Origin: a virus
Virus record (IMG/VR): IMGVR_UViG_3300033127_000028
Location: 1-55,688 of that record
Direction: 5' to 3' (one strand)
DNA: 55,688 bases
Shown here: piece after piece, positions 1 to 55,688 of the stretch
How positions within the stretch are numbered: the stretch's first letter is position 1
Layout: each line of letters begins with the position of its first letter
Position numbers and translations under genes: made by a program
The notes under the pieces: model-generated
Database searches by the model: none
The model's input: the letters and a program-made list of their open reading frames with translations, nothing else
Told to the model about the DNA's origin: nothing

Positions 1-55
1 ATCAATTAAATTTAGTTGGGCATTATAGTTTCAAAAGAATCCCTAAAGCTGTTGC
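1..55. repeat. Terminal overlap copy 1 (identical to 55634-55688)
   Basis: ATCAATTAAATTTAGTTGGGCATTATAGTTTCAAAAGAATCCCTAAAGCTGTTGC is found at both ends. Confidence 0.95.
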
Positions 56-122
56 AACAATACATATAGACATTACTGCTAGACAGCTCACTAAAGAGCT
101 GTTATAATTTTGCCTATAGTAA

Positions 123-138
123 TTACAGATATGTGTAT
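123..138. promoter_or_regulatory. Operator-like palindrome TTACAGATATGTGTAT upstream of the integrase gene
   Basis: Member of the TTACA-N6-TGTAA family seen in about 12 intergenic places. Confidence 0.4.
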
Positions 139-157
139 TTTGAAAGGAAGTAATCAC

Positions 158-1642
158 ATGAGGCGGAAGAAATCAGCTATATATCTGAGGAAATCTAGGT
201 CAGATGAGGGTATTGAGGCTCTTAGAAAACATAAAGAAATGCTGATAAGATTAGCTGATAGTAAAGGGCTACACTATGAAATATATGAGGAGATAGGGTC
301 ATCTATCAGCCTTGATGTAAGGGATGAGCTAAACAGGCTCTTTGCTAACATTGATCAGTATGAGAATGTCATTGTAATGGACATAGATAGGCTATCAAGA
401 TCATTAGCAGACATGGAGCAGATTAAAAACTTATTCATAGATAAAGAGATAAAGATAATCACTCCTAGTCAGGTCATTGATTTATCTGTAGACTCTCAGG
501 AGCTTATGGTGGACTTTCAGTCTGTTATTGCCAATGCAGAGTATAAGCAGATAAAGAAAAGGATGAGAAGGGGAAGAATAGAGGGAGCAAGAGCAGGGAA
601 CTGGGTGGCAGGTGTTACTCCTTTAGGTTACAACATAGACAAGAAGTCTAAGAAACTTGTTCCTAATAAAGATGAGCTGCCTTTAGTTAGGGAGATATTT
701 AGAATGGCTCTAACTAATCAGACACCTGCTGACATATCTGATCAGTTGAATAAAAGGGGATATAAGACAAGGAAAGGTAACAAATTCACAGCTTATGCTA
801 TTCAAACTATTCTTTCTAACATGGCTTACATTGGTTATGTTGTATACAGGGAGAATCCTGATATAAAAGGTAGGAAGCCTGAGGAGGTAGTCACTCCCAA
901 TGCTCACACTGCTATTATCTCTGAGCTTGATTATCTTGAGGTACAGAAACTGCTTAAAGCTAGGAGGACTAATCATGGTAGAAATTCAGCTCTTTATAGG
1001 ACTTATCTGCAAGGTCTAGTCTTTTGTGCAGAGTGTGGAAGGCAAATGACTATACAGTTTACCAGTGCTGATAAAGAGGGGAGAAATGTGGATAGCATAA
1101 ACTTTCAAGCCTGTAGGACTGAGGGCTGTAAGACTCAAGGTATTAGCTGTAAAGAGGTTGAGGAGGCTGTCAGGGTAGAGCTTTACTCTTTGAAATCAAA
1201 AGTATTCCATCAGTTTCAGCAGTTAAAGGGTCAGGATAACAGGGGTAAAGAAGTTGAATACTCCACACTTATTGCAAAGCATCAGTCTGAAATTAAGAGG
1301 GGGGAGGGTAAGCTAGACAACCTCCTAGACCTGCAATTAGATGGGGCTATTGATAAAGATACCTACAGCAAAAAGAAAGCAGAGATACAGCAGGACATAC
1401 AGGAATTAAGGCAGGAAATTAAAAGGCTTGAGCTGTCTATTCAAAAGCTTGATAAGGATAGTCAATCTAATATGCTGCTGCACACAATGAGAATGATAGA
1501 CAAGATAGACATAATGGATAAGGAGGAGGCAAATAGGTGGTTAAAAACCATTATAGCTAGGATTGAATACAGTAGACCTAAGCCTAACTCCTTGAGAAGA
1601 AGTGCAAAGGGTGAGCCAGTAATCAATATAATTGCAATGTAG
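158..1642 (+). CDS. Large serine recombinase (integrase)
   Basis: AIYLRKSRSDEG and DIDRLSRS resolvase core, a recombinase domain, a Cys-rich zinc ribbon (CAECG..C..C) and a C-terminal coiled coil. ATG 158 has a GAAAGGAAG RBS; the track ORF starts at TTG 110. Confidence 0.9.
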   Translation: MRRKKSAIYLRKSRSDEGIEALRKHKEMLIRLADSKGLHYEIYEEIGSSISLDVRDELNRLFANIDQYENVIVMDIDRLSRSLADMEQIKNLFIDKEIKIITPSQVIDLSVDSQELMVDFQSVIANAEYKQIKKRMRRGRIEGARAGNWVAGVTPLGYNIDKKSKKLVPNKDELPLVREIFRMALTNQTPADISDQLNKRGYKTRKGNKFTAYAIQTILSNMAYIGYVVYRENPDIKGRKPEEVVTPNAHTAIISELDYLEVQKLLKARRTNHGRNSALYRTYLQGLVFCAECGRQMTIQFTSADKEGRNVDSINFQACRTEGCKTQGISCKEVEEAVRVELYSLKSKVFHQFQQLKGQDNRGKEVEYSTLIAKHQSEIKRGEGKLDNLLDLQLDGAIDKDTYSKKKAEIQQDIQELRQEIKRLELSIQKLDKDSQSNMLLHTMRMIDKIDIMDKEEANRWLKTIIARIEYSRPKPNSLRRSAKGEPVINIIAM

Positions 1643-1643
1643 G

Positions 1644-1666
1644 GGAGCAGACAGCTCCTTTTTTTG
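1644..1666 (+). terminator. Rho-independent terminator after the integrase gene
   Basis: GGAGC-agaca-GCTCC followed by a T7 run. Confidence 0.7.
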
Positions 1667-1712
1667 TATATAAATTTGTCTCAAAAAAGTATCGAAAATT
1701 ACACATATACTG

Positions 1713-1741
1713 TTTACACATATCTGTAATCGTGTTATAAT
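1713..1741 (+). promoter_or_regulatory. Class I sigma-A-like promoter with embedded operator (upstream of hicA)
   Basis: TTTACA-N17-TATAAT. The spacer contains TTACACATATCTGTAA. It is preceded by the A-tract motif TCTCAAAAAAGTATCGAAAAT. Confidence 0.6.
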
Positions 1742-1764
1742 AAGTTATAGAAAGGGGGGAGAGA

Positions 1765-1953
1765 GTGAGATACAGAGAAGTAAGAAAGGCTCTTAGCAAG
1801 GGTGGCTGTGAGATACTTAGACAGAAAGGCTCACATGTTATATGGTACAGCCCAGTGACTGACAAGGTATTCCCAGTACCTAATCATCCTAGTAAGGACT
1901 TACCTAAACCTTTACTAAAAGCCATACAAGAACAGTCAGGGATTAAGCTCTAG
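1765..1953 (+). CDS. hicA: HicA-family mRNA interferase toxin
   Basis: 62 aa with REVRKALSKGGCEILRQKGSHVIW...HPSKDLPKPLLKAI, a typical HicA/YcfA signature. GTG start. Confidence 0.8.
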   Translation: MRYREVRKALSKGGCEILRQKGSHVIWYSPVTDKVFPVPNHPSKDLPKPLLKAIQEQSGIKL

Positions 1954-2036
1954 GAGCTTTCCCTGCTCTTTCTTAAACTGTATAATATCATATGCGATAC
2001 AGTTTTTAAAATACTTTCTCTAGGAGGTTTCACTGT

Positions 2037-2321
2037 ATGCCCATGTATAAATTTTATGCAATGATTGACAGAGAGAATTTAGATGGTACAGGTCATTACA
2101 TGGTCAGCTTTCCTGATGTAGAGAACTGCTTCACTTATGGTGAGGATATGCAGGGGGCTGTAAGTAATGCTCATGATGCTCTCAGAGAGCTTTTAATTGT
2201 TGAGGAGCAGAGGGGTAAGGAAATTCCTAAAGCCTCTAAGCTGCCTGATTTAGAACTTAAACAGGGTGCAAGTTATGTGCTGATTGAAGTAAATACAGAT
2301 GTTAAAAGAGAGGCTGTGTAG
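2037..2321 (+). CDS. hicB: HicB-family antitoxin (short form, no obvious DNA-binding domain)
   Basis: YMVSFPDVENCFTYGEDMQGAVSNAHDALRELL resembles the HicB N-terminal fold. It lies directly downstream of hicA and has an AGGAGG RBS. Confidence 0.7.
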   Translation: MPMYKFYAMIDRENLDGTGHYMVSFPDVENCFTYGEDMQGAVSNAHDALRELLIVEEQRGKEIPKASKLPDLELKQGASYVLIEVNTDVKREAV

Positions 2322-2374
2322 TTGCAGCCTTTTTCTTTTTGTTTAACTTATCTCAAAAAAGTATCAAAAATATA

Positions 2375-2403
2375 TTTACATATATGTGTAATCATGATAT
2401 GAT
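2375..2403 (+). promoter_or_regulatory. Class I promoter with operator (upstream of orf 2479)
   Basis: TTTACA-tatatgtgtaatcatga-TATGAT. It is part of an approximately 80-bp cassette nearly identical to 10320-10400. Confidence 0.6.
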
Positions 2404-2478
2404 GAATACAAGTTAAAGAAAGCCTATCAAGAGGCAGGGTGGTTATGGACTAGAAAAGCCACTCAATACTTATAAGGA

Positions 2479-2835
2479 GTGGTTAAAGTGGGATTTAAAA
2501 TTATTAGAGATTTTATAGAGACAGGTGCAGTAGGTATTGAGTCAGTAAGGCAGACAGGTTTTAATGCACTGTTTATGACTGAGGAGCAGCAGAAAGGCTG
2601 TGAGTATCATGGAGGTAAGATCAAAGTAAGACTAAAAGATGATGATGGTGGTATTTACTATCATGCTTATGTGGATGACATAGAGGGAAGCTGTGAGCTG
2701 CTACTTGATTGGGGTATGGGCTATGCAGGTACTACATGTTTGGACTTACATATTGTTCACTGGATTCAGGAATATGGTGAGGAAAAACCATCTGCTCTGA
2801 GCAAAGATGGTAAATGGGTTGGTTACATGAGTTGA
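2479..2835 (+). CDS. Hypothetical protein (118 aa)
   Basis: Open frame behind a class I promoter. An AAGGAG RBS fits a GTG start at 2479/2488. No motif recognised. Confidence 0.5.
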   Translation: MVKVGFKIIRDFIETGAVGIESVRQTGFNALFMTEEQQKGCEYHGGKIKVRLKDDDGGIYYHAYVDDIEGSCELLLDWGMGYAGTTCLDLHIVHWIQEYGEEKPSALSKDGKWVGYMS

Positions 2836-2893
2836 AAAATATAGGGGAGGGTCTTTCCTCCTCTGTTATAATGAATTAGAAAGGGAGAGATAA

Positions 2894-3040
2894 ATGATTA
2901 TACTGATATTACTCATTATTATGGCTTTAGGTGGCTGTAAGATGATTTATGATAATTACAGAATTAGAAGGTACAAAGAGGAAAAGCTGTGGGAAAGAGT
3001 GGAAAGGCATGAGGCAAAGAAAAAGAAGGGGGCTGAGTAA
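2894..3040 (+). CDS. Small membrane or lipoprotein-like peptide (48 aa, not in the ORF track)
   Basis: MIILILLIIMALGGCKMIYDNYRIRRYKEEKLWERVERHEAKKKKGAE. GGGAGAG RBS, a hydrophobic N-terminus with an LGGC lipobox-like motif, and a basic tail. Confidence 0.4.
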   Translation: MIILILLIIMALGGCKMIYDNYRIRRYKEEKLWERVERHEAKKKKGAE

Positions 3041-3061
3041 TCAGTCTCTTTTTTAATGCAC

Positions 3062-3090
3062 AAAAAAAAAGGAAGGCTTTTAAGCCTCCA
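3062..3090 (-). terminator. Rho-independent terminator after the phr-like gene
   Basis: On the - strand: GGAGGC-ttaaaa-GCCTTCC followed by T9. Confidence 0.6.
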
Positions 3091-3097
3091 CATTGTT

Positions 3098-3220
3098 TTA
3101 AGAACCTGCACCTCTTGAAGATAATAACATAATGTTATCAGTCTTTGCTGACTTGTCATGGGCAGCAGCAGGTATGCTGAATAGTGAGCCAATAAGTAAA
3201 GCAGTGGTAATGATCATCAT
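3098..3220 (-). CDS. Phr-like secreted signalling pro-peptide (40 aa, not in the ORF track)
   Basis: MMIITTALLIGSLFSIPAAAHDKSAKTDNIMLLSSRGAGS. It has a signal peptide ending in AAA, starts 13 nt downstream of the Rap stop on the same strand, and is followed by a terminator. Confidence 0.55.
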   Translation of the reverse strand: MMIITTALLIGSLFSIPAAAHDKSAKTDNIMLLSSRGAGS

Positions 3221-3232
3221 AAATTTTTTCAA

Positions 3233-4321
3233 TTAAATGATCTCCTTTCCTGTTAGTATACTTGAATGTAGGGCTACCTCTAGGAAGTAAGTGGCTTCTT
3301 TGTGCATGTCTTTTGCTTTAAAAATCTTGGCTACATCAGGAGCTAAAGCCTCTATGTCTACATAAGCCTTTTTCTCCTCTAATAGTTTAAGCCCTTCTTT
3401 TATGTTAACAAAACTTTCCACAGGTTGGGTATAACTTTTGTTAAGAATTTCAAACTTTATTATAAAATTCTCATTGGACTGCTTCTCAGAGAAGGCTAGA
3501 CCTTCATCAACCCATTTCAAGGCATCTTCAATCCTGCTTAATTTGTAAGCTGACCTTGCATACTCATACACACACTGTAGGTAGGATATTGGTGCAGATT
3601 CTTTTAGATTATCTGTGGAGATAGCTTTATTGAAATAGTCTATAGCATCAGTGTGGTCATCTGTTTGGATTTTAAGGAATCCTAGATCATAGTAAGCTAA
3701 GGCTAATAACTTCTTATCATCTTTCTCAATCAATTGGTTCACACAATCTTGCAGCATGTCCTCTGCCTTACTTAACCTGCCATCATCTATGTAGTTTAAA
3801 GCAAGCAGCATAGTACAGTTAATAGTCTGAATGCTATAACCATCATGACCTTTATAAATATCCTTAGCAGTGATCAGATGATGGTGCGCCAACAATGTGA
3901 CTTTATTGAAATAGTACAGTGTACCAATTTTGTAATGGAACTCTGCTTTTTCAATCTCATCATAAACTTTATCTAGCTTTCTCTCAGCTACCCTAAAGAG
4001 TGCTAAGGCTTCTGAGTAATTATTCTTGGCACTCTCATACATTCCTTTGAATAAGTAAAAGTAAAAACTCAGCATATCATCTGTCTTAATTCTCTCAGAC
4101 TCAGAAATAGAGGGCTGTCCTGTTAAATCTTCCATCAGAACTTTAAATCTATAATCTAAGATGTTGAAGTACAGTAAGACATCCTGATTTTCCTCCATGT
4201 TATCAATCATTTTCTTGATCTCATCCCTAAGCTCCACTGCCTGAGACACTTCTCTTTTCTTTATGTGGACATACCATGTATTTAAGGTGTTTGCTACATC
4301 CACAGAGGCAATGTTCCCCAT
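3233..4321 (-). CDS. Rap-family (RRNPP) TPR quorum-sensing receptor
   Basis: The N-terminus VANTLNTWYVHIKK...DEIKKMIDNMEENQDVLLYFNILDYRFKVLMEDL parallels the Bacillus Rap N-terminal three-helix bundle. The rest is TPR-like. 362 aa. Confidence 0.65.
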   Translation of the reverse strand: MGNIASVDVANTLNTWYVHIKKREVSQAVELRDEIKKMIDNMEENQDVLLYFNILDYRFKVLMEDLTGQPSISESERIKTDDMLSFYFYLFKGMYESAKNNYSEALALFRVAERKLDKVYDEIEKAEFHYKIGTLYYFNKVTLLAHHHLITAKDIYKGHDGYSIQTINCTMLLALNYIDDGRLSKAEDMLQDCVNQLIEKDDKKLLALAYYDLGFLKIQTDDHTDAIDYFNKAISTDNLKESAPISYLQCVYEYARSAYKLSRIEDALKWVDEGLAFSEKQSNENFIIKFEILNKSYTQPVESFVNIKEGLKLLEEKKAYVDIEALAPDVAKIFKAKDMHKEATYFLEVALHSSILTGKEII

Positions 4322-4421
4322 TCTATAACCTCCTTAAAAGCATATACCAATTATTTTACATAATAAGAAAAGAAATGGATAGTGCAAATAGGTTGATACT
4401 TTCATATTCTTTAGGGATTTA

Positions 4422-4458
4422 TGTCACAAAAGGTCTAGTAATGTCTAACTAAGGAGGG
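4422..4458 (+). promoter_or_regulatory. Class II phage promoter-like element
   Basis: TGTCACA-N16-CTAACTAAGGAGGG, 17 nt upstream of ATG 4475. Confidence 0.55.
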
Positions 4459-4474
4459 GAGGAGGTGATTTTAT

Positions 4475-4717
4475 ATGAAAGAGTTTAAAAATGCTGATGC
4501 TACTGTAATTGGTGAGATAATTGAGGAAAATGGGCAGTTTGTCAAAGTTAGATCAATTGAAGGATTAAGCTATACTTTGGCTAAGCAGGGATTGTCAGTT
4601 AATGAGCTGCCGCAGGCAGAAAATGTGGAGGATGCAGTTTCTGAGCTGTCTGAGCCTGTGAAACCTGTTAAAAAGGCAAGGAAAAGTAAAAAAGCAGTCA
4701 ATGCTGCTGCTGAATAG
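4475..4717 (+). CDS. Hypothetical protein (80 aa, basic C-terminus)
   Basis: GGAGG RBS and a class II element upstream. Confidence 0.55.
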   Translation: MKEFKNADATVIGEIIEENGQFVKVRSIEGLSYTLAKQGLSVNELPQAENVEDAVSELSEPVKPVKKARKSKKAVNAAAE

Positions 4718-5280
4718 ATTGGGGATAAGTGGAGAAGGCTCATGCTTTCTCTGCTTTTTTGTATCAGTGGCTGTAACACAAAGCCTAAGAATAGGGGGTA
4801 TCTTTTTGACTGGGGGGAGGGGGTAAAGTAATTTTTCAAGTTTTTTAGACAGCTTGAGCCTTAGAGAGGCAAGGGATACAAGCTTTAAAGTACCATCTAC
4901 AAATATTTATCTACAGCAAGGTACTTTATTTCTTATTGTTACAGTTACCTATAGTAGTGAGAAAAACAGTTTTAAACTTTAAAAAACTTATAACTGTTAT
5001 AAACAGTATAAGACTATAGATAATAATTATTAATAAATATAAAGGATTAGTCAGGTATGTACTTTGTTTAGGCTGCTGTAGCAGTACATAGAAGTGAGAG
5101 AGGGAAAGGCTCTTTAGAGGGTTATCAGCCTCCAATTAATCTCTCTCTATTGTCTCCTATTGTTTACCTCTAAAGGGTCATTTCTTGAGTCTGATGGTGT
5201 CATTATGATGCTGTCAGGCTTTTTTATTATTGGGAAAAAACAACAAGCATACTCTACAGTGTTTTTGAGAAGTTTAAAGA

Positions 5281-5706
5281 ATGATACACAAAACACACAA
5301 AGGAGTGCTAGTGGTGAAAGATACTAAACCTTTTACAAATGGTCAGGGGATAATATCTGTTATATCAATGCCAGTGGAGGATGCAACTGCACAAGACTAC
5401 ATTGTTGCTTTGGCTAATAAGACTAAGGATTATACTGTAACAATGATAAAAGTAAAAGAGGATGGTGTAGGAACAAAACTACCTAGCCCAGTGGGCTTTA
5501 ATTGTGATTTACCTGAATGTGCAGACTGCACAAAACAAGGTAAGTTTGACTCTATATTATACACAACAAGTGAAGAGCCGCCTTTTGATCTTTGGGTATT
5601 TGCTCATACAGATAACCCTGATAAACCTAGTGGTTGGGGAGGTCCTGTTAGAATCACACCAACCAGTGATTATGGAGGCTCTGTAGTTTGCTTAGATATA
5701 AAGTAG
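5281..5706 (+). CDS. Hypothetical protein (141 aa)
   Basis: Open frame followed by a hairpin and T-run. The start is uncertain (an alternative GTG lies after AAAGGAG). Confidence 0.45.
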   Translation: MIHKTHKGVLVVKDTKPFTNGQGIISVISMPVEDATAQDYIVALANKTKDYTVTMIKVKEDGVGTKLPSPVGFNCDLPECADCTKQGKFDSILYTTSEEPPFDLWVFAHTDNPDKPSGWGGPVRITPTSDYGGSVVCLDIK

Positions 5707-5867
5707 AAAGAGTCACCTTTAGGGTGGCTTTTTTATTTACCCTTATATCCAAGATTCTTAGAGATCAGGTCTCTGATAAATGAAGGCAAATGGAGGTTAT
5801 ATCAGGAGCAAGTTGATTTTTTCATCTTGGGTTTTATGTCTCACTGTGGCAAAGCTTTAATTTAAAA

Positions 5868-5977
5868 GTTAAATGCCAGTAAATGAGTGAAATAAATGGA
5901 TGTTAAATGGCAGTTAAATGCCTGCTACATAAGGGATTGATACAAGTTTAATTACAAGTTAAATGGCTGTTAAATGA
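5868..5977. repeat. Array of five GTTAAATG(G/C/A) iterons
   Basis: Copies at 5868, 5902, 5913, 5958 and 5969 form two pairs spaced 11 bp apart, plus degenerate copies. The array is upstream of the HTH gene at 6048. Confidence 0.7.
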
Positions 5978-6047
5978 CAGTGGATATACAGCAAGTTTCT
6001 GTAAGGCAAGAGAGGAAAACATACAAGAAAAGGGGAGTACAGATAAC

Positions 6048-6437
6048 ATGAGAAAATCTAAAAAAGTATTAAAGCCTGAGCAGTACAAGGCAATAGCCCT
6101 CATGGTATACAAGGATGTTAATGGGCTTACTAATGAAATGATTGCAAAAGAGGTGGGGGTCAATCCAAGTACCCTGTATGAATGGAAAAAGGGGGAGGCT
6201 TTTAACAATGAGCTGCTGAAACAATCAGAGGAGGTACAGAGGAGCTTCCTAGCAGACACCTACACACAGTTAAGAGTGATCATTAACAGTCCTAATGTAA
6301 AGCCTGCCAATAAGTTAAAGGCTATTGAATTGGTACTCAAGAATCAAGGCAGACTTAAAGAAGTACAAGAAGTCACACAGACTACTGATGAGAAGTCACT
6401 GCAAGATATTCTGTCTGAGCTTCAAGCAATTAAATAA
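6048..6437 (+). CDS. HTH DNA-binding protein, small-terminase-like (phBC6A51-type HTH)
   Basis: LKPEQYKAIALMV...TNEMIAKEVGVNPSTLYEWKKGEAFNNELL is an HTH pattern typical of small DNA-packaging or regulatory proteins. Confidence 0.4.
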   Translation: MRKSKKVLKPEQYKAIALMVYKDVNGLTNEMIAKEVGVNPSTLYEWKKGEAFNNELLKQSEEVQRSFLADTYTQLRVIINSPNVKPANKLKAIELVLKNQGRLKEVQEVTQTTDEKSLQDILSELQAIK

Positions 6438-6449
6438 TATTATTAAAGG

Positions 6450-6477
6450 CAGAGCTTAAATGCTCTGTCTGTTTTTG
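6450..6477 (+). terminator. Rho-independent terminator
   Basis: CAGAGC-ttaaat-GCTCTG followed by a T-rich run. Confidence 0.65.
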
Positions 6478-6479
6478 TA

Positions 6480-6872
6480 TTTATATTTTGATACATATTT
6501 TTGAGACTCTGAAAGCATTGATAATACATTTAATTTATTTTGTTTCACAATCATTTCTTTTTGAGACAGCAATGACTCACACCACTGTCACTCACCTTCA
6601 CTCAAATAAATTTCACAGACACTCAGAAGCTTCACCCTCCCCACAGGGGGGAACAGGGGCAGGAGGGGCAGGGGCAAGTGCCTCTAAAATATACACAATG
6701 GATTTTTACTTTTTGGTGGTAATCACTTCCAGTCACTCGCAGTTAATAACTTTCACTCAACTGCCACTCACACTGATACAATTCACTGCACATCCACTAT
6801 CCTATATATTTCTCTAAAAGCTTTGCCCAGTTCCTATTGCATAATTACAGTTTTCTGATATGCTAGTTAAGG
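6480..6872. other. Non-coding island: C/A-rich (T)CACT(C) repeats flanking a G-quadruplex motif
   Basis: No credible ORF (the track ORF 6488..6817 is low complexity with no RBS). There are many CACTCA/TCACTC copies. G6-N4-G4-N5-G4-N2-G4 lies at 6646-6674. Confidence 0.5.
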
Positions 6873-6879
6873 TATAATA

Positions 6880-6893
6880 AGAACAGATGTTCT
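6880..6893. promoter_or_regulatory. LexA (Cheo-type) SOS box
   Basis: AGAACAGATGTTCT matches GAAC-N4-GTTC. It lies 2 nt downstream of a perfect TATAAT (6873-6878). Confidence 0.5.
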
Positions 6894-6902
6894 CTTTTTT
6901 AG

Positions 6903-7193
6903 ATGGGAGTGGGTAATATGACACAATTACAAGACTGGGCAGCAAATGCTCCTACTGAGGTCTACAATATTCTTGAGGACTGGGGATACACAAGGCAAGA
7001 CATAAATATAGCAGATGCAGTGCATTTGACAATTTACTTACTGAATAGACTTGATACAGGAGATAAGACTGACTACTATTATTGCTTACAGTTTGAGGAT
7101 GAGCTGCAATACACTAAGATAAAGTTTGAGTGTATCAGCTTTCTTTACTATTTTGAAAGGTATGCAGCAGGTAAAGGGCTGCTAGAGGGTTAG
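6903..7193 (+). CDS. Hypothetical protein (96 aa; possibly starts at ATG 6918)
   Basis: First gene after the LexA-box promoter. No motif recognised. Confidence 0.5.
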   Translation: MGVGNMTQLQDWAANAPTEVYNILEDWGYTRQDINIADAVHLTIYLLNRLDTGDKTDYYYCLQFEDELQYTKIKFECISFLYYFERYAAGKGLLEG

Positions 7194-7230
7194 TGTCACA
7201 GATAAGACAGGTGAGGCTAACTAAGGAGTG
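7194..7230 (+). promoter_or_regulatory. Class II phage promoter-like element
   Basis: TGTCACA-N16-CTAACTAAGGAGTG followed by the leader AATAAACTTTTAGGAG. Confidence 0.55.
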
Positions 7231-7253
7231 AATAAACTTTTAGGAGTGGTTAC

Positions 7254-7508
7254 ATGGGATTTTTTATGGACAAGTCATCTAATTTGTTTGGTAGCAGGCT
7301 ATATGATGGTGGTTTTGCTGCTGTAGATTCAAAAGACAGGGATGATTTTATGAAAAGAAAAGTGATGGCTAATTTTGCAGAGGGATTGTCTCAGAAAATT
7401 GAGGTTACTAAGCATTTTGATGAGTTAGTGAATGCTGATGTGTATGAGGCTAGGGCAGTTATTTTGACTGTAGATGAATATAAAGAATTGTTGAAGGGTA
7501 GAGCCTAA
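7254..7508 (+). CDS. Hypothetical protein (84 aa)
   Basis: AGGAG RBS 7 nt upstream; a terminator follows. Confidence 0.55.
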   Translation: MGFFMDKSSNLFGSRLYDGGFAAVDSKDRDDFMKRKVMANFAEGLSQKIEVTKHFDELVNADVYEARAVILTVDEYKELLKGRA

Positions 7509-7532
7509 AAGCTCTGCTCTTTTTTTTACACT

Positions 7533-7569
7533 TGTCACAGTTTTGGCAGAGCTTCCTAACTAAGAGGTG
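7533..7569 (+). promoter_or_regulatory. Class II phage promoter-like element
   Basis: TGTCACA-N16-CTAACTAAGAGGTG with the same AATAAACTTTTAGGAGG leader. Confidence 0.55.
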
Positions 7570-7596
7570 AATAAACTTTTAGGAGGACATACCCTT

Positions 7597-8280
7597 ATGA
7601 AAATGACTTTTAACAGAAACCCTATGGCTTTGGGTAAAACTATTGAGCAACCTAGTCAGGAGCTGATTAAAAATACTCCTGCTTTACACAATGCCTCACT
7701 GGATGATGCTATTAAATTTGGGGGAGAGCTTACTAGACAGGCTCTAGGTGCTATGGATTTAACCTTTAGAAAAAAGCACATCATTGTAGACACTAAAGTA
7801 CATATGCTGATGCCCACTTTTTCACCTGCTTTGTCAGGTTGGCACAGTGATGGAGTTCCTAGAGGTGCAGAGCTTAATCCTACCTTAAAGAAAGCTCCCA
7901 ACATTCAAGCTCAAGAGCTTATGGATGAATCTATTTTTCATTTACTGGTTACTGGTCAAGGCTGTCTGACTCAATTCTTAGAGGAGCAGAATGTAGAGCT
8001 AGAAGTACCTGACAAGCCTGACAGTAATCTATATTCTATGATTAATAAACAGGTAACTGAGGGTATAGCTGAGGGCAAGTACACAGCCTTTGAGGTTGAT
8101 AGCTGCACAGCAGTTAGGTGGGATTGGTGGGAATTACACACAGCTCAACCTGCTAAGGAGCATGAGTGGAGATTTTTAATAAGAGTGACAGAGACTGATC
8201 TGCATGAGCCTAAGACTGATTTAAGAGATATTATCAGGACTCAGCAGCAGGTCTACCTACCTTCTAACTTTGGATGGTAA
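7597..8280 (+). CDS. Hypothetical protein, possibly a Fe(II)/2OG-dioxygenase-like fold
   Basis: GWHSDG (HxD) plus the distal HTAQPAKEHEWR resemble the PhyH-type facial triad. This is weak. Start chosen at the ATG after AGGAGG. Confidence 0.5.
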   Translation: MKMTFNRNPMALGKTIEQPSQELIKNTPALHNASLDDAIKFGGELTRQALGAMDLTFRKKHIIVDTKVHMLMPTFSPALSGWHSDGVPRGAELNPTLKKAPNIQAQELMDESIFHLLVTGQGCLTQFLEEQNVELEVPDKPDSNLYSMINKQVTEGIAEGKYTAFEVDSCTAVRWDWWELHTAQPAKEHEWRFLIRVTETDLHEPKTDLRDIIRTQQQVYLPSNFGW

Positions 8281-8288
8281 AACTGTGG

Positions 8289-8317
8289 CAGGGCTATTAT
8301 AGCCCTGTCTATTTTTT
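8289..8317 (+). terminator. Rho-independent terminator
   Basis: CAGGGCT-attat-AGCCCTG followed by a T-run. Confidence 0.75.
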
Positions 8318-8321
8318 GTGC

Positions 8322-8359
8322 TGTCACAGAGCTTGTCATCTTTTTCTAACTAAGGAGTG
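8322..8359 (+). promoter_or_regulatory. Class II phage promoter-like element
   Basis: TGTCACA-N17-CTAACTAAGGAGTG. Confidence 0.55.
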
Positions 8360-8382
8360 AGAAACCCTTAGGAGGAGAATGG

Positions 8383-9180
8383 ATGGTACAGCTAAAAAGT
8401 ACAGAAATTGAGAGGCTTTTGAGACTCCCTGAGTACTCACCTATAGAAAGACTGGACAAGTCCTCATTAACTAAAGAGGAACATGCTCAGATCAGGCAAG
8501 TGGAGGAAGTAGTAAGCTTTGGGCAGGACTTGATAGACCTATTTGACTGGATGATTGAGGCTAGAGGAACACTGCCCACACAAAAAGACTATGTAAACTC
8601 AGGAATCAATAAGATGCTGAAATGGTTATCTGAGAATAAGCCTGAGCTAGAGGTCACTACAGTGATGGTAGAGGCTTGTAAGACTAGATTAACAAGGACT
8701 TACATGAGTAAAGTGATTGAACTGCACTTTGAGGCTAGTATCAGAGAGCATAAGGCTGATTTTAAGATTATTACTCATCCTTTAATAGATTCAGTAATGG
8801 GTGTAGATGCTGTGATTGAGGATAACAGGAAAAGATACTATATACATATCACCTCTAATACACCAATGGCTATTAAGCTGCTTAAAGTGAAGGAGTCAAG
8901 AGGTGGTTATAAGCTTGGCAATGCTTTTATTAAGTACAATAGAGACTTTAATGGTGACATCATGCTTAAATATGACATCCACACTGAGACTGACACTACA
9001 ATGATCATCAATGGCTTTCCCTTATTAAGACCTGAATTTGTCCAGTGGAGACTTTTACTTGCAGGAGACTCTGATACAGCAGGTGAGTCACTGGATATTC
9101 CATACAGTAAGCTAGATCACTTCACAGACTGGGCAAAGCATCAACTTAAACAGGATATACAGTTAAAAAGAGGAGCATAG
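8383..9180 (+). CDS. Hypothetical protein (265 aa)
   Basis: GGAGGAG RBS. No motif recognised. Confidence 0.6.
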   Translation: MVQLKSTEIERLLRLPEYSPIERLDKSSLTKEEHAQIRQVEEVVSFGQDLIDLFDWMIEARGTLPTQKDYVNSGINKMLKWLSENKPELEVTTVMVEACKTRLTRTYMSKVIELHFEASIREHKADFKIITHPLIDSVMGVDAVIEDNRKRYYIHITSNTPMAIKLLKVKESRGGYKLGNAFIKYNRDFNGDIMLKYDIHTETDTTMIINGFPLLRPEFVQWRLLLAGDSDTAGESLDIPYSKLDHFTDWAKHQLKQDIQLKRGA

Positions 9181-9197
9181 CTGCCCCTCTTTTTTTT

Positions 9198-9584
9198 TTA
9201 TGCTTTTATTGAAGATAGTAGCTCTTTAGCTTTGCCTGTATCAGCAGTCTCAAGCAGATACTCACACAATTCCTTACAAAGACCTTGCTTATGTAAGCTA
9301 TAGAGTAATTCCTCTACAGATACCTCTTTTCCAGTACCATTCTTTACAATTTTTTCAAAGTCTTTAAAAGTTACATCTTTGGCATCCTGCAAAGATTTAG
9401 GTAGCCCCACCTGTGGGAATGTGCTGAGGTATCTTTCAAGGATTGCTTGCTGTTTCTCCTCAGGTAAAGCAGCACCATACTTCAAGGCTGCTAGGCAGAC
9501 AGTTATCTCAGAGATTAAATGATCATCCTCCTGAGTCAGCCCTTGATCTTCTCTCCACTCATGAAATTCTTTAATGTCTTGCAT
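9198..9584 (-). CDS. Hypothetical protein (128 aa from MQDIKEF)
   Basis: AAGGAGGG RBS before the ATG at 9584. The track ORF extends to 9620. Confidence 0.5.
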   Translation of the reverse strand: MQDIKEFHEWREDQGLTQEDDHLISEITVCLAALKYGAALPEEKQQAILERYLSTFPQVGLPKSLQDAKDVTFKDFEKIVKNGTGKEVSVEELLYSLHKQGLCKELCEYLLETADTGKAKELLSSIKA

Positions 9585-9653
9585 CTTATTAATCCCTCCT
9601 TGTATCCACAAGGTTAACAAATTAGTTAAATTTTTACTAGAGACTATTTAACC

Positions 9654-10157
9654 TTATAAAAAGAACCAGTCAGCCACCCTAAGCAGGAAAGCTACACCTG
9701 TAGTAATATTATGAGCTACTCCTTTTGTTACTCCAGCGTCTTTTAAGATTTCTGGAAGCTTCTTCTTAACAGTATCAATGATGTTATCTACATCTAACCA
9801 TTGTTTAAGTGCCTTAGAGATTACTCCTTTATTTCTTTTAAATGATCTAGCAGTGTTGCCATCCATAATATTGTAGGTTTTTAAGATATCCACTACCCAG
9901 TCAATACTACCATCTAAAGCTCTAATTAAACCCAGTATAGCCTCTCTTTTTACTTTCTTAGTGGATGCAATAGGGTCATTTTCTTCTTTAACTGCTTGCG
10001 CTGCTCTTTGTAACTCAGTTGATTGTAGCTTTGTGTATACTTCTTGCTTTGGTACAGGTTCTTTCTCAGCAGCCTTTGCATCAGCAAAAGGTATGAAGAT
10101 TGTGGCAGTAACTGCCAAAGCTGTGACTCTTGCTAAAACTCTTTTCATTTTGATCAT
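9654..10157 (-). CDS. Secreted protein with signal peptide and hydrophobic C-terminus
   Basis: MKRVLARVTALAVTATIFIPFADAKAAE signal sequence, AAGGAG RBS, and the C-terminal hydrophobic stretch GVAFLLRVADWFFL. Confidence 0.55.
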   Translation of the reverse strand: MIKMKRVLARVTALAVTATIFIPFADAKAAEKEPVPKQEVYTKLQSTELQRAAQAVKEENDPIASTKKVKREAILGLIRALDGSIDWVVDILKTYNIMDGNTARSFKRNKGVISKALKQWLDVDNIIDTVKKKLPEILKDAGVTKGVAHNITTGVAFLLRVADWFFL

Positions 10158-10349
10158 TCCATTACACTCCTTTTGATCTGTATTGTGTGGGAAAATATGA
10201 TGCCTAAATATATACTATATAGGAATCATTAACCATCCCGCATATATTAGTTTATCAATGTAAAAATTAGGAGTAAACTGGGTTATTATCTCATTCTTTC
10301 CTAGTATTTTCCTCACACAATACAGTATCAAAAAAGTTTCAAAAATTTA

Positions 10350-10378
10350 TTTACACATATGTGTAATAATGATATGAT
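10350..10378 (+). promoter_or_regulatory. Class I promoter with a perfect 16-bp palindromic operator
   Basis: TTTACA-N17-TATGAT. TTACACATATGTGTAA lies at 10351-10366, with upstream TATCAAAAAAGTTTCAAAAAT A-tracts. Confidence 0.65.
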
Positions 10379-10412
10379 GAATACAAGTTAAAGAGATCAG
10401 GAGTGAAATATA

Positions 10413-11171
10413 ATGGAAAAGAGATATACAGTTAAGTCTAATGGAACTACAGAAGAAGGTAAAAAGTTTTGGCAGGTCTATGATAAAGAGGTTGAAAAAT
10501 TTCTTACTCAGTTTGAGGGTGGGAGATTTGCGCTACAGGACATTGCTAAGCAGTTGAATAAGGGTACTCTTACATTAGAGGAGAAGTCTACAAAGACTGT
10601 AGGTTACATGAGGGTTTCTACAAAATTAGAGACTCAAGTATTTGACAGACAAGAGGAGCAGCTAAAGGCTTTAGGTGTTGATAAGATTTATCAAGACAGA
10701 ATGTCAGGAGCTAAGAGGGAAAGACCTGAGCTTAACAGGATGTTAGATGAGTTAGAAGAAGGAGACACAGTTATCATTGTAGCAATTGATAGGCTGAGCA
10801 GGTCAACTAAAGACCTTCTTGAGATTGTGGAGATCATTAAAAACAAAGGCGCACAGCTAAAGTCTATTAATGATACATGGTTAGACACTACATCTAGCAA
10901 CCCTATGTCTGACTTTCTTCTTACAGTTATGGGAGCTTTAGGGCAGATGGAGAGGGCTTTAGCTACTCAAAGGGTGAGAGAAGGTCTTGAGGTTGCCAAA
11001 GTGAAAGGAACTAGACTAGGCAGACCTAAGAAAAGTAAGAAGAAGGTAGACCATGCTTTAGAGCTTTACAAAAAAGGAGAGCATACAGTCTCTGAGATTA
11101 CTTCTATCACAGGAGTTTCAAGAGCTACCCTTTATAGAGCTATTAAAACTCTTGAGGAGGCTGCTCAGTGA
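10413..11171 (+). CDS. Small serine recombinase (resolvase/invertase family) with an approximately 60-aa N-terminal extension
   Basis: GYMRVSTKLETQ catalytic Ser motif, AIDRLSRS, GRPKK, and the C-terminal HTH VSEITSITGVSRATLYRAIK. Confidence 0.8.
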   Translation: MEKRYTVKSNGTTEEGKKFWQVYDKEVEKFLTQFEGGRFALQDIAKQLNKGTLTLEEKSTKTVGYMRVSTKLETQVFDRQEEQLKALGVDKIYQDRMSGAKRERPELNRMLDELEEGDTVIIVAIDRLSRSTKDLLEIVEIIKNKGAQLKSINDTWLDTTSSNPMSDFLLTVMGALGQMERALATQRVREGLEVAKVKGTRLGRPKKSKKKVDHALELYKKGEHTVSEITSITGVSRATLYRAIKTLEEAAQ

Positions 11172-11298
11172 AACATTTCATAGACAGCCTCATACTTTAC
11201 TACTTTATAAGAGAGGTAGAAAATGAGGAAGGAAATGAGAAGGCTATAGAGTTAAAGAAGATGGCTTTTAAATATATAGAGAAAGAGGAAGATTCCCA

Positions 11299-11739
11299 AT
11301 GAAGGTCTACAGTGAGGAACAGATAGCCACAGCTAAAAAACTGCTCTCTCAAAATTTTTCCTACAGGGAAGTACAGGAGGCTACTGGCATACCTAAGCCT
11401 AGCCTCTACTACTATGCAAGGCAGGTAGGTAGGAAGGTGCAGCAGGTAACTACTCCTGATGATGTCAGAGCTAAAGTGTTGCAGATGTACATAGAGGATG
11501 TTGCCCTTGAAAAGATTATATCAGAGGCAGGTGTGGGGAGGGATACTATCAGAAGGATAGCCAGTGATGCAGGTCTGCCTCCTAGAAAGAAGAAAGTACA
11601 GTACACACCTGAGCAGGCAGCTAAGGCAGTTGATTTATATATTAACAGCAGCATGACTGTCATGGACATTTGTGCAGAGGTTGGTATAGATAAGAGGATA
11701 TTATATAAACATTTGAATGAACTGGAAGGAGGCAGCTAA
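11299..11739 (+). CDS. Candidate terminase small subunit (three HTH-like repeats)
   Basis: Directly upstream of TerL. Repeated motifs of the form Y(R/K)EVQEATGIPKPSLYYY, IISEAGVGRDTIRRI and DICAEVGIDKRILYKH. Confidence 0.45.
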   Translation: MKVYSEEQIATAKKLLSQNFSYREVQEATGIPKPSLYYYARQVGRKVQQVTTPDDVRAKVLQMYIEDVALEKIISEAGVGRDTIRRIASDAGLPPRKKKVQYTPEQAAKAVDLYINSSMTVMDICAEVGIDKRILYKHLNELEGGS

Positions 11740-11797
11740 GGCTGTCTCTTTTTTCATGCCCTCACCTTTATAGCTCAACCCTCAGATGCTCTAGTAA

Positions 11798-13609
11798 GTG
11801 GCTAACAAGATAGGGTTAGCTGAGAGATTGAGAATAAAGGGGAGAAAGTCAACTATGTTATCAATGGATTTAATTAGTTGGGTAAAAGCTACTCCTATTG
11901 GTGATGTTAAGGAGTATGCTGCAAGGCTAGAAGGTAAGATTGAAGAAATGAGGGTAGATACTCTCCATTTTATTAATGAGGGAAATAGAGACTCAGCAGA
12001 GGAGCTGCTTGAGGAGATCAAATACTATAGCAGGGTTTACAGGATGACTAGAGGCTACTTTGATAGTCTCTTTTTTGCGTATGAATACTTTTCAGATGAC
12101 AAAAATCCTGAGAATGAGACTAACCTGATTCCTAAAGGTGTGGACATTGAGGATGCTCCTGATTTTCATAGGGAGCTGACAGCTAAACTGGATGAACTGA
12201 CCACTATCAACCCTACAAAAAATATCTGTTGGGGTTCTTCTAGGGGCAGTGGTAAATCAGCATACCTATCCAATGTCTATCCTACCCATGCTGTAGTTTA
12301 TGGCACTAGAAAGTACATTGTAATCATTTCAGAGACTGTCTCAATGTCTCAAAACTTTGTAGAGTTTATTTCCACTAACTTGAAGTCTAACAAAAAGTTA
12401 AGGGATGACTTTGGTGAGCATCTTTCTCCCAACAAAAAGGCTAACCCTGAGGATAATCAAGAGGGCTTTGTGACCTTCTCTGAGATCAAAGTGCAGTCAT
12501 CCTCTATGGGAGGTCAGTTGAGGGGTTCAAGGTTTAAAAATGCTAGACCTGACTTAATCTGCTGTGATGATTTAGAGTCAGCTAAGAATACAAACACTAA
12601 AGACCTGAGGGATAAAAACTTGCACTGGTTTAACTCAGTGGTAGTACCTTTGGGAGACCCTAAAAAGACATCCATCATTTATATGGGAACATTAGTACAT
12701 GGTCAAGGACTGCTGCCTAACATTATGAAAAGAAGCAGCTATGACTCAAAGATGTATTCAGCAGTTATCTCTGAGCCAGTACATCAAGATTACTGGGAGA
12801 AAGTAGAGAACATACTAAGGGATGTAGACAACCCATACAGAGAAGCTGAGGCAACTGCTTTTTACCATGAAAATAGGGAGATCATGGATGAAGGGGTAGA
12901 GGTGCTGTGGGAGGACAGGTTTAACTATTTTGATCTGATCATGAAAAAGATTGAGATTGGTAGCAGAGCCTTTTCATCTGAGTATCTTAATAAGCCTAGT
13001 GATGATGAGTCTGTAATCTTTAGAGAGGATTATTTTCAGTACTTTGATGATGCTGATTTATTCATTGAGGATATACATGGCAGAAGTAGATTTAATCATC
13101 ATTTAGATATTGTAGGATTTTGGGATATTGCAATGGGTAAAAATAGCAGGTCTGACTACAATGCTATTAATATCATTGCAAGGGATAGAAGGACAGGGGC
13201 TGTATATGTCCTAGAGAGTTGGGCTAAGAAGTGTACACCTTCTCAAGCTATGGATGTAGCACTGGGCTTTATTGAGAAATATCAGCCTAAAAAGTTTGGG
13301 GTTGAGACCATTCAAGCACAGTATGACATTTTCAGACAGATGCAGTCTAGGGCAGTGCAGAGAGGTCTGTACTTTACAAGAATAGTGCCAGTTAACCCTA
13401 CTACTAGGAAGGAGTCAAGGATTGAGGCTCTTGAGCCACTTTTTGAGCAAGGAGTCATCAGAATTAAGAAGAATCAAAGGATTTTACAGGAGCAACTGCT
13501 GCAATATCCTAACCATGACCATGATGACAGCATTGACTCTCTAGCATCTGCAATAGGGATGACTAGGGTTAATAAGAGAGGATTTTGGTACAAGCCTGAG
13601 GGGGTTTAA
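11798..13609 (+). CDS. terL: Terminase large subunit
   Basis: Walker A GSSRGSGKS, Walker B LICCDDLES and a C-terminal nuclease region. The true start may be ATG 11855 (after AAGGGGAG). Confidence 0.9.
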   Translation: MANKIGLAERLRIKGRKSTMLSMDLISWVKATPIGDVKEYAARLEGKIEEMRVDTLHFINEGNRDSAEELLEEIKYYSRVYRMTRGYFDSLFFAYEYFSDDKNPENETNLIPKGVDIEDAPDFHRELTAKLDELTTINPTKNICWGSSRGSGKSAYLSNVYPTHAVVYGTRKYIVIISETVSMSQNFVEFISTNLKSNKKLRDDFGEHLSPNKKANPEDNQEGFVTFSEIKVQSSSMGGQLRGSRFKNARPDLICCDDLESAKNTNTKDLRDKNLHWFNSVVVPLGDPKKTSIIYMGTLVHGQGLLPNIMKRSSYDSKMYSAVISEPVHQDYWEKVENILRDVDNPYREAEATAFYHENREIMDEGVEVLWEDRFNYFDLIMKKIEIGSRAFSSEYLNKPSDDESVIFREDYFQYFDDADLFIEDIHGRSRFNHHLDIVGFWDIAMGKNSRSDYNAINIIARDRRTGAVYVLESWAKKCTPSQAMDVALGFIEKYQPKKFGVETIQAQYDIFRQMQSRAVQRGLYFTRIVPVNPTTRKESRIEALEPLFEQGVIRIKKNQRILQEQLLQYPNHDHDDSIDSLASAIGMTRVNKRGFWYKPEGV

Positions 13610-13652
13610 CCCTTTGGGCTTTTTTTATTGCAATTATTAAGGAGGAGAAGGA

Positions 13653-15200
13653 ATGTCCACATTTAATCAGATGTTTTCAAAGGGAGAGTTTTATCCTCCA
13701 ATTGAGCATAAAGACAGGATTAACAGATACAAAGAAAATAAGCTCTTATTTGAGGGGAAGCATGGGGAGCTTTTCAGAAAACACAATTTCAATAGGCATG
13801 GCAGGATGTATGTTTCTGTTAACCTAGCAGGCATTATTGCTAAGAAGTCAGCAGACTTTCTTATTGGTGATGGTGTACAAATATCAGCAGGTAAAGAGGA
13901 TAACAGTAAAGAGCAGTTAGCTTTAGACAGGCTTAAAGATGAGAATGACCTTGACATCCTTTTCTATGAGTCAGCACTAGCCAATGCTTACAGGGGAGAC
14001 AGCTTCTTTAAGGTTAGATATGGTCAGGAATATGGTGGAGAAGTTGATACTCTGTTTGATGAGCCTAGAGTCATTATTGAGTCTATCAATGCAAGCTATG
14101 TTTTCCCTGAGGTTGCCAAGCACAATAATAACCTTATTACTGCTTATCATGTAGCTATCCCTGTGAGGCTTGATGGTGAGTCTGAGGAGATCATGGATAG
14201 TAGGTGGGTACTTAATATTGAGAGTCATTATGCAGGTAGAATCATTTACAATCAGTTTGAGTTATCTGTAATGGTCACAGAAGCTGATGGCACTCCTATT
14301 GACTTCAAGATTGGAAACCCTACTAGAAGCCCTCAGGAGGTCATTACAGGTGTGCCAGTGCCTTTGGTAGTCCATATACCTAACTTTGCAGTAGATGACC
14401 ACTGGGAGGGGTTAGATGACCTCTCAGAGCTAAAGCCCTTGTTTGATGAGCTTAATAATAGATTGAGCCAAGTTGCTAGTATCCTAGACAAACATAGTGA
14501 CCCTGCTCTAGCGCTTCCTATGGGCTTACTGACTGAGGATGAGCATGGTAGACCTATTTTCAATGTGGCTAATTCTAAGGTGTTTGAGATTGATGGAAAC
14601 TCTAAAGACATCATCCCCCAGTATGTCACATGGAATGGGCAACTACAGGAAGCTTACTCAGAGATTGATAGGATTTTAGAAATGATCTTGATGACTGCTG
14701 AAATTCCTGCTGTGGCACTGGGTAAAGGTGACTCAGGTACATCAGGCAGCTCAGGATTAGCTATCAGATTTAGGCTTAACTCTCTATTAGCTAAGATCAA
14801 AAGGAAAAGAAAGTATTATGAGAAGGGCTTAAAGAGAGTCTTTGTTATTGCACAGCACTTAGAGACTGTAGTTGGTATGGCTGATTATGAAATCACAGCA
14901 CCTAAGATGACATTCACTGATGGTCTTGATAAAGATGATCTAGCAGAGGCTAACCTAGTAGCAATGAGGACTGGTGGAGCTGTAACAATGTCTCAAAAAA
15001 CTGCCATTATGAAACTTGATGGACTGACTGAGGAGCAGGCTGAGTCAGAAATCAAGAGGATTGAGGAGGAGCAGTCAGCAGTAGCTGAGAAAGAGGCTAC
15101 TGCAAGCCCATCTATTTTCAATGATATTGATGATGAGGATGAGGATGCTGATGAGCAGCCAGTAGAAGAAACAGAAGAAACTGAGGAGGAGCAGGCGTAA
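13653..15200 (+). CDS. Portal protein (SPP1 gp6-like)
   Basis: 515 aa directly after TerL, with an acidic C-terminal tail. Confidence 0.85.
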   Translation: MSTFNQMFSKGEFYPPIEHKDRINRYKENKLLFEGKHGELFRKHNFNRHGRMYVSVNLAGIIAKKSADFLIGDGVQISAGKEDNSKEQLALDRLKDENDLDILFYESALANAYRGDSFFKVRYGQEYGGEVDTLFDEPRVIIESINASYVFPEVAKHNNNLITAYHVAIPVRLDGESEEIMDSRWVLNIESHYAGRIIYNQFELSVMVTEADGTPIDFKIGNPTRSPQEVITGVPVPLVVHIPNFAVDDHWEGLDDLSELKPLFDELNNRLSQVASILDKHSDPALALPMGLLTEDEHGRPIFNVANSKVFEIDGNSKDIIPQYVTWNGQLQEAYSEIDRILEMILMTAEIPAVALGKGDSGTSGSSGLAIRFRLNSLLAKIKRKRKYYEKGLKRVFVIAQHLETVVGMADYEITAPKMTFTDGLDKDDLAEANLVAMRTGGAVTMSQKTAIMKLDGLTEEQAESEIKRIEEEQSAVAEKEATASPSIFNDIDDEDEDADEQPVEETEETEEEQA

Positions 15201-15237
15201 GCCTGTTTCTCTTTTTTATTTATAGGGAGGTTTGAGG

Positions 15238-16185
15238 ATGGCTGAAATTCCCACACCAAAGTACAAGAGGGATAGAAAGAGAATTGCTAAGAAGTTAGCT
15301 CAGCACTATAAGAGAATGCATGATTTTCTAATATTGCAGCTACAGTTTAACCCTGATGACCCAAAGACAATTCATGAGGCACAGATCATGAGGCAGATAA
15401 ACTACTACCTCAGTGAATTAAATAGAGACCTACATCAAGAAATTCAGGCACTTGTTGATAAAGCTTTCAAGGATGGTCAGGCACACCATTTGCTGTCTGT
15501 CAAAGAGGCTAAGTCTTGGGATGATGCTTTAAAAGGTATTTCTTTTAATACTATCCAAAGGCAGAAGCTTGAGGCTCTGATGTCTGATACTTATGAGGAT
15601 ATTTTAGCTGCTACTGAGAATACCTCTGACCATATTAAACAGGTTGTAAGGAAAACTGTCTCAAAAGTAGCTCAATATCACTCACTGACTAATGGCAACT
15701 ATGCTGATATGCAGAAAGACCTACTTAAAGAGCTGTCTCAAAAAGGTCTCAGTAAGACAATTCAAAAGGAGGGCTTTGTAGGCATCAAAGATAGGGCAGG
15801 TAGGAAATGGGATATAGGCACTTATACAAAGATGGTAGTTACTACTAAGACTAATCAGGCTTTTGTGGAAGGTGTTATGCATGAGTCCATTGAGACAGGT
15901 TTTGATCTTGCTGTCATTTCAGATCATGGTGCTGAGGATGCTTGTAGAAAATGGGAGGGTGTGGTCATTTCTCTCAGGGGTAAGACAAAAGGTTATATCA
16001 CCTACAAGCAGGCAAGAGCTACTAATGAGATTTTTCATCCTAACTGTGAGCATGGCATCCACTCTATTAGATCACTAGATATGCTGCATAAAGATGATAT
16101 TTCCAAGCATCATCAGAGGATGAGGTCTATAGGTAATGTAGATGCTAGAAAGTATGTCAGGAAGAAGAAAAAAGCAAAGAAATAA
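15238..16185 (+). CDS. Head morphogenesis / minor capsid protein (SPP1 gp7 / Mu F family)
   Basis: Position after the portal gene. The C-terminal FHPNCEH resembles the HPNCRC motif of the family. Confidence 0.7.
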   Translation: MAEIPTPKYKRDRKRIAKKLAQHYKRMHDFLILQLQFNPDDPKTIHEAQIMRQINYYLSELNRDLHQEIQALVDKAFKDGQAHHLLSVKEAKSWDDALKGISFNTIQRQKLEALMSDTYEDILAATENTSDHIKQVVRKTVSKVAQYHSLTNGNYADMQKDLLKELSQKGLSKTIQKEGFVGIKDRAGRKWDIGTYTKMVVTTKTNQAFVEGVMHESIETGFDLAVISDHGAEDACRKWEGVVISLRGKTKGYITYKQARATNEIFHPNCEHGIHSIRSLDMLHKDDISKHHQRMRSIGNVDARKYVRKKKKAKK

Positions 16186-16278
16186 AAGTTTTTTACTATT
16201 TTACTTTATTTCACCTATGCTGCTTGGACATATAGGTGACTCAGGTAGAGAGCCTGAGAGTGAGAGAGGAGGAGTAAC

Positions 16279-16872
16279 ATGCTTGATGAAGTTGTACAGC
16301 CTGAGGCAACTAAGCCTGAAACAATCACTGAGGAAGTAAAAGAACCTGAGGTGACTGTCAAGGTAGAGGTGGAAGAAAAAGAGCCTGAGACTAAAGAAGA
16401 AGTTAAAGAGCCTGAGACTAAAGCAAAAGAGGAAGTCACAGAGCCTGAGAAGAAACCTACTGAGCCTGCTACTGATAAAGAAGCTGCTAAAGAGTTGGAA
16501 GATGCTAAAGGTCAGTTATCTGACAAAGTTAAAGAAGTCTCCACACTGTCAGCTAAGTTAGAAAAAGCAGAGGCAAAAAGTGTAGAGCTAGAATCTCAAG
16601 TCAAGTCACTTTCTACTGTTGTAGAGTCAATGGTTGACAATAAAGTTAAAGCAATTCCTGAGGAGTTTCATGCACTTATCCCTGAGGGTGATGCAGTTGC
16701 TAAGTTAGCATGGATTACTAAAGCAGAGGAAAGTGGAATCTTTAACAAACAGTCAAATATCTCTGAGATTGGTAAACCTATGGAGCTAACTCAGAAGGAT
16801 GCAAAAGCAGTGACAAAGATGAGTCCTCAACAAAAGATGTCTCATTATTTTAGTCAAGCATTTTCAAAATAA
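16279..16872 (+). CDS. Scaffolding protein
   Basis: Acidic KEPE(T/V) repeats and a coiled coil, immediately upstream of the capsid gene. Confidence 0.7.
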   Translation: MLDEVVQPEATKPETITEEVKEPEVTVKVEVEEKEPETKEEVKEPETKAKEEVTEPEKKPTEPATDKEAAKELEDAKGQLSDKVKEVSTLSAKLEKAEAKSVELESQVKSLSTVVESMVDNKVKAIPEEFHALIPEGDAVAKLAWITKAEESGIFNKQSNISEIGKPMELTQKDAKAVTKMSPQQKMSHYFSQAFSK

Positions 16873-16943
16873 TAACTATTAGAAAAGGCAGGGAGCTAAA
16901 GGCTCTCTTTTTTAATGCCTAAAATTCAAGGGGGAAATAAAAC

Positions 16944-17792
16944 ATGGCAGGTTTAACACTTGGACAAACAGCAGACCTGACTCAAGATGTCCTTAGAAAA
17001 GGTGTCATTGAGACTATGGCTACTGAGTCAAAACTATTGGCAGTATTGCCTTTTATGAATATTGAAGGCTCAGGCTACTCTTACAATGTGGAGCAGTCTT
17101 TGGCAGATGTAGAATTTAGGGCAGTTAACACAAGCTATAACACTGTAGCACCTACTACTAAAAAGGAAACTGAGTTTCTTACTATCTTAGGTGGAGAGGC
17201 AGTAATTGATAGCTTTCAGATGGAAGTACACTCAAACATTAATGATCTAATGGCTATTGAAACAGCTTTAACTGCTAAGGCTATTGCTCATAAATATGAG
17301 AAAACTTTCATTAATGGTGATGTAGCTAAAGATGCTAACTCTTTCAATGGTCTTGTTAAGAGGGTTGCAGGTACATCTAATGAAATTGAAAACAGTGGCA
17401 ACCTAGTTGCAGACCTTGATGTACTTCTTGATGAGGTTCATGGTGGTGCTGATGCTCTTATCATGAATAAGAAAACTAGAAGGGAATTGACTGGGGAAGC
17501 AAGGACAGGTCAGATCACTTATGTTAAGAATGCATTTGGTGTACAAGTTACACAGTATGGCAATGTTGACATCATTGATCTTGATGCTGAGTTTATTCCT
17601 GATGGTGCTGTAATTGCTGTCAAGTTTGGAGCTAATGAGGCTGTGTCTGGTCTACAATCTAGGTCAGGTCTTTCTGTTAGGTCTCTTGGTGAGCTTGGTG
17701 AGTCTCCACAGATGAAAACAAGAATTGAGTGGTTTGTAGGTTTGGCTGTGTTCCATCCTAAGGCAGTTGTAATGAGAAAAGCTGCTGCTTAA
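16944..17792 (+). CDS. Major capsid protein
   Basis: 282 aa. Called from synteny after the scaffold gene, a strong RBS and a terminator downstream. Confidence 0.75.
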   Translation: MAGLTLGQTADLTQDVLRKGVIETMATESKLLAVLPFMNIEGSGYSYNVEQSLADVEFRAVNTSYNTVAPTTKKETEFLTILGGEAVIDSFQMEVHSNINDLMAIETALTAKAIAHKYEKTFINGDVAKDANSFNGLVKRVAGTSNEIENSGNLVADLDVLLDEVHGGADALIMNKKTRRELTGEARTGQITYVKNAFGVQVTQYGNVDIIDLDAEFIPDGAVIAVKFGANEAVSGLQSRSGLSVRSLGELGESPQMKTRIEWFVGLAVFHPKAVVMRKAAA

Positions 17793-17876
17793 TTCACATA
17801 GGAGGTAGGGCAGGGCAGGAGTATCCTGTCTTGTCCTCTTTTTTTGTATCTAAAAATATAGAGAGGGGCTAATAGA

Positions 17877-18098
17877 TTGGCAGTTAAATTGATTGTACCA
17901 AACAAGGGGTATTCTGAGACATTTCATGGAGTTGACTTTGTAGCAGGTGTAGGCATCTTTGAGGATGAGAAGCTAGGTAAGTCACTTGCTGAAACACTTG
18001 GCTATGAGGTGGAAGCAGTAAAGGATGAACCAAAGAAAGCACCTACAAAAAAAGCTCCTGCAAAGAAAGCACCTGTTAAGAAAAAAGAAACTGAGTAA
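17877..18098 (+). CDS. Small head-associated protein with a KKAP-repeat tail
   Basis: 73 aa with the C-terminus KKAPTKKAPAKKAPVKKKETE. TTG start. Confidence 0.45.
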   Translation: MAVKLIVPNKGYSETFHGVDFVAGVGIFEDEKLGKSLAETLGYEVEAVKDEPKKAPTKKAPAKKAPVKKKETE

Positions 18099-18112
18099 GG
18101 AGGTAGGTACTG

Positions 18113-18559
18113 ATGCTGACACAGGTAGAGGTAGGGCAGTACATTGATGAGAATGTGTTACACAGTAAGCTGTGGGATACATCTGAGGAATCAGTAAAGC
18201 AAAAAGCTGTCAATCAGGCTCAGCATACTTTATTTAGGTATCTACCTGATGTCTATAAAGTGGGAGAGGTAATCCCTGTAGAAGATGTGGCAGAGCAAGT
18301 GCTGTGGCTTCTTAAAATGGATGACTCCATGCAGAGAGCTGAAATGGGAACATTAATGATCACAGTTGATGGTATTCAGATTCAGCTTAAAGAAATGGAT
18401 AGGACTATCTCTCCTAAAATACTTAATTTTTATGGTATCTCAAGCATCAGGAGGAAGAAGGTAGGGAGCTATGCAGTACCTATCTCTGATACCTACAGAG
18501 CAGGCATTGAGGCTAAGACTGACAGACATGACAAGTATTCTAGGTTTAGGAGGTACTGA
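18113..18559 (+). CDS. Head-tail connector protein
   Basis: Synteny and size. Start/stop tightly coupled to the next gene. Confidence 0.5.
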   Translation: MLTQVEVGQYIDENVLHSKLWDTSEESVKQKAVNQAQHTLFRYLPDVYKVGEVIPVEDVAEQVLWLLKMDDSMQRAEMGTLMITVDGIQIQLKEMDRTISPKILNFYGISSIRRKKVGSYAVPISDTYRAGIEAKTDRHDKYSRFRRY

Positions 18560-18561
18560 CT

Positions 18562-18897
18562 ATGCTCTTAGGTTTTGTACCAATGCCACATAAGGCTAGT
18601 GTCATCAGTGCTGATGAGGCTCTTGATGAGTGGGGGCTTCCTGTTAGTACAGGAGTCTCTGAGCCTTATAAATGCAAGATCACATATAACAGTAATATGC
18701 AGAGTATACAGGTAGCCTCAGGTGAAATGGTTGTTTATCAAGCTAATATACTTTTTGAGGGCTTACCTAAGATTGAGTACAGTGACTTAATTGAGTGGGT
18801 GGATGACTGGGGTAATGTCCACAGCAAACAACCATTAAATATCCAGTACAAGCATGATCTAGCAGGCTCTCCTATTGCAGTTAAGGTTGTGGTTTAA
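18562..18897 (+). CDS. Head-tail adaptor / head closure protein
   Basis: Synteny. Start/stop abuts the flanking genes (consistent with translational coupling). Confidence 0.45.
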   Translation: MLLGFVPMPHKASVISADEALDEWGLPVSTGVSEPYKCKITYNSNMQSIQVASGEMVVYQANILFEGLPKIEYSDLIEWVDDWGNVHSKQPLNIQYKHDLAGSPIAVKVVV

Positions 18898-19326
18898 TTG
18901 GCAAGGTTTGGTGTAGAGGTTGAGTTTATTGATAAGACAAAGCTACTGAGAGGTAAGGTTAAAAAGGCTATGAAAGATGCTGTACTGGATGTCACATTAG
19001 ACATGAAAAAAGTTGCATCAGCCTCAGCACCTCATGCCAGTGGATTCCTAGAGAAAAATGCTCAGCATAATATCTCAGTGGCTAGTCAATATGTAGAGGG
19101 TTCTGTAAGCTTCTCAGCTATGCATAGAGGGTTTAACTATGCTAAGTGGACACATGATGCTAATTACAAGCTAGGTGATAAGTCTAAGAAGAAAAGTGGA
19201 GGTAAGTCTAAGTTTGGCTCAGGTACAGTGCCTGTAGGTAAGGGGTACTTAGAAAACACACTTTCTATAAATAAGGCAGGTTACTTAAATCATCTAGCAG
19301 AGGCTTATAGGGATGCTCTCAGTTAG
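18898..19326 (+). CDS. HK97 gp10-like tail-joining protein
   Basis: The N-terminus MARFGVEVEF...KVKKAMKDAVLDV is typical of the gp10 family. Confidence 0.55.
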   Translation: MARFGVEVEFIDKTKLLRGKVKKAMKDAVLDVTLDMKKVASASAPHASGFLEKNAQHNISVASQYVEGSVSFSAMHRGFNYAKWTHDANYKLGDKSKKKSGGKSKFGSGTVPVGKGYLENTLSINKAGYLNHLAEAYRDALS

Positions 19327-19339
19327 GAGGAGGTAGCTG

Positions 19340-19702
19340 ATGAGTATTACAGATTTAGTAAACTTCCTAAAGCTGAAAGGGTTTGAGGATGTGGAGATTT
19401 ACCCATTATCCTTCCCTGCCTCCTCCCCTAACAGGTCAATGCTTGTGGAGACTGGGGATGGCACTCAAGCTAAAGGGGTTTTATCTGATTTTGTTTTAAC
19501 TATCACAGTAAGAGACATTCATCCTAGTAAGGCTGAGGAGTTGGCTGCTGATGTTCTTGAAAAGTTACATGGTATCACTGGTGAGTATATTGGTGAGACA
19601 TATGTAGTTCTAATTAAGGCGCAGTCACCACTACCTGCCTTTCTAGGTAAGGATGAGGAAAATAGATATTTTTACTCTGTCAATTTGAGAGTCCTAGTTT
19701 AA
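19340..19702 (+). CDS. Tail completion / terminator protein
   Basis: Synteny, immediately before the major tail gene. Confidence 0.45.
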   Translation: MSITDLVNFLKLKGFEDVEIYPLSFPASSPNRSMLVETGDGTQAKGVLSDFVLTITVRDIHPSKAEELAADVLEKLHGITGEYIGETYVVLIKAQSPLPAFLGKDEENRYFYSVNLRVLV

Positions 19703-19749
19703 ATGCTAGTGACTCTTTTTTTGTTGGAGAAATTTGAGGAGGAAATAGA

Positions 19750-20196
19750 ATGGCAGAAGTAGCTAAAAAGGTTGCAGGTGTAGATGTCCTGTTAAAGATT
19801 AAGAAAACTGATGGGCAAACATTAATTTTAGGTGGACAAACAGGAGCAACCCTTAACAGGGAAGCAGAGACAATGGAAGTAACAGACAAGACATCAGGTG
19901 GATGGGCTTCTAGCTTGCCTGGCATTAAATCATGGAGTATTGATGCTGATGGATTTGTAGTACTAGGGGATGCTGCTCTTGAGGCTGTAGAGGAGGCATT
20001 TAATGAGAGAGTACCTGTAGAGGCAGAGATCAGGGTTGGTGCTACAGATGATCTTGATGGAGTCACTTACAGTGGTACAGGCTACATTGTAGACCTTCCT
20101 TTAGAGTTTGCTCAAGATGACGCAGTTACTTACTCTTTATCCATTGAAGGTGCTACACCTCTTGTAAGGGAAAAAGGTGCAGTATCTGCTGAGTAA
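19750..20196 (+). CDS. Major tail protein (TP901-1-like)
   Basis: GVDVLLKIKK...LGGQTGATLNREAETMEVTDKTS pattern, plus position. Confidence 0.7.
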   Translation: MAEVAKKVAGVDVLLKIKKTDGQTLILGGQTGATLNREAETMEVTDKTSGGWASSLPGIKSWSIDADGFVVLGDAALEAVEEAFNERVPVEAEIRVGATDDLDGVTYSGTGYIVDLPLEFAQDDAVTYSLSIEGATPLVREKGAVSAE

Positions 20197-20293
20197 TCTC
20201 AATTAGTCACTTTAAAAAAGAATATCTAGTTAGACATAAAGGGGAGTAGGGCATATGCCTTGCTTCCAATTTTTTATTATAGGAGGAAATAGG

Positions 20294-20593
20294 ATGGCTA
20301 TTAAAACAGTAGATGTAATGTTAGATAAAGAGAGAAAACTTGCTTTTCCAATTATGTCATTAATCAGGTTAAAGAAAGAGCATGGTATTCAGTTAAAGGA
20401 CTTACAGGATAAGGAAAAAGCTGAGGATATGGAGACTATCTTAGCTATCATTTGGGCAGGTCTTGTACATGAAGAACCTGAGTTAACTATGGATGAGGTT
20501 GGTTACATGATTGATATTACTGAATTGCCAACTATCTCAGAAAAATTATCTGAGGTCTTTCAAGGAATGAATGAAAAAAACTTACAAAAGTAA
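20294..20593 (+). CDS. Tail assembly chaperone (G form)
   Basis: ATG 20294 after GGAGG. Located between the major tail and tape measure genes. Confidence 0.7.
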   Translation: MAIKTVDVMLDKERKLAFPIMSLIRLKKEHGIQLKDLQDKEKAEDMETILAIIWAGLVHEEPELTMDEVGYMIDITELPTISEKLSEVFQGMNEKNLQK

Positions 20594-20964
20594 GCATAGG
20601 TAATCTTGATATAGAGACTATCTTCAAGTATGGCTATGGCTTACTGAAACTAGATCAGCAGACCCTCTACTCTATGGATGTCTTTGAGTTCCTTGAAAGG
20701 GTAGAAGGTAATCTGCTTTGGCATGAGTATCAATTAGATGAGCTACTTAATAATCAAGCTTGGTTTACAGCTAACTTGATGATGTCAGGTGGTAACATGA
20801 AGAAATCCACTGATGCTATGAAGCTCAAAAAAGGTCTTTATAAATCACTGGAAGATGTTGAGGAAGAAAAAACACCTAAGGTGAAAAAGGTTAAAGACTA
20901 TGAGGCTGAAAAGGCTAAGCTTCTCAAGAGGTTTGACCTTCCTGCCTCACAATTAAATAGCTGA
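20294..20964 (+). CDS. Tail assembly chaperone G-T frameshift fusion
   Basis: The -1 frame from 20581 (LTKVSIGNLDIETIF...) has no stops and runs into the track ORF 20674..20964. Confidence 0.6.
20575..20581 (+). promoter_or_regulatory. -1 programmed frameshift slippery heptamer A_AAA_AAC
   Basis: In the zero frame: GA|A AAA AAC. The -1 frame is open from 20581 through 20964. Confidence 0.7.
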
Positions 20965-21060
20965 TTACTTGAGAGCTGTTGCTAAGAGAATAAACCCTCT
21001 AGGCAATGGCTCTCTTTTTTGTATCAAAAATATATCAAAAGATAAAGGTAGGTGGTTTAA

Positions 21061-23862
21061 ATGGCTAGTGCAGGTGAATTAGTTGCTCATATTACACTAG
21101 GAGGCATGGATGCTGTAGAGAGGCAGCTTAAAAGCTTTAGTCAAAGCATGTCAGGTGCTGCCAAGAAAGTCAGTGCTATTGGTGCGTCACTCAGAGAAGC
21201 AGGTGAGGGCTTTAATGAGTTAGGTGAAAACATTGCACCTCTTTCAGCAGGTCTTATTGCTATTGGGGGTGCTTCTGTAGCTGCCTCTGACAATATTAAC
21301 ACTGCCCTGAATAACTTTAAGACAAAGCTAGGAGCATCAGGTGCTGAGCTAAACAAGTATCAGACAGTGATGGAGGAAGTAGGTCACACAGGTGTAGGTT
21401 CATTTGAAGATGTATCTAATGGTATTGTCAAAGTTACTCAGAACATGAAAGGGCTATCTGACAGTGAGCTGTCTGCTGTAACTGAGCAGGCAATTCAGTT
21501 GGGAAATGTTATGGATTCTGATGTAGGAGAAGTGTCTAAGACAGCAGGGCAATTGATGAAACAGTTTGGCATCAGTGGTCAGGAAGCTATGGACTTAATG
21601 GCTCAAGGTTTTCAGAATAACATGGACTATGCAGGTGACTATCAGGATACCCTCAATGAGTACTCTGTGTACTTCAAAAACTTAGGATTCAATGCAGAGG
21701 ACATGTTTAATACCTTAATTTCAGGAGCTGAGGCAGGTGCTTTCAACTTAGATAAAGTTGGTGATGCTGTCAAGGAGTTTGGAATCAGGTCTAAAGATGG
21801 CTCAGACTCTACTAAAGAAGCTTTCAAAGATTTAGGGCTTGATGCAGATAAAATGACCCAATCATTTGCTAATGGTGGAGAAGGGGCTAAAAAATCCTAT
21901 GCTCAAGTAGTACAAGCTCTGTCAGGTGTAGAAGATCAGGCAGAAAGAAATGCTATTGGAGTTTCCTTGTTTGGTACTCAATATGAGGACATGGAAAAGG
22001 ATGTAATTGCTTCTACAGGTAAAATCACAGACCATATGGGGAATGTTGATGGTAAAGGTGCTGAGTTAGCTGAGAATAATAAAACCTTTGCACAGGAAAT
22101 GCAAGGAGCTTGGAATGATATTCAGGTAGCTATCAAGCCAATTGGGGATACTTTGAGGAGTGCCATTGCTGATGTTATGCCAACAATTGTCTCTGCTGTG
22201 CAAAGTATGTCCTCAGCTTTCCAAAACTTATCACCTACTACACAAAAAGTGGTTCTAGGTATTGCTGCTTTTGTTGCTATACTTCCTGCTATTCTTATTG
22301 GTATTGGTGGCATCTTGTCAGTATTCTCTGTTTTTGCCACAGGTCTAGGAGCTGTTATGAATGGATTTAGTCTGCTTGCTACAGGTATTACTAAGTTTAT
22401 GCAGGTTCTTAGGTTAGTTGGTGTTGCCTTCAGAGCATTATCAGCTTTATTTATGGCTAACCCATTCATGCTGATTATTGCAGGTATTGTGATTGTGGCA
22501 GTACTGATCTATCAATACTGGGATCAGATTGTAGCAGCTACAATGGCTGTGTGGGGAGTATTAACCTCATGGTTCTCTGCTTTTTGGGATGGCTTGAAAG
22601 CTTTAGTTATGGTTTTTGTTAATGCATTCATGGCTTACTTTAATTTTGTTGTAGCATTTTGGTCTGCAATTTGGTCAGGTGTGGTTGCTGTGTTTACTGC
22701 AATTTGGTCAACCTTAGCACCATTCTTTACAGCCATTTGGTCAGGTCTATCTGCCGTGGTTTCTACAGTTTTCTCAGCAATTGTCACTGTCATTCAAGTT
22801 GCATGGAATGTGATCAAGACTGTTTTCCTTGTTGCTCTAGGAATACTGCTTACACTTCTACAGCCTTTCTATAATGGTTTTGTAGCCATTTGGAATGCTT
22901 TAGTATCCATTGTATCTGCTGTAATGAGTAAGATTAAGTCATGGGTAGGTACAGTGATTAACTGGATAATCTCAGCTTGGAAAAAGTACATTAATGCTGT
23001 CAGGGTAGTGTGGAATGCTATTTACAATAATGTTATTAAGCCAGTCATTGACAAGATTAAGTCTATTGTAGCTACATTGGTTGCAAAAGCCACTCAAGTA
23101 ATGAATACAGTTAAAGCTGCATTTAGAGCTGCTTGGAATTTTGTGTATAACAATGTAGTAAAGCCTGTGATTGACAAGATCAAGTCAATTGTAGCCACAG
23201 TATCAGCTAAGGTGCAGTCCATCATGGCTAAGGTGAAATCCATCTTTACTAGCATTTGGAATGCAATTAAATCAGTTGTCATGGGTGTCATTAAGGGCAT
23301 CATTTCAGTTATCATGACCATTGTTAATAAGGTTAATTCCATTACCTCAAAAGTAAGAGGATTCTTTGTAAATGCTTTTAATGCTATCAAGTCCAAAGTA
23401 GGCAGCATTATTGGTGGCTTAATTGGCAAGATCACTGGAATATGGGATAAGGCTAGATCAGTAGCCAACAACATTAAGTCAGCTTTCGCTAATCTGTTTG
23501 GAAAGATCAAAATTCCATCATTCTCTATGGGTGGATGGAAAATGTCTGACCTACCAAAGTTACCTAAACTGTCTATCAAGTGGCACGCAAAGGGTGGTAT
23601 CTTGGATAGCTCTACACTAATTGGAGCAGGTGAGAAGGGAGCAGAGGCAATTGTACCACTAAGCTCTCAAAGAAGAATGAAGCCATTTGCTCAAGCAGTG
23701 AGTAAGTTTATGCCTGAGTCTACAAAAGGTGGTTCTAATACTTCTATTCATGTTGGTCAGTTGGTAGTAAGAGAGGAAGCAGATATACAGAGAGTTGCAC
23801 AAGAGCTGAATAGACTGCAAGAGAAGAAGGAGAGGGCTAGAGGTAGACTCTCCTTTAGTTAA
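21061..23862 (+). CDS. Tape measure protein
   Basis: 933 aa with a TM/Trp-rich central region and tandem repeats NNV(I/V)KPVIDKIKSIVAT. Confidence 0.9.
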   Translation: MASAGELVAHITLGGMDAVERQLKSFSQSMSGAAKKVSAIGASLREAGEGFNELGENIAPLSAGLIAIGGASVAASDNINTALNNFKTKLGASGAELNKYQTVMEEVGHTGVGSFEDVSNGIVKVTQNMKGLSDSELSAVTEQAIQLGNVMDSDVGEVSKTAGQLMKQFGISGQEAMDLMAQGFQNNMDYAGDYQDTLNEYSVYFKNLGFNAEDMFNTLISGAEAGAFNLDKVGDAVKEFGIRSKDGSDSTKEAFKDLGLDADKMTQSFANGGEGAKKSYAQVVQALSGVEDQAERNAIGVSLFGTQYEDMEKDVIASTGKITDHMGNVDGKGAELAENNKTFAQEMQGAWNDIQVAIKPIGDTLRSAIADVMPTIVSAVQSMSSAFQNLSPTTQKVVLGIAAFVAILPAILIGIGGILSVFSVFATGLGAVMNGFSLLATGITKFMQVLRLVGVAFRALSALFMANPFMLIIAGIVIVAVLIYQYWDQIVAATMAVWGVLTSWFSAFWDGLKALVMVFVNAFMAYFNFVVAFWSAIWSGVVAVFTAIWSTLAPFFTAIWSGLSAVVSTVFSAIVTVIQVAWNVIKTVFLVALGILLTLLQPFYNGFVAIWNALVSIVSAVMSKIKSWVGTVINWIISAWKKYINAVRVVWNAIYNNVIKPVIDKIKSIVATLVAKATQVMNTVKAAFRAAWNFVYNNVVKPVIDKIKSIVATVSAKVQSIMAKVKSIFTSIWNAIKSVVMGVIKGIISVIMTIVNKVNSITSKVRGFFVNAFNAIKSKVGSIIGGLIGKITGIWDKARSVANNIKSAFANLFGKIKIPSFSMGGWKMSDLPKLPKLSIKWHAKGGILDSSTLIGAGEKGAEAIVPLSSQRRMKPFAQAVSKFMPESTKGGSNTSIHVGQLVVREEADIQRVAQELNRLQEKKERARGRLSFS

Positions 23863-23920
23863 TCAATGAGCCTGAGGGGTTAGTACCCTTTGGGCTTTTT
23901 AATTTATAGGAGGATGAAAC

Positions 23921-25594
23921 ATGGCAGAATTTACAGGCATTCTATTTAATGAGAGACCTTTACCTGACTTTGTAAGGGTAATTGCTGTTAATCACAGCAT
24001 TTTACCTCCTGTCAGTCAAAATACCATTACAGTGAGTGGTAAAGCAGGTGCTTATGACTTTGGGAACACTTTAGGAACAAGAGAAATCAGCATTGATGTG
24101 GTTATTGTAGCTCCTGAGGAGAATGTAATGCCTAAACTTTTAGAGCAGCTATCAGCATGGCTTTACTATGATGAAGAAAAAGAGCTTATCTTAGGTGATA
24201 ACTCAAACAGATACTATAGGGCAAAGTTTACAGGAGACTCTGACATTAAGGAGTCTTTTTTATATGGTGAAGGCACTTTAACTTTCACATGCTCTGACCC
24301 TTACATCTATGGACTGGAAAGAGAGTACCTTATACCTGAGGACTATAGTGGTGACATTATTGAGCTGACTAATACAGGTAACTCTGAGACATTCCCTCAG
24401 ATGAGTTTTGAGCTTACTCAGGATGTTACTAATTTCTCTGTAGTAGCAGGTGAGGACTTCATTGACTTAGGTACTCCATTCAGTGTGGATGATAACACAG
24501 ACAGTAAAGTAGATGCAGGTGGTTGGGCATTAAAAGATTATCTCAAGTCTCTGAATGGGTGGACTGTACCTGCCTCTCAGCATGGGGGCATTTTAACAGG
24601 CTCTATGGAGGTCTATGGAAATGTAGAAGTAAGGCAGGCAGGGTTAGATTATGGCACAGGCTCAGCATGGCATGGTGCTTCTATTGTTAAACCTTTGGCT
24701 CAGTCTGTTACTAACTTTGAGTCTCAGTACACATTTAGGATTGATACTGATGCCAATGTAAGATATGTGGGTACTGTAGTACCTAAAGGAAATCTGCTCA
24801 TGAGGACAGGAGCCTCCACTAAGTACAAGAATAAGGGCATAGCTGCTAAAGGTAAGACTTATAATGTGCTGCAAAAGACTAAAAATGGATGGTTAAAGCT
24901 GCAAAATGGTTATTACATTCCTAACAGTAAGAGTCTTGTCACTTTTACTCCTGAGGCATACAAGGTAGACAAAATGGGGAGAAATCAATTTATGCTGAAT
25001 GACAGCAATGGGTATCCAGTCTTTGTTGCATCAGTCAGGGATGCCACAGCTAAGTCAAGAAATCTAAGGGCAGAGGTTGTGCTTATCAATGGCTCTAAGA
25101 AAAAGGTCATTTTAGATAAAGTTGTTCCTAGTACTGATAATAATTTAGATGGTTATTGGTTGGTTAAGAGGAGTAAAAATGTATGGCAGGTCAGTCTTTA
25201 TAATGACAATGGAAAAGGAGGCTATAAAAGGCTATTCCATGTTAGGTGGGCTGATACAGCTAAAACATACAGCAGAGCAGTCTCACAAGCACAGATAGGG
25301 GTAATGGCTTACAAGACTAATACTGCTACTTATATGGCTTGTAAAGACATCAGAGTAAAAACCTTGGATAAACAGATTAAAACTGATGATATACCCTTGA
25401 TTTTGAGGGCAGGGGATGTCCTTAGTATTGACAATGAAACTGGGGCAATTCTGAAAAATGGTCAGCCATTCTATGAGTACTTAAACCCTGCAAGCACCTT
25501 CATTAAGCTGAGGAGTGGGGAGAGTGGTCTAGTAGTAGCTCCATATGATGCCTTTACTAATGGCTCAGTGTCTTACACAGAAAGAACATTATAA
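23921..25594 (+). CDS. Distal tail protein (Dit) with an inserted SH3-like domain
   Basis: The N-terminus is siphovirus-tail-family-like. The insertion LMRTGASTKYKNKGIAAKGKTYNVLQKTKNGWLKLQNGYYI is SH3b-like. Confidence 0.75.
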   Translation: MAEFTGILFNERPLPDFVRVIAVNHSILPPVSQNTITVSGKAGAYDFGNTLGTREISIDVVIVAPEENVMPKLLEQLSAWLYYDEEKELILGDNSNRYYRAKFTGDSDIKESFLYGEGTLTFTCSDPYIYGLEREYLIPEDYSGDIIELTNTGNSETFPQMSFELTQDVTNFSVVAGEDFIDLGTPFSVDDNTDSKVDAGGWALKDYLKSLNGWTVPASQHGGILTGSMEVYGNVEVRQAGLDYGTGSAWHGASIVKPLAQSVTNFESQYTFRIDTDANVRYVGTVVPKGNLLMRTGASTKYKNKGIAAKGKTYNVLQKTKNGWLKLQNGYYIPNSKSLVTFTPEAYKVDKMGRNQFMLNDSNGYPVFVASVRDATAKSRNLRAEVVLINGSKKKVILDKVVPSTDNNLDGYWLVKRSKNVWQVSLYNDNGKGGYKRLFHVRWADTAKTYSRAVSQAQIGVMAYKTNTATYMACKDIRVKTLDKQIKTDDIPLILRAGDVLSIDNETGAILKNGQPFYEYLNPASTFIKLRSGESGLVVAPYDAFTNGSVSYTERTL

Positions 25595-25607
25595 GGAGTG
25601 ACTATTA

Positions 25608-28600
25608 ATGGAAATGAAAAACTTATACCTGCTGAGTGCAGATAAAACTACAATTGGTGTCCTGTCTAACAGGATGCCTTTTTCTTTGCCTTTCTATGAT
25701 GATATTCAGGAGAGAGACTTGGATGATTTGACTGATACATTAACACTAAAAATCCCTGCTAACCATGATGAGGCTGTCAAGGTAGTGGCAGGTAACTACA
25801 TTTTGTACCCTACTTTTGAGGGCAGCAGTAAGCTTTACAAGATCATTGAAGTCAAGGAGACTTCTTCTGATGCTTATGAGAAAGAGGTATATGCTGAGGT
25901 ATCTGCTCAAGATGATCTAATCAAGGATGTTGTAAGACCCACCACTTTCACCTCTGTAACTATTGAGACAGTTTTGGAACATATCCTCATAGGTACAAAT
26001 TGGAGCTTAGGGTATGTGGGTGATCTTGGTACACAGGATGTGGAAATTAAGGACTACCCTACAAAGCTTGAGGCACTTGTTGCTGTGGTGCAGCAGTATG
26101 GTGGAGAGCTTGATTTTGAGTACTTGACTGTAGGTACTACTATTACTGAGCAGCTTATCAATGTGCCTGAGCAGCTTGGTAATGAGACAGGAAAACCTTT
26201 CATGCATGGTAAAGATATTACAGGTGTGGAGAGGGTTGAGGATAGGAGTGAGCTTGTAACTGCTCTTATTGGTGTAGGTAAGACAAGTGATAAAGGTACT
26301 CCACTTACATTCAAAGATGCTACAGGTGTGCAAGGGTTGCCCAGTGGATACAAGATCATTGGTGACTACATTGTAAACACAGATGCTACTGAGTCCTACA
26401 GCATAAATGGTGAGCCTATTTTTGGTGTCTACAAAGATGACAAGGCTCAGTCTCCACAGGAGCTTATTGAGAATACTGTGACCCAGTTGAAAGAGTCCAG
26501 TAAGCCTAAGATGACATATAAGGTTGATGTGGCTCTATTAGAAAGGATTGCAGGTTATGAGCATGAGAGGGTAGCACTTGGGGATACCATTCTTGTACAG
26601 GACAAGACTACTCAGCCTGAGCTTTACCTTAAAGCAAGGGTAAGGAAGCTGTCTAGGAGCTTGACTAATCCTGCTAATGATGCAGTGGAGTTTGGTGATT
26701 ATATCCCAGTAGTGCCTCCTGCTAATAAAAGACTAGCATCTTTGCAGCAGAAGATCAGAGAAAGTGAAGAAACTTGGAATCAGGCTACTCAAATACCTGC
26801 AATGCAGGAGAGGCTAGAGAAAGTGCCTACAATGGATGATGTTTTCTCTCAGATAAACCAAAGGCTCAAAGTTAGGTATGTTAGAGACTGGGTAAATGGC
26901 TCTGACTTCAATGAATATAATCACTGGGTAGAGCTTCAAGTTTACAAGCAAGGGGAAAATATTGCTAAAGGTGTTCAAGCTACATCTAATGAGAATGTAC
27001 TAGAGTCATCCATACCTTATCTTACTGATGGAATTGTTGACTATCAGATGTATGTTGAGGGTACTTTTGGTAAGCCTCAGTACATGCAGCTTGATCTAGG
27101 TAAAGTGGTTGAAAATGTTGAGTACATTCAATCATGGCACTATTATGCAGGTGAGAGGACTTATAACAGTCACTGGGTAGATGTTTCTGAGGATGGAGTG
27201 ACATGGGTAAGGCTTTATAACTCAGATAAAGCAGGTGGTCATGTAGAGACTACTGATGGCTTTATTGTTCCAGTAAATTCCTCTGCCATTCTTTCACAGC
27301 AACAAAAAGAAAAGAATCAGATTGTAAAGGATATTGAGGACTTAGATGACTTCAAGCAGTCTGCTGAGTATGAGCTGTCTCAAAAAGTTTCCTTAACTGC
27401 TTACAATAACAAAGTACAGGAGCTTACTCAGTCTATTGGTGAGAAGGCAGGTCTTGAGTATGTAAATGGGAAACTACAGGACAAGGCTAACAAGGATGAA
27501 ACTGTCACCTCTGAGGAAATGCAGAATGCCCTTAACAGTTATGTCAAGACAGAGACCTATACCACTGATAAGGATGGTATTGTGCAGCAGCTAGAAAGTC
27601 ATGAGACACAGCTTATTCAAAATGAGAAGGATATAAAGCTCAAGGCTGACTCACAGACTGTAGATACAATGGCTGACTCTATGAAACAGATGCAGCTTGA
27701 GATTACAGCTAACTCTGAGGGGCTTTTGTCTAAGGTGAGTGAGGAAGAAGCTAGAGCCATTTCTGAGCAGGTCAATATACTCAATATGAGGTATGTCAGG
27801 CTTATTGGGAATGGTAACTCAGTTGATGACAGCACTGACATTGTAGAAATTGCTGCCTATGATACTGACAAGGTTAATGTGGCTCAAGGAAAGACAGTCA
27901 CAGCCAGTACTGTAGATGCAGCTAACCTTGCCTATATCACTGATGGTATCTCTGATGATGCTACTAAGTTTGCCTCACTAGGCACATCTGACTTAGACAG
28001 TGTGTGGGTGCAGATAGACTTAGGGCAGATTTATACAAACATTAATACCTTAAAGGTGTGGATGAGTTGGGCTGATTCAGAAAAAATCTATTTCTATGAT
28101 TTACAGGTTTCTGATGATGGGATTAACTGGATTAGTCTGTATAACAATGATAAAGATGGAAACTACAGCCCTACATCAGCAGGCTTTGAGGTTTTTGCTA
28201 ACCAACAAAAAGCCCTTTATTCTCAGGCATCTGAGTTAAGACAGCAGGCAGGTGAAATCAGTTTAAAGGCTGACTCTAATACTATGGCTGATCTTGAGAA
28301 TAGGCTTTCATCTGCTGAGGAGCTTATCTCTCCTGATGCTATTGTGTCTACAGTTACATCAGCTACAGCCTTCACAGATGTTATGGATAGTAAAGCTGAT
28401 ACATCTGATCTTGATGCTAAAGCTGATAAGCAGGATCTTAAAGATGTCACTGATAATCTCACAATTGTCTCAAAAGATGTGTCAGACCTGAAACAGACTG
28501 CTGACAGCTTTAATTTTAACATTATGTCATCAGGTGGTATCAACTTACTTTCAAATTCTGTAGGATTTGCACAAACTGACTTTTGGGCTGTTACAGGCTC

Positions 28601-29234
28601 AGTAGAATCAGAGCAGAATATGGAGTTAACCCAAAGAGGAGCAGGCTCAGGATTCTACCTTAAAGGGGGTACTATCAAACAGACAGTAGCAGTGCAGGCA
28701 GGCACTTATACAGTCTCAGCCAGAGTTAAAAAGCTTGCAGAAGGTACTGGTTACATCAGGGCTACCTATGACAATGGATTGACAGAGCAGATTGAGCTAA
28801 TCTCAGGCACTGCTCTTGATTATGATGTCCTTAATTTTGTTATAGAAGTATCAGGTACAGAGATTGAAATAGAATTATATGGCACTACTGATAGTGGGAT
28901 GGTAGTGACAAGCCTAATGCTTAATACAGGCTCTTTGCCTTTGCAGTGGTCTAATGCTACAGGTGAGGTGTATAACTCCAATGTCATCATTAATGAAAAT
29001 GGTGTGACAGTCATGAGTAATCAGTATGATGGCTACACCTCTATCTCTCCTGATGAGTTTGCAGGTTATTATGAAGTAGAGGGGCAGATGACTAAAGTAT
29101 TTACCCTGAATAAAGACACTACAGTTATGAATAAGGCTAGAGCAACTGAAGAGATCAGCATGACTCCAATAAAAATAGTACCAATTAACACAAGTACTTT
29201 AAATGGGTGGGCTTTTGTTGCAAATGATGAGTAG
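25608..29234 (+). CDS. Tail-associated protein (Tal) with two discoidin/F5-8-type-C-like domains
   Basis: Prophage-tail N-terminus. Two segments have the form ..ITDG(I/V).D......LDLG......(I/V).W......Y...VS(E/D)DG..W..LYN.DK. Confidence 0.75.
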   Translation: MEMKNLYLLSADKTTIGVLSNRMPFSLPFYDDIQERDLDDLTDTLTLKIPANHDEAVKVVAGNYILYPTFEGSSKLYKIIEVKETSSDAYEKEVYAEVSAQDDLIKDVVRPTTFTSVTIETVLEHILIGTNWSLGYVGDLGTQDVEIKDYPTKLEALVAVVQQYGGELDFEYLTVGTTITEQLINVPEQLGNETGKPFMHGKDITGVERVEDRSELVTALIGVGKTSDKGTPLTFKDATGVQGLPSGYKIIGDYIVNTDATESYSINGEPIFGVYKDDKAQSPQELIENTVTQLKESSKPKMTYKVDVALLERIAGYEHERVALGDTILVQDKTTQPELYLKARVRKLSRSLTNPANDAVEFGDYIPVVPPANKRLASLQQKIRESEETWNQATQIPAMQERLEKVPTMDDVFSQINQRLKVRYVRDWVNGSDFNEYNHWVELQVYKQGENIAKGVQATSNENVLESSIPYLTDGIVDYQMYVEGTFGKPQYMQLDLGKVVENVEYIQSWHYYAGERTYNSHWVDVSEDGVTWVRLYNSDKAGGHVETTDGFIVPVNSSAILSQQQKEKNQIVKDIEDLDDFKQSAEYELSQKVSLTAYNNKVQELTQSIGEKAGLEYVNGKLQDKANKDETVTSEEMQNALNSYVKTETYTTDKDGIVQQLESHETQLIQNEKDIKLKADSQTVDTMADSMKQMQLEITANSEGLLSKVSEEEARAISEQVNILNMRYVRLIGNGNSVDDSTDIVEIAAYDTDKVNVAQGKTVTASTVDAANLAYITDGISDDATKFASLGTSDLDSVWVQIDLGQIYTNINTLKVWMSWADSEKIYFYDLQVSDDGINWISLYNNDKDGNYSPTSAGFEVFANQQKALYSQASELRQQAGEISLKADSNTMADLENRLSSAEELISPDAIVSTVTSATAFTDVMDSKADTSDLDAKADKQDLKDVTDNLTIVSKDVSDLKQTADSFNFNIMSSGGINLLSNSVGFAQTDFWAVTGSVESEQNMELTQRGAGSGFYLKGGTIKQTVAVQAGTYTVSARVKKLAEGTGYIRATYDNGLTEQIELISGTALDYDVLNFVIEVSGTEIEIELYGTTDSGMVVTSLMLNTGSLPLQWSNATGEVYNSNVIINENGVTVMSNQYDGYTSISPDEFAGYYEVEGQMTKVFTLNKDTTVMNKARATEEISMTPIKIVPINTSTLNGWAFVANDE

Positions 29235-29297
29235 AAGGGGAGACTTTTCTGCTCATCTTTTTTTATATTGAGAGTATTTTGAGAGGGGATAGATTTA

Positions 29298-31703
29298 ATG
29301 GCATTATCAGGTAGTATTTCTAAAAATGTAGGCTCACATTGGCAGCTTAAATTGTCATGGACAGCTACACAGGATATAGATGCAAATACAAGTAGAGTTA
29401 CAGCTAAGATGTACTGGATAGCTAAGGATAGTTATGGGGCTATTTCATCCTCTGCTACAAAGACATCAGCTATTCAATTTAATAATGGTTCTTGGATAAC
29501 AGACTCAGCCTCAGGAAAAGCAAAGCTGTCAGCTAATCAGACTAAGCTTATTCAAACAGAGTCATTTACTGTAAAGCATAGCTCAGATGGTAAAGGCTCT
29601 TTTTCTCTTGATGGTTATTTTGATGCAGAGGTAACTTTAGGCAGTTGGGTGGGAAGGATTGACTTAGATCAGCAGACCTTTACTTTAAACACAATTCCTA
29701 GAGCCTCAAGCATTTCATCTAGTGTTTCATTCACAGCAGGAAATGACTTGAAAGTGTCTATTTCAAGAGCATCAGGAAGCTTTACACATGACCTTTCTTT
29801 GAAGGTGAATGGCACTACAATTAAGTCAGTTTCAGATGTAGGTACAAGCTACACTTTCTCATTTTCATCAGCAGAGAATGCTAAGATTTTCACTGAATTG
29901 GCTCAAGGTACAAGTAAGGCAGTCAGGGTGGATATTACAACTAAGAATGGCAGTAGTACAGTAGGTACTGGGAGTAAGTCAGGCACTGTGACAGCACCTG
30001 ACTCAGCTACTACTAGCTTTGGTGGAAACTTCAATATAGGTGACACAATGAGTGGAACTGTTAAAACTAACAATTCTGCCTTTAGACATAAGATTGTCTT
30101 GATCTTTGGGGGAACTACTTACACCATTAAGGACAATATTGCAGCAGGTGATTGGAGCTACAGTACTTCTGCCATTGCTTCTGCTTTGTATGCAAAGATT
30201 CCTGATGCTAACAGTATTAAAGGTGAGATAAGGATATACACTTACTACTCAGGTGTACAGGTGAGGAGCTATCATTCTTCTACTCTTACTGCCTATGTAG
30301 TGAATAGTAAGCCTACTTTCTCAGGGGGCTTCACTTATGCTGACATCAGTGCTGTACCCTCAGGTATCACTAAGACTAATCAGCAGATCATACAAAACTA
30401 TTCTAATGTGAGGGTGACTTTACCTGCTGCTGCTAAGGCTACAGCATTAAATGGGGCTAGTATGAAAAGTTATATCTGTATTCTGAATGGTAAGCAAGTG
30501 TCTCTAAGTTATTCTACATCTGACTTAGTTTTTGATATGGGTAAGGTTACAGCAGGAGTGAATGTTAACTTATCCATCAGAGCTATAGATAGTAGGGGTA
30601 ATTACACAGAAGTAGTCAAAGTGGTCACAGTTATTCCTTACATTGTGCCTTCTCTAAGTTACTCAGGTAAGAGGTTAAATAACTTTGAGAATCAGACAGA
30701 CATTAAGTTGTCAGGCTCTTACAGTGCTGCAATTGTTGGTAACACATTACTAGAGGTGAAGTACAGATTTAAGAAGTCAAATGCTACAGCATGGGGAGCA
30801 TATTCTAATTTTACTTACACTACTGCATCAGGTAAATTCTCTGCTACCACAGCACAGGTAGACTTAGATAATACTGAGACCTTTGATATTGAATTATATG
30901 TAAGAGATAGGCTAGGCACATCTATTGCTGTTATGGCAGTAGCATCAGGTCAGCCTATTTTTTATGTGGACTCAAAAAACAGAGGTGTGGGTATTAACAA
31001 GTTTCCTACTAAGAACAAGTCTTTAGAAGTAGGAGGAGGTAAAGGTGTCTATGTTGATGGTGGATACTTTGAGTTAGAGGCTTATAATGACAGCTATGGT
31101 AAAGGTAAAGGCTTTGCTCAGATGTTCTATGATGCTAACAACTCTAGGCTCAAACTACAAAGCAGAGACACAAGCAATGTTCTCAGTAACCTACAGCTAA
31201 CTGTGGGCAGTATAGAGGTTGCTGCTGACCAATGGTACTCAAAAGGTGGAGGACTGAATCTTAATAATTCTGATGTTATGGGTGCAAATGGTATCTTTTT
31301 CAGAGACACCAATGATAGCTCAGGAGAAGGATTACTGTTTCCAAAGTCAGGCGCACCTGTCAACTCTGTGAATGTGGCTGACTATGATCAGCTATTTGTG
31401 TTAAATGGCACTGGGTTTATTAATGATGAGAAGATTGCCACCTCAGGAAATGTATTCATAGATAATGGGTATGTTGTTATTTCACCAAAGGGAGACAATG
31501 AGCCTACCTCTGTGTCTGTGAAGTTTGGCAGGAAGTTTCCTAAAGCACCATCTGTAGTAGTCACACCAAGTACTACAGTGCCAGGGAAAACTGTTACAGG
31601 TTGGGCAGCTACAGATGTTACTACTGATGGATTTACACTGTGGGTAACAAGGACAAACACTACAAATACTGCACTACATTGGGTAGCAGCATGGGGGATA
31701 TAA
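29298..31703 (+). CDS. Receptor-binding / tail fibre protein (DUF859-like N-terminus)
   Basis: MALSGSISKNVGSHWQLKLSWTATQDIDANTSRVTAKMYW matches the common siphovirus fibre N-terminus. 801 aa. Confidence 0.55.
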   Translation: MALSGSISKNVGSHWQLKLSWTATQDIDANTSRVTAKMYWIAKDSYGAISSSATKTSAIQFNNGSWITDSASGKAKLSANQTKLIQTESFTVKHSSDGKGSFSLDGYFDAEVTLGSWVGRIDLDQQTFTLNTIPRASSISSSVSFTAGNDLKVSISRASGSFTHDLSLKVNGTTIKSVSDVGTSYTFSFSSAENAKIFTELAQGTSKAVRVDITTKNGSSTVGTGSKSGTVTAPDSATTSFGGNFNIGDTMSGTVKTNNSAFRHKIVLIFGGTTYTIKDNIAAGDWSYSTSAIASALYAKIPDANSIKGEIRIYTYYSGVQVRSYHSSTLTAYVVNSKPTFSGGFTYADISAVPSGITKTNQQIIQNYSNVRVTLPAAAKATALNGASMKSYICILNGKQVSLSYSTSDLVFDMGKVTAGVNVNLSIRAIDSRGNYTEVVKVVTVIPYIVPSLSYSGKRLNNFENQTDIKLSGSYSAAIVGNTLLEVKYRFKKSNATAWGAYSNFTYTTASGKFSATTAQVDLDNTETFDIELYVRDRLGTSIAVMAVASGQPIFYVDSKNRGVGINKFPTKNKSLEVGGGKGVYVDGGYFELEAYNDSYGKGKGFAQMFYDANNSRLKLQSRDTSNVLSNLQLTVGSIEVAADQWYSKGGGLNLNNSDVMGANGIFFRDTNDSSGEGLLFPKSGAPVNSVNVADYDQLFVLNGTGFINDEKIATSGNVFIDNGYVVISPKGDNEPTSVSVKFGRKFPKAPSVVVTPSTTVPGKTVTGWAATDVTTDGFTLWVTRTNTTNTALHWVAAWGI

Positions 31704-31705
31704 TA

Positions 31706-32239
31706 ATGAAACTGTACATTCAAACAGATGAGACAAATAGAGTGTATGCAGTGAGCAGCACTCCTTTAGGTCTTGAGCCTATTGAGGTTGAAGTGGAGGA
31801 CATGGAGTTATTAGATTCTCCATCCTCTTTCTTGTATGTAAATGGTGAGCTTATTAAGGATTTAGAAACAGATTTGAGACAAGCAAAGCAGAATAAAGAT
31901 GTGGAACTTAATCAGGCATGTATGGCAAGTATTCTAGCAGGCTTTGACTATGAAATTGGTGGAATAAGCTATCATTTTTCTTTTGATGAGCAAGCTCAAT
32001 TTAATTTTCAGGGAGCTATGACAGCTTTTCAGTCAGGGTTAATGCAGTCTACCACTTGGACTGTTATGCAGAGTGGTGAGTATATGAGAATACCCATTAC
32101 AGCAGAGGATATGAATGGACTAAGTGTGGCTATTATCAAACACAAAGAAAGTAATATCAGCAAGTACAGGGATGATCTTATGCCTAAGGTTATGGCAGCT
32201 CAGACTGTGGAGGAGGTAGGTGAAATCACATGGAGCTAG
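31706..32239 (+). CDS. Tail-associated hypothetical protein
   Basis: ATG overlaps the previous stop (TAATG). Called by position only. Confidence 0.45.
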   Translation: MKLYIQTDETNRVYAVSSTPLGLEPIEVEVEDMELLDSPSSFLYVNGELIKDLETDLRQAKQNKDVELNQACMASILAGFDYEIGGISYHFSFDEQAQFNFQGAMTAFQSGLMQSTTWTVMQSGEYMRIPITAEDMNGLSVAIIKHKESNISKYRDDLMPKVMAAQTVEEVGEITWS

Positions 32240-32685
32240 AGGTAGGTGATATTGTCTTTGTAAGGGGGCATACAGCCTTATCAAAGCTTGTCAGGTTGTT
32301 TGATAAGGGTGAGTTTAGTCATGTAGCTGTGGCTGTTTCTGAGAGCCATGTGATAGAGGCTGAGTGGAATACAAAAAGCATTATCACACCTTTCAGCCAC
32401 AAAGATTATGAGATTATTAGATTTGATCTTTCAGAAGTAGACAAAGACAGGCTCATAAAGAAGGCAATACAGCTTACAGGCAGGTGGTATGACTATCCTC
32501 AGATGTTGGGCTACATGTTCCATAAAGAGACTCAGTGGGGAAACCCTAAAAAGCTTATCTGCTCAGAAATAGCTTATGAGCTTCTGTTTGAAGTTGGTAT
32601 TGATGTGAAAGATAGGAATATAGCACCTAACCAATTATATGCTGCACTTACTTTAAATTCTAACCCTCAGAAAGCTATAGGGTAG
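32230..32685 (+). CDS. Permuted papain-like (YiiX/NlpC-P60-type) cysteine hydrolase
   Basis: GDIVFVRG...FSHVAVAV...H and a later LICSE catalytic Cys arrangement. Confidence 0.5.
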   Translation: MELEVGDIVFVRGHTALSKLVRLFDKGEFSHVAVAVSESHVIEAEWNTKSIITPFSHKDYEIIRFDLSEVDKDRLIKKAIQLTGRWYDYPQMLGYMFHKETQWGNPKKLICSEIAYELLFEVGIDVKDRNIAPNQLYAALTLNSNPQKAIG

Positions 32686-32769
32686 GTAGGGAGGGGGGGG
32701 CTTAGAGAAGTACTCTAGGTCTCTCTTTCTTTTTGCCTACATTTTTAGGGGAAAGGAGGGGGAGATCAG

Positions 32770-33204
32770 ATGGGGTATCTCAATAACTTCTCAGTATGGT
32801 TAGTAGGTTTGGTAGGCTCTATTGTTGAGTTTGTGTCAGGTCATTATCAGAATGCTATTTTCATCCTTGTGGCTATGATGCTTATTGATGTAGTAACAGG
32901 GTTATTAAAGGGTGCTAAAAATAAGAGGCTAAAATCAGCCATTATGCATATGGGAATTATTAAGAAAGCAGGTATGTTGCTTTCTATTGTTTTTGCCTCC
33001 CTACTTGATCTGCTTGTGAATGATGGTATGCCAGTATTTAGGACATTAATGGTGTGGCTTGCTATAGGTAATGAAGGGCTTTCAATTATTGAAAACTTTA
33101 CAGCCTTAGGTGTTTATATTCCTAAGCAGATTAAGGACAGGCTCTCTCAGGTAGTAGCTGAAAAGCAAGAGCTACAGGATGAGAAGGACAAGACTAAGAG
33201 TTAA
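32770..33204 (+). CDS. Holin (phage_holin_4 / TcdE-like family)
   Basis: Three TM segments, LIDVVTGLLKGAKNKRLKS and GNEGLSIIEN motifs, immediately upstream of the endolysin gene. Confidence 0.7.
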   Translation: MGYLNNFSVWLVGLVGSIVEFVSGHYQNAIFILVAMMLIDVVTGLLKGAKNKRLKSAIMHMGIIKKAGMLLSIVFASLLDLLVNDGMPVFRTLMVWLAIGNEGLSIIENFTALGVYIPKQIKDRLSQVVAEKQELQDEKDKTKS

Positions 33205-33255
33205 TCTCTTGGTCTTTTTCTGTTTCAAAAATATATCAAAAAGGAGAGAGTTTGG

Positions 33256-34188
33256 ATGGCACTTGTTAAAGATTATGTGAAAGTAAATGAATACACTAGA
33301 CCTAAGTTAAAACTTTTGGCAGTTAAAGGTGTTGTCATTCACTGGACAGCTACACCTAATGCTACAGCTAAGAATGAGAGGAACTACTTTAATGGTACAG
33401 CTATTGAGGTGAAAAGGTATGCCTCAGCTCATATTTTTGTAGACAGGGAAGAAGCTAGGCTAATTATTCCTCTCAATGAAGTGGCTTACCATGCAAATGA
33501 GCATCCTACACAGGTGGCTAAGTTTAAGGCTACTGCCTCTTACTATAAAGGTGGTAATGCTAACTTAACTACTATTGGTGTGGAAATGTGTGTAGAGAAA
33601 GATAATACTATTCATCCTGACACTATTGCTAGGACTGAGCAGGTTGTGGCTGATCTATGTAAACAGTACAAGCTTACTGAAAAAGACATCTACAGGCACT
33701 ATGACATCACAGGTAAAAACTGCCCTGCACCCTTTGTATCTGATTCAAGTAAGTTTACAGCATTCAAAGCTGCTGTTAAGAAGAAGTTAGGTGAAGCTAC
33801 TGCTAAGCCTGATAAAGTTTCTACAGCATCTGACACTTACAAAGTAGTGAAAGGTGACACATTGTCTGAGATTGCAGTCAAGTACAAAATGACTGTTAAA
33901 GATTTGAAGTCTCTTAATGGTCTCAAAAGTGATCTAATTCAGATTGGGCAAAAGCTAAAAGTTAAGAAACCTGCTACAGCCTCTAAACCTAAGGCTAAGA
34001 TGGTTATTGTTAAGGTATCTGAGCTTTACACTTATAAATCTGCTAACTGGAATGATAAAGGACAGATTGTTAAGAAAGGACAGGCTTTTACAATTAAGAA
34101 GGAGCTTACTGTGAGTGGAAGTAAGATGTATCAACTTAAATCAGGTCTATACATTACAGCTAATAGTAAGTATGTGGAAGTTAAGTAA
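33256..34188 (+). CDS. Endolysin: N-acetylmuramoyl-L-alanine amidase (Amidase_2) + LysM + SH3-like C-terminus
   Basis: VVIHWTATPNATAKNERNYF and HYDITGKNCP amidase motifs. LysM: YKVVKGDTLSEIAVKYKMTVKDLKSLNGL. Confidence 0.85.
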   Translation: MALVKDYVKVNEYTRPKLKLLAVKGVVIHWTATPNATAKNERNYFNGTAIEVKRYASAHIFVDREEARLIIPLNEVAYHANEHPTQVAKFKATASYYKGGNANLTTIGVEMCVEKDNTIHPDTIARTEQVVADLCKQYKLTEKDIYRHYDITGKNCPAPFVSDSSKFTAFKAAVKKKLGEATAKPDKVSTASDTYKVVKGDTLSEIAVKYKMTVKDLKSLNGLKSDLIQIGQKLKVKKPATASKPKAKMVIVKVSELYTYKSANWNDKGQIVKKGQAFTIKKELTVSGSKMYQLKSGLYITANSKYVEVK

Positions 34189-34230
34189 TTGAGGGGCTTT
34201 ATGCTCCTCTCTTTTTTATGCCCAATTATT

Positions 34231-34376
34231 GTATCAGAAACTGTTACATATGATAGGTTACAGAAACTGTAACAATAAACTGTCTTATGTATCAGAAACT
34301 GTTACCTATCATTTACTACATATATATCTATCTCTTTTATTTATAAGTAATAAAGATATGTTACAGAAACTGATAC
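34231..34376. repeat. Four 17-bp sites GT(A/T)(T/A)CAGAAACTG(T/A)(T/A)AC, a candidate replication origin or operator array
   Basis: Copies at 34231, 34257 (perfect inverted arms GTTACAG/CTGTAAC), 34289 and 34360. The array is upstream of the replication module. Confidence 0.65.
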
Positions 34377-34440
34377 AAAGAAAATCACATAGCAAGATCA
34401 CTAGGGAGACTGTAAAAAGTCTCTCTTTTTTTATTTAGGG

Positions 34441-34478
34441 TGTCACACTTTGAAACTTTCCTCTCTAACTAAGGGTTG
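34441..34478 (+). promoter_or_regulatory. Class II phage promoter-like element
   Basis: TGTCACA-N17-CTAACTAAGGGTTG. Confidence 0.5.
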
Positions 34479-34506
34479 AAAAGAGCTTGAAGTAGGAGGA
34501 AACAAA

Positions 34507-35325
34507 ATGGATGAAAAGCAGCCAGTACTTTCAGTGGACTTTAAAAAAGAGTTTTCCACTTTGACTGATGGTGTTGTAGAGAGCTTGAGAGTCTGTGTGG
34601 ATTCTAAGGCAATACAGGCAGGACTGATCAAGGAGTTAGGTGCTAACAGGTTTAGCTTACTGATGGCAATTGTCTCTTACATGGATGTAGATGGGAAAGC
34701 CTTTCCTAGTCAAAGGAAACTAGCTGATTTAACAGGGCAGAGTCCTACCACTGTAAACAAGAATATCAATGAAATGTTAGAGATTACCTTCAATGGGCAG
34801 CACATTCTGAGGAGAGAGCTGACAGGTGCAGGTAAGAGGCAGAAAAGCCTCTACTACATTCATAAAGGTGAGGTTACTAATACAGATGCTGTAGAGGAGA
34901 CTGCTGCTAAGCCAGTCAAGCAAGCAGCTAATTCAGAAGGTGGCAGAGTTGAGGTCACTGTCAAGAAGTGGACTAGCAGGGATGTTGCTCATTACTTTGC
35001 AGGTGTCTATGAGGAGACTTTTGGTCAGGGCTATGTAATCAACTACCAAAGAGAACTGAAAGGTATTAAGGATAAGCTGCTGCCTAACTATGATGAAAAA
35101 ACTTTAAAAGGTGTTATTGATGTTGCTGTTAAGGACTATCAAAAAAGATGGGGCAGTGTCCAGTATCCACTACCTACTATCTCAATGCTGACAAGTTGGT
35201 TAGCTAATAAAGCCTTTGCTATTTACAAGCAGGGTGCTGATAGAGAGCAGCAGATAGAGCAGAAGATTGAAAAAGCTAAAGCACAAGATGACACAGACAG
35301 AGCCTTGAGCCTGTTTGATGTCTAA
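34507..35325 (+). CDS. Replication initiator / replisome organiser (winged-helix)
   Basis: FPSQRKLADLTGQSPTTVNKNINEMLE HTH. It is the first gene of the replication module. Confidence 0.45.
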   Translation: MDEKQPVLSVDFKKEFSTLTDGVVESLRVCVDSKAIQAGLIKELGANRFSLLMAIVSYMDVDGKAFPSQRKLADLTGQSPTTVNKNINEMLEITFNGQHILRRELTGAGKRQKSLYYIHKGEVTNTDAVEETAAKPVKQAANSEGGRVEVTVKKWTSRDVAHYFAGVYEETFGQGYVINYQRELKGIKDKLLPNYDEKTLKGVIDVAVKDYQKRWGSVQYPLPTISMLTSWLANKAFAIYKQGADREQQIEQKIEKAKAQDDTDRALSLFDV

Positions 35326-35338
35326 GGGGGATTTAATT

Positions 35339-36103
35339 ATGCAGCATACATGCAGCTTTGATAAACCAGTTAGAACATGTGATTATACCTGCTTTGCTTG
35401 TACCTTCATGCATGGTCTTGAAAGTGGGGGCAGAGGAGGTATGTGGGCTACTACAGGAGTGCCTAAGAATTACAGGGGGGCTAGGTTAGACAACCTGCCC
35501 ATCAAAGAGGATAACCCTAGAGCCTATGAATTGATTACAAAATACATTGAAAATGTGCTGATGTTTGTGCAGGAAAAAAATGCAGGATTACTGCTTTACT
35601 CTGTGCCTAGCAATGACAATCCCTTTGGCACAGGTACTGGAAAGACTACCACTGCTGTCACAGTTTTAAATCACTTTCTAATTGAGAGGAGTAGGGCTTA
35701 TTTAAAAGGTCAGCAGCAAATGAAAGATAATCCTGTGATCTTTGTTAAGTCTACTGAAATGCAAAACTCTTTTAATGCTCAATTCAGAGGAACAAGAGAT
35801 ATGCAGGATGAGGCTAGTAAAAGGTACTACAGCCTGAAAAATGCAGTTAAAAAGACTGAGCTTGTTGTACTAGATGACATTGCTACTAGGGGCAGCAGAA
35901 TCTCTGAGGCTTATGAAGATGAGCTGTATGAGATTTTGGACTACAGGTCAACTAATGGTCTGACTACTGTCTTTACAAGCAATGTGGGCTTAGATGAGCT
36001 GTCTAATTGCTTGGGGGAAAGGATTGCTTCAAGGATTGCAGGCATGACAGTAAAGGTAGGCTTCACAGGTAAAGATAACAGGCTTGACAGCCTATTTAAG
36101 TAG
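35339..36103 (+). CDS. DnaC/IstB-like AAA+ helicase loader
   Basis: Walker A GTGTGKTT, Walker B LVVLDD and a Cys-rich N-terminus. Confidence 0.6.
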   Translation: MQHTCSFDKPVRTCDYTCFACTFMHGLESGGRGGMWATTGVPKNYRGARLDNLPIKEDNPRAYELITKYIENVLMFVQEKNAGLLLYSVPSNDNPFGTGTGKTTTAVTVLNHFLIERSRAYLKGQQQMKDNPVIFVKSTEMQNSFNAQFRGTRDMQDEASKRYYSLKNAVKKTELVVLDDIATRGSRISEAYEDELYEILDYRSTNGLTTVFTSNVGLDELSNCLGERIASRIAGMTVKVGFTGKDNRLDSLFK

Positions 36104-36115
36104 GGGGCAGCATTC

Positions 36116-37381
36116 ATGAGCATGATAGAGCATCAGCTAATTAGTAAAGTGCTAGAAGAAAATAACTTTCATATTTTAAATAAATACAATATCAAACAGG
36201 TGGATTTTTACAATATCCCTGAGGTCTATGAGTTTGTACAAAAGTACACTCAGGAACATGGTCAAACTCCTGACTATAGAACAGTAGTAGCTAACTTCCA
36301 GTCATTCACTTATATGCCTGAGACAGTTGATAGCTTTGCTTACTTGGCTAAGGCTTTAAAAAACACCACAGCCAGTAGGGAAGCAGTTATGCTGCTGCAA
36401 AAGCAGGCAGGTAAGAAGTATGAGGAGCTTAAAGGGGTAGACTTTGTAAACTGGATGGCAAATGAGGTCAATAGAATTAAAGACATGACTAATGCTGACA
36501 GCTATTCAGGGGCTAACTATGCTGTGAATGGTCAAGAAAGATGGGATACCTATGAGGATGGTAAGGAAAACAGGTCATTTAAGTTTATTCCTACTCCATA
36601 TGAAAGCCTGACTAAGTGGTTAGGTGGGGGGTTTGAGCTAGGTGATTACATTCTATTACAAGCCTACACAAACAGAGGTAAGTCTTGGATAGCTTCACAT
36701 ATTGGTACTACAGCATGGCTGCATAAGTTTGGTGTGCTGCATTACTCTCCTGAGCTTTCAGAAGTACAGCAGTCACAAAGGAATGACACTTTAATTGGTC
36801 ATTTCAATAATGTGAATTTGAAACTAGGGCAGCTTGAGGATGAGGAAGCTTATCAGAGCTTTCTTAATGAGTTTAATGAGACTAATGAGACACCTTACAT
36901 CATTAAAACAATGGAGCATTTACCTAATGGACTGTCTCTTGAGGTGATTGAGGCTGATCTACAGGCTAATCCTAATGTAAATATGGTCATCATAGATGGC
37001 TTTAACTTGATGTCTCACTCAGGTAAAGGAAGTAACAGAGACAGCATGTCTACTACAAGTAGAAAGCTAAGGCAGATTTTTGGTAGACATCAGGTGGCAG
37101 GTCTTGTAGTCCATCAGACTCCTACCTCTGCTGAGAAAGAAAATAAAGAAGATGATGAGACAGGAGCAAGAATGGTCAAGCCTCCTGAAATTCATCAGTA
37201 CTCTGAGACTATTGCAGTTATTCAGGATGCTGCCACTGTCCTCAGTTATGATCAGTTGGATGGTGTTGGTAAAATTCTACTCAGTAAGACAAGGACTCCT
37301 AATGTAAATAAAGAGCTTACTCTACATTGTGACTACAATCATGGGTATATCAAGGAGGCTACTGCCATTGATTACATCTAA
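36116..37381 (+). CDS. Replicative DNA helicase (DnaB family)
   Basis: YTNRGKS P-loop, the MVIIDGFNLM Walker B region, and 421 aa. Confidence 0.75.
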   Translation: MSMIEHQLISKVLEENNFHILNKYNIKQVDFYNIPEVYEFVQKYTQEHGQTPDYRTVVANFQSFTYMPETVDSFAYLAKALKNTTASREAVMLLQKQAGKKYEELKGVDFVNWMANEVNRIKDMTNADSYSGANYAVNGQERWDTYEDGKENRSFKFIPTPYESLTKWLGGGFELGDYILLQAYTNRGKSWIASHIGTTAWLHKFGVLHYSPELSEVQQSQRNDTLIGHFNNVNLKLGQLEDEEAYQSFLNEFNETNETPYIIKTMEHLPNGLSLEVIEADLQANPNVNMVIIDGFNLMSHSGKGSNRDSMSTTSRKLRQIFGRHQVAGLVVHQTPTSAEKENKEDDETGARMVKPPEIHQYSETIAVIQDAATVLSYDQLDGVGKILLSKTRTPNVNKELTLHCDYNHGYIKEATAIDYI

Positions 37382-37427
37382 TAATTTTGGATTGCAGATA
37401 AAGAAGGATTTAGGAAAGGGTGTCAAT

Positions 37428-37625
37428 ATGACTTATCAAGTATTTAATCAGAGTTTAGTAGGTAGGAGGGTGCTGCTGAGAGAATGCAGTAGACTTGCCT
37501 CAGTGGTACAGGATGGTTCTCATTCTGCTGTACCCTTCCTAGCTGTTAGGAAAGATCATGAGCCTAGTTTTGTGACAGTTTTGAAACTAGATGAGGTGGT
37601 TATTGTAGGTGAGGTGCAGGATTAA
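37428..37625 (+). CDS. Hypothetical protein (65 aa)
   Basis: ATG after AGGAAAGGG. The stop overlaps the primase start. Confidence 0.4.
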   Translation: MTYQVFNQSLVGRRVLLRECSRLASVVQDGSHSAVPFLAVRKDHEPSFVTVLKLDEVVIVGEVQD

Positions 37626-38578
37626 TGGCAGTACTGATAAATGGGCAGGAGTTAGAGGTTGATATTGCTGAGGAGCTTGAGCCTTATACAGACTCATTCC
37701 CAAAGTACAGGACTAGAGGCAATAAGCTACAGTCTTGCTCTCCCTTTAGAGAGGAGAATAAACCCTCATTCGCTGTAAATTTAGAGGATGGTACTTGGAT
37801 AGACTCAGGTGCTTATGATGAGGATTGGAGAAAGGGTAACTTTATCAAGCTCCTCTCCTTTCTCATGGGTGTCACGTATGATGAGGCTAAAGATTACCTG
37901 TTTGAGAAGTACAGAACTATCTATAGTGATATGGATAACTTTAAGCTAGACATATGGCTGCCTGAGCTTGAGAAGCCTTACAGGACTGTCTCTAAGGAGG
38001 AGTTTTCCTCTTATCTATACAGAAACCCTTACCTCTCTAACAGGGGCATTACAGAGAAGGTACAGAGGGCATTTAAGATTGGTTATGACATTGAAAAGCA
38101 GGCTATTGTGTTCTGTTGGTTTGACAAGGATGGGCAGATCATAAACCTTAAATTCAGATCAATCAATGATAAAAGGTTTTGGTACTTAGAGGATGGACAG
38201 CCCATCAAGCAGCACATATATGGCTTACATTTTATCATTAAAGGAAATGTTAAGAGGGCATATGCTGTAGAATCAGAGACAGATGCTCTATACCTGTGGT
38301 CACATGGGATACCTGCTCTAGCCTTTGGTTCTGCTAGTATGAGTAATGCTCAGGAGAAACTTTTAATTAACTCACCTATAGAGGAGTTAGTAATAGCTAC
38401 AGACAATGATAATGCAGGGTACAGGTTTAGAAAGGACTTAGAGAGAAGGTTAATGGGTGTACTAGACCTGTATCTACTACCTATCCCATATGGTCTAAAG
38501 GATGTAAATGATATATCTTCAAACATTATTAAAGAGGTTGCAGGAAATGTGGAAAGGTTAGTACCTTCCTTTCTGTAA
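37625..38578 (+). CDS. DNA primase (Toprim)
   Basis: CSPFREENKPSFAVN zinc-finger-like N-terminus. Toprim motifs VESETDALYLW and IATDNDNAG. Confidence 0.7.
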   Translation: MAVLINGQELEVDIAEELEPYTDSFPKYRTRGNKLQSCSPFREENKPSFAVNLEDGTWIDSGAYDEDWRKGNFIKLLSFLMGVTYDEAKDYLFEKYRTIYSDMDNFKLDIWLPELEKPYRTVSKEEFSSYLYRNPYLSNRGITEKVQRAFKIGYDIEKQAIVFCWFDKDGQIINLKFRSINDKRFWYLEDGQPIKQHIYGLHFIIKGNVKRAYAVESETDALYLWSHGIPALAFGSASMSNAQEKLLINSPIEELVIATDNDNAGYRFRKDLERRLMGVLDLYLLPIPYGLKDVNDISSNIIKEVAGNVERLVPSFL

Positions 38579-38704
38579 CCTCTTTTTTTACTTTTGTACT
38601 AGGACTTTAGACTTATTTTAACCTATGTAAGAAAGATGGAAAAAGGGTGTGAGGCTTAGAGGGTTAAGGGGTTTGGGATTTGAGTGATTTTTGAGACAAT
38701 TTAA

Positions 38705-38718
38705 AGAACAGGTGTTCT
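38705..38718. promoter_or_regulatory. LexA (Cheo-type) SOS box
   Basis: AGAACAGGTGTTCT matches GAAC-N4-GTTC, at the head of the 450-bp regulatory region before the sigma gene. Confidence 0.5.
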
Positions 38719-38750
38719 GTTAAAAAAGTCTTGTCTCATAATTACACATT

Positions 38751-38988
38751 AGTGTAATATGTATTTATGATATGAAATTACACATAAGTGAAATCCAGTG
38801 ATACATAATACATCATAGGTGTATTCACTAAAACAAAATACAGTAGAACAATAAGAGGGGGGATGCCTTTATCTTTAGCATCCTTTACTTTTTTATTGCC
38901 TTCTTAATTACAGATACCTGTAATTTGTCTATCTGACATATTACTGGGGTGTATTTATTGCTGTCATTTAACTTACAGATATGTGTAA
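38751..38988. promoter_or_regulatory. Cluster of at least four operator palindromes upstream of the sigma-factor gene
   Basis: ATTACACATTAGTGTAAT (38751), ATTACACATAAGTGAAAT (38787), AATTACAGATACCTGTAATT (38906) and TTACAGATATGTGTAA (38973). Confidence 0.6.
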
Positions 38989-39027
38989 TTCTCACTCATA
39001 AATAAAAAATAAAAGAGGTTATTACAC

Positions 39028-39765
39028 ATGAAACAATTAGAATCTACTCAACTAACTAACGCACAGATTGATGCTCTAGCAATGCAATACAAGTCTACAG
39101 GGGATGATCTTACCTTTAATGAATTAATGGCAGCAGTCCAAGACTTAGCAGATCATATTGCATGGAAGATGTACAGCAGATCAAGAGGGCTGCACCTTGA
39201 TAAATCCATTTATGAGCAAGAGGCTTACTTAGCTGTATATTTCTCTATTGAGTCTTATGATTCTGCAAAAGGAAGCTATTTCACTGCACACCTGAAAAGA
39301 AATATTGAATGGAGAATACAGGACAATATCTTTAAAAACTCTCAAAGAAAAATACAGCAATTCCATACTCAAGCCCTATCACTAGATGTGATGGTGGGTG
39401 ATGAGACTTTCCTTGATGTTGTAGAGGAGCAGGTTGCTACATCCATTGACTTAGTTTTTGATACTGTCTCAGACAATGTAAACCCTGACCACAGTCCTAA
39501 CATTATCTCTCTTACTAATGAGATCATTGAAGGATTTTCTCAGGAGGCATCTGAGGATGATAAGGCAATAATTGAGACTACCTTTGCTGTCATTCTCTCA
39601 GCTTCTGAGGAAGCAGGAGACATCAAAAGAAAAGTAACTAAGGCTTTGACAGACACTCTAGGTGTTACTGCTGCTACTGCTAGAAAAAAGAAAAGCAGAG
39701 CCTTTGCTAGATTAGAAAAATATGCAGTTACTAAAAACTTTAATTTAGACATGTCACAGTTTTAA
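39028..39765 (+). CDS. Phage-encoded sigma-70-family sigma factor
   Basis: Region-2-like EAYLAVYFSIESYDSAKGSYFTAHLKRNIEWRIQD and region-4-like LGVTAATARKKKSRAFARLEK. Confidence 0.6.
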   Translation: MKQLESTQLTNAQIDALAMQYKSTGDDLTFNELMAAVQDLADHIAWKMYSRSRGLHLDKSIYEQEAYLAVYFSIESYDSAKGSYFTAHLKRNIEWRIQDNIFKNSQRKIQQFHTQALSLDVMVGDETFLDVVEEQVATSIDLVFDTVSDNVNPDHSPNIISLTNEIIEGFSQEASEDDKAIIETTFAVILSASEEAGDIKRKVTKALTDTLGVTAATARKKKSRAFARLEKYAVTKNFNLDMSQF

Positions 39766-39788
39766 GGTGGCTGTCTAACTAAGGAGTG
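39752..39788 (+). promoter_or_regulatory. Class II phage promoter-like element (overlaps the sigma gene 3' end, precedes the tRNAs)
   Basis: TGTCACA-N16-CTAACTAAGGAGTG. Confidence 0.5.
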
Positions 39789-40000
39789 TAAGGGGGCAGT
39801 AAGCTCCCTGACTCCTACTATTTAAAGGTTAGTAACTATAGTTATATCTCCTAACATGGAATATCTTAACACACCTTAGTAGTACTTTACAACTAATTAT
39901 TACATTTAAGTGTGTTTTAGATATATAAATACTTAAATATTTGTATTTTAGATATGTGTATAGGTGTAATTCCCTCTCTTAACTGAGGTTAAACATATTT

Positions 40001-40076
40001 ATCCTAGTAGCTCAGTGGATAGAGCAACTGCCTCCTAAGCAGTGGGTCACAGGTTCAAGTCCTGTCTAGGATGCCA
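40001..40076 (+). tRNA. tRNA-Arg (anticodon CCU, reads AGG)
   Basis: Hand-folded cloverleaf: acceptor ATCCTAG/CTAGGAT, D arm GCTC/GAGC, anticodon stem ACTGC/GCAGT with loop CTCCTAA, T arm ACAGG-TTCAAGT-CCTGT, and an encoded CCA. Confidence 0.85.
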
Positions 40077-40077
40077 T

Positions 40078-40151
40078 ATGAGCTTAGTGTAGTGGTAGCA
40101 TAACAGTCTCCAAAACTGTTGGGAAAGGTTCAAGTCCTTTAGCTCATGCCA
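40078..40151 (+). tRNA. tRNA-Trp (anticodon CCA)
   Basis: Acceptor ATGAGCT/AGCTCAT, anticodon stem ACAGT/ACTGT with loop CTCCAAA, T arm AAAGG-TTCAAGT-CCTTT, and an encoded CCA. Confidence 0.8.
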
Positions 40152-40162
40152 TTTTTTATTAT

Positions 40163-40198
40163 GGAAGGTTTGTAACAGGTTAGAGTCCTGTACCTTCC
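40163..40198 (+). ncRNA. tRNA-like minihelix (acceptor stem + T arm only), or a tRNA remnant
   Basis: GGAAGGT-ttgta-ACAGG-TTAGAGT-CCTGT-ACCTTCC. The T stem is identical to that of the tRNA-Arg. There is no D or anticodon arm. Confidence 0.4.
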
Positions 40199-40258
40199 TA
40201 GCTTAATTAGGACAACCTCTCACAATAATAGCTTATAGGGCTAACAGGAGGAAAAGGT

Positions 40259-40957
40259 ATGTCAGTAATTACAGCTAGAGGAGATCAGGCTAAAGAGAAT
40301 GCCAATAAGGGTAAGGTGGACACTAAAAAGATCATGCTGAGGTTGAAAGATAATCAGTCTCATAAAGTGAGGGTCTTGGGTGTTAAGGATTATGTGGAGT
40401 ACAATGCAGCAGGTGATTACAACTTAGGTTTGTACAACCAACCTGTACTAGACAGCTCTCCATTGCTTGTAGCTCATGCTAAAGGTGGGGAAAAGTTTAA
40501 AGGATTGTACAAGAAACAGAGGTATAGTTTTGTGTTTGCTTCTATGGAGACAGGTGAGCTTGTGGCTCTTGATGTTTCTCAGAATCAGGCTAAAGCAGTT
40601 ATCTCAAGCATTGAGGAGTATGGTGAGCATATTGATAAGTTTGGTTTCAACCTGAAAAGGACAGGTGCTGACACATCTACTAGCTATGCTCTTAATCCTA
40701 TTATTGCTATGAAGGCTGATGAGCAAGCTGCCTTTGATAAGCTTGGTGGCTTAACAGTAGAGCCAGAGTTCTTTGATGCTATCTTGCAACCAAAGGATGA
40801 CAAATTTATTACCAAGCTTTTAAAAGAAGCAGGCTTTGATGTAGCAACTCACTTGCCACACATTCAGCTAGATGAAGAAGAAGGGAAGAAAGAGCCTGAC
40901 ACATCTGCTGAGAAAATTGATGAGTCTAAGGATGAAAATATCCTAGCAGACATCTAA
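40259..40957 (+). CDS. Putative ssDNA-binding protein (gp2.5-like) with an acidic C-terminal tail
   Basis: Acidic C-terminus DEEEGKKEPDTSAEKIDESKDENILADI. Position ahead of the nuclease and RuvC genes. Confidence 0.4.
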   Translation: MSVITARGDQAKENANKGKVDTKKIMLRLKDNQSHKVRVLGVKDYVEYNAAGDYNLGLYNQPVLDSSPLLVAHAKGGEKFKGLYKKQRYSFVFASMETGELVALDVSQNQAKAVISSIEEYGEHIDKFGFNLKRTGADTSTSYALNPIIAMKADEQAAFDKLGGLTVEPEFFDAILQPKDDKFITKLLKEAGFDVATHLPHIQLDEEEGKKEPDTSAEKIDESKDENILADI

Positions 40958-41012
40958 AAAAGAGGGGGGGGCTTATGCCCTCCATTTTTCTGTATATAGG
41001 GAGGCTGAGCAA

Positions 41013-41648
41013 ATGAGAGAATACAAACTTAGTGAAATTGTTGAGGCAATTGAGAAAAAGTTGTTACCTAAGGGGGCAGTATTTTTCTGCAATAACACTG
41101 GAAGTAAGATGGTGTATGATGGGGATTCTTTAAGATGGTTAACCATGAATAGTTATATATCTTCTATTGTGACCATTACAGATGAGACAGCAGGAGATAC
41201 TTTTACTCTTATTAAAGGTGTGGATAATAAACTAAGCTTTACTGCTGCACTACCACTAATTGCTAAAGGTACATCTGTAACTATTGATATGGTACATCAA
41301 AAATATACAGTAGACAGTCTATCTGAGCTTGAGGATGTTATTGAGTGTCATGAGTTCTTAGCTTCTTTGTATGAGGCTGATTGCTATGTAAACTCATTCA
41401 CACAGGTAGAGTCTGTGCCAATTAAAGAGACACCTAAAACAGATAATATGAGGATGCTAACTGAGGGGGATGTGTATGATATTCACCATCAGTACCACTT
41501 CTCCAAAAAACCTGTTAAAGATATTGCAGCAGATAAAGCTGTAACTGAGAGAATGGTTTATTACATTCTTGAGGGTAAAAGATGGGCAGAGGTGCATGAG
41601 CTTTTTCACACAGACTACTGCATTGTAAAGGATGATTATATCCAGTGA
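41013..41648 (+). CDS. Hypothetical protein (211 aa)
   Basis: GGGAGG RBS. The C-terminal segment is possibly HTH-like. Confidence 0.55.
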   Translation: MREYKLSEIVEAIEKKLLPKGAVFFCNNTGSKMVYDGDSLRWLTMNSYISSIVTITDETAGDTFTLIKGVDNKLSFTAALPLIAKGTSVTIDMVHQKYTVDSLSELEDVIECHEFLASLYEADCYVNSFTQVESVPIKETPKTDNMRMLTEGDVYDIHHQYHFSKKPVKDIAADKAVTERMVYYILEGKRWAEVHELFHTDYCIVKDDYIQ

Positions 41649-41776
41649 GTTATATTGGGAAGAAAGCTAATAGCAGATTGCAGTGGGAGATAAAACCCAC
41701 TACAAGAATTAAAGAAAGTAAGAAGAAGTATGACAGGAAAAAAGATAAGCAGACTCTTAGAAAGGGAGACTATTGA
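41645..41776 (+). CDS. Possible small basic protein (43 aa, GTG start overlapping the previous stop)
   Basis: VSYIGKKANSRLQWEIKPTTRIKESKKKYDRKKDKQTLRKGDY, followed by the terminator GAGAC-tattgag-GTCTC plus a T-run. Confidence 0.25.
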   Translation: MSYIGKKANSRLQWEIKPTTRIKESKKKYDRKKDKQTLRKGDY

Positions 41777-41816
41777 GGTCTCTCTTTTTTTATGTAGTTA
41801 ACTCCATAACACATGA

Positions 41817-41853
41817 TGTCACAGTATGTCAATGTTTTTCTAACTAAGGAGTG
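41817..41853 (+). promoter_or_regulatory. Class II phage promoter-like element
   Basis: TGTCACA-N16-CTAACTAAGGAGTG. Confidence 0.55.
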
Positions 41854-41878
41854 AATACTAATTTAAGGGGGATTACCA

Positions 41879-42784
41879 TTGTCTGTAATTAATAAGGGAG
41901 GAGCTGAAAAACTCAGGGCAGAGGTCTTGGGCATTGACACAGCTTCTAAAGGAGAAAAGATGGCTAGAAGTCTATTAGATGATTTTAATAGGCTACACAG
42001 CATTAACAGAATTAAAGAGGATAAAGATATAGAAATGCTGCTTGTAAAGCAAAGGCTGAAAGAGATTGACATGATTGATTCTGAGCCTACTTATCCCAAA
42101 GATAAAGTTAAGTTTAACCCATCAGGAGCAAGCAAGACCATCTATGATCTGTACTTAAAGGGTATGAAGGTTGAGGAAAGAGAAGAAAGATACCCTTATC
42201 ACCAAAGGTGGACAAGAAACAGTACAGCTATTCATGGGGCTACTCAGAGAGACCTGCTTTATATGGAGAAGGTGCTGCCTGACCCTGCATTTACTGTAGA
42301 GAGGACAGATGAGGGGCTGCCTGCTTGGGAGGATAATGTCTTAAAGTGGAAGCTAATTGAACATGATGGAGTAGACTTTATTATCAATGGTAAGATGGAT
42401 GGTATTTTAGTCTATAAAGATGGCACTAGGGTGGGTTATGAGTTTAAAACTAAGTCTAATAGTATTGGTCAGGTAGGCTACTATAAGATGAGAGAAATCA
42501 TTGACAGTCATATTAAGCAGTGTATCTCCTATTACTTGCTGTTTGGTATCAGGGATTACATTGTAATGTATGAAGGGGTAGCTAAAGACCAATGGAGTAA
42601 GGGTGCTGAGGCTAAGCCTGACATCAGGACTTTTCATCTTTATGTGACTGATGAAATGGCAGAGGAAATCTTGGACAAGTTTGCTACTGTCACTAAGCAT
42701 GTAGAGGAAGGTATTGAGCCTGAGGACAAAGAGCTGTCATTTTTCTCAGGGTATAAGTATCTGATGGAAGTAAAAGAAGTATGA
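41879..42784 (+). CDS. PD-(D/E)XK family nuclease (RecB/Cas4-like exonuclease)
   Basis: GKMDGILVY...VGYEFKTKS gives a D...ExK arrangement. TTG start in the track; the start is uncertain. Confidence 0.5.
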   Translation: MSVINKGGAEKLRAEVLGIDTASKGEKMARSLLDDFNRLHSINRIKEDKDIEMLLVKQRLKEIDMIDSEPTYPKDKVKFNPSGASKTIYDLYLKGMKVEEREERYPYHQRWTRNSTAIHGATQRDLLYMEKVLPDPAFTVERTDEGLPAWEDNVLKWKLIEHDGVDFIINGKMDGILVYKDGTRVGYEFKTKSNSIGQVGYYKMREIIDSHIKQCISYYLLFGIRDYIVMYEGVAKDQWSKGAEAKPDIRTFHLYVTDEMAEEILDKFATVTKHVEEGIEPEDKELSFFSGYKYLMEVKEV

Positions 42785-43284
42785 TAGTCATTGCTTTTGA
42801 CCTTTCCTTGTCTAACACAGGTTATGCTGTGGGAGAGGTCAGCAATAACTCTCTTAAACTGATTGAGGTTGGCTCTATTGGTACTAAGAGATTTGCTCAA
42901 AGGTCTACAGGCTTTAGGCTTAATCATATTGCTAAAGAGATCAGGGAGCTTTACAAAAAGTATGAGATAGATCAGGTGGTTAAAGAAAGATCATTCTCTA
43001 ATGCTAGGATTGTAGCTACACAGCAGATATACAAAGTAAATGGAGTGTTTGAGTTGATGACACACCTTGCTAAACTGGATGACTTTGCTGAGATCACTCC
43101 TCCTTCCATTAAGAAGCAGCTTACTGGGAATGGTAGAGCAACTAAGAAGGAAGTAGAGGCAGCGGTTTTGGAACAGTTTAGAGACATCATGGGAGACACT
43201 ACAGTAAAGTTTGCCAACAATGATGAGTCAGATGCTGTGGCTGTATTAATTGCATACTGTAAACAGGAGGGGCTACTAAAATAG
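42781..43284 (+). CDS. RuvC-like Holliday junction resolvase
   Basis: IAFDLSLSNTGYAV, VVKERSF and ESDAVAV catalytic acidic residues in RuvC order. Confidence 0.7.
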   Translation: MIVIAFDLSLSNTGYAVGEVSNNSLKLIEVGSIGTKRFAQRSTGFRLNHIAKEIRELYKKYEIDQVVKERSFSNARIVATQQIYKVNGVFELMTHLAKLDDFAEITPPSIKKQLTGNGRATKKEVEAAVLEQFRDIMGDTTVKFANNDESDAVAVLIAYCKQEGLLK

Positions 43285-43302
43285 CCTCTCTTTTTTTTAT
43301 GT

Positions 43303-43339
43303 TGTCACACTTTGAATAAGGAGAGCTAACTAAGGAGTG
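43303..43339 (+). promoter_or_regulatory. Class II phage promoter-like element
   Basis: TGTCACA-N16-CTAACTAAGGAGTG, directly after a terminator. Confidence 0.55.
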
Positions 43340-43372
43340 AAGGACAAAACAGAATAGAGGAGGACATTTTAA

Positions 43373-43933
43373 ATGTCATTAACAGTAATTACAGGGAGCA
43401 TGTTTGCAGGTAAATCTAAGAAACTAATTGAGCTAGGTAAGGAGCAGGAAGGTAAGGCAGTTCTTTTCATCAAGCCTGCTGTAGATAACAGGTACTCTGT
43501 GGATGAGATTGTTACTCATGATGGAGAGTCAGTTAGAGCTATGGTTATTGACTCTGATACACAGCTTAACATTGCTGATTTTTTCACCATCTTAGGAGCT
43601 AATGTGGTGCTAATTGATGAGGCACAATTTTTCACTACTGACCTTATTGACATGGTTGCATCTATGCTTGAAGAAGAAGATAAAAAAGTGTATGTAGCAG
43701 GTCTTAATTATGACTATAAAGGTAAGGAATTTGAGACTACAGCTAAGCTGATTGAGCTTGCTGATGAAGTGATTGAGCTTACTGCTGAGTGTGCTGATTG
43801 TAAAGGTGAGGCTACTTTAACTGCTAAGACATCAGGCTCAGATAAGAGGGTAGAGCTGGGCAGCAAAGACATCTACAAGCCTGTGTGTGTTAAATGCTTC
43901 AAACATGTAAAGGGGGTGGGATTCAATGAGTAA
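43373..43933 (+). CDS. tdk: Thymidine kinase
   Basis: GSMFAGKSKKLIE P-loop, VLIDEAQFF, and C-terminal Cys pairs CADC...CVKC. Confidence 0.85.
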   Translation: MSLTVITGSMFAGKSKKLIELGKEQEGKAVLFIKPAVDNRYSVDEIVTHDGESVRAMVIDSDTQLNIADFFTILGANVVLIDEAQFFTTDLIDMVASMLEEEDKKVYVAGLNYDYKGKEFETTAKLIELADEVIELTAECADCKGEATLTAKTSGSDKRVELGSKDIYKPVCVKCFKHVKGVGFNE

Positions 43934-44201
43934 GACTATCAAACAATCTCAAAAACATGTATCAAAAGCAGTAGGTGTGTTCTCTCAGGCAGTTAATGAG
44001 GTAGAGAAAGCACAGGCTGTCCTGCAAGAAGGTATCAAGGCTGATACTATGGCAGCTACTTCTAAGCTGAATCAGATTAAGAAGATTGAGAAAGAGATTG
44101 CTGACATTGGAAAGTCCAAAGAGGCTAAAGGTATTGAATATAAGAAAAATGCTGAGCTACTTACTAACCTCAAGCAGTTTACATCAGGTAAAGAGCTGTG
44201 A
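43926..44201 (+). CDS. Hypothetical coiled-coil protein (91 aa)
   Basis: Open frame overlapping the tdk stop. Confidence 0.45.
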   Translation: MSKTIKQSQKHVSKAVGVFSQAVNEVEKAQAVLQEGIKADTMAATSKLNQIKKIEKEIADIGKSKEAKGIEYKKNAELLTNLKQFTSGKEL

Positions 44202-44226
44202 TTTATGTGAGGGGAGAGGGAGGAGA

Positions 44227-44880
44227 ATGTCAGTGATTGTAGTTGGTGGCATGATAGGACTGGGAAAGTCCAGTACAGCAAAGATTTTAGGTGAGGCTCT
44301 AGGAAGTGAGGTCTTTTATGAGAATGTAGATGACAATGAAATTTTACCATTGTTTTATACAGCCTCAGAGGAAGAAGCGCAGGAGAAAAGGTATCCATTC
44401 CTATTGCAGCTAGAATTTTTACAAAGCAGGTTTAAGGACATTAAAAAAGCATTACAGCACAGACAGAATGTACTTGACAGATCAATCTATGAAGATTGGT
44501 ACTTTGCTAAAGTTAACAAGGATTTAGGTAGAATCTCAGACACTGAGTTTAGCATCTATGAAAAGCTCCTTTATAACATGATGGAGGAATTAGATGAGCT
44601 TCCTAAGAAAGCACCTGACTTAATGGTGTATTTAAGAGCCTCTTTTGAAACAGTACTTTATAGAATTGGACTGAGGGGTAGAGATTTTGAGCAGGATGCA
44701 GGTCTAGTAGATTACTACAGAACACTGTGGGAGGGTTATGATAAGTGGCTGTTTAACCACTATGATGCCTCAGAAGTGATTGTAATTGATATGGACAAGA
44801 TGGATGTAGTCAATAATCCTGAGGATGCTCAATCAGTAGTAACTCAGGTGAAAAATAAACTTATTGAAATGGGGATTTAG
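44227..44880 (+). CDS. Deoxynucleoside kinase (dCK/dGK/dAK family)
   Basis: VVGGMIGLGKSS P-loop, FYENVDDN, FLLQLEFL and LDRSIYED motifs. ATG 44227 after GGGAGGAG; the track ORF starts earlier. Confidence 0.75.
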   Translation: MSVIVVGGMIGLGKSSTAKILGEALGSEVFYENVDDNEILPLFYTASEEEAQEKRYPFLLQLEFLQSRFKDIKKALQHRQNVLDRSIYEDWYFAKVNKDLGRISDTEFSIYEKLLYNMMEELDELPKKAPDLMVYLRASFETVLYRIGLRGRDFEQDAGLVDYYRTLWEGYDKWLFNHYDASEVIVIDMDKMDVVNNPEDAQSVVTQVKNKLIEMGI

Positions 44881-44883
44881 TAA

Positions 44884-45192
44884 ATGGCAGCTTTGGACTT
44901 TTTTAACTTGTTACAGCTTATTGGTGGATTTATTTTGGCAGTGGGGTACATTCCACAGATTATTAAAATCATTAGAACAAAATCAGTGAAAGACTTTAGC
45001 TTGTTGTATCTAGGTGGTATCTTCACAGGTATTGTATTCATGGAGATTTATGCAGTGTATATGTTCTTTGTAATGCACACAGCAGGAGCTTTCTTTGCCA
45101 CTAATACAGTGTCCTTCTTGCTATCAGGTATTGAGTTTGCTCTAGTATTATTCTTCTCAGCTAAGTATAAACAGGGCAAGGTGGTAAAGTAA
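44884..45192 (+). CDS. SemiSWEET-like PQ-loop membrane protein (3 TM)
   Basis: GYIPQIIKIIRTKSVKDFSLLYL parallels the SemiSWEET TM1 PQ motif. 102 aa. Confidence 0.55.
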   Translation: MAALDFFNLLQLIGGFILAVGYIPQIIKIIRTKSVKDFSLLYLGGIFTGIVFMEIYAVYMFFVMHTAGAFFATNTVSFLLSGIEFALVLFFSAKYKQGKVVK

Positions 45193-45413
45193 TGGACACA
45201 GAGACAAAGGTTGGCTTAGGGGTTGGCTGCTTATTACTTGGTTTGATTATTGTGGCTATCTTAGTAAACTTCTTACTATTCCCTTTTTTCCTTATGTTAG
45301 TGCTTGGAGCACTGGGCTACAAAGTGTCTTATCTCCTATGTATTGCAATTTGGGTACTGTTATCAGTTATCTTAAAGAAGTTGTTTCCAAAAAGGACAAT
45401 AACAGTAGAATAG
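45192..45413 (+). CDS. Small membrane protein (2 TM)
   Basis: Hydrophobic 73 aa, with an ATG overlapping the preceding stop (TAATG). Confidence 0.5.
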   Translation: MDTETKVGLGVGCLLLGLIIVAILVNFLLFPFFLMLVLGALGYKVSYLLCIAIWVLLSVILKKLFPKRTITVE

Positions 45414-45449
45414 TGTCACAGTTTAAGAAACCTCTCTAACTAAGGAGTG
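45414..45449 (+). promoter_or_regulatory. Class II phage promoter-like element
   Basis: TGTCACA-N15-CTAACTAAGGAGTG. Confidence 0.55.
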
Positions 45450-45472
45450 AATCAGTTAGGGAGGTTTTTTCT

Positions 45473-47833
45473 ATGGAATTTTTTAAGAATGTCAAAGTAA
45501 CACCTGATATAAATGGTGACACAATGGCTAGAGTATCTGAGGCGCAAAAGAGAAAGCAGCTTAAAGACTATGAGCCTACATGGGAAGAAGTTTGGATAAC
45601 AGGATACCCTACCACCACAGGCAAGCATAAGAATGGCATCTTTCAAACTAAAATCACTCCCAAAGACAAAGAGAGATTGATTGAGGTTAAGACTGCCATT
45701 GAAGCAGGACAGCTAGGTATGGGTGTGGAAAGTCTTAAAAAGTTCTCAAAAGCCCATGCTCTTAATCTTTACAAGGTTCTTGCTGAAAGTAGAAAGCAGG
45801 ACATCATAGCAGGATACCTCACCAATATGCCTGAGAATTACCACACTGTTAACACAAAGGATGGCATGAGTTGGGTAGTCAGTTTGCTTGAGGATGCCCA
45901 TGCAGCAGGTGCTGAGGTAGCTCTTGATACTGAGACCACTGGTGTAGAGTGGTGGGATAAGACTGTAGGTCTATCACTGTCTTTTGAATTTAATGGTATT
46001 GAGGAGCATTTTTACATCCCTTATGGTCACTGTGAAGATCATGTGCAGCTAACTAGGGGCTATGTAATGAAAAAGCTTAAACCTCTGTTAGAGAAGAAAG
46101 GTCTAAAGCTTGTTCTTCATAACAGTAAGTTTGATGCCCACATGTTAATTAAAGATGGTATTAGCATTATAAAAAATATCTACTTTGATACCATGATTGC
46201 TCACTCTGTACTGAATGAAAATGATGAGTTTGGTCTTAAAGCTATAGCTACTAAGTATGGTAAGTACTTTGGTTTTGAGGATAAATCTTTGAGCTTTGGG
46301 GAGCTTTTCTCTAATAAGCCTGAGGAATTTTACAATAATGAAAGTATGGAGCTATGTACTTATTATGCTTGTAAAGATACACACTTAACACTGAAAGTAT
46401 TTAAGTGGCAGCTAAGTATGATGCAGCAGCAGCCTAAACTGTTAGAGGTGTATTTTGGTTATGAGCAGCCTTTGACTCCTGTAGTAATGTCAATGGAGCT
46501 TACAGGATTTGAGCTTGATCTAGCTTTCACAGAGCTGTATAAAGAGGAGCTATCTATTGAGGTTGATAACTTAAAGAAAAAAATGATAAGTAGGTTTGGA
46601 GACATTAACATTAACTCTCCTAAGCAGTTGTCAGAGCTTCTTTATGATGAGTTAGGGTTGCCTGATATTTCTAAGAAAAGAAAAGCAGATGCCAAAACAT
46701 TAAAACAACTTGTTAAACATGAGCCTGATTTAAAACTCATCTTAGAATATAGAGACCTTAATAAGTTACTGACTACTTACATTGAGCCTCTGCCTGAAAA
46801 GATAAATAGGGATACAGGTAGATTACACTCTAACTTTAATCAGTCAGCTACTGTTACATCAAGGTTTGCTAGTAATAATCCTAACCTACAAAACTTGCCA
46901 CCAAAGGCTAGGAAAATGATTATAGCACCTAAAGGCTTTCTGATCTTTGGTATTGACTACTCTCAGATAGAGCCTAGAACATTAGCTCACTTATCAGAGG
47001 ATGAAGGGCTACAGCATCCATATCTAAACAATATTGACCTGTATGCTTCTCTAGCATCTAAAATATTTAAGCTGCCCTATGAGGCTTGTCTTGAGGCAGA
47101 TGCTGAAACCTATAAAAAAGTAGGGTTGCCTAAGCATCCTAGAAAGATGATGAAAGTAGGCTTGTTAGCTGTAATGTATGGTATTACAGTTCCTTCTCTT
47201 GCAGAGTCACTGGGTATATCAGTTCCTGAGGCTCAGAAATTTATGGATGACTTCTATAGCTCATATCCAGTCATGTCAGCTTGGATGGACAAGCAGGTAG
47301 CACATGCAGATTCCACTGGATATGTAGAGACTATGCAGGGCAGAAAGAGAAGGTTTATAGGACACAAAGATGTAGCAAGAGAGTACCACATTGTACATGA
47401 CAAAGTAGTAGACATCTTAGGTAGAGAGCCTGAGAACATTTGGAGAGAGTCACTGCCTAAGCAGTTAAAGCAGAGGTATTGGTACTCTAATAAAGATTAT
47501 CAAAGGGTAGCAAGAATGTCTGTAAATGCCATTATTCAAGGTAGTGCAGCACTCATGTTGAAAAAGGCAATGGTTGAAGTTAATGCTCACCTAGAAAGTA
47601 AGGGGGCAGATTGGAGACTGTTAGCCACTATTCATGATGAGTTGTTGTTCCTTATTCCTGAGACAGTTACTCCTGATGAGATCAGAGAAATTGAAGAAAT
47701 CATGAAAGGTGTAGTGCAGTTGGATGTGCCTCTCAAAGTAGATACAGAGGTTATGGTCAGATGGGGTGAGGGTATCCCTTTGACTGAGTGGGAAGCTAAG
47801 GGCTGTGGTAGAAAGCCATTTGAGGTAGAGTAG
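45473..47833 (+). CDS. Family A DNA polymerase (Pol I-like) with a 3'-5' exonuclease domain
   Basis: Exo I ALDTETTG, motif A DYSQIEPR, motif B RKMMKVGLLAVMYG and motif C TIHDELLF. Confidence 0.9.
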   Translation: MEFFKNVKVTPDINGDTMARVSEAQKRKQLKDYEPTWEEVWITGYPTTTGKHKNGIFQTKITPKDKERLIEVKTAIEAGQLGMGVESLKKFSKAHALNLYKVLAESRKQDIIAGYLTNMPENYHTVNTKDGMSWVVSLLEDAHAAGAEVALDTETTGVEWWDKTVGLSLSFEFNGIEEHFYIPYGHCEDHVQLTRGYVMKKLKPLLEKKGLKLVLHNSKFDAHMLIKDGISIIKNIYFDTMIAHSVLNENDEFGLKAIATKYGKYFGFEDKSLSFGELFSNKPEEFYNNESMELCTYYACKDTHLTLKVFKWQLSMMQQQPKLLEVYFGYEQPLTPVVMSMELTGFELDLAFTELYKEELSIEVDNLKKKMISRFGDININSPKQLSELLYDELGLPDISKKRKADAKTLKQLVKHEPDLKLILEYRDLNKLLTTYIEPLPEKINRDTGRLHSNFNQSATVTSRFASNNPNLQNLPPKARKMIIAPKGFLIFGIDYSQIEPRTLAHLSEDEGLQHPYLNNIDLYASLASKIFKLPYEACLEADAETYKKVGLPKHPRKMMKVGLLAVMYGITVPSLAESLGISVPEAQKFMDDFYSSYPVMSAWMDKQVAHADSTGYVETMQGRKRRFIGHKDVAREYHIVHDKVVDILGREPENIWRESLPKQLKQRYWYSNKDYQRVARMSVNAIIQGSAALMLKKAMVEVNAHLESKGADWRLLATIHDELLFLIPETVTPDEIREIEEIMKGVVQLDVPLKVDTEVMVRWGEGIPLTEWEAKGCGRKPFEVE

Positions 47834-47902
47834 CCTTGAGTCTACTTATGCCAGGTTGTCTAGCAGGTTTGATACTCATGGTTGGCTTTTATAGGCAGAT
47901 GG

Positions 47903-47935
47903 GCAGAGATTAAATTCTCTGCTCTTTTTTTTTAT
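47903..47935 (+). terminator. Rho-independent terminator after the polymerase gene
   Basis: GCAGAGA-ttaaat-TCTCTGC followed by T10. Confidence 0.8.
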
Positions 47936-47938
47936 ACC

Positions 47939-47974
47939 TGTCACACTTTTAATACCTCATCTAACTAAGGAGTG
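47939..47974 (+). promoter_or_regulatory. Class II phage promoter-like element
   Basis: TGTCACA-N15-CTAACTAAGGAGTG. Confidence 0.55.
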
Positions 47975-47992
47975 TAAAAACAATAAGGTTAA

Positions 47993-48457
47993 ATGGAGGC
48001 TATTAATATGGCATATTCTTTTGAGAAAATTTTTGAAACATGGGAAATCTTGAAAAATGGTAAGGATGGGGAAGTTTTTGAGATTGTACACTGTGCATTA
48101 CCTCTCCATATTGGCTTACAGGCTAGAGTAACAGAGGAAACTGACCATAGAGGTTCTTTTAAATCACTTGTAAAGGCTGAGGCTAAGGTTGATGACAAAG
48201 ATGCTTCCAACCTCATTCAGATGTATGGCTGTATTGTTACTGCTCAGTGGAGAAAAGTTGAAATGTATAACTATAGCAGTCTTTCTTTACATCTTGCCTT
48301 GAGGATGTTAGCAGCAGGTAAAACAGTATATGTGAAATCTAAAGACTCTAGCTCTGAGTACAAAGCTGTAAATAGATACACAGATTTTGAGGATATTGGT
48401 GTACTTGATTTTGATGATTTAGCAAACAAGGCTTTTTACAAGAAGGAGAGCAATTAG
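47993..48457 (+). CDS. Hypothetical protein (154 aa; may start at ATG 48008)
   Basis: Open frame with an RBS. No motif recognised. Confidence 0.55.
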   Translation: MEAINMAYSFEKIFETWEILKNGKDGEVFEIVHCALPLHIGLQARVTEETDHRGSFKSLVKAEAKVDDKDASNLIQMYGCIVTAQWRKVEMYNYSSLSLHLALRMLAAGKTVYVKSKDSSSEYKAVNRYTDFEDIGVLDFDDLANKAFYKKESN

Positions 48458-48458
48458 T

Positions 48459-48956
48459 ATGCCCTTCACCTCAACTCCTAGACCAGTTACACCTGCACCA
48501 AAAATAAGTACACCTGCTCCTAAGGTTAGCTCACCCGCACCAAAGGTGAGCAGCCCTCCAAAGGTAAGCAGTAAGCCAAAGGTGAGTATCACTAAACCTT
48601 CTACACCTAAGCCAAAGTATAACCTCAAGAAGCCTGAGGCTAAGGCAAATACTAAGGCAAATGTTGAAAGCAAAGCAGAGAAAAAGGTAGTTTCTCCTCC
48701 TTCTCACAGCACTACACAGCACCATTACCACAGCAATAGCTCAGCAATGGACTGGATGCCTTTCATGTTTATGGCAGGGATGTTAGACCATCAGCAGACA
48801 GTTGTTGTAAATGGTACACCACAAACACAGACATACAATCCCAATCCAGTAGCTGAGGGGATCAGTATTCTAATAACTTTGATTGCATTTACAGTCATTG
48901 GTACTATCTTGTGGAAGTTATTCAAGCCAAAGAAAAAGAAGGCGTGGAAGAAATGA
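48459..48956 (+). CDS. Pro/Lys-repeat protein with a C-terminal membrane anchor
   Basis: PAPKISTPAPKVSSPAPKVSSPPKVSSKPKVS tandem repeats, the C-terminal TM ISILITLIAFTVIGTILW, and a KKKK tail. Confidence 0.55.
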   Translation: MPFTSTPRPVTPAPKISTPAPKVSSPAPKVSSPPKVSSKPKVSITKPSTPKPKYNLKKPEAKANTKANVESKAEKKVVSPPSHSTTQHHYHSNSSAMDWMPFMFMAGMLDHQQTVVVNGTPQTQTYNPNPVAEGISILITLIAFTVIGTILWKLFKPKKKKAWKK

Positions 48957-49144
48957 TAAATAGATTAGAGACTATGGCAAGGTTTGCAGAGCCTGATGAT
49001 GTAAAGCCTTTAGCTGTTTGTGCATTTTGTGATTCTGAGTTGCATGGTGGAGAGACAGTCAGAATCTATGATAGTGAAACCTACTGCTCTGCTGAGTGTG
49101 TAGCAGATGCAGTTTCATATATAAAGACATTGGGGGATGAATAA
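48953..49144 (+). CDS. Small zinc-ribbon protein (63 aa)
   Basis: CAFCDS...YCSAEC Cys pairs. ATGA overlap with the upstream stop. Confidence 0.45.
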   Translation: MINRLETMARFAEPDDVKPLAVCAFCDSELHGGETVRIYDSETYCSAECVADAVSYIKTLGDE

Positions 49145-49146
49145 GA

Positions 49147-49650
49147 ATGAAAGTCACTTTTGTGGGGGAAATCAATGTAGAAGTTATGACTCAGAAATTG
49201 GTTGAGATTGCTCAGTCAACTATTGAGAGGCTTGAAAAAGAGCATCAGGCTAAAATCAATGGTCACAGCATCCATGAGGTAGATTTACAAATTAAGTTTG
49301 ATGTAGAAGGTATGGATGAGCCTCAGATGTTAACTGTTGATCATAATGGAGTAACTGAGCCTTTCCAGTGGATTGTTGATCTTAATGAGGGCAAAGAATT
49401 AACTAATGAGCATGAGTCAATGTTTGATGAATACTCAAAGGCTATGGCTCAAGGTGAGGAGCATCAGTTTAAAGAGGTTGAATCATTGTATAATGATGCT
49501 GACTTGCTGTTAGAGCATACTGAAACCTTTGGAGACATGAAAAAAGAGTTTTACTCTGTAGCTCAAGAGGATTACAAGGTAGTAAGGATTTATCAAGCTG
49601 AAAAACTCATTCAAGAGTATAAGCTGCTGCCTAGACAGGGTGCAGAATAA
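49147..49650 (+). CDS. Hypothetical acidic protein (167 aa)
   Basis: Open frame. No motif recognised. Confidence 0.55.
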   Translation: MKVTFVGEINVEVMTQKLVEIAQSTIERLEKEHQAKINGHSIHEVDLQIKFDVEGMDEPQMLTVDHNGVTEPFQWIVDLNEGKELTNEHESMFDEYSKAMAQGEEHQFKEVESLYNDADLLLEHTETFGDMKKEFYSVAQEDYKVVRIYQAEKLIQEYKLLPRQGAE

Positions 49651-49704
49651 AAGAAAAAGGAGCAGGCACACAGCCTGACTCCTATTTTTATGTAATTAAA
49701 TTTA

Positions 49705-50142
49705 TTATTTTCCTTCAAGCTTAGAAAGATTAGCTTTTATCATATTATCTCTATACATTTCTTTAATTTCCATAGGCATTTCTCTTGTCTTTGTCCACTC
49801 AGCACTTACTGCATCATAAGCCTCTTTTTTCTCCTGAGGTAATCTAATCTCAATTAACTCACTTAATGAAGATACTTGTAAAGCCACCATTATAGCTGCT
49901 AACTGTATTTTATTAAAACTAAGGTTCTTACCATTAATTATCTGAGATACACTGCCAACCCTCATACCTGTCATCAATGCTAGGTCTTGCTGTGTCATAC
50001 CTCTTTCTTTAAGTAAATCATCTATCTTAATTACTACATCAGCATCCTCTATAAAGCTTGCTGTACCTAAAACCACCTCATTCATAACTCCATGAGAGCT
50101 TTCAATCAAGTCTTTTAATTTAGTTTTCCTCATAATTATCAC
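49705..50142 (-). CDS. XRE-family HTH transcriptional regulator (candidate repressor)
   Basis: LLKERGMTQQDLALMTGMRVGSVSQIINGK HTH. It is the only - strand gene in this half and is divergent from the 50.2-kb promoter region. The ATG at 50133 is an alternative start. Confidence 0.7.
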   Translation of the reverse strand: MIIMRKTKLKDLIESSHGVMNEVVLGTASFIEDADVVIKIDDLLKERGMTQQDLALMTGMRVGSVSQIINGKNLSFNKIQLAAIMVALQVSSLSELIEIRLPQEKKEAYDAVSAEWTKTREMPMEIKEMYRDNMIKANLSKLEGK

Positions 50143-50250
50143 CTATTCTAATTAGTTCTTCCTCATATTTTAACCTTTTTTATTTTATAACATACTCAAA
50201 AATTTCATATATGTGTAATCATCTATCACATTGTCATCATACTTGAATAA

Positions 50251-50287
50251 TGTCACAGTTGCAATACTTTTGTCTAACTAAGGAGTG
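50251..50287 (+). promoter_or_regulatory. Class II phage promoter-like element
   Basis: TGTCACA-gttgcaatacttttgt-CTAACTAAGGAGTG. The spacer is almost identical to the copy at 52366. Confidence 0.55.
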
Positions 50288-50323
50288 TAAATACTTTAAA
50301 TTTTTAGTTAGGGAGCTGCATAT

Positions 50324-50881
50324 ATGACAGTTAAAATTGCCCTTTTAGGGGAGATCAGAGCAGGCAAAGACACTGTAGCTAACCTGATTGATAATCAATT
50401 ACACACAGGTGATACAGTTTTTATGGCTTTTGCTGATGAGATACACAAAGTAATTAAACAGTACTTTCCTGAGGCTTATTTAGAGGGGAAGCCTAGAAGA
50501 TTCCTGCAAGAAATAGGGCAGGCATTTAGGAGACTTAACCCTGATATATGGATTAATAAGCTATTTAACTCAGAAAGATACACAACTGCTATAGAACAGT
50601 CACAGCATATCATCATTACAGATGTGAGACAACCCAATGAGGCTATTAGGCTGAAATTGGAAGGCTTCACAATCATTAAGGTCACTGCTGATGAAGGCAT
50701 TAGACTAGCAAGAGCTATAGATAAGGGTGATGACTTTAAAGTAAGTGACTTCTACCATGAGACTGAATTAGCTATTCAGCATTGTCACTATGATGTAGTT
50801 ATTGATAATTCCTCAACTATAGAAGCTCTTGAGAAAAGAGTGGCAGAGGTTATTGAGGAGGTGGCTACTAATGGCAAGTAA
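50324..50881 (+). CDS. Deoxynucleoside monophosphate (dNMP) kinase
   Basis: ALLGEIRAGKDTVANLI P-loop of the phage dNMP-kinase type. 185 aa. Confidence 0.6.
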   Translation: MTVKIALLGEIRAGKDTVANLIDNQLHTGDTVFMAFADEIHKVIKQYFPEAYLEGKPRRFLQEIGQAFRRLNPDIWINKLFNSERYTTAIEQSQHIIITDVRQPNEAIRLKLEGFTIIKVTADEGIRLARAIDKGDDFKVSDFYHETELAIQHCHYDVVIDNSSTIEALEKRVAEVIEEVATNGK

Positions 50882-51215
50882 GTTAGACAGGGCTACTAAA
50901 GATCATTACACTTTGGCAGAAGTTGAGAGGACTTTAAAAAACAGAGAGCTTTCTTACTCTTATGCTGAGCAGGGTGACTTGGATATTATTCATATCATCC
51001 TAGACTCTGACAAGGCTTTAGAGTTAGCTCATCCTACAGATATACAACTTAAAACAGTAGACCTAGTTTGGAGAAAAGGATACAACCTTGTAGAAGCAGG
51101 TAAGATGCTTGGTGTAACTCCTCAGGCTGTTAAATTCAATTTAGGGTTACTTAAAGTGAAAATGCAAAAGGTTGTAGATCAGTGGAGACAACTTGATAAG
51201 GAGGGGGCAGCATGA
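50871..51215 (+). CDS. Sigma-70 region-4-like / HTH transcription regulator (candidate late activator)
   Basis: KTVDLVWRKGYNLVEAGKMLGVTPQAVKFNLGLLKVKM. ATG 50871 after GAGGAGG. Confidence 0.45.
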   Translation: MASKLDRATKDHYTLAEVERTLKNRELSYSYAEQGDLDIIHIILDSDKALELAHPTDIQLKTVDLVWRKGYNLVEAGKMLGVTPQAVKFNLGLLKVKMQKVVDQWRQLDKEGAA

Positions 51216-51610
51216 CTACTTTAAGTATTCCAGTGTCTGCATATATTTTACAGTTTACAGATAGGTGTGAGGAATTAGCTAACACAAAGTTAGAGGATGC
51301 TCCCTCTGTAGAGGTCAGAAATGAGAAAGTGCAAAACATGCTAGATGAGTTCTACATGTTTACAGGTAAGTTTCCTAAAGCAGATGCTTTAAAGTTTTTA
51401 GCTGATTACATTTTGATTACAGACTTGAAAAACAGGGATGTAGATAAAGTATCTAATGAGGATTTTCCTATCTTATCTGAAATTCAGATGAAAAGGAGAC
51501 TCAGAAAACAGAGGATGATGAAAGATGACATTCTTGATTATCTTCATAACAAGGTGAATAAGCAATTAGACAGTCTCTTTAGGACTACAATTTCACAACC
51601 TGAGTATTAA
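51212..51610 (+). CDS. Hypothetical protein (132 aa)
   Basis: ATGA overlap with the upstream gene. Confidence 0.5.
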   Translation: MTTLSIPVSAYILQFTDRCEELANTKLEDAPSVEVRNEKVQNMLDEFYMFTGKFPKADALKFLADYILITDLKNRDVDKVSNEDFPILSEIQMKRRLRKQRMMKDDILDYLHNKVNKQLDSLFRTTISQPEY

Positions 51611-51672
51611 AACAGAACAGAGGGGGAGTCATTTATTGGCTCTCCCTTAAATTTTTTATAAAGGATGGTTAC

Positions 51673-52344
51673 ATGATTAATATTAGTACAGCAATTGCAA
51701 GTATCATTCCATTATTGATGCCTTTTAGTGCAGATCAGGGTGAGGTTAATCCTTCTGAAATACCTCCAATTCCCACACAAGCTAGGGTGCAGTACCTTGA
51801 GGAGCATGGGTTAGCTGTTAAGCCTGAGGTTGTGGAAAAGGTTGTTTACAAGGAAAGGACTGTTTATATAGATAAGCAGACCAAAGAGAAGGTAAAGACT
51901 GAGGAAAAAAGAATCACTAAGGCTGAGTATACAGAGTCTCAAAAACCCAAAAAAACAGAAAAGAAACAACCAAAGAAAGAGAAGGCTGCTGCTGTATCTA
52001 ATCAGTCTCAAAAATATGAGTTTACAGCCTATAGCCATGAGCCAAGTGAGGCACAGTCACACAGATATAATGGCAGGATTGTCACAGCTACAGGTAAGGA
52101 TGTCACAGACAGCATTTACTATCAGGGCTACAGGATTATAGCTGTTAACCCTAAGATCATTCCTTATGGCAGCATCCTATCAGTTAATGTAAATGGTCAG
52201 AGCTTCAAGGCTATTGCTTTAGATACTGGGGGAGCTATTATGTCTAGGTCTAACAGGATTGATTTAATGATGAATAACACAGATGAGGCTTATGCCTTTG
52301 GGGTGCAGCAAGGCAGTATCTCATATGTAAGGAAAGGATGGTAG
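51673..52344 (+). CDS. 3D-domain (MltA/RlpA-like) cell-wall protein with an N-terminal anchor
   Basis: FTAYSHEPSEAQ...GRIVTATGKDV...IIAVNPKIIPYGS...ALDTGGAI...IDLMM is a typical 3D domain. Confidence 0.65.
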   Translation: MINISTAIASIIPLLMPFSADQGEVNPSEIPPIPTQARVQYLEEHGLAVKPEVVEKVVYKERTVYIDKQTKEKVKTEEKRITKAEYTESQKPKKTEKKQPKKEKAAAVSNQSQKYEFTAYSHEPSEAQSHRYNGRIVTATGKDVTDSIYYQGYRIIAVNPKIIPYGSILSVNVNGQSFKAIALDTGGAIMSRSNRIDLMMNNTDEAYAFGVQQGSISYVRKGW

Positions 52345-52365
52345 GGGAAACCCTGCCTTTTTTAT

Positions 52366-52403
52366 TGTCACAGTTGCAATACTTTTGTTCTAACTATGGA
52401 GGG
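52366..52403 (+). promoter_or_regulatory. Class II phage promoter-like element (variant -10)
   Basis: TGTCACA-N17-CTAACTATGGAGGG. Confidence 0.5.
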
Positions 52404-52417
52404 AAAGGGGGGAGTAT

Positions 52418-52792
52418 ATGACTTTGATCACTTTAGATCAGCTTATTGATCAGGATGCTCTAGTGATACCTCAAGCAGATGCAGTGCTGTCCTCCACTGA
52501 AATAAAGGAGGGGGCTAGGTTTGACAGTAGGGGAGGGGTGTACACCTTCTACAATAAATACTTAGAGCCTTTATATATTGGAATATCTGTAAATGTAGGT
52601 AAGAGAGTTATGGAGCACTTTGATACTCCTAAAGGAAATAAAGACTTATGCCACTATATCAAGAGAGAGCCTGTGTATGTTTCAGTGTTTTATGAGGATA
52701 GGAAAACTTATCAAGACATTTATGAGAGCTATTTGATACAGACAATGAATCCTAGATTTAATGTGGACAAGACAGGGAGGAAGAAGGTTTGA
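52418..52792 (+). CDS. GIY-YIG nuclease
   Basis: GVYTFYN...PLYIGISVNVGKRVMEH...N. Confidence 0.65.
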   Translation: MTLITLDQLIDQDALVIPQADAVLSSTEIKEGARFDSRGGVYTFYNKYLEPLYIGISVNVGKRVMEHFDTPKGNKDLCHYIKREPVYVSVFYEDRKTYQDIYESYLIQTMNPRFNVDKTGRKKV

Positions 52793-53076
52793 CAGAGCAA
52801 TTAGAGTTATTTGAGGTTACTGTGGAGCAGGAACAAGTGCAGGCATCTAAGCCTGTAGCTATCTTTGAAGAAGGTAACAGGGTAAGAGTAAAGAATGCTA
52901 AGGAGCTAGACTCTCCCTGTGTGGAAACTGTTTCATATCTAACAGACTACAGGTTTGGTGGTAAGGTTGGAACAATTAAAAGAGTGCAGGTGGGAACAGA
53001 AAGTGTGTCTTATGAAGTATTGACCACTATAGGCACTGCCATAGTCACTGAGGAAGAAGTAGCATTTATTAGTTGA
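52789..53076 (+). CDS. Hypothetical protein (95 aa, TTG start)
   Basis: Overlaps the upstream stop. GGAGG lies upstream. Confidence 0.4.
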   Translation: MTEQLELFEVTVEQEQVQASKPVAIFEEGNRVRVKNAKELDSPCVETVSYLTDYRFGGKVGTIKRVQVGTESVSYEVLTTIGTAIVTEEEVAFIS

Positions 53077-53133
53077 TTATTACCTGTATAAAAGTTACAC
53101 TATCCAAGAATACAGATAAATAAAATACAGGAA

Positions 53134-53589
53134 GTGGAATACTTGGAATCATTACAAGAAAATATGTCAGGATTAACACAGTACAGTACTGCTGAGGAGT
53201 TAAGAGCCAGTTTCCCTAAGAATGTCACAATGATGGTTAAGGGCTGCTTTAAAGCTTTGAAAGATGAGCAGTTAAATGATGAGGTATTTTTAGGTGCTTT
53301 CATTGGTAATGTGGTAGGGATTAATGTTGTGGGTACTAAGAAAGATGCAAGCTCCACAGGGATTATGGCTATTTCAAATAAAAGACTTATCTTTATTGGG
53401 AAATTAGCATGGATGACAAAAGTAGAGGCAATTGCATGGAAAAACTTTGACTCTTACTCAGCCCAAAAAGGCATGATGTTTGGTGAGATAACTGTCATGA
53501 GCAGAAGTGGTCACAGACTTAAAGTCACTTCTATAGATAAAAAAGTTTGGACAGAAGGTAAACAGATTTTAGATGCATTAGTGAATTAA
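53134..53589 (+). CDS. Bacterial PH-domain (YokE-like) protein
   Basis: ISNKRLIFIGK...GEITVMSRSGHRLKVTSIDKK pattern. Confidence 0.35.
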   Translation: MEYLESLQENMSGLTQYSTAEELRASFPKNVTMMVKGCFKALKDEQLNDEVFLGAFIGNVVGINVVGTKKDASSTGIMAISNKRLIFIGKLAWMTKVEAIAWKNFDSYSAQKGMMFGEITVMSRSGHRLKVTSIDKKVWTEGKQILDALVN

Positions 53590-53738
53590 TAAGGGGCGGG
53601 TGGCTATCAATTGGCTGCCCTTCCTTTATCTGTAGCATAAGGGGGGAAATTTAGAGTTGATTTAAGCATAAAGGTGTATGAGTCAAAGTTGTTGAGGTTT
53701 TTTTTAGTGAGTTTGAATAGAAATTAATGCCTACATAA

Positions 53739-55688: not shown

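Follow-up and report, generated by a model that had tools for sequence, protein, structure and literature searches.

A probable Rap-Phr quorum-sensing cassette of the SRGAGS class on a temperate phage of the Bacillus pumilus group

Introduction

Immediately downstream of a receptor gene on a viral record of 55,688 nucleotides (IMG/VR IMGVR_UViG_3300033127_000028, positions 1-55,688, referred to as the window) lies a short reading frame that could encode a secreted peptide. Is this pair a Rap-Phr quorum-sensing system, a relative of the arbitrium switch, or a receptor next to a meaningless frame, and if it is a Rap-Phr system, which signal does it use and which process does it control? The original prediction, made from the DNA letters, proposed a Rap-type receptor with an unannotated Phr-like peptide. 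We favor, with good confidence, the explanation that the two genes are an accessory pair of a temperate B. pumilus-group phage and work as a Rap-Phr quorum-sensing cassette with a pheromone of the SRGAGS (RapBL2-type) class; the best guess for its target is Spo0F~P.

The phage and its relatives

The phage genes in the window encode an integrase, terminase, portal, major head protein, tape measure, endolysin, DnaB, and DNA polymerase, and the same phage is found both integrated and as a circular contig. The carrier is siphovirus-like and temperate, and it belongs to the phages of the Bacillus pumilus group. The rap-phr cassette is situated ∼1.5 kb from the serine integrase gene and adjoins hicAB; these integrase and toxin-antitoxin surroundings agree with the predicted location in an accessory island. 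Syntenic prophages that carry rap-phr are present in B. safensis, B. subtilis, and Bacillus sp. NPDC077027, and on an IMG/VR contig. A megablast search of 50,697 phage records with the cassette and a 21 kb structural region returned no close phage relatives, and none of the phage Raps found by tblastn with the cassette Rap exceeded 36% identity.

The Rap receptor

The rap gene (3233-4321, minus strand, ATG start) encodes a 362-aa Rap-family receptor. A three-helix bundle takes up approximately residues 1-66 and is joined through a short linker to the TPR body, which in Raps is a superhelix of about seven helix-turn-helix repeats. In Pfam, the RapH_N domain (PF18801) is detected at residues 4-64 with 77.5 bits against a cut-off of 27, together with TPR_12, and no match to an HTH or AimR family is present. 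A phmmer search of the PDB aligns residues 2-355 with RappLS20, RapF, Rap3T, RapJ, Rap105, RapH, and RapI at E-values of 6e-48 to 3e-37, and nine solved Rap chain sequences are matched over the full length. The AF2 model (pLDDT 90.7) places the N-terminal helices at residues 6-21, 25-40, and 46-62. The top Foldseek matches to this model, with TM-scores of 0.74-0.83, are phi3T Rap, which is the best, RappLS20, RapI, and RapJ, while the solved Rap set as a whole spans 0.69-0.83. By domain content, PDB sequence matches, and fold, the window receptor is a bona fide Rap, a family of RRNPP receptors that lack a DNA-binding domain, and the claim that it is Rap-type rather than AimR-like holds.

The peptide gene

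The phr gene (3098-3232, minus strand, stop codon at 3098-3100) encodes a 44-aa pre-pro-peptide, MKKFMMIITTALLIGSLFSIPAAAHDKSAKTDNIMLLSSRGAGS, when read from a TTG codon at 3232-3230 that abuts the rap stop. The original prediction used the same frame from an ATG at 3220, the 13th nucleotide past the rap TAA, which yields the 40-aa peptide that it quoted exactly. The ribosome-binding site AAAGGAG, read from the sequence within the 3′ end of rap (3242-3248, minus strand), ends 9 nt before the TTG as opposed to ∼21 nt before the ATG. The TTG start also supplies the basic MKK n-region that is present in every homolog, and for the counterpart in a near-identical B. safensis prophage, the NCBI-sourced gene table gives an ORF of 44 aa that likewise opens with TTG. 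On the basis of this spacing, n-region, and gene call, TTG (44 aa, MKKF...) is more likely the start than ATG (40 aa); the presence of a Phr-like ORF 3′ of rap is upheld, while its proposed start and length are not.

The N-terminus consists of the MKK n-region, a hydrophobic core, and alanines at positions -3 to -1, in keeping with the -3/-1 rule as read from the sequence. A Sec signal peptide is predicted for residues 1-24 (3161-3232, minus strand), with cleavage before His25. In a Kyte-Doolittle profile, used here as a heuristic, the 11-residue means reach 1.6-2.6 (up to 2.55) for windows that start at residues 3-14 and fall below 0 from residue 18. The predicted signal peptide and short exported pro-region proposed at the outset are consistent with these features.

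The proposal that the gene is unannotated fits the three public copies of the window phage, whose annotations leave the interval from rap to the following ORF empty. Both the 44-aa and the 40-aa Phr sequences are absent from a collection of 15 billion proteins, and no family in NCBIfam and Pfam scans scored above its cut-off for the 44-aa Phr. Genes of the phr type are present in hundreds of contigs of the B. pumilus and B. licheniformis groups, always under the name "hypothetical protein". The location of phr directly 3′ of rap, on the same strand and with a shared terminator, is repeated in 21 loci, and its conservation marks this small ORF as real.

The predicted mature peptide

Among related loci, the region is contained in 21, and each of them harbors a downstream ORF that begins with MKK and ends with SRGAGS. 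The corresponding codons (3101-3118, minus strand in the window) vary synonymously at 6/6 positions and non-synonymously at none, whereas the Phr pro-region is highly variable and diverges freely. Even between the Phr of the window and that of locus L016, all of the 6 differences in 44 residues lie upstream of the last nine. This pattern of substitution shows phr to be under purifying selection that is strongest at the last six residues. The peptide also follows the Phr C-terminal format of five to six residues with a basic residue at position 2, as in SRGHTS, ERGMT, and QRGMI. SRGAGS is hence the predicted mature hexapeptide pheromone, and its N-terminus (SRGAGS, RGAGS, or a longer form) is inferred from conservation and from analogy with the phi3T format. 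Between the two forms that the original prediction had offered, RGAGS and SRGAGS, the invariant block favors the hexapeptide; the preceding serine is not part of it, as this residue is S, A, or F among loci.

The suggestion of a new specificity finds no support. In S1 Table of Even-Tov et al. (2016; PLoS Biol 14:e2000330), SRGAGS appears as the putative autoinducer of RapBL2 (AAU22489), and the cross-talk matrix of that study made use of the synthetic peptide. SRGAGS also occurs at a non-phage chromosomal locus of B. safensis and B. altitudinis and in related prophages from further Bacillus species. A full-text literature search for SRGAGS or RGAGS gave nothing relevant; the peptide was found only in the Even-Tov et al. 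(2016) supplements and is absent from the searched supplements of the RRNPP_Detector paper and of Felipe-Ruiz et al. (2024).

Expression signals

As read from the DNA, rap and phr form a two-gene unit that is opposite in strand to the phage genes and that has its own ribosome-binding sites, promoter-like site, and terminator. The rap ribosome-binding site, AAGGAGG (4329-4335, minus strand), is invariant in the upstream alignment. The terminator that had been noted after the peptide gene is found at 3062-3089 on the minus strand (GGAGGCTTAAAAGCCTTC, then a T-run): it begins 9 nt past the phr stop and consists of a 7-bp stem (3089-3072) followed by nine T residues. Terminator-like sites number six in the 2-kb region compared with 1.4 expected.

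A candidate sigma-A-type promoter for rap-phr, TTTGCA-17-TATTAT (4353-4388, minus strand), scores 9/12 in a consensus scan and overlaps an extended -10-like element, TGTAAAAT. The block TATGTAAAATA is kept in the prophage-borne copies (the window and loci L016, L021, and L001) and not in the chromosomal copy L017. The original prediction had the module divergent from a class II promoter; within the spacer at 4322-4474, only sigma-A-like consensus matches occur, on both strands, and an inverted-repeat search for operators between rap and orf80 gave weak pairs and the two ribosome-binding sites only. Because a regular-expression scan found no sigma-H-type promoter near phr inside the rap 3′ end, co-transcription of rap and phr is assumed.

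The predicted peptide pocket

The equivalents of the residues that contact the peptide in Rap105 are more conserved in the clade than the protein as a whole, with 13/17 invariant versus 47% of all positions (hypergeometric P ∼0.011). The Rap3T residues that bind pheromone Arg2 and Gly3 are Asp193, Tyr151, and Tyr225, and their equivalents in the window Rap are Asp179, Tyr137, and Tyr211. Asp179, which aligns with the residue that forms a salt bridge to a position-2 Arg or Lys (Rap3T D193, Rap105 D187), is an aspartate in 103/104 homologs. The asparagine that anchors the peptide backbone in solved Rap complexes (Rap3T N226, Rap105 N220) is Asp212 in the window Rap. At this position, 10/11 clade members have Asp, as opposed to Asn in 89/104 Raps sampled and Ser in five. 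Pheromone binding geometry may, judging from this residue, differ from that of the solved Raps. The swap appears to be tolerated, since one clade member with SRGAGS keeps Asn, and Asp212 is treated as a clade variant and not as grounds for exclusion from the Rap family.

By analogy with established Rap-Phr biology, Sec would export the 44-aa Phr, with cleavage after AAA24; extracellular proteases would then trim the 20-aa pro-peptide to SRGAGS, and Opp would bring the hexapeptide back into the cell. SRGAGS would then bind in the TPR groove, with Arg2 paired to Asp179 and Gly3 in contact with Tyr137 and Tyr211, and binding would switch Rap off.

The target of the receptor

The target of Rap would be a conserved host protein, with Spo0F~P as the best guess, so that lysogens would delay sporulation at low signal. 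Across genomic contexts, the three-helix bundle is the most conserved part of the protein (71-97% identity versus 57-88% for the TPR body), which argues for a target that is common to the hosts. The Spo0F-interface residues of RapH, namely the catalytic Gln47 and Glu45, Leu50, Asp134, Glu137, and Tyr175, correspond to Gln46, Glu44, Leu49, Asp121, Glu124, and Tyr162 here, but such residues are conserved in Raps irrespective of Spo0A regulation, and the ComA residues of RapF are not conserved in other ComA-binding Raps (Even-Tov et al., 2016). A target call based on interface residues is weak in view of these data and was down-weighted.

RapBL2 is the sole characterized member of the clade. Its overexpression in B. 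subtilis PY79 resulted in ∼37% sporulation compared with ∼77% in the wild type and in a PsrfA-YFP signal of 17.5k compared with 25.7k, neither of which is a strong effect (Even-Tov et al., 2016). In the absence of a strong Spo0A or ComA phenotype, the response of RapBL2 to SRGAGS was never measured. The allele is 346 aa in length owing to a premature stop and does not have the last 18 residues, which makes the negative result ambiguous. Since the only functional test used this naturally truncated receptor, the SRGAGS pheromone class is effectively uncharacterized.

Raps of mobile elements may act on the element itself: RapI acts on ICEBs1 via ImmA/ImmR, and RappLS20 acts on conjugation via RcopLS20. 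Could the window Rap similarly regulate induction, excision, or the lysis-lysogeny choice of its own phage via a phage-encoded partner, with the peptide reporting density to repress or permit induction? Such a role is unlikely, although several observations are in its favor. RappLS20 is the top PDB sequence match (5.8e-48), marginally ahead of RapF and Rap3T; the cassette lies near attP and the integrase gene, as in phi105; and it has been retained across a diverged phage lineage. In addition, RapBL2 is without a strong effect on the Spo0A or ComA pathways, and control of element mobility is documented for some mobile-element Raps (Even-Tov et al., 2016). However, orthologs of 76-77% identity with the same peptide are found outside phages, on the chromosome, where glnA and an LXG toxin gene flank them. 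Others adjoin the border of an SPbeta-like prophage that is unrelated to the window phage, and the effector three-helix bundle is the most conserved region in all of these contexts. No ImmA-like peptidase M78 was detected among the ∼40 phage ORFs scanned against Pfam or PHROGs, and the sole candidate for a Cro/CI-type repressor (49705-50142) is far from the cassette.

It is quite unlikely that the Rap is mainly a ComA anti-activator of the RapC/RapF kind, through which lysogens would withhold ComA-dependent public goods until SRGAGS accumulates. Many Raps gained ComA control independently without the RapF interface residues (Even-Tov et al., 2016), Rap3T of phi3T represses competence as well as sporulation, and RapBL2 lowered PsrfA-YFP by about one-third. 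This effect on srfA is weak, however, and RapF Phe24, which is conserved in direct ComA binders, is replaced by Arg23, a residue invariant in the clade. RapF Pro27 and Asp28 are likewise Ser26 and Gln27 in the window Rap, and the linker, in which RapF has its ComA contact Gln78, is ∼14 residues shorter.

It is highly improbable that the pair is a lysis-lysogeny system of the arbitrium (AimR-AimP) kind, or a hybrid with an RGA-type peptide; the domains, the fold, and the layout of the peptide led to rejection of this reading. The resemblance is that of a peptide-signaling pair on a temperate Bacillus phage with R-G-A in its peptide, the three residues with which arbitrium peptides such as SAIRGA end. 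In SRGAGS, however, RGA is not C-terminal but precedes GS, and many Phr peptides share Arg2-Gly3 (ERGMT, QRGMI, SRGHTS/RRGHTA), such that the hint drawn from RGA in the original prediction is not sustained; the peptide is Phr-like. The receptor is not an AimR by sequence or fold: its N-terminus is the RapH_N bundle without an HTH domain, and AimR chains are absent both from the PDB sequence matches at E<0.01 and from the top 50 fold matches. AimR receptors are 330-450 aa in length, and no other ORF in this range is present in the window besides DnaB.

A chance or decaying phr frame beside an orphan rap, for which one could invoke the short ORFs common in AT-rich DNA, the miss by automatic annotation of the window phage, and the decay of several clade raps, is hardly credible and was rejected on conservation, given an ORF that none of the 21 loci has lost and whose last six codons change only synonymously, a well-placed Shine-Dalgarno sequence and terminator, a signal-peptide-like profile, and gene calls in many NCBI-sourced genome records.

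Related Rap-Phr systems

Bernard et al. (2020) described 326 viral Rap-Phr systems, which are polyphyletic and exchanged with hosts, and phage Rap-Phr systems are considered a means by which prophages adjust the sporulation or competence of their host. With phage-borne Rap-Phr pairs known in hundreds, the window cassette opens no new kind of system.

One related Rap-Phr pair is RapBL2-PhrBL2 of B. licheniformis ATCC 14580, which has the same predicted autoinducer and gene order. AAU22489 falls within the 90% cluster of P0011, a protein 59% identical to the window Rap, and is placed in the same clade, but it represents a truncated allele in contrast with the full-length window Rap. The licheniformis-group relatives (B. 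sonorensis) are found at an SPbeta-like prophage edge beside LXG toxin genes and do not belong to the window phage lineage.

The phi3T Rap-Phr system (Bernard et al., 2020; Felipe-Ruiz et al., 2024; PDB 8RST) is likewise a phage-borne Rap with Phr downstream. Its validated C-terminal hexapeptide, SRGHTS, has the form S-R-G-x-x-S in common with SRGAGS, each after a small residue, and the Arg2-binding Asp and Gly3-contacting Tyr residues are shared. In contrast, phi3T Rap has only 30% identity with the window Rap, retains the anchor asparagine as Asn226 (Asp212 in the window Rap), and has His instead of Gln at the position of RapH Gln47, and Phr3T contains a second internal pheromone, RRGHTA. 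The phage is SPbeta-like with a genome of ∼128 kb and is described as reliant on arbitrium, whereas no second receptor was seen in the window phage.

Similar to the window cassette, phi105 rap-phr (PDB 8RTE) is beside attP and a serine recombinase gene in a small temperate siphovirus, and its phr frame also opens with TTG. Its Rap is 27% identical, and its pheromone differs (ERPVGT, duplicated in the pro-peptide). RappLS20, the nominal top PDB sequence match, and RapI are also mobile-element Raps, with ∼30% identity, but they act on element-encoded targets, for which no equivalent was found among the ∼40 phage ORFs scanned, and members of the window clade also occur off mobile elements.

A signal probably shared with the host

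On the chromosome of B. safensis and B. altitudinis, a rap-phr locus is flanked by glnA and an LXG toxin gene. It encodes a Rap that is 76-77% identical to the window Rap and a Phr with an identical predicted mature SRGAGS, preceded by F or S. Only the coding sequences of rap and phr are homologous between the chromosomal and phage copies, with ∼72% identity at the nucleotide level, and the two differ in their promoter regions. At all 17 predicted contact positions, the phage Rap is the same as the chromosomal Raps. In view of the Rap identity, the common mature peptide, and the matching predicted pocket, the phage signal is probably shared with the host and not private to lysogens.

A further reading, which is possible but tentative, joins two proposals: (a) the phage receptor is tuned to the chromosomal pheromone of its host, with no private channel, and (b) the SRGAGS clade has a target other than Spo0F/ComA, as hinted by the RapBL2 result. 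If (a) is true, a lysogen reads total host density and adds to the host signal pool. If (b) is true, the phage lineage kept the cassette across several host species for that function, and the Asn-to-Asp anchor change reflects a modified binding mode.

The system provides a clean B. pumilus-group example of one and the same peptide with two diverged receptors, one encoded by the phage and the other by the host chromosome, and hence the distinction between a lysogen-private and a shared signal is directly testable. One B. safensis genome carries the prophage copy alongside a frameshifted chromosomal rap.

Organization of the rap-phr cassette

The minus strand of positions 3098-4321 carries two abutting ORFs, rap and then phr. 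Together they make up a self-contained two-gene unit, which runs opposite to the phage lytic genes and encodes a true Rap and a conserved pro-peptide predicted to be exported. The rap gene (3233-4321) is a 362-aa ORF with an ATG start and AAGGAGG upstream. A sigma-A-like promoter candidate (4388-4353, minus strand) contains a TATGTAAAATA block that is kept among the prophage-borne copies. The terminator expected after the peptide gene is present as a stem-loop with a T-run at 3089-3062 (minus strand), beginning 9 nt past the phr stop.

The original prediction described a 40-aa ORF 13 nt past the rap stop, which is accurate from the ATG at 3220, but a TTG in the same frame, directly after the rap TAA (3232-3230), is the preferred start and would give a 44-aa product, MKKFMMIITTALLIGSLFSIPAAAHDKSAKTDNIMLLSSRGAGS, whose gene ends at 3098. 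The TTG is favored because AAAGGAG at 3248-3242 ends 9 nt before it and ∼21 nt before the ATG, because it restores the basic MKK n-region present in every homologue, and because a near-identical Bacillus safensis prophage has the same TTG, with the 44-aa gene called there in an NCBI-sourced table. The gene is unannotated, as had been noted: three public copies of the window phage have no gene call at that site, and the exact peptide sequence was not found in the protein collection. Convergent toward the phr terminator lies a plus-strand ORF (2894-3040) for a 48-aa hydrophobic and basic product, MIILILLIIMALGGC..., which is annotated as a gene in public phage copies and is kept in two related prophages (L012 and L021).

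Family of the receptor

The receptor is a Rap. It scores 77.5 bits against Pfam RapH_N (cut-off 27) and also matches TPR_12. By phmmer it matches RappLS20, RapF, Rap3T (of phage phi3T), RapJ, Rap105 (of phage phi105), RapH, and RapI over the full length with E values of 6e-48 to 3e-37, and NprR only at 1e-7; no chain of the arbitrium receptor AimR is among the matches. An AF2 model (pLDDT 90.7, pTM 0.84) has three helices at its N-terminus and helix pairs thereafter. In a PDB fold comparison it best matches phi3T Rap-pheromone complexes, RappLS20, RapI, and RapJ-PhrC (TM 0.74-0.83), with NprR next and no AimR in the top 50. Comparison with the Rap, NprR, and AimR families therefore bears out the expectation of a Rap-like rather than AimR-like protein. 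No ORF of the window except rap and the DnaB gene falls in the 330-450 aa range, which leaves no second gene of receptor size.

The RGA core of the peptide had been read as a hint of arbitrium, a likeness that is superficial. Arg2-Gly3 is frequent in Phr peptides, ERGMT and QRGMI among them (Even-Tov et al. 2016, PMC5199041), and the validated C-terminal pheromone of phi3T, SRGHTS, cut after ...IA, has the same S-R-G-x-x-S format as ...LLS/SRGAGS of the window.

Conservation of the predicted pheromone

Receptor homologues with 58-89% identity are found in B. safensis, B. altitudinis, B. pumilus, B. subtilis, B. atrophaeus, and the B. licheniformis group. All 21 loci that include the region downstream of rap have an MKK... 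ORF that terminates in SRGAGS. Hardly any of the signal and pro-region sequence is shared from one species group to another, and the residue preceding SRGAGS is S, A, or F. Within the hexapeptide, synonymous variants occur at 6/6 codons and replacements at 0/6, which indicates purifying selection on the peptide rather than conservation of the DNA. A Sec signal peptide is consistent with the hydropathy profile and with an A-A-A motif, the cut being heuristically predicted after residue 24. By sequence, the small ORF is thus a real phr with SRGAGS as its predicted signal, in support of the Rap-Phr reading as a whole.

In the B. subtilis prophage L021 (9094-9240), the Phr has 48 aa and ends ...SPQTDRNTTLGKQEIVTVASRGAGS, with an internal TDRNTT in addition to the terminal SRGAGS; TDRNTT is identical to the B. 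subtilis PhrH hexapeptide. An entry in the Even-Tov database reads ...EADRHQT...VASRGAGS. Both look like two-pheromone pro-peptides of the kind discussed by Even-Tov 2016 and Felipe-Ruiz 2024.

The specificity itself is not new, contrary to the original prediction. SRGAGS was listed in 2016 as the putative autoinducer of RapBL2 (AAU22489, B. licheniformis ATCC 14580), with SRGAGG for RapBL1 (S1 Table) and more SRGAGS entries in the accompanying Rap database (Even-Tov et al. 2016, PMC5199041). AAU22489 falls in the 90% cluster of a homologue (P0011) with 59% identity to the window Rap, and the peptide gene is found in hundreds of contigs, labelled only "hypothetical protein". The cassette belongs to the known phage-borne Rap-Phr systems, of which 326 have been catalogued as polyphyletic and exchanged with hosts (Bernard et al. 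2020).

Predicted peptide pocket

Published contact residues of Rap3T and Rap105 were placed on the SRGAGS clade; the Rap105 residue identities agreed with the published list at 17/17 positions. By alignment, Asp179 of the window Rap corresponds to Rap3T Asp193, which forms the Arg2 salt bridge, and Tyr137 and Tyr211 to the Gly3 contacts Tyr151 and Tyr225. Among the 17 contact-equivalent positions, 13 do not vary within the clade, compared with 47% of all positions (P about 0.011). The backbone-anchoring Asn is replaced by Asp212 (codon 3686-3688, minus strand), and Asp occupies this position in 10/11 clade receptors; one member with the same peptide retains Asn. Of 104 Raps sampled, 89 have Asn there, as does every solved complex cited.

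Phage and chromosomal copies

An orthologue resides on the B. pumilus-group chromosome, flanked by glnA and an LXG toxin gene, and its homology to the window ends where the coding sequences end. In B. sonorensis, an SPbeta-like prophage has the copy at its edge. Compared with the chromosomal Raps of B. safensis and B. altitudinis, the phage Rap is identical at 17/17 contact positions, with an overall identity of only 76-77%. Since the predicted mature peptide and the predicted pocket are both duplicated on the host chromosome, lysogens probably do not have this channel to themselves. Host-made SRGAGS should act on the phage Rap, and the prophage should enlarge the host signal pool. In a single observation, B. 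safensis CP015607.1 combines an intact prophage copy with a chromosomal rap (locus L033, 1908-2998) that a frameshift breaks into pieces of 288 and 75 aa; the chromosomal phr beside it is intact.

Proposed mechanism and candidate target

By analogy with established Rap-Phr biology, Phr would be exported by Sec and cleaved by signal peptidase, the pro-peptide trimmed outside the cell to SRGAGS, and the hexapeptide imported by Opp; its binding in the TPR groove would free the Rap target.

A conserved host protein such as Spo0F~P is a tentative candidate for that target. It is favored because, among the phage and chromosomal copies, the three-helix bundle varies least (71-97% identity versus 57-88% for the TPR body) and because RapH-Spo0F interface residues of tested function persist: the catalytic RapH Gln47 has its counterpart in Gln46, and Glu44, Leu49, Asp121, Glu124, and Tyr162 are kept too. 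A Spo0F~P-type target is further suggested by the replacement of the RapF ComA determinants Phe24, Pro27, and Asp28 by Arg23, Ser26, and Gln27, and by a linker ∼14 residues shorter than in RapF. Caution is needed with such a residue-based call, as Rap interface residues fail to predict the target (Even-Tov et al. 2016, PMC5199041).

Overexpression of RapBL2 in B. subtilis lowered sporulation about twofold and PsrfA by about one-third, which the authors considered no strong effect; with no phenotype to follow, they took no measurement of how it responds to SRGAGS (Even-Tov et al. 2016, PMC5199041). The RapBL2 allele is naturally cut short at 346 aa, compared with 364 aa for intact alleles. AAU22489 is identical to the ORF read in the B. 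licheniformis-group locus L013; in this gene (6001-7095 in L013 and L014) a premature stop falls 18 codons short of the end, and the allele occurs on 220 contigs. The lost end includes the C-terminal helix, the main contact by which Raps form dimers (S3 Fig legend, Felipe-Ruiz 2024). The negative result is therefore ambiguous, and the sole functional test of the SRGAGS class used a shortened receptor. B. licheniformis-group copies are often damaged, with a further internal deletion or stop in L015 and a frameshift in L009 (B. swezeyi).

Phage genome and related prophages

The window holds the entire genome of a temperate phage. Positions 1-55 are identical to 55634-55688, apparently an overlap left when a circle was assembled. 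The phage is also integrated in a metagenome scaffold, adjoining host CN-hydrolase and HAD-hydrolase genes; the aligned stretch, extending into the host flank, has about 93% identity to B. safensis. Another sample contains it as a circularly permuted contig of 55,663 bp. From the integrated and permuted copies, attP must sit just upstream of the integrase gene.

No isolated phage close to the window was found in a collection of 50,697 records. The cassette occupies the same place in four syntenic prophages, those of B. safensis CP015607.1 (93% nucleotide identity), Bacillus sp. NPDC077027, a B. subtilis strain, and an IMG/VR contig. Their remaining proteins are 44-86% identical to those of the window, so this phage lineage has carried the cassette for a long time.

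Besides rap-phr, genes are present for a large serine integrase, terminase, portal, major head protein, tape measure, endolysin, DnaB, primase, and DNA polymerase, with a Cro/CI-type repressor candidate at 49705-50142. A hicA/hicB toxin-antitoxin pair (62 and 94 aa; 1765-1953 and 2037-2321, plus strand) lies between the serine integrase and rap-phr and is kept in related prophages, including those of B. safensis and B. subtilis (L016, L001, L021). Upstream of the terminase genes is a second, small serine recombinase of the resolvase/invertase type (252 aa; 10413-11171, plus strand), with 69-81% identity in related prophages. Nucleotide salvage is represented by thymidine kinase, deoxynucleoside kinase, dNMP kinase, and nucleoside 2-deoxyribosyltransferase genes (43373-44880, 50324-50881, and 54140-54721, plus strand).
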